Origin: Oligoflexus sp. | Lineage (GTDB): Bacteria; Bdellovibrionota_B; Oligoflexia; Oligoflexales; Oligoflexaceae | Assembly (NCBI GenBank): GCA_041736305.1 | Contig: JBGSTX010000078.1 | Location: 1 to 20,700, forward strand | Reading direction: 5' to 3' | DNA: 20,700 bases | In this document: in pieces, positions 1 through 20,700 of the stretch | Layout of the letters: each line of letters begins with the position of its first letter | Numbering within the stretch: the stretch's first letter is position 1 | Made by a program: the position numbers and the translations under genes | The notes under the pieces: generated by a model | What the model was told of the DNA's origin: nothing | Seen by the model: only the letters and a program-made list of their open reading frames with translations | Database searches by the model: none

Positions 1-48
1 CTCCTAAAGGAGACCCTTGCCGAGACGAAATAAGATTATTTCGCTTTG

Positions 49-1578
49 TTATTTTAACATTTTGAAGAAATCTTCGAGGGTGGCAGAAGCTCTTTTCCTG
101 ACCAACTGAGTCAGGCAATACTCATGATTACGGGACAAACGGAGTTGAAATGGGTTGACTGTTGCGTCAGCGACGAAGGTTCCATCGAGAGCACCCTTGC
201 TGAAGTCAACAAAGCCTTTGACCTTGTCTTCGTTCCCGTAGGTCCACTTGAGGTTTACAGGATAAGCCTCGTTCTCTTTAATACCGAGATTGCAATCTCC
301 CGCGAAGAGCTCATCGCCCCACTGTGCGAAAGGGTAGTCCTGAGTATAAACACTTTTTTGGCCAACTGTTTCAGGAATCTTGTGGAACTGAATGCTGTGC
401 TTGTAGAACAAGCGAACATCGGCTGCTTCAGAAGAAACGAAGTCAGAATTCACGACGAACTTACCGATAAGAGTTGCCTCTTTCTCTGGCTCATAGGTCC
501 AAGTGTCAGAGCCATATACGAGAAAGAGTGCGCTCTCACCGCGTTCGATCTTACTATTCAATTCGATGAAGTGGCGGCGGAAGTCGAGATCCTTGGCAGC
601 TTTCTGACGGAACTCTTCGCGAACAGCAGGGCTTGGGGGAGCAACCCAAACAAAGCGTGGGCCTTTTGGTGCAGCTACAAGCTTACCAGTAACGTCTTTT
701 TCGGCGAGATGGTTCGCTTGAAGTTCGCGGGGGTCGAAGACAAAGTCGAGACCGAGGATGTTGCGAGAGAAGTACTGTGCCGTATAGAAGAAGCGCGAGA
801 AAGCGCCGACGCCAGCGGTTGCGCCTTTTTCAAAGCTCAAACGGTTGGACAGGTACTTGGAGTAGAAGTTGTTGTCGATGATCGGGTCGCCATTCTGGTC
901 TTTTTCCCAGCTCTGTCCACCGATATCATGCTGCGTGATCAAAACTTGGCTCTCTGAAGCACCGTCTACGAAAAACTTGCTCGAAAAAGCTGGAGTGAAG
1001 CGGTCTTTAACGCCAGTAGGTACGGCGCTCGAAAGACGACCAAGTACGCAGTCGTTGCGAGTCGCGTACTGACCAGTCAGTCCCAGAGCAGTTGCGCCTT
1101 CCAAAGGAACATAGCTGAGTTTGACGTTTACAGAGTAACGGTGGGTCAGGCGAACTGTGTCGCGGATATGACCTTTGCGGTAAGGACGGATTTCGCTGCC
1201 GAGGTTATCAGAATCTTTACCGTTTTTGCCGGCCCAGTCTTGATTCGTCCAGCCCGAGAAAACTTTCCAGAATCTCAGGACCGATCCATTACCAAAGGCA
1301 ATGACTTCATCCAGCTTGGATTCCGGTTTAACAAGAGCGTCGGGCTCTTGAGCGCTGCCCTCAACCGCGTCCCAAACCAAGTCCAGCTTATCGCAGGCGC
1401 TTGAATCAGGAGATTGGTTCATCGTGTTGAGCTTGGCTGCGACATCAGTAAAACCCTGAATCTGATCTTCGAGTTGATCTTTATCAAGCTTCTTTACATA
1501 GCCGGACTGAGCCTGAAGGATGGAGGGCGATAAGGCAATAGCCACGCCGAGCAAGGTCGTAAATCGAGTTCTAATCAT
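49..1578 (-). CDS. Secreted protein with a catalase-like (heme-dependent catalase superfamily) domain
   Basis: Likely start is ATG 1578, with AAAGGA upstream and signal peptide MIRTRFTTLLGVAIALSPSILQA. Motif series RLTH..VKLSY..TGQY..LGRLSSA..PAFSSKFFVDG..GQSW..NNFY..LSNRL and SEAADVRLFYKH resembles catalase-like domain proteins. Recognised by eye, not by HMM. Confidence 0.6.
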   Translation of the reverse strand: MIRTRFTTLLGVAIALSPSILQAQSGYVKKLDKDQLEDQIQGFTDVAAKLNTMNQSPDSSACDKLDLVWDAVEGSAQEPDALVKPESKLDEVIAFGNGSVLRFWKVFSGWTNQDWAGKNGKDSDNLGSEIRPYRKGHIRDTVRLTHRYSVNVKLSYVPLEGATALGLTGQYATRNDCVLGRLSSAVPTGVKDRFTPAFSSKFFVDGASESQVLITQHDIGGQSWEKDQNGDPIIDNNFYSKYLSNRLSFEKGATAGVGAFSRFFYTAQYFSRNILGLDFVFDPRELQANHLAEKDVTGKLVAAPKGPRFVWVAPPSPAVREEFRQKAAKDLDFRRHFIELNSKIERGESALFLVYGSDTWTYEPEKEATLIGKFVVNSDFVSSEAADVRLFYKHSIQFHKIPETVGQKSVYTQDYPFAQWGDELFAGDCNLGIKENEAYPVNLKWTYGNEDKVKGFVDFSKGALDGTFVADATVNPFQLRLSRNHEYCLTQLVRKRASATLEDFFKMLK

Positions 1579-1637
1579 CAGCAAAATTCCTTTGAAAGCG
1601 AGTGTGAGTACTCTTACCTGAGTCATGGAAAGGTAAC

Positions 1638-1650
1638 TGACCGTTGGTCA
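1638..1650. promoter_or_regulatory. Candidate TetR operator TGACC-N3-GGTCA
   Basis: Perfect inverted repeat in the divergent intergenic region between the secreted gene and the TetR gene. Confidence 0.45.
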
Positions 1651-1696
1651 TCAGCAGATATACGAGCCGCGTTTCTTTGTCAAACAGAAGGAAATA

Positions 1697-1715
1697 TATC
1701 TATAAATTATAGATA
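1697..1715. promoter_or_regulatory. AT-rich palindrome TATCTATAA-A-TTATAGATA, candidate operator
   Basis: Perfect 9-1-9 inverted repeat about 45 nt upstream of the TetR start. Confidence 0.35.
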
Positions 1716-1759
1716 GATGAGCTATAGTGCGGGTAATTTTAGGAGGGTCTTTAGAGACT

Positions 1760-2395
1760 ATGGAACAAAGGGCGATGAGCGGCGAGGACAAACAAAAAAA
1801 GCATCGGCTAATACTGGAGACAACTCTTCGCCTCTTTAAAAGCGAAAGACGCATTCATACCGTGGCCAAAATAGCGCAGGAGGCGAACCTTGCTAAGGGC
1901 ACTTTGTACCTCTACTTTGCCACTAAAGAAGAGATTTACTTGGAACTCCTTGCGAGTAGCTTCAAGCTTTGGCACGAGAAACTTCGCGCTTATGTTACAG
2001 AGGCCAAGCCCACACCCTACAAGCTCATCGAATTCATGTGCCGGAGTTTAGCTGAGCTTACCGACTTCGTTGACCTCACCAGCAAGCTGTCTGCTTCAAT
2101 GGAGGGAAACGTATCGGTAGATTTTATGAGGATCATGCGCAAACACATGCAGGAGGAACGCCTCAAGAGCTGCCAGTTGATTGCGAAGAACTATACGCAG
2201 TGGACCGAAGAAGAATCTCTGACGCGATTTATGCGCTTTTACGTTTATGCAGTCGCGTACTGGAAAGAATGCTTCCCCTCAGAACGAGTTGTCGCGGCGA
2301 TGCCTGAAGAATTCCCGCCAGAAGATCAGCAAAGAGAAAAGTATTTCCGTGAAATCCTCGAAGTGAATTGCCTGCTCTGGGCCGTTCAAGCTTAA
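1760..2395 (+). CDS. TetR/AcrR family transcriptional regulator
   Basis: HTH motif TVAKIAQEANLAKGTLYLYFATKEEIYLEL. AGGAGG at 1741-1746 precedes ATG 1760. Confidence 0.93.
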   Translation: MEQRAMSGEDKQKKHRLILETTLRLFKSERRIHTVAKIAQEANLAKGTLYLYFATKEEIYLELLASSFKLWHEKLRAYVTEAKPTPYKLIEFMCRSLAELTDFVDLTSKLSASMEGNVSVDFMRIMRKHMQEERLKSCQLIAKNYTQWTEEESLTRFMRFYVYAVAYWKECFPSERVVAAMPEEFPPEDQQREKYFREILEVNCLLWAVQA

Positions 2396-2544
2396 TGCAC
2401 CTTTGCGAGTTCCGTACTGGCGGCTATTAGTCCTTCTGTGGCGAGAGTCAGACTCTTCATGTCTAGCTTATCTAAAGTATCTTTCTCTGTGTGATAGTGC
2501 GGATAGCGGAAAGGAGCGGTATCGGTCACCATCAGGGCTGGGTA
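2392..2544 (-). pseudogene. C-terminal remnant of an M28-family metallopeptidase
   Basis: Manual translation gives YPALMVTDTAPFRYPHYHTEKDTLDKLDMKSLTLATEGLIAASTELAKVH*, matching the M28 C-terminal YPA-MVTDTA-FR-PHYH---DT-D-LD signature. Upstream sequence in this frame is unrelated and reaches a stop near 2600. Confidence 0.75.
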
Positions 2545-2653
2545 GGATGATGGGTTTGGCCTCGTGTAAAAAATGTGGCAAGAGGAAGCTCTTGCAGATC
2601 AAGGTAAGCTGAGCTTCCTAGACGTAGTCTTGTGAGGCACTCACCTTTTTTTC

Positions 2654-3859
2654 TTAGCTCAAAAGTCCCAGAATTTCATAGGTCAGACCCTTGCCTGTAC
2701 TTCCACCACGTTGGGAGCTGAAGTAGAGTCGATCCCCCGAAGGACTGATGGCTGGTCCCGCAATTTCTGAATCATCCTGATTTTCAACCTGCAGGAGGGG
2801 GATAACATCGCCGCTAGGGCCAATGACACAAATTTGCATATTGCCACCATCTTCAGCGACAAGAAGATGCCCATCACGGCTTACCGTTACATTGTCGACG
2901 CCACGTAGAATAGGGTTCCGAGAGCTTTGCGCATCATAGATGACCCTGAGCCTGCCCGCTTCAATATCGTACTGCCAGACTCGGTTATCACCCTTCGTCG
3001 TGAACGTTACGATGCCGTCATGGTAGCAAATACCTTCGCCTCCATCGAACTTACGAGCATTTCTCACCTGGTAGCGAGTTTCGGTCTGGCCAGATTCAGG
3101 AGTTGGATTGCTAAGCGCTTGCCACGTCACGGACCCAGCACTGTTGACGATCGCCGCTTGAAGAGTGCCGCGGTCAAAGTTCATACGCCCATTGTCGATA
3201 GATTCAGGGATAAAGCGATAGAGGCAGCCATCAGACGTATCTTCCGTCAAATATGCATGCATATGGGTCGGGTCGATCGCAACGGCTTCATGTTTGAAGT
3301 AGCCCAGGCCCGAACAAACTTTGGCATCATTTCCATAGATACTGCACTCGTAAACCCGACCGTAGCTAATTTCCTCGCATGACAACCAAGTATCCCAAGG
3401 CGTCGCACCACCAGCGCAGTTGCGGCTGCTGCCGCTCAGGATGCTATAGGCATCGATGATTTCGCCCTGCTTATTGAAACGCAGAGCTCCGACTCCCCCA
3501 GCTCCATCTCCCGCTTCTGAATTCGAAACATAGATCCAGCCCCCATCAGCTGTCGCATAGCATGCACCTCCATCGGGTTCTACGTGCCACAGATAGCTGC
3601 TGCTTTGTTCGCTAGTCAGTCCAACTGGTCTTCCTGAAGCTGCTAGCAGGCGCGAACTAAAGCCTTTCGGCAAGCGAATGCCGTTGGCATCAGGAGCTTG
3701 TAGAGGGCCAATTTTGCTGAGACTGCGATAGCAGAGGAGTGGGCAGGCTGTCACCAAAGAACTCAAGCCGCCGCCACCGATTCCCAGCAAACCAAGTCCA
3801 CTAATCGAATAACCGAGTAACTGACGTCGATTCACCATCAAGCTTTTCTGCTCGAGCAC
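2654..3859 (-). CDS. phoX: PhoX-family (DUF839) alkaline phosphatase, Tat-exported
   Basis: Twin-arginine NRRQLL signal. Motifs PDGG, NCAGGATPWDTWLSCEE, FKHEAVA, TED, GEG, DNVTV, AEDG, SEIAGP, SSQ. GGGGAG precedes the GTG start. Confidence 0.88.
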   Translation of the reverse strand: MLEQKSLMVNRRQLLGYSISGLGLLGIGGGGLSSLVTACPLLCYRSLSKIGPLQAPDANGIRLPKGFSSRLLAASGRPVGLTSEQSSSYLWHVEPDGGACYATADGGWIYVSNSEAGDGAGGVGALRFNKQGEIIDAYSILSGSSRNCAGGATPWDTWLSCEEISYGRVYECSIYGNDAKVCSGLGYFKHEAVAIDPTHMHAYLTEDTSDGCLYRFIPESIDNGRMNFDRGTLQAAIVNSAGSVTWQALSNPTPESGQTETRYQVRNARKFDGGEGICYHDGIVTFTTKGDNRVWQYDIEAGRLRVIYDAQSSRNPILRGVDNVTVSRDGHLLVAEDGGNMQICVIGPSGDVIPLLQVENQDDSEIAGPAISPSGDRLYFSSQRGGSTGKGLTYEILGLLS

Positions 3860-4050
3860 GGGAAATCTCCCCTATAAGTTTAAAATCGAGTCATAAAAAA
3901 AGTCGTTGACCGTTTTAAGGGTGCCGCTTCGATCAAAAAATTTTCTATGGGATGATTACTTTCAAGCTATACAACAGATACTTAGACCCAAGCAAGACTC
4001 GTAAGAAAATTATTGTCTCCATAGAGCAGTAGGAAAAAGCTGTTCTGAGA

Positions 4051-4079
4051 GAAAGCCTCGCATCGAGCCGATGCGAGGC
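4051..4079 (-). terminator. Intrinsic terminator downstream of the first CotH gene
   Basis: 11-bp perfect stem GCCTCGCATCG-AGC-CGATGCGAGGC just after the stop codon, followed by TTTC on the minus strand. Confidence 0.65.
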
Positions 4080-4085
4080 GATTCT

Positions 4086-5603
4086 TCAGTTCGGAGTCCT
4101 AAGACAGCTGTATCCGGTGGCCTTCGAGCAGATTCCCCAGTCCTTAGCCGTTTGCACTTCGAGAGGACAGGCCTCTTTGCAATCCGGAAGCTTATCTTCG
4201 CTTAGCTTTACATCTACCTTGCAGGGCACGCCTGCGGTAGCTGCTTCCTTGTCATCCCTTTGCACGTAGCCGTAATCGCCTTCGGTAGCTTTGGGAGCAA
4301 AGCTGACACCTCGCGCAACAAAAGGCGCGTTTGGGCACTTGGGGAAGTAATGGCCCGAAGTTTCAACGACGGATGGGGTAGGTTCGGGAAGATTGTCGAT
4401 GAAGCTCGCGATCTGCTCGCGGCGCCGTTTGACACTGGCCTTCAGGCGGTCGAGATCCTTCGTAAAGCCTTTTTTCTCCTGCTCTAGAATCCGTGGACCG
4501 ATAAGAGTGGCCATCGCATCGATCTCGGCGATGATTTCTGGCTCGGACCAGAGGGTCGTCATGTAGTCTTTAATCGTAGCAGCCAATTTTGCTCGATAGA
4601 ACTTCGAAGCATAGATTTTAGCGGCGAGATTGTTCTTCGCATAAACCTGCAGGGTTTCTCGCACACCGTCCCGATTCAGAATTTGATCCGTTCCCCAAGG
4701 CAAAACATTCATCTTCCCGTCTTTATCAAAGTAAATATAGGAGTTATTCGTGCCGAGGGTCATGCCATCCCAATGGGTCATAATCACTTCCATTGCCCAA
4801 TAGCGGATAAACTGATCCATGTTAACGAGCTGGCTGAGCGATTCCAGTTCTTCGGTCTTATCGTTTTTGATGGCTTCTATCACAGCCTTGATATCGGCGA
4901 GGGAGTCATCCTTCCATCCTTCGAGACCAGCGGCAAAACGTGGCAAAGCCCAGCTTTCGAAAGATTCTCCACCAATCTCGTAAAGGTTCCCGAGGGGCGA
5001 GCCGAACTTTTCTAGGATAAAAGACTTCTTCATCGGCTCAAGATTTACGAAAATGCCGTAGTCTTCGCCGTTGATCAGCACGTGAGCAAAGTTGCACTGA
5101 GGAGCCGGTATACCGGCCCGAGCGAAGATTTGATAGGAGAGGCACTGGCGAACATAGGCCTTATCCTGCAGCGAATTGTTGAGTATCAGGGCATCGGTCC
5201 CCCACTGCTTTTGAGCCGCTGCTCCTTGCGCCTTCACGAACTTGTCAAGCTTGATGTTCATCGAAGCCTTGGTCTTTGACTCGGAATTGCACCACGACTT
5301 TTTCTTAGCACCAATGTTTTGCATAGCAACGCCGTCGATTTTTATTTCTTCGAATTTGAACCAGTCGTACTGGGGCCCGATAAATCCGAAGATGCAGCGC
5401 CCGCCTTTCGGCTCTGCCTTGCGCAGCTCGTCCCACTGAGATGCGGTGATCTCAATTTGGACGATGTGATCTGCCTGATATAAACTATTCCTACTCACAG
5501 GAGCTCCATCTACTGCCTCTTGCACAGCCGCCTTCTTGACTGGCGAACAGGCTAAGAGGAGAAGACTAACGAAAGCTAAGATTTTCATGCAAGACGCCTT
5601 CAT
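4086..5603 (-). CDS. CotH kinase family lipoprotein with a C-terminal Cys-rich extension
   Basis: NIGAKKKS, LILNNSLQDKAYVRQCLSYQIFARAGIPAPQC, YGIFVNLE, NLYE, HWDG, NNSYIY, LPWGTD. Lipobox LLAC. Start set at ATG 5603 after GGGGAG; the ORF track starts it at TTG 5624. Confidence 0.9.
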   Translation of the reverse strand: MKASCMKILAFVSLLLLACSPVKKAAVQEAVDGAPVSRNSLYQADHIVQIEITASQWDELRKAEPKGGRCIFGFIGPQYDWFKFEEIKIDGVAMQNIGAKKKSWCNSESKTKASMNIKLDKFVKAQGAAAQKQWGTDALILNNSLQDKAYVRQCLSYQIFARAGIPAPQCNFAHVLINGEDYGIFVNLEPMKKSFILEKFGSPLGNLYEIGGESFESWALPRFAAGLEGWKDDSLADIKAVIEAIKNDKTEELESLSQLVNMDQFIRYWAMEVIMTHWDGMTLGTNNSYIYFDKDGKMNVLPWGTDQILNRDGVRETLQVYAKNNLAAKIYASKFYRAKLAATIKDYMTTLWSEPEIIAEIDAMATLIGPRILEQEKKGFTKDLDRLKASVKRRREQIASFIDNLPEPTPSVVETSGHYFPKCPNAPFVARGVSFAPKATEGDYGYVQRDDKEAATAGVPCKVDVKLSEDKLPDCKEACPLEVQTAKDWGICSKATGYSCLRTPN

Positions 5604-5932
5604 CAGCAAGTTTAACTCCCCCAAATTTTAATCGATCTATTCCTTCAGAATAGTAGAAGGCAAAAATTTAAGGAACGGGAAATCTCAAGGAGCTGTTACA
5701 TATTTTTGGCAAATGCTGCTCAATGTTTAGACATTCCACGCGCTCCTCGCGCTCAAAACCACTTTAGCTTATGATAATGCGTGTTCTCGAAGAGAACGAG
5801 GCTAGCCGTGAGTGGGGCGAACACCGGAGTGGCCAAAGTACGCGATGAGGATCGACCAGACCGATTCACGAAGTAAGCTTCTCTATGAGACGCACCATAA
5901 GCTTTCGCAAATCTACTGGATAAGGAGTCTTT

Positions 5933-7237
5933 ATGAGGAGAAGCGTTCTAGCAGGTTTCGCCGCAATATCGCTGATTCACGGCTGCCGAACCCAAAACGA
6001 GAATCCGGGTGACTCTGAGGTCAAGATCAGCGCTGTTGACGAAACAGCCCGTAAGCAAGCCCAGCAATATTTCGCTCCAGATAAGCTGGTTAAGATCGAA
6101 GTGCAAATGAAGGACTGGGACACGCTGCGCAAGCTGAGTCCTGCGGGTGGCCGCTGCAACTTCAAATTTCTTGACTCGCAGTATAAGTGGATGAGCGCCG
6201 AAGAAGTCAGCGTCAACGGCGAAGTCTTCAAGAACGTCGGCATCAAAAAGCGCTCGCACTGTGGCTCCCTCAGCGATACCAAGCCTAATCTCGGCATAAA
6301 ATTCGATAAAAATGAAAAGAAAATGAAAGCCAGAGCCCTGGCCTCTATCGGCGTAAATACTCTCACCCTCAACAATTCTCGCCAAGATCCTAGCCTTGTT
6401 CGCCAGTGTCTCGCCTATCGCTTATTCGCCCGAGCCGGCATGGCTTCGCCACGTTGCAATTATGCACATATTAAGGTCAACGGCCAGGATCTGGGCATCT
6501 ACGTGAACGTGGAGAATATGGACGCCCAAGCCATGGGCCGCATCTACGGTTTGCCGCTGGGCCGTCTCTACAAAATCGAGGTTGATGAATTCAAGGACAC
6601 CCATCTCGAGCGCTGGGCAGCCCATATCGAGGGTTTTGACGACTCAACTGACGTCGATGATGTAAAGGCGGTTATTGCGGCCATAAAAAGCGACAAGAGT
6701 CCTCTTCTCGAAGAGCTGGGAAGGCTTGTTGATTTCGACCAATACATCAAATACTGGGCTATGGAGATGCTGATCATTCACTCCGATGGCATGATCCGCC
6801 ACAATAACAACACTTATGTTTATTTTCCGCCCCAAGGCAAGATGCAGATACTGCCCTCAGGCCCTGACAAGACGCTGGTCTATGACGATAAACCGGTGCA
6901 TAAGATGCTTTATCGGAAAGATTTCATTGCCGGTCGTCTCCTCGAACGAGAGGTCTATCGGCAAAAGCTCAAAGACACCGTTAAGAGTCTGCTCTCACAA
7001 ATCTGGAACGACTCGGTACTAGAACAGGACATCAATAAGGACCTGGCCCTCATCGACGGTTATATCAGCACGGACCAGAAAAAAGATCACGAAGATTCAC
7101 TCGCCTCACTGCGCGTCAATATCAAGAATCGACCAGCTGAGATGCAGGAAATCATTCAAATGATCGAAGAGGCCGGTAATCCGCCAGCGCCGCGTCCGGC
7201 GCCGGCAGATACGACTCCGACCGGTTCAGATCGTTGA
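5933..7237 (+). CDS. CotH kinase family lipoprotein
   Basis: NVGIKKRS, LTLNNSRQDPSLVRQCLAYRLFARAG, LGIYVNVE, HSDG, NNNTYVY, LPSGPD. Lipobox-like IHGC. TAAGGAG SD. Confidence 0.9.
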   Translation: MRRSVLAGFAAISLIHGCRTQNENPGDSEVKISAVDETARKQAQQYFAPDKLVKIEVQMKDWDTLRKLSPAGGRCNFKFLDSQYKWMSAEEVSVNGEVFKNVGIKKRSHCGSLSDTKPNLGIKFDKNEKKMKARALASIGVNTLTLNNSRQDPSLVRQCLAYRLFARAGMASPRCNYAHIKVNGQDLGIYVNVENMDAQAMGRIYGLPLGRLYKIEVDEFKDTHLERWAAHIEGFDDSTDVDDVKAVIAAIKSDKSPLLEELGRLVDFDQYIKYWAMEMLIIHSDGMIRHNNNTYVYFPPQGKMQILPSGPDKTLVYDDKPVHKMLYRKDFIAGRLLEREVYRQKLKDTVKSLLSQIWNDSVLEQDINKDLALIDGYISTDQKKDHEDSLASLRVNIKNRPAEMQEIIQMIEEAGNPPAPRPAPADTTPTGSDR

Positions 7238-7433
7238 GCAACTCAGTCACGGCAGATATTCGATCGAGGATTCTCGCTCAGCTCGCTCGCGAAATAAAGT
7301 AGTCGATTTCGTTTTTATAGCCATAGTTATGGTTGCCAATAGCCACGACAGAAAACTCGAAGGTTGGGAAAAGGCGATGAAGATTCTGCAATCATGCGCC
7401 GCAGGGTGCGCGAAGACGGAAATGATGTTCATT

Positions 7434-7463
7434 TTGCTGGTCTATACGTATAATAACTATAAT
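7434..7463 (+). promoter_or_regulatory. Putative sigma70-type promoter TTGCTG-N18-TATAAT
   Basis: Perfect TATAAT (two copies, 7449-7454 and 7458-7463) in AT-rich DNA upstream of the 7508 gene. Confidence 0.4.
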
Positions 7464-7507
7464 TTATTTTTATTAGTGACTGATGGGTCTTATCTCGGGA
7501 GTGGTTC

Positions 7508-8563
7508 ATGAGACTATTGCGTCGACGATCTGCTTTACTCATAGTTGTTTTTGCGGGCATTTTCTTCATAGCTTGCCGAACGAACCAATCCGAAAAGCTT
7601 GACAGCGGTCTTGCTGCTACTGATGCTGCACAGTCAGTCCAAAGCCCGCTCGTTGGCAAGGGCTGGGCGGATGATGATTGCTTAAGTTGTCTTTGCACAC
7701 TTGCGGTTTTTCCGGAAAAAATTGGCTACCAAAATGTATCGGAAGACCCTCAGATCGAATGGACTAATAAGGTCGGATACTGCGGGCAAAAAAAGGCCTG
7801 TGGCCCATTTGAGTATTCGAATGTCTGGTCACCGATTCTCTTAGTAAAGCGTTGCGGAGAATCGGATTTGTTAGCGCGCTGGACCTTGCGAGAGCAGACA
7901 GCAGAAACCTTGGCTTGCTTTTATGAACAGCCCTTTTTTGGGGGCACTGAACAGTGCTATAAGCCCGGTAAATACGCTGAATTTGATGCGAATATGACGA
8001 ATAAATTCTCGAGCATGCGGGGCTTTTACGGCGCTCAAGTGCAAGCCTGGCCCGAAAAAAAGTTTCAAGGTCAGGTCTTTAATGGCAACGAGGACTGGAT
8101 CCCTGAATTACCTGCTGAGATCAATAATAAGATTTCATCTTTCAATATTGCTGTGAGCCCGAACCGCCCCGCTCCAGCTGATCTACAGGTAAGCCTGAAT
8201 GCAGCGGAATTGACGAACGAAATCAAAAGAGAGGTCGGTTCGCATGGCGATCACGAGTCTTTTGTTAAAGCCCTGCTCGATCTTGCTTACAAAAAGATCA
8301 ATGCTAAAGCCGCACAGCAAAATAAGCGTGGATATCACATATTCATTTCCAAGATTCGAGTGAAAGTCGATCGGAATTTCAAGGACCTTGCTTATACTGG
8401 ATCTTTCGACTTCAAAGGTGATGATTCTTATGGGGTTTTTGCTTTTCGTTCAGGGACCGCCATCTTACATGGCGATGGTGGCTGGAAAAATTGGGCGATG
8501 GAGGGCCATTTTGAGCGCACTGGCGACAGAGGAAGTATTGCGACGTTTTCCGAACATCCCTGA
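7508..8563 (+). CDS. Lipoprotein with a Cys-rich region, a beta/gamma-crystallin domain and a YvgO-like C-terminal domain
   Basis: Lipobox FIAC. Two Greek-key motifs: CFYEQPFFGG..TNKFSSMR and AWPEKKFQG..NNKISSFNI. C-terminus YGVFAFRSG..HGDGGWKNWAMEGHFER resembles the GDGG(W/Y)xNW motif of Bacillus YvgO-type proteins. Confidence 0.75.
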   Translation: MRLLRRRSALLIVVFAGIFFIACRTNQSEKLDSGLAATDAAQSVQSPLVGKGWADDDCLSCLCTLAVFPEKIGYQNVSEDPQIEWTNKVGYCGQKKACGPFEYSNVWSPILLVKRCGESDLLARWTLREQTAETLACFYEQPFFGGTEQCYKPGKYAEFDANMTNKFSSMRGFYGAQVQAWPEKKFQGQVFNGNEDWIPELPAEINNKISSFNIAVSPNRPAPADLQVSLNAAELTNEIKREVGSHGDHESFVKALLDLAYKKINAKAAQQNKRGYHIFISKIRVKVDRNFKDLAYTGSFDFKGDDSYGVFAFRSGTAILHGDGGWKNWAMEGHFERTGDRGSIATFSEHP

Positions 8564-8718
8564 TTGAAGTCTGGATGGACTCTCATTGGGACTCTTGTGG
8601 GCTCCAGGGCTCTTGCTGAGGCTTACTCGGTCTTCTTTCCGATCCCTCGAGGGTGATCTCGAATATAAGGGCGCAAAGCCGGAACTGACTCTCATTCGAC
8701 TGCAGAGGCAGCTTAATT

Positions 8719-8752
8719 AAAAAGTCCCGCTCGACTGAGTCGGCGGGACTTT
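8719..8752. terminator. Intrinsic terminator, probably bidirectional
   Basis: AAAGTCCCGC-T-CGAC-TGA-GTCG-GCGGGACTTT stem with A/T tracts, between convergent transcription units. Best U-tract is on the minus strand. Confidence 0.8.
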
Positions 8753-8776
8753 AAAAAATCAATTTTGTCTGTGCGA

Positions 8777-9553
8777 TCAGTGCTGAGTTTCCGAGACGGA
8801 ATCATCTTCAGCAACTGAACCTTTAGCGCCTTGTGCTAGCTCGCTAACTTTCGTTGTGAATGCTTTAACATCCAAAACGATTCCGCATTGTTGATCATCC
8901 AAGGTGAAAATACCTTCAGAAATCACATCGAAGAGCAGCTCGCGCTCCTTCTCTGGGACGCCGGCAGCTTCGATGATTTCGACGAGAGAGCCGCTACCGC
9001 TGATCTGACCTTCATAGCTCTCAGCTGTGAAGGTCAAAGTATCAGAGGCTGTGGCTCCCTCTTCCAGAGGCTTCATGGTCAGGAACTTAGGATAGCCCGT
9101 GCTCGGATCACGCTCGATCGAGAAGGAATATGCAGACTCAAGTTCTGGGATTTCTTCAAGAGTAGGCAAAATGACGCGGAGAGCTAAAAGAACGCCGCGC
9201 GCTTGGTCAAGGGTCAGCCACTCATCGTCTAGATCATCAGCGACGATATAGTCAGTCAGAAGGTCGATAGCTGCTTCAGCGGCAGCATAGACATTATGAC
9301 CGATTGCATGCAGGCGACCTTCGTCGTCAATAAATACTTCATCGATTCCATCATCTTCGAAATCTTCTTCGTCTTCGCTTAACTCGTCGTCTGCACTAGC
9401 CTCGAGCTCTTCTTCTTCTGCTTCAAGTTCTTCAGATTCTGCAACTTCTATGGCTTCTTCAAGGAAGCGCGAAGCCCGGTCATCAGAGAAAACAAACGCG
9501 TCTTCAAAAGTTTGGAGTAGATCGTCAAGGGATATGCCGAGATAAGAAATCAT
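8777..9553 (-). CDS. Highly acidic hypothetical protein
   Basis: 258-aa ORF with AGGAG SD. Manual count gives 69 D/E versus 13 K/R. Terminator follows directly. Confidence 0.8.
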   Translation of the reverse strand: MISYLGISLDDLLQTFEDAFVFSDDRASRFLEEAIEVAESEELEAEEEELEASADDELSEDEEDFEDDGIDEVFIDDEGRLHAIGHNVYAAAEAAIDLLTDYIVADDLDDEWLTLDQARGVLLALRVILPTLEEIPELESAYSFSIERDPSTGYPKFLTMKPLEEGATASDTLTFTAESYEGQISGSGSLVEIIEAAGVPEKERELLFDVISEGIFTLDDQQCGIVLDVKAFTTKVSELAQGAKGSVAEDDSVSETQH

Positions 9554-9653
9554 GGAGGACTCCTGGTGGTTCGAAGAGTGAATCTGTTACAGGAGTGGAG
9601 GACGGAGGTCAAGTCAATTAGACTGGAGAGCCGACGTGGGTGAAGGCTTTGAC

Positions 9654-10256
9654 TCAGCTAGGTATTCTCTTCCGACAGCGCACAATGCCATTGTCGAGAA
9701 AGCCCGTCGTAGCTACCGAGCGAAAAATGAGCCCTTCGATATGAGCGCTGGGATCGGCTAGCACAGCCATGCACTGATCGATCGTCTTGAGAGGGGGAAG
9801 AGTCACTATCTTTGGGGAAACGTAAACTCTAGGGAGCAGAGCATACCGCTCACCGTAGCTGAGAGAATCTAGAATCTTATCTTCCCGCTTAAGTAGATCG
9901 AAGACAAAGAATCTATCCTCAGACTTGAGCCACTCGGCATCTATCACATTCCAGCCGCTCTTTGGTCGGAAGATCCGGCTGAGCTCGTCGGAAACATCGC
10001 TGGCCAGAACCTTACTGTGCCTTTGCCCCATGCGATTGAAAAAGACTAGCTCCTGCTGCGGGTCACTCGGAATATGGACCTGTGCCCGATGGCCATGAAT
10101 CTTGGTCTGTCCCCACCAGCCGAGCGAGAGAATTTGCTCGATAGCCCCACGATTGGGCGCTATCTCGGTCTTAGGATGAATTGGACGAATATGCTTAGGT
10201 CCCTTCGTCACGCGTCTACCACTCAAAATTGTCGCTTCGAAAATACCCGGCAACAT
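9654..10256 (-). CDS. Stand-alone ATP-dependent ligase/capping-enzyme-type nucleotidyltransferase domain
   Basis: Motif I QTKIHGHR (K52), FFNR, motif III VIDAEWL, IIIa FFVFDLL, YGERYALL, motif IV EGLIFR. Ends without an OB-fold domain. Confidence 0.8.
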   Translation of the reverse strand: MLPGIFEATILSGRRVTKGPKHIRPIHPKTEIAPNRGAIEQILSLGWWGQTKIHGHRAQVHIPSDPQQELVFFNRMGQRHSKVLASDVSDELSRIFRPKSGWNVIDAEWLKSEDRFFVFDLLKREDKILDSLSYGERYALLPRVYVSPKIVTLPPLKTIDQCMAVLADPSAHIEGLIFRSVATTGFLDNGIVRCRKRIPS

Positions 10257-10339
10257 CTGCTCTACCTTCGCTCTCGCTTCTCGCTGTATCAGTCAGGGAC
10301 TGACTTATACACAGAGCTGAAGGGCCTGACAATGGCGCG

Positions 10340-11014
10340 CTAGCGGATATAGTGCCTCAATTTAAGATGTCTTAAGATATCGCGTAGCTCGTCGGGTTTC
10401 TTCACATGACGACGGGCTAGATCTGCCGCACCTGGTCTCGCCCTCATCGACATAGGCTTGAAGAGATTCTCAAGTACGTCAGCTGGTAGGGTTTGCAGTG
10501 CTTTCACGACAGCGTCATAATTTGCTTCAAGGACCGCGTCGTTGAAGCGAATGCTCGCATAATCCCGCACGATCAAATCTTCTGCGGCTTTCTCGCCCCA
10601 GCGCTCGGCAAATTCTTCGAGATCTTCTTCGCTAATACCTGCACTGGCGTCTTGCACAACATACATGGCCATGGTTTCAAGGCCCTGGATTTTGAAGCCA
10701 CTACCATCGCCTGTATAAAGTCTCTTCGCATACTCTTCACCAGCGAAGTTGAGTATCGTGTTCTTATGAACGCTCGCTTCGCCCTCATAGTATTTAGCCT
10801 GGTCCTGAGCGCTGCGAAAGGCATCGACAGCTTCGGAAACATCGGGAGGAGGAGTGATGACGTTTTCCGCCTGCTTGGCTGCTGGCGAGGACGAACGCTT
10901 AGTCTTGAAGGGATCTGGGCTTTTAGCTGCAGCTTTTGGGTCGCTTGCCGAGCTGAGCTTTTTCCCAGGTTCTCGCTTCGATGCAGTTGCCGTCTTTTTC
11001 TTGCTCGGTGCCAT
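10340..11014 (-). CDS. Hypothetical protein with a Lys/Ser/Ala-rich N-tail and helical core, coupled to ligD
   Basis: 224-aa ORF with GGAGG SD, starting 20 nt after the ligD stop. Confidence 0.8.
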   Translation of the reverse strand: MAPSKKKTATASKREPGKKLSSASDPKAAAKSPDPFKTKRSSSPAAKQAENVITPPPDVSEAVDAFRSAQDQAKYYEGEASVHKNTILNFAGEEYAKRLYTGDGSGFKIQGLETMAMYVVQDASAGISEEDLEEFAERWGEKAAEDLIVRDYASIRFNDAVLEANYDAVVKALQTLPADVLENLFKPMSMRARPGAADLARRHVKKPDELRDILRHLKLRHYIR

Positions 11015-11034
11015 AGGGAACCTCCCGGCTCTTC

Positions 11035-13332
11035 TTATCGACGCTTTTGCCTAGGAGTTGAGTGCCCAGCAGTTTTTGCCTGGCGCCGTCTCTCGTTAAG
11101 CGCTTCTTGCAGCTCACTGAGGGGAACTGCTGCTTTTTGGATATCGAGCCAAAGATCACCCCATTTCGCTAAACGTTTCGGAAGACTAGCGATTGTAAAA
11201 ACGCTGGGATCAAGACCATGTTTGACCTCGGACCAGCGAAGTGGAGTAGAAACCGTTGCATGGGGTCTGGGTCGGACTGAGTAGATAGCGGCCATCGTTT
11301 GGCCCACACGGTTCTGCAGGTAGTCGAGGTAGATTAATTTAGTCCGCCGGCTAGGCGAGCGCTCGAGACTGGTCGTGTGCGGCAAGAGCTCGTTCACCTC
11401 TTTGCACACTTCCTCGGCGAAGACGCGGGTCTCGTCGAAGACTTTGGTGCCGCTAACGGGCACGAATACGTGCAAACCTCGCGAACCAGAAGTCTTGCAA
11501 AATGCCTTGGCACCGAGACTCTCGACCAAACGCTTGACGGTGTTTGCAACATCGATCACCGCGCTGAAGGCAATCTCACCTGGGTCGAGATCGAATACGA
11601 CAAAATCCGGCTGATTGATGGTTTGCACACGCGACAGCCAAGTATTTATTTCGATGCACCCGAGATTGACGAGGAAGAGAAGGTCAGCCTCCCTATTGCA
11701 GAGCGCGTAATTCACCGATTGCCCGGAACGACCTGAGACTATCGTTGCGGTCTCCATCCAGCGGGGAACCTGTCCGGAAATTTCCTTTTGAAAAAATCCT
11801 GCGGCTGTCACCCCATGCGGCTGACGATGGAGAGATTGGGGACGATCCTGGAGATGAGGAAGCATATAAGGGGCAATGAGCTGGTAATAGTCCAGAACAT
11901 CGCCTTTGGTGATGCCCTCGTCTGGCCAGTAGACCTTCGACCGACTGCTGAGCGAGAGCTGAGGCTTTAGAATCGGCTGACCTGTGCGAGCCACGACGTG
12001 ATGGACCGAACCTGCTAAAGCCTTGGCTGGAGTTTCGCGACGCGCCTGCTGAAGCTCCCGCGCTCCTTGCGCTTCGATCATGACGCTCTGCCCATAGGCT
12101 TCGCCGGATTCACGCCGCAGAATTCCTATCCCCTGGGCATCGTCTGCGCTGGACACGACGATCTTGAGATAAGGATTTTGGATTTTTAGCATAGCCAAAG
12201 CTTTGAGCCTTTGCTCGCAAGGCAACTCGCCCAGATCCCATCCGTCAGCATGGAGAAGATCATAGACGTAGAGTGCATAGCGGACTTTAGCTAGCTTCTG
12301 AGTGCGCCCGCGAGGCCGCGGTTTATCGTCTTCGTCCCAAGGAACAATGAGGGCATCGAAGAGCAGGGGACCGCCTATAGGCCTGAGATTCGCTGTGAGC
12401 TCAGGAAAACGCTTGCTGAGAGGCAGGTTTGTTTTGGATCGAACTTGAGTCTCGCCGTCTTGAGCGATGAGGACCTGCACACGATAACCGTCGTAAAGCG
12501 CCTGACTGAGATCACCAAGCGGCTCCTCTCCTGCCGAGGCCTGGCGCCAAGTCTCAAGCTTCTGCCAGTCGATTGCCTCTGCCCTATGAGCCAACTTTTG
12601 ATACTTGACAGCTAGTTTCTTGCGGGTTCCCCCCAGCCCAATATGAGCATCTTTTTTCAGCTTAGCCTGACTTTTCTTGCTGAGGACCTGGGTATCCCAA
12701 ACCTTACCCTCTTCGGGAGACTTTGCTCCGATCTCCCCTAGAGTGCGCCCGCTGCGACTTGATCGATCGGCATGCGTGATATCACCGCGATTCGCATGGC
12801 TATCGTGCTTTTTTACGAACAGCCAGTTTTTACCATCTCCCTTAGCCAGGCGAATCAGGGCAAATTCGCCCTTTAGCTTCTGGCCTTCGAGGATAAAAGT
12901 CAAATGACCCTTGGCGTATCCGCGCCGCAGCGCGTCTTCAGCATCTATCGCCGGATAGCTGACCGCACGTGCCGTATAAGTCCCCTCATCCCAGATCATC
13001 ACGACCCCGGCTCCGTAGTGGCCACGGGGTATGACTCCCTCGAAATTGTTGTATTCCATGGGGTGGTCTTCGACCTCGACCGCCAAACGGCGTTCCATGG
13101 GATCGAGGCTCGGGCCTTTAGGCACAGCCCAGCTCTTCATCGTCCCATCGATTTCGAGGCGGAGATCGTAGTGCCTGCGACTTGCGTCATGGAGCTGAAT
13201 GACAAAACGCAGTTCGGCAGTTTTAGTCTTTCGAGTGCTCGTCTTTTTACGCCGGGTTTTGCCTTCTTCCTTGCCCTCGGGCTCGGGAGTTCCCTTGAAA
13301 TTTCTTTTGCTACGATACTTATCTAGCGCCAT
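11035..13332 (-). CDS. ligD: LigD-like NHEJ protein: 3'-phosphoesterase, degenerate ligase remnant, primase-polymerase
   Basis: Phosphoesterase: FVIQLHDASRRHYDLRLE..KSWAVPKGPS..LAVEVEDHP..YGAG. Polymerase: KVYWP..TKGDVLDYY..FFQK..FDLDP..KTSGSRGLH..YLDYLQN..YSVR. Ligase remnant: ALYDGYR, FDALIV, YVYDLL. Confidence 0.93.
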   Translation of the reverse strand: MALDKYRSKRNFKGTPEPEGKEEGKTRRKKTSTRKTKTAELRFVIQLHDASRRHYDLRLEIDGTMKSWAVPKGPSLDPMERRLAVEVEDHPMEYNNFEGVIPRGHYGAGVVMIWDEGTYTARAVSYPAIDAEDALRRGYAKGHLTFILEGQKLKGEFALIRLAKGDGKNWLFVKKHDSHANRGDITHADRSSRSGRTLGEIGAKSPEEGKVWDTQVLSKKSQAKLKKDAHIGLGGTRKKLAVKYQKLAHRAEAIDWQKLETWRQASAGEEPLGDLSQALYDGYRVQVLIAQDGETQVRSKTNLPLSKRFPELTANLRPIGGPLLFDALIVPWDEDDKPRPRGRTQKLAKVRYALYVYDLLHADGWDLGELPCEQRLKALAMLKIQNPYLKIVVSSADDAQGIGILRRESGEAYGQSVMIEAQGARELQQARRETPAKALAGSVHHVVARTGQPILKPQLSLSSRSKVYWPDEGITKGDVLDYYQLIAPYMLPHLQDRPQSLHRQPHGVTAAGFFQKEISGQVPRWMETATIVSGRSGQSVNYALCNREADLLFLVNLGCIEINTWLSRVQTINQPDFVVFDLDPGEIAFSAVIDVANTVKRLVESLGAKAFCKTSGSRGLHVFVPVSGTKVFDETRVFAEEVCKEVNELLPHTTSLERSPSRRTKLIYLDYLQNRVGQTMAAIYSVRPRPHATVSTPLRWSEVKHGLDPSVFTIASLPKRLAKWGDLWLDIQKAAVPLSELQEALNERRRQAKTAGHSTPRQKRR

Positions 13333-13344
13333 CCTCGATAGGCC

Positions 13345-14400
13345 TCATGCGCTGCGGGCCAAACGTTTGGTCTTGGTCGCGACCTTGGCTTTTTTGGCTT
13401 TTGTGCTTTTGGTTTTCGCTTGAACCTTCTTCTTGCCCACTACTTTCTTCTCTGTTTTGGCTTTATTGGCCCGAGGAGGCTTGGCTTCTTGCCTAAGCTC
13501 TGATTCCGTAAATTTACGGGGTGGTATGATCTGCAGCTGGGTAAGATAGGCCGAAATGCTGACGGCATTCAATGCCGCAGTCTCTTTTACTTCATTGTCG
13601 AAGTAGGCAAAAACCAGTCGAGGTATTTTGCTGGGTTCCCCAGGAATAAGTAGCTCAGCATCAACGGGTTGCGACCCTAAGGACCAGGCTTCAAAGCGTT
13701 TAGCCCACCTTTCAAGCGCAGTCTTCGAGTAGCCACGCGGATGCTTAGATTCATCGGCATGAAGACGAAGATAGATAAAATCGCTACAGACATCTTCTAT
13801 ATAGGGCCAGCGGCCGTCGGTATCGCCGACGACGATAGCGATTCCATACTTTCGCGCCAACTCAACAAAAGCCACCGACCTGAAGCTTGGATGCCTGCCT
13901 TCGACAGCGTGTCTGAGAGGAAGGTTTTCGCTGACGTCTAGAACCGTGCGTCCGGCTAGCCAATCCGAATGCCCTTTAGCTAAAGCAGCTGCAGCGAAGG
14001 TATCGCGTGGCAAAGCTGCAAAGAATGGCTCAAAGCGAGCTGGATCAAAGGGCATATTTGGCGGAAACTGCCAGAGTATAGGCCCGAGCTTTTCCCGCAG
14101 GGCGAGGAGTCCTGACGCTAGAAAATTACTCAAGGGCTTTTCAAAATCTTTGAGCCGACGTTCATGAGTAATGTACTTCGGTCCTTTGATTGAAAAGACA
14201 AAATCCTCGCTGGTCTGCTCGTACCAGCTCTGGTAGCTTGCGGGCTTCATGAGAGAGTAGAAAGTCCCATTTACCTCGATCGAACGCACCTGGCGGCTCG
14301 CATACGCTAGCTCATCTTTTTGCTTCAGTCCCTCAGGATAGAAGCTTCCTCGCCAACCCTCAAATGTCCAGCCTGACATTCCTATAAAGATTGCTCCCAT
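13345..14400 (-). CDS. DUF72 domain-containing protein with a Lys-rich C-terminal tail
   Basis: IGMSGW..FYP..IEVNGTFY..FVFSIKGPKYITH..LGPILWQFPP..HAVEGRH..FIYLRLH..YFDN. AGGAGG SD before ATG 14400. Ends 12 nt before ligD. Confidence 0.93.
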   Translation of the reverse strand: MGAIFIGMSGWTFEGWRGSFYPEGLKQKDELAYASRQVRSIEVNGTFYSLMKPASYQSWYEQTSEDFVFSIKGPKYITHERRLKDFEKPLSNFLASGLLALREKLGPILWQFPPNMPFDPARFEPFFAALPRDTFAAAALAKGHSDWLAGRTVLDVSENLPLRHAVEGRHPSFRSVAFVELARKYGIAIVVGDTDGRWPYIEDVCSDFIYLRLHADESKHPRGYSKTALERWAKRFEAWSLGSQPVDAELLIPGEPSKIPRLVFAYFDNEVKETAALNAVSISAYLTQLQIIPPRKFTESELRQEAKPPRANKAKTEKKVVGKKKVQAKTKSTKAKKAKVATKTKRLARSA

Positions 14401-14582
14401 GCGTATATCCTCCTGCCCCGTGCTTATCGGCATGCCGTTCGGCAAGAAGATCAGTCGCAGCAAGTTTTTCGCTTAAGTAATATTAGAGGTAGAGAAAGGC
14501 CGGCACCCCTGCTCTCTAACTTATGAACTGGGCTGAAGAAATCGTGTATCATTGATCTAATATTTCAGCCGAAGGAGTTACT

Positions 14583-14966
14583 ATGTCTAGTTCTAAGAAA
14601 ATGCGCATCGCTGGTTGGGTGCTTTCGGGACTGGTTGCAGCTTTTTTTTGCTTTAGTGCCACAGGTAAGTTCCTACAGCCGCCTGAGATGGCCGAAATGC
14701 TTCCACACTTGGGTTACACAAGCGAAACAGTTAGAGCGATAGGATATGTGGAAGTTGCCTTGGCCCTGGCTTTTCTTATTCCTAGAGCCAGCTTCATTTT
14801 TGCTCTTTTGTTAACAGCCTACCTGGGTGGAGCAGTCGCAACCCACGTGCGCATTGGCGACCCCTTCTATTTTCCTATCGTTCTCGGTATCGTCCTCTGG
14901 ATTGCCTACTACCTGCGTCGCCCTGACGTCATTAAACTCGCACTAAGTCCCTGTGAAAAGCGCTAA
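14583..14966 (+). CDS. DoxX-like family membrane protein
   Basis: Four hydrophobic segments; SATGK, LGY, IGYVE, LLTAYLGGAVATHVR motifs. AAGGAG SD. Confidence 0.88.
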   Translation: MSSSKKMRIAGWVLSGLVAAFFCFSATGKFLQPPEMAEMLPHLGYTSETVRAIGYVEVALALAFLIPRASFIFALLLTAYLGGAVATHVRIGDPFYFPIVLGIVLWIAYYLRRPDVIKLALSPCEKR

Positions 14967-14983
14967 GACTCTTCAATTACTAA

Positions 14984-15011
14984 GGCCGCAGTGGATAATC
15001 CACCTGCGGCC
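14984..15011 (+). terminator. GC-rich hairpin after doxX (terminator or stabiliser)
   Basis: GGCCGCAG-TGGAT-A-ATCCA-C-CTGCGGCC stem with no immediate U-tract. Confidence 0.4.
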
Positions 15012-15139
15012 CAGGGATATTTTCCTTCCGAAACCCTCTACTTAATAATCTTGCTTAAGCACGTCCTAATTGCTATATGCCAAGGGATCAGATACCTTCT
15101 AATATGGCAATAGTACGCATTTAACTATTAGTAAAGAAG

Positions 15140-15865
15140 TTGCAATCCATGTCGACTCCGAAAGCCTCTGGTCCCGAACCTACTCATGCGGCTCAGCGCT
15201 CGGCTCTCGTCTGGTCGCTAGTCTGCCTTAGTCTAGCTTGTGCCTTCCTAGTACTTGGGCGCGTCCTCGAACGTTTTCAGCCTCACGAACGGGTCGCGCT
15301 TGAATCCAGTTCGGGTCGAATCGATCCTATGAAGCTCGCTCAACCTGCGAGCCGGGCGATAGTGAATAACGCAGCTACACCAGCATCAACTTTTAGCGGC
15401 CGGCCGAGTCGAGCTGAGCAAGCTAGCACCGCTCGTCGCGCCTCTAGCCCTCCCAATCAAAACCCAAGTGGCGAAGAAGTTGAAGAGACGCGGCCTCTGG
15501 AGTCGGAAGCTCAGGTCCGAACGCCTGAGCCCGAGATCAGTTCTCCCGCCATCGTTTCGTTAGAGGAAATTGCGGCAAATCCAAACGACCGCGGCCTCAT
15601 TCAACAGTTTCTCATCTCGGCCGCTGGCACGAATGAAGGCGCGGTAGAAATCGAAAAACTCAAAGCTATGGCCATCGAGAGCCCGACTTCGGTTCTAGCG
15701 GAAGAAATCAGTGCGCAGATGGGCAAAGAAGGCAAGCAAGAGGAAGCAACTGAGTGGTATAGAAGGGCTCTCCAAAAGAACCCTCCTAACCCTGACGATT
15801 CGAAGCCTCAGATTGGCATCAGCGAACAAGTCCTTAGACGCAGTGATGGCAAAGACCAGATGTAA
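15140..15865 (+). CDS. Membrane-anchored hypothetical protein with a Pro/Ser-rich linker and a TPR-like C-terminal helix pair
   Basis: Single TM segment ALVWSLVCLSLACAFLVLG, then a low-complexity linker, then GKQEEATEWYRRALQKNP. The start may be ATG 15149. Confidence 0.65.
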   Translation: MQSMSTPKASGPEPTHAAQRSALVWSLVCLSLACAFLVLGRVLERFQPHERVALESSSGRIDPMKLAQPASRAIVNNAATPASTFSGRPSRAEQASTARRASSPPNQNPSGEEVEETRPLESEAQVRTPEPEISSPAIVSLEEIAANPNDRGLIQQFLISAAGTNEGAVEIEKLKAMAIESPTSVLAEEISAQMGKEGKQEEATEWYRRALQKNPPNPDDSKPQIGISEQVLRRSDGKDQM

Positions 15866-15866
15866 A

Positions 15867-18062
15867 TCAGTACTCGATAGCTTCGTTCACCCTGCAAGCG
15901 TCGAACTTAGTACTGAATTTAAAGCTGCTGGTCGCTGAGAACTTGTTGCCGTCATCGTGAGTTTTCAGTCCGAAGCGAGATATTGACAACCACCGTCCAT
16001 CCAGCTTGATCAAGCGATTGATATCGAGCGACTGAACGGCTTCCTGCCACCAGACTCCCTGAGTCATAATAGGCAAGCAGCTCTTTGGCACTAGGTCGCG
16101 ATGCGAACTACGACCTAATTCGACCAGCTTATTCTCCGCAACTCTATAAGCTACTGCACCTGAAAATTGCAGCTCGCTGCCGTAATCTGACCCTCCTTCT
16201 TCCTCCTTGCCTGTCAACTCGACGAGCGGAAAGCTAAAAATCTTGCTCGCTGCATCATAGAAGAAGGCATGATGATCGCCGGTGACATCCGAGTAGCTGC
16301 CTCGTTGACCGTGGACTTTGTTATCGATTCGTTTGAGATCCTGCGGACGGCTTGCATCGAAGAGCGACACCTGAATTCCTTGATACCATGCGAATTCGCC
16401 TTGATCATCGGCATCGTAGCCGAGTCCAAGGAGTCGATTATTCCCTAGAGGATGCAGATACATCGAAAAACCAGGAATGAACAGCTCCCCTTCGAGCATC
16501 GGTTTGAGGGGGTTCGACATATTGATGGCGTAGAGCGGATCGGTCTTCTTAAAGGTCACCATATAGGCATAATCGCCTGTAAAACGAACCGCACGAATGT
16601 CTTCGCCAGGCTTACCGTAATGGTACAGACCATTCACAAGCTTGAGTTGACCTGCGTCAGACTTCAGTATCCAGAGATGATTGAGACCCTCACCCACTAT
16701 TTTTCCTGGATATTTCTGAGCTGCTAAATCTGCTTCGTAAGAGGTCGTCGCTACGGCTAGCACTCCCTTGTCCACGTACTCCTTAAAGCTGAATTGATTG
16801 CGAATAAAGCCTCTTACCGAACCAGTAGCCTTGAGCCTGACAATCTCCGCCTGAGGGTCAACCGCAATCTGATTGATAAAGAGAGAGTCCCTCATTGCGC
16901 TATATATGTCTTTCTTTGGCTCCTTACCTGGCTCCACCCAAGGTTGCCAGTTGAGACCGGATTTGGTGGTGTAGATATGTTTGGAGCTCATATATATTTC
17001 ACCGCTCGAACCGAGCGTTGCAACCATGGATGGAGCTTTGCGGAGATCATTGGTGTTGATACCAATAACTTTGGTAAGAGAAAAATCCATATCAGGTAGC
17101 TTTGGTTTAGTGATCGCATTGCAGGGAACGCCCTGCACCTTCTGCTCTTGCGTGATGACGGGATGATCTGTCACGACTCCATCTAGGCTTCTATCGACCA
17201 GATGCAGCTCGTCTCGTAAAACCAAATAAAGATGATTCGCCATAAAGCGAGAATTGACATAGTCACCCACAAAGTCCTGCTGATATAGCTTCACTGGCAA
17301 GGATTTGGCTTTGGTTTGAAAAACCATGACTCGCACCTGCCTGGGACTGGGTGAGGGCCTAAAGGAAGACGAACCTACAGAATAAGATTCGTAGATTGAT
17401 GGAGGGTTGAGCTGATCGGTAGCGACTTCGCCGACCAAGGTAAGGCGTTCACCGTCGCTGTACATCTTGATTCCGCTTATGAAGCGAGTATGTTCGCTCG
17501 GGTCAGTGGGAAACTCCTGCTCTAGTTCTACAGAACCCACGGGTTTCAGAGTTTTCCTATCGATGACTTCGAGCTTGTTCTGATGCAGTATATAGAGGCT
17601 GGAGTCTGTAACTTTAACAAAGTCTGCTTCATCGACGCCTTTCTCTTGGATATTAGTAATGGCGTTGGGATCTTCTACTCCCTCCGCGCTGCTGGCTTCC
17701 TCTTGCTGGGCTGGGGCACTCTCCTGCATGATGGGGCCGTCTTTGTTGATCTTCTTCCAGTACTCACGTTCTGCTAGATCGCTCTTAAGCTTGATCTGCA
17801 GATGTTTGCGTACAGTCGCCTGCATATCGTTGCAGCTGCGGAAGGTCGCCCTATCGGCGGCTGAAGATATGGAGCCCGTACTGAGGGTCTGCAGTTCCTC
17901 AGCCGCCTCGATAAACGCCTGCTGAGGATCCCCCAACTCCGCTAACTGCGCGTCAGCGACTCGCTGCTTCTCTTTCTCTTCGCTGCTTCGACCGCAGGCT
18001 ACCGCACTCAAGAGCGCAAGACTCGCGTATAAAATTCGTCGCGTACCACCGAATGTGTCCAC
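15867..18062 (-). CDS. Beta-propeller domain lipoprotein (Beta_propel family)
   Basis: TNIQEKGVDEADFVK, NQFSFKE, GEDIRAVRF..YMVTFKKTDPLY..GELFIPGFSMYLHP, SLFD motifs. Lipobox AVAC. AGGAG SD before GTG. Confidence 0.9.
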   Translation of the reverse strand: MDTFGGTRRILYASLALLSAVACGRSSEEKEKQRVADAQLAELGDPQQAFIEAAEELQTLSTGSISSAADRATFRSCNDMQATVRKHLQIKLKSDLAEREYWKKINKDGPIMQESAPAQQEEASSAEGVEDPNAITNIQEKGVDEADFVKVTDSSLYILHQNKLEVIDRKTLKPVGSVELEQEFPTDPSEHTRFISGIKMYSDGERLTLVGEVATDQLNPPSIYESYSVGSSSFRPSPSPRQVRVMVFQTKAKSLPVKLYQQDFVGDYVNSRFMANHLYLVLRDELHLVDRSLDGVVTDHPVITQEQKVQGVPCNAITKPKLPDMDFSLTKVIGINTNDLRKAPSMVATLGSSGEIYMSSKHIYTTKSGLNWQPWVEPGKEPKKDIYSAMRDSLFINQIAVDPQAEIVRLKATGSVRGFIRNQFSFKEYVDKGVLAVATTSYEADLAAQKYPGKIVGEGLNHLWILKSDAGQLKLVNGLYHYGKPGEDIRAVRFTGDYAYMVTFKKTDPLYAINMSNPLKPMLEGELFIPGFSMYLHPLGNNRLLGLGYDADDQGEFAWYQGIQVSLFDASRPQDLKRIDNKVHGQRGSYSDVTGDHHAFFYDAASKIFSFPLVELTGKEEEGGSDYGSELQFSGAVAYRVAENKLVELGRSSHRDLVPKSCLPIMTQGVWWQEAVQSLDINRLIKLDGRWLSISRFGLKTHDDGNKFSATSSFKFSTKFDACRVNEAIEY

Positions 18063-18282
18063 TTTAGATTCTCCTATTAGGCCATCCTGGCCGATAATGA
18101 TCTGTCCCTGTTTAGAGACAGATGCTGCATCCTAAGAGAAAGCTTAATGAAAGAACATGCGTAGAATTATGAGGCGGGAGGGGAGGAACGTAGGAGATAA
18201 AAAGGCTTTTTCCCCTGCATCTATAGTGCTTCTGAGCGGCCGAAGAGGCAATGAAAGGAGATCATCTTGAGAACGAAATTAA

Positions 18283-19200
18283 TTACTTTGCTTTCTCGCT
18301 GGCAAAGCGAAAAAGCTGTACACCCCGGAGCCGAGCTGGGTTTTCCTGGGCCTTTATATAGGCTAAGAGGTCTACATCCATGACGCGCCGATGAATAGTC
18401 GATGCATGTCTGAGGATCATTCTGCCGGCTTTAATAAAGAAGAATCCCTGATGAGTAACTTGGACATATTTAGGCTTGAGCGAGCTCTCCGGCTTAACAA
18501 AGTTCACCATAAGTCCCCCTTTTGCCAGCTCATGCTCGAGTCTGGTCCAGGCCAATGGATCTTCGAGCAAAGATTTATAAGTGAGATAAGCTAAGGGCAC
18601 ATCCTGAGCTCGATCCTGCGCAAAAGCCAGAGGATAGCCTGACAATTGAGATGGGTGATATTTCTGCAGCCAGCTGCGGCGGTCTATATGAGTGAGTGCT
18701 TTGACTGGTACAATGCCGAGGTTATCAGTAGCATCTTCAATCGACTTTTTTTCGCTGTGATAAGGCACCCAATCGCGAGCAATGAAATGCAAGCGATCAA
18801 AGAAACCCACCTTGCCAGCTCGGTAGCGTATCTTCTGGAGCTCATCTTTCCAGGCGGGACCTTGGAGCGAGCTGCGGCTGATCGCCCAAACAGTTTCTAC
18901 CAGAGTCGTACAATCGAAAGCGTCGAGTCGCTCAAGCGGATCGGGATCATAGCTTCCTGCCCCCTCCCCCAAAGCATTATTAAGATAAGGTGCACCGATG
19001 AAGCGCTCACTTACTTCGAAGAGGCGCTGACCAATTTTTAGTTCGGCATCGGAGGGTGGAATCCAGGCTGGCGGAATCTTCGCTGACGATTCTTCGGCCA
19101 AGATCCTGGAAGGCAGAGCGAGCCCGCCAGTGAGAAAAAGGCTAAAGCTGACGCAAAGACCTCGAGCATACTTTCGCATACGCATTGAACTTAACCGCAA
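18283..19200 (-). CDS. DUF1460 / N-acetylmuramoyl-L-alanine amidase-like protein (NlpC/P60 superfamily)
   Basis: FIGAPY..LGEG..DAFDCTTLVETV (catalytic Cys), IRY, RLHF, VTHQGF, LRHAS. Signal peptide present. Exact start uncertain (TTG 19200 or ATG 19185). Confidence 0.87.
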   Translation of the reverse strand: MRLSSMRMRKYARGLCVSFSLFLTGGLALPSRILAEESSAKIPPAWIPPSDAELKIGQRLFEVSERFIGAPYLNNALGEGAGSYDPDPLERLDAFDCTTLVETVWAISRSSLQGPAWKDELQKIRYRAGKVGFFDRLHFIARDWVPYHSEKKSIEDATDNLGIVPVKALTHIDRRSWLQKYHPSQLSGYPLAFAQDRAQDVPLAYLTYKSLLEDPLAWTRLEHELAKGGLMVNFVKPESSLKPKYVQVTHQGFFFIKAGRMILRHASTIHRRVMDVDLLAYIKAQENPARLRGVQLFRFASEKAK

Positions 19201-19216
19201 ATGAAGGTGTTCCTTC

Positions 19217-19246
19217 AGCTTACGCTAGCGGCCAAAGTTCTGTCAA
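19217..19246 (-). promoter_or_regulatory. Putative promoter TTGACA-N18-TAAGCT for the DUF1460 gene
   Basis: Consensus -35 at 19246-19241 and a TANNNT -10 at 19222-19217. Confidence 0.45.
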
Positions 19247-19279
19247 AATAGGTGCCTATGTTTCAGCCGGATCACGATA

Positions 19280-19421
19280 AGCAAAGCAGATCCGAGCAAG
19301 CTTCCCCAAAAGAGGGGCTTACTCGGATCAAAAAACATAAGACCTGGCTCGAGCAATCGTTCGAGGACCATGTTAGGACTACCTTCAAGAAAACCCAGCT
19401 AATGATTTTGAAAATCATTAT
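19280..19421 (-). ncRNA. Candidate Fur-regulated small RNA (or small-ORF mRNA)
   Basis: Own promoter, a Fur box at the predicted start, and a long 3' hairpin at 19289-19329 preceded by U6. Ends are approximate. Confidence 0.35.
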
Positions 19422-19422
19422 C
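19400..19422. promoter_or_regulatory. Fur box
   Basis: GATTTTGAAAATCATTATC (19404-19422) matches GATAATGATAATCATTATC at 16/19 positions. It overlaps the perfect palindrome TAATGATTTT-G-AAAATCATTA (19400-19420). Confidence 0.65.
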
Positions 19423-19427
19423 GATCA

Positions 19428-19457
19428 AAATTAGCGCCAAGCTCATGTCTGTGTCAA
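19428..19457 (-). promoter_or_regulatory. Putative promoter TTGACA-N18-TAATTT
   Basis: Consensus -35 at 19457-19452 and -10 at 19433-19428. The predicted start falls at the edge of the Fur box. Confidence 0.5.
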
Positions 19458-19548
19458 TGGATAGTTACTCCCCAAGTATACGAGCCGACTGTTAAGCTTT
19501 CCTAAAAATATGCAGATGCACGGAGCTTACACAAGCATGTCGAAAGGA

Positions 19549-19577
19549 TCGACTTTCACTACCCGGCCCCCTATAAT
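19549..19577 (+). promoter_or_regulatory. Putative promoter TCGACT-N17-TATAAT for the SRPBCC gene
   Basis: Perfect -10 with 17-nt spacing, about 40 nt upstream of ATG 19619. Confidence 0.5.
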
Positions 19578-19618
19578 AAAGGTATTCCCCATTTTTTGTC
19601 CTTTGCGGAGGTCTTGCG

Positions 19619-20176
19619 ATGAAACGCGTGACTTGGATTCTATTGCTAGCTTTCTCACTCGCGCTAGGGACTATCTTTTTCCTAGCAACAAGACTTTCAC
19701 AGTCCTATTCCGTAGAGAGATCAGTAAAAACCTCGGCTCAGGCTTCTGAAATATTCGCCGTACTGAGCGACTTGCGGAACTTTTCAAAATGGTCCCCCTG
19801 GCAAAAACTCGATCCAAACATGAAAGCTGAATACAGCGGCCCGACTGTAGGTTTAGGATCCAGCTACAGCTGGGAGGGCAATAATGAAGTCGGTGCCGGT
19901 CGCATGACGATTGTTTCCGTCACTCAAGATAGAGCCGTTGGCATCAAGCTTGAGTTCTTTCGCCCATTTCCAGATACCAGTTCTACGATCTGGCAGATAG
20001 ATGAAGAGGACGCCGGCAGCATGCGAAGAATCACCTGGCGCATGGAAGGAACGCGCAGTGGCATTCTACCGAAAGTTTTCCATCTGGTGATGAATATGGA
20101 TAAGCTCATCGGTAGCGACTTCGAGACGGGCCTCAACTCGCTGAAGACCCTCGTCGAAACTCCAAAAAATCCCTAA
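19619..20176 (+). CDS. SRPBCC family protein (polyketide cyclase/dehydrase-like)
   Basis: N-terminal TM segment; YSVERS, WSPWQKLDPNM, GSSYSWEGNNEVGAGRM, KLEFFRPF, MDKLIGSDFETGLNSLK. GGAGG SD. Confidence 0.9.
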   Translation: MKRVTWILLLAFSLALGTIFFLATRLSQSYSVERSVKTSAQASEIFAVLSDLRNFSKWSPWQKLDPNMKAEYSGPTVGLGSSYSWEGNNEVGAGRMTIVSVTQDRAVGIKLEFFRPFPDTSSTIWQIDEEDAGSMRRITWRMEGTRSGILPKVFHLVMNMDKLIGSDFETGLNSLKTLVETPKNP

Positions 20177-20178
20177 GA

Positions 20179-20700
20179 TTAGGGCTGGCCTCCAGCTCCC
20201 GCCTTGGAGACTTCGCGATAGTAGAGTCTCACCTCTTCTTCTCCATATTTTTCCTCGAGATGGAGAAGACCGAAGTGATAGCGCGCTGCAGCCATAAAGT
20301 AGTCGCTAAAAATCGCGTTGATGCTCGCGCCGCCAATGGCTCCCACAAAAGGTAGCATTCCAATAAGAAGCTTCTCCGTCACCGCCAATTCCATATGAGT
20401 CGCGACCCGTGTGATGTATTGCATCAGTGTCGAGGCTGTGCGTTTTTCTAGAGCAGCGATCAGTTCCCGACTCGACGTTTTCGACATGAAATAGGCTGCC
20501 TGGGCCAGGAGTTCGACAAATGAAAGGCGCGAGAGTAGGTAGGACTGGGCTGGATCTTCACCCTCGACCGAAACTCGACTGCCCAGGGTGAATACGTAGA
20601 GACATTCGAGCTGGACTTTAGGGTCCTGTACAGGATGCCCCCAGTCGAGCGCAATACTAGAGATCCCACGGAGCATGATGCCAGTTGAAATCGGCAGCTC
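20179..20700 (-). CDS. EcsC family protein, 3' part (5' end outside the window)
   Basis: Frame is open to the window edge: ELPISTGIMLRGISSIA..G....DP..QLECLYVFTLG..LPFVGAIGGASIN..F..AARYHF..LEEKYG. Confidence 0.8.
   Translation of the reverse strand, partial: ELPISTGIMLRGISSIALDWGHPVQDPKVQLECLYVFTLGSRVSVEGEDPAQSYLLSRLSFVELLAQAAYFMSKTSSRELIAALEKRTASTLMQYITRVATHMELAVTEKLLIGMLPFVGAIGGASINAIFSDYFMAAARYHFGLLHLEEKYGEEEVRLYYREVSKAGAGGQP

What the first reader, a model, noticed from the sequence alone, without database searches (positions are those of the whole stretch)
8777..14400. Atypical NHEJ-like cluster without Ku: DUF72, ligase-dead LigD, unknown protein, stand-alone minimal ligase, acidic protein
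Seen: five co-oriented genes with gaps of 12, 20, 83 and 100 nt, ending at one terminator. LigD keeps its phosphoesterase and polymerase motifs but its ligase is degenerate. A separate ligase-type nucleotidyltransferase with an intact catalytic Lys lies two genes downstream, and no Ku gene is in the window. Established: canonical bacterial NHEJ is Ku plus LigD, often adjacent. Inference: a split or outsourced end-joining system in which ligation moved to a non-orthologous small ligase and the intervening protein may replace Ku.
Basis: partly seen in the sequence, partly recalled or inferred. Interest (0 to 1): 0.85.

Follow-up and report, generated by a model that had tools for sequence, protein, structure and literature searches.

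The report
Ku-free repair cassette, outsourced mini-ligase
A conserved DNA-repair gene cluster of Bdellovibrio-like bacteria keeps the end-cleaning and gap-filling parts of the LigD repair enzyme but has a dead sealing part, and probably hands sealing to a tiny separate ligase working with an unknown partner protein, without the usual end-binding protein Ku.

Summary
The core is LigD* (phosphoesterase and polymerase intact; ligase lacking the catalytic Lys and the OB domain), a 224-aa unknown protein (P3) and a 200-aa ligase core with KxHG and no OB domain (P4). P3 is followed by P4 in 29 of 29 loci, LigD* lies upstream in 23, DUF72 nearby in 18, the acidic gene in 1 (this window). The cassette is in 18 of 131 genomes of the phylum; 13 of the 18 have no Ku detected, and the other 5 carry a separate Ku-LigD locus. 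P3 matches neither Ku nor Mu Gam and has no solved fold. Best reading (0.5): a Ku-independent nick/gap repair module in which P4 seals, with P3 standing in for the missing OB domain (complex prediction: weak support only). 'P3 replaces Ku' stays possible (0.2) but has no positive evidence. No activity has been shown. Ten paper searches found no description. This scan noted the cassette before on other genomes.

The parts
13345..14400 (-). DUF72 (YecE-family TIM barrel, predicted DNA-lesion nuclease), 351 aa, with a Lys-rich C-terminal tail; frequent but dispensable member
   Evidence: PF01904 E 1e-60; near the cassette in 18 of 29 loci; tail compared
11035..13332 (-). LigD*, 765 aa: phosphoesterase - dead ligase remnant - polymerase
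12850..13197 (-). LigD* 3'-phosphoesterase domain, His/Asp/Arg and His/Tyr motifs intact
   Evidence: PF13298; motifs
12058..12570 (-). LigD* degenerate nucleotidyltransferase (about aa 255-425): Leu279 in place of the catalytic Lys, motifs IV and V eroded, no OB domain, fast evolving
11149..11910 (-). LigD* primase-polymerase domain, catalytic Asp motifs intact
   Evidence: PF21686 E 3e-87; motifs
10340..11014 (-). P3, 224-aa protein of no known family: long helix (57-100), beta hairpin, helical C-terminal part; constant partner gene of P4
9654..10256 (-). P4, 200-aa stand-alone ATP-dependent ligase nucleotidyltransferase domain, motif I KIHGHR (Lys52), no OB domain
8777..9553 (-). Acidic 258-aa genus-wide gene; co-oriented neighbour here, NOT a member of the cassette
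8716..8757 (-). Terminator-like hairpin between the acidic gene and the convergent gene at 7508-8563
   Evidence: z -5.0

Best explanation
A Ku-independent DNA repair module for nicks and short gaps (single-strand-break or excision-repair type), possibly also used at double-strand ends. DUF72, or an Xth AP endonuclease, opens or trims the lesion (inferred). The LigD* phosphoesterase heals the 3' end and the polymerase fills the gap, probably with ribonucleotides (domains and motifs shown; activities inferred from the family). LigD*'s own ligase is dead (shown by sequence). Sealing is done by P4, which adenylylates on Lys52 (motifs and fold shown; activity inferred). P4 has no OB domain, so P3 most likely acts as its second subunit and supplies DNA engagement (inferred from gene linkage; weak computational support). 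The His in KxHG is the signature of ligases that seal nicks with a 3'-OH RNA strand, which would suit ribonucleotide-filled gaps (inferred).
For: Linkage: P4 follows P3 on the same strand in 29 of 29 loci, LigD* is within 1.4 kb upstream in 23, and 5 of the 6 misses have under 500 nt of upstream contig. Dead ligase: 23 of 24 cassette-type LigDs with the domain lack the motif I Lys, 1 keeps a Lys without DG, and 1 more has deleted the domain, whereas 7 of 7 Ku-linked LigDs keep KxDG. The OB block is absent from the 20 cassette rows shown. Against three same-genus relatives the remnant is 33-37% identical, versus 82-86% for the phosphoesterase, 68-70% polymerase, 79-82% P3 and 69-76% P4. P4: Lys52, Gly55, Arg57, Arg75, Asp106, Glu108, Phe119, Asp120 in 120 of 120 homologs, Glu174 in 119; fold closest to archaeal DNA ligases (Z 18.3, rmsd 3.4, 182 aligned) and LigD ligase 1vs0 (Z 16.5), Rnl2 Z about 10. 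ATP-dependent DNA ligases need the OB domain for self-adenylylation, and KxH marks Rnl2 and DraRnl (PMC1807946, passages). Of 18 cassette genomes, 13 show no Ku and 11 no OB-bearing ATP ligase. P4-P3 complex: weak support, 0.46 against best control 0.00; runs 0.46/0.00/0.46, agreeing in at least 0% of contacts, partner pLDDT at least 73; the mark was reached by 116 of 157 solved and 2 of 215 mismatched pairs, but at 0.60 or under by only 18 solved pairs and both mismatches. In G073, P3 is replaced by a hydrolase gene, P4 has lost motif I and DUF72 is truncated (one case). An Xth-family gene lies between P3 and P4 in G071 and G119 (one genus, so one event) and xth-polA is near the cassette in G016. 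DUF72 is related to UV-damage endonuclease and enriched near DNA-damage genes (PMC11791011, passage). LigC with Prim-PolC is a precedent for LigD-like parts in excision repair (PMC5663958, passages).
Against: No activity, binding or expression is shown. The complex score lies in the band the tool calls more often wrong than right. In a phage-like contig pair (L161, L162: one sequence) a distant P3 is followed by a P4 homolog that has lost the catalytic Lys, so the pair can persist without ligase chemistry. P4-like proteins also occur with no P3 nearby (5 loci), so P3 is not required by the wider family. G019 has P3-P4 with no LigD in 9 kb of flank and no polymerase-domain hit. P3 is neutral overall (median pI 6.8, net charge 0), which is not an obvious DNA-binding character. 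DUF72 is absent from 11 of 29 loci. This genome has another ATP-dependent ligase with an intact KWDG motif that could seal instead.
Confidence: 0.5

Rival explanations
1. True end joining with a new end-binding factor: P3 dimerises through its long helix, caps and bridges double-strand ends as Ku or Mu Gam does, and recruits LigD* and P4.
For: 13 of 18 cassette genomes show no Ku. P3 sits directly after LigD* and is among the most conserved parts. It has a 44-residue helix followed by a beta hairpin, loosely like Gam/Gp157-type proteins (recalled). 2 of 79 family members touch PF22709 Mu_Gam-Sipho_Gp157-TOTE at E 0.034 or worse.
Against: Profile against Mu Gam: probability 0.7%, helix only (single-sequence template). 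No Ku family or fold match. 5 of 18 genomes keep a Ku-LigD locus as well. P3 stays with P4 where LigD is absent. P4 would still lack an OB domain.
Confidence: 0.2
2. P3-P4 is a phage-derived module with another job (RNA or hybrid nick ligation, adenylylation or protection of ends) recruited next to LigD*; LigD* hands its product to the NAD-dependent or another host ligase.
For: KxHG in 114 of 120 homologs is the Rnl2/DraRnl signature. Atlas neighbours are 71-93% viral for P3 (recognition under the tool's mark, so weak) and 92-95% viral for P4. The best predicted-structure match of P3 is a viral protein (E 2e-3, TM 0.44). A Lys-less P4 is kept beside P3.
Against: P4's fold is much closer to DNA ligases than to Rnl2 (Z 18 against 10). 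The pair stays beside a ligase-dead LigD in 23 of 29 loci across several classes of Bdellovibrionota-type genomes. No phage homolog was found in 8 viral-contig scans or, apart from one marginal tail-protein hit, in 7 phage searches.
Confidence: 0.15
3. LigD* works with an ordinary Ku encoded elsewhere (unassembled in this genome), so this is non-conventional but Ku-dependent NHEJ with a separate ligase.
For: The assembly is 92.7% complete in 392 contigs; 7 of the 13 other genomes of the genus have Ku; split NHEJ architectures are common (PMC7719229, passages).
Against: 13 of 18 cassette genomes show no Ku, several of them 90-96% complete. Each of the 5 Ku genes in cassette genomes has its own LigD neighbour. 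No Ku was seen in the cassette loci screened.
Confidence: 0.08
4. A decaying relic: a broken LigD with chance neighbours.
For: The ligase remnant evolves fast; G073 and G083 show decay or rearrangement.
Against: Strong purifying selection on all other parts (dN/dS 0.03-0.15 where computable); conserved order in 29 loci; correlated distances among parts (Spearman 0.48-0.84, 0 of 299 permutations, though kinship alone gives this).
Confidence: 0.02

Closest known systems
Bacterial NHEJ: Ku plus LigD of PE-LIG-POL order (NCBIfam PRK05972, TIGR02776-TIGR02779)
   Same: Domain order, intact phosphoesterase and polymerase motifs; the ligase remnant is homologous to the LigD ligase.
   Different: No catalytic Lys, no OB domain, no linked Ku; two extra genes of which one is of no known family; coexists with canonical Ku-LigD in 5 genomes.
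Mycobacterial LigC plus Prim-PolC (PMC5663958, passages read)
   Same: LigD-like polymerase and a separate ATP-dependent ligase, acting with excision-repair enzymes on short gaps filled with ribonucleotides.
   Different: LigC is a core NTase-plus-OB ligase (listed as 'minimal' in PMC12133292); P4 has no OB. Here the polymerase is still fused to a phosphoesterase and a dead ligase, and P3 has no counterpart.
Minimal ATP-dependent DNA ligases (Chlorella virus ligase, Lig E)
   Same: Same nucleotidyltransferase fold (Z 13-14).
   Different: The simplest known DNA ligases keep NTase and OB (PMC12133292, passage); P4 is NTase only, with KxHG.
T4 Rnl2 and Deinococcus DraRnl nick-sealing RNA ligases (PMC1807946, passages read)
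   Same: Motif I His in place of Asp; no C-terminal OB domain; a separate module is needed for nick recognition.
   Different: P4's fold is nearer DNA ligases (Z 18 against 10); any accessory module would be a separate protein; it sits in a DNA-repair operon.
Phage Mu Gam / Gp157-like end-binding proteins
   Same: Similar size and a long N-terminal helix; Gam is reported to act as a Ku analogue (recalled).
   Different: No significant profile match; only marginal Pfam touches in 2 of 79 members.
PR1 phage heterodimeric DNA ligase (PDB 9hu3; entry title only)
   Same: Precedent for a two-chain DNA ligase; P4 aligns at Z 9.2.
   Different: P3 showed no match to either chain in the structure searches; I did not read the paper.

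Membership tests
Canonical bacterial NHEJ (Ku + LigD) | Ku (PF02735) linked to ligD or present in the genome | tested here: not met
   None in this 92.7%-complete assembly; none detected in 13 of 18 cassette genomes
Canonical bacterial NHEJ (Ku + LigD) | LigD ligase with motif I KxDG | tested here: not met
   Leu279; no cassette-type LigD has KxDG (0 of 25 rows)
Canonical bacterial NHEJ (Ku + LigD) | LigD ligase OB domain (PF04679) | tested here: not met
   Absent in alignment; no PF04679 hit at any cassette position
Canonical bacterial NHEJ (Ku + LigD) | Phosphoesterase and primase-polymerase domains with catalytic motifs | tested here: met
Canonical bacterial NHEJ (Ku + LigD) | Joins double-strand ends in vivo | not testable with these tools
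   needs experiment
ATP-dependent DNA ligase (P4) | Nucleotidyltransferase fold with motifs I, Ia, III, IIIa, IV | tested here: met
ATP-dependent DNA ligase (P4) | Motif I KxDG | tested here: not met
   KxHG in 114 of 120, KxDG in 4
ATP-dependent DNA ligase (P4) | C-terminal OB domain | tested here: not met
   200 aa, model ends at motif V; no longer fused form among 8000 scored candidates, a weak negative
Rnl2-type RNA ligase (P4) | Motif I KxHG | tested here: met
Rnl2-type RNA ligase (P4) | Rnl2 C-terminal domain and closest fold among RNA ligases | tested here: not met
   No C-terminal domain; Z about 10 to Rnl2 against 18 to DNA ligases
Ku (P3) | Ku beta-barrel/bridge family match | tested here: not met
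   No PF02735 among the families listed for 79 members (top 25 of 76 shown) or for P3 itself; Ku search of the genome is blank; model is mostly helical
Mu Gam / Gp157 (P3) | Profile or fold match to Gam | tested here: inconclusive
   hhalign 0.7% against one Gam sequence; marginal PF22709 in 2 of 79; structure lists dominated by the helix
DUF72 / YecE | PF01904 over the curated cut-off | tested here: met
   206 bits against 25.3

The most novel reading that the evidence does not exclude
P3 and P4 form an undescribed two-subunit ligase in which a protein of unrecognised fold replaces the OB domain and also binds DNA ends, so that LigD*-P3-P4(-DUF72) is a complete break-repair machine needing neither Ku nor a conventional ligase, probably built from a module shared with phages.
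Probability: 0.3. Interest if true: 0.88.

Novelty: new variant of a known kind. Interest (0 to 1): 0.7.

Why it matters
The simplest characterised ATP-dependent DNA ligases keep an OB domain, and bacterial LigD end joining is defined by Ku. An OB-less ligase activated by a separate protein of unrecognised fold would be a new ligase architecture and a living example of the proposed stand-alone adenylyltransferase that gains specificity from added modules. It would also show that genomes scored as 'LigD only' by domain surveys can hide a different pathway, and it gives DUF72 a defined, testable partner set. All four proteins are small or of well-studied type, and one record with the cassette is titled as a named species (L081), so the test is direct.

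Tried and rejected
Acidic gene as a member: rejected. Ku or a second LigD elsewhere in this assembly: not found. Gam family search in the own genome: blank, but the control also did not ring, so uninformative. P3 fold: nothing at E<=0.001 in PDB by Foldseek; best Z 4.2, long helix only; no solved-sequence match below E 0.05; I did not fold P3's C-terminal part alone, so 'new fold' is not shown. Phage origin of the pair: 8 of 8 viral-contig scans gave no confirmed relative, and 7 phage tblastn searches gave one marginal tail-protein hit. These searches find close relatives only. Fused forms: none for P4 among 8000 longer candidates (weak); of 100 P3 hits all were 261 aa or shorter except one 3546-aa repetitive protein. 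DUF7376 family search in 3 genomes: nothing over cut-off. Promoter scan: 4 sites against 3.5 expected, none on the coding strand; by eye no shared motif upstream of ligD*. One origin of the cassette LigDs: they form one side of a branch (23 against 7 rows, support 82, unrooted, two partial rows left out), not shown and not rejected. The P3 family tree did not finish its careful search and is poorly resolved. Literature: DUF72+LigD 0 papers; LigD+Bdellovibrio+NHEJ 0; split/heterodimeric phage ligase with OB 0; nothing relevant in the listings. The library lacks most subscription journals, and I read no supplements, where neighbourhood tables could list this cassette.
Full report
1. Observation. 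The window is contig C278 of genome G000; the closest homologs come from records titled Oligoflexus. The five minus-strand ORFs, the 12/20/83/100-nt gaps and a stable terminator-like hairpin are as described. Family scans give DUF72; LigD with phosphoesterase and polymerase over cut-off but a ligase score of 36.5 against 227.75; a sub-threshold ligase hit for the 200-aa protein (P4); and nothing meaningful for the 224-aa (P3) or acidic protein. Ku was not found in the assembly (92.7% complete). The genome has one LigD polymerase domain and one other ATP-dependent ligase, with an intact KWDG motif, next to a metallo-beta-lactamase-fold gene.

2. What belongs together. A profile of the P3 family hit 18 of 131 genomes of the phylum, in 13 of 55 genera. 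A P4 profile hit the same 18 strongly, plus one decayed copy and three weaker genomes (22 of 131). I pooled those 18 loci with 11 further loci (three duplicates dropped). In these 29 loci P4 follows P3 on the same strand in 29. LigD lies within 1.4 kb upstream in 23; five of the six misses have under 500 nt of upstream contig, and G019 is a real miss. DUF72 is near in 18. The acidic gene is near in 1, this window. The acidic gene occurs in 12 of the 13 other genomes of the genus and in none outside it (of 61 searched), with no cassette gene in the 9 loci screened. It is a neighbour, not a member.

3. The LigD ligase is dead throughout. Of 25 cassette-type LigDs, 23 have another residue at the catalytic Lys, one keeps Lys but not DG, and one has deleted the domain; 7 of 7 Ku-linked LigDs keep KxDG. 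Three of the 25 rows are not shown to lie beside P3 (G073, and two on other contigs). The OB domain is missing in the 20 cassette rows displayed. Phosphoesterase and polymerase motifs are kept wherever the domain is in view. Between this window and three same-genus relatives the remnant is 33-37% identical, against 68-86% for every other part; dN/dS is 0.15-0.46 against 0.03-0.15, with synonymous sites near saturation and several values not computable.

4. P4 looks catalytically intact but incomplete. Lys52 and the other motif residues are invariant or nearly so in the 120 homologs listed (of 165 found). The model (pLDDT 92) is a bare nucleotidyltransferase domain, closest to archaeal DNA ligases (Z 18.3) and the LigD ligase (Z 16.5), further from Rnl2 (Z 10). 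Motif I is KxHG in 114 of 120. PMC1807946 (passages) states that the OB domain is needed for self-adenylylation in ATP-dependent DNA ligases and that this His marks Rnl2 and DraRnl, which seal nicks with a 3'-OH RNA strand. PMC12133292 (passages) states that the simplest DNA ligases keep NTase and OB. So P4 should need help.

5. P3 is the unknown. It has 100 relatives at the 50%-cluster level, a confident model (pLDDT 88.7; 44-residue helix, beta hairpin, helical tail), no clear solved-structure match, and weak likeness to uncharacterised viral proteins. It does not match Ku, and against Mu Gam the profile probability is 0.7%. The P4-P3 complex prediction gave weak support: 0.46 against a best control of 0.00, one of three runs at 0.00, runs agreeing in at least 0% of contacts, partner pLDDT at least 73; at this level 18 of 157 solved pairs and both of the 2 passing mismatches (of 215) fall. 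In G073, where P3 is replaced by a hydrolase gene, P4 has lost motif I and DUF72 is truncated. In a phage-like metagenomic sequence (L161, L162) a distant P3 abuts a P4 homolog (probability 99.9%) that lacks the catalytic Lys, with no LigD in 3-4 kb. The pair is therefore older than its tie to LigD, and can outlive ligase chemistry, which counts against my reading as well as for a physical partnership. P4-like genes without P3 also exist.

6. Ku. Ku is in 9 of 131 genomes: 5 of the 18 with the cassette and 4 of the 113 without. In the 5, Ku sits at a separate locus with its own LigD; in G007 that LigD is in three pieces. Eleven of the 18 also show no OB-bearing ATP-dependent ligase. These are mostly incomplete genomes and kin, so read these as 'not found'. 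Keeping both systems suggests the cassette does something other than Ku-type end joining. An Xth-family gene lies inside the cassette in two genomes of one genus, next to polA, and xth-polA is within 6 kb in G016. DUF72 is a TIM barrel related to UV-damage endonuclease with no assigned function (PMC11791011, passage) and a computational prediction of lesion-endonuclease activity (PMC3828134, passages). LigC with Prim-PolC fills short gaps with ribonucleotides and seals them in excision repair (PMC5663958, passages).

7. Mechanism. Shown: gene set, order, domain content, loss of the LigD ligase, conservation of P4's active site, selection. Inferred: lesion opening by DUF72 or Xth, 3'-end healing and gap filling by LigD*, sealing by P4 with P3 as accessory subunit (0.5). 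Rivals: P3 as Ku substitute in true end joining (0.2); a phage-derived P3-P4 module with another activity (0.15); Ku borrowed from elsewhere (0.08); relic (0.02).

8. Known and new. It works like a split LigD system but fails membership of canonical NHEJ on Ku, the ligase Lys and the OB domain, and P4 fails membership of standard DNA ligases on OB and KxDG. A 5,973-genome survey sorts genomes by detected domains only (PMC7719229, passages); by my inference such a survey would not separate this cassette from 'LigD only'. My ten paper searches found no description; the library is partial and no supplements were read. Earlier AI notes of this scan describe the same cassette on other genomes and word the P3-P4 pair as a two-subunit ligase; I saw them after forming the cassette reading, reused that wording, and do not count them as evidence. 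Verdict: real, conserved, new variant of a known kind; interest 0.70.

Noticed in passing
window 13345-13480; L020-L022, L025, L100: DUF72 in 6 of 18 copies ends in a Lys/Arg-rich tail (16-23 of the last 45 residues), like the tails of 7 Ku proteins of the same group (14-18 of 45); where DUF72 precedes LigD* it takes the position Ku has before canonical LigD. The other 12 copies lack the tail.
   Followed up: partly
L161:769-1302, L162:2840-3373: Catalytically dead P4 homolog (Thr at the Lys position, Gln at the motif IV Glu) overlapping the stop of a distant P3, beside an RRM gene in a phage-like contig.
   Followed up: partly
L103:6732-7499, L152:9011-9781: Xth-family (PF03372) gene inserted between P3 and P4, with polA converging on P4, in G071 and G119.
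   Followed up: yes
L154:3710-7429 (G073): Decayed cassette: LigD*, a hydrolase gene in place of P3, P4 without motif I, DUF72 fragment.
   Followed up: yes
L108:6321-9880 (G007): The Ku-linked canonical LigD is split into three ORFs while the cassette of the same genome is intact; assembly error not excluded.
   Followed up: no
L031:8485-8973, L029:9218-9865, L032:9115-9990: Solo P4-like OB-less ligase domains with no P3 nearby; L031's follows a TraM-like gene.
   Followed up: partly
L112:7182-8786 (G018): Solitary 534-aa LigD derivative: weak phosphoesterase plus polymerase, almost no ligase, in a genome with no Ku, P3 or P4 hit.
   Followed up: no
L021:10346-15258, also L020, L022: In three same-genus relatives the cassette is followed by a short-chain dehydrogenase and a zinc dehydrogenase, and in two of them by a large catalase: a general-stress neighbourhood.
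   Followed up: partly
G000:C285 (L030) and C53: Second ATP-dependent ligase with an intact motif I, cut by the contig end, behind a metallo-beta-lactamase-fold gene; an OB-domain piece lies at the start of C53.
   Followed up: partly
window 4086-5624 (-) and 5933-7237 (+): Two divergent, similar lipoprotein genes that look like CotH-type kinases (label recalled, not tested); 2654-3859 looks like a PhoX-type phosphatase (recalled, not tested).
   Followed up: no
window 14583-14966 and 15867-18062: DoxX-family gene divergent from the cassette; large beta-propeller protein PF09826.
   Followed up: no
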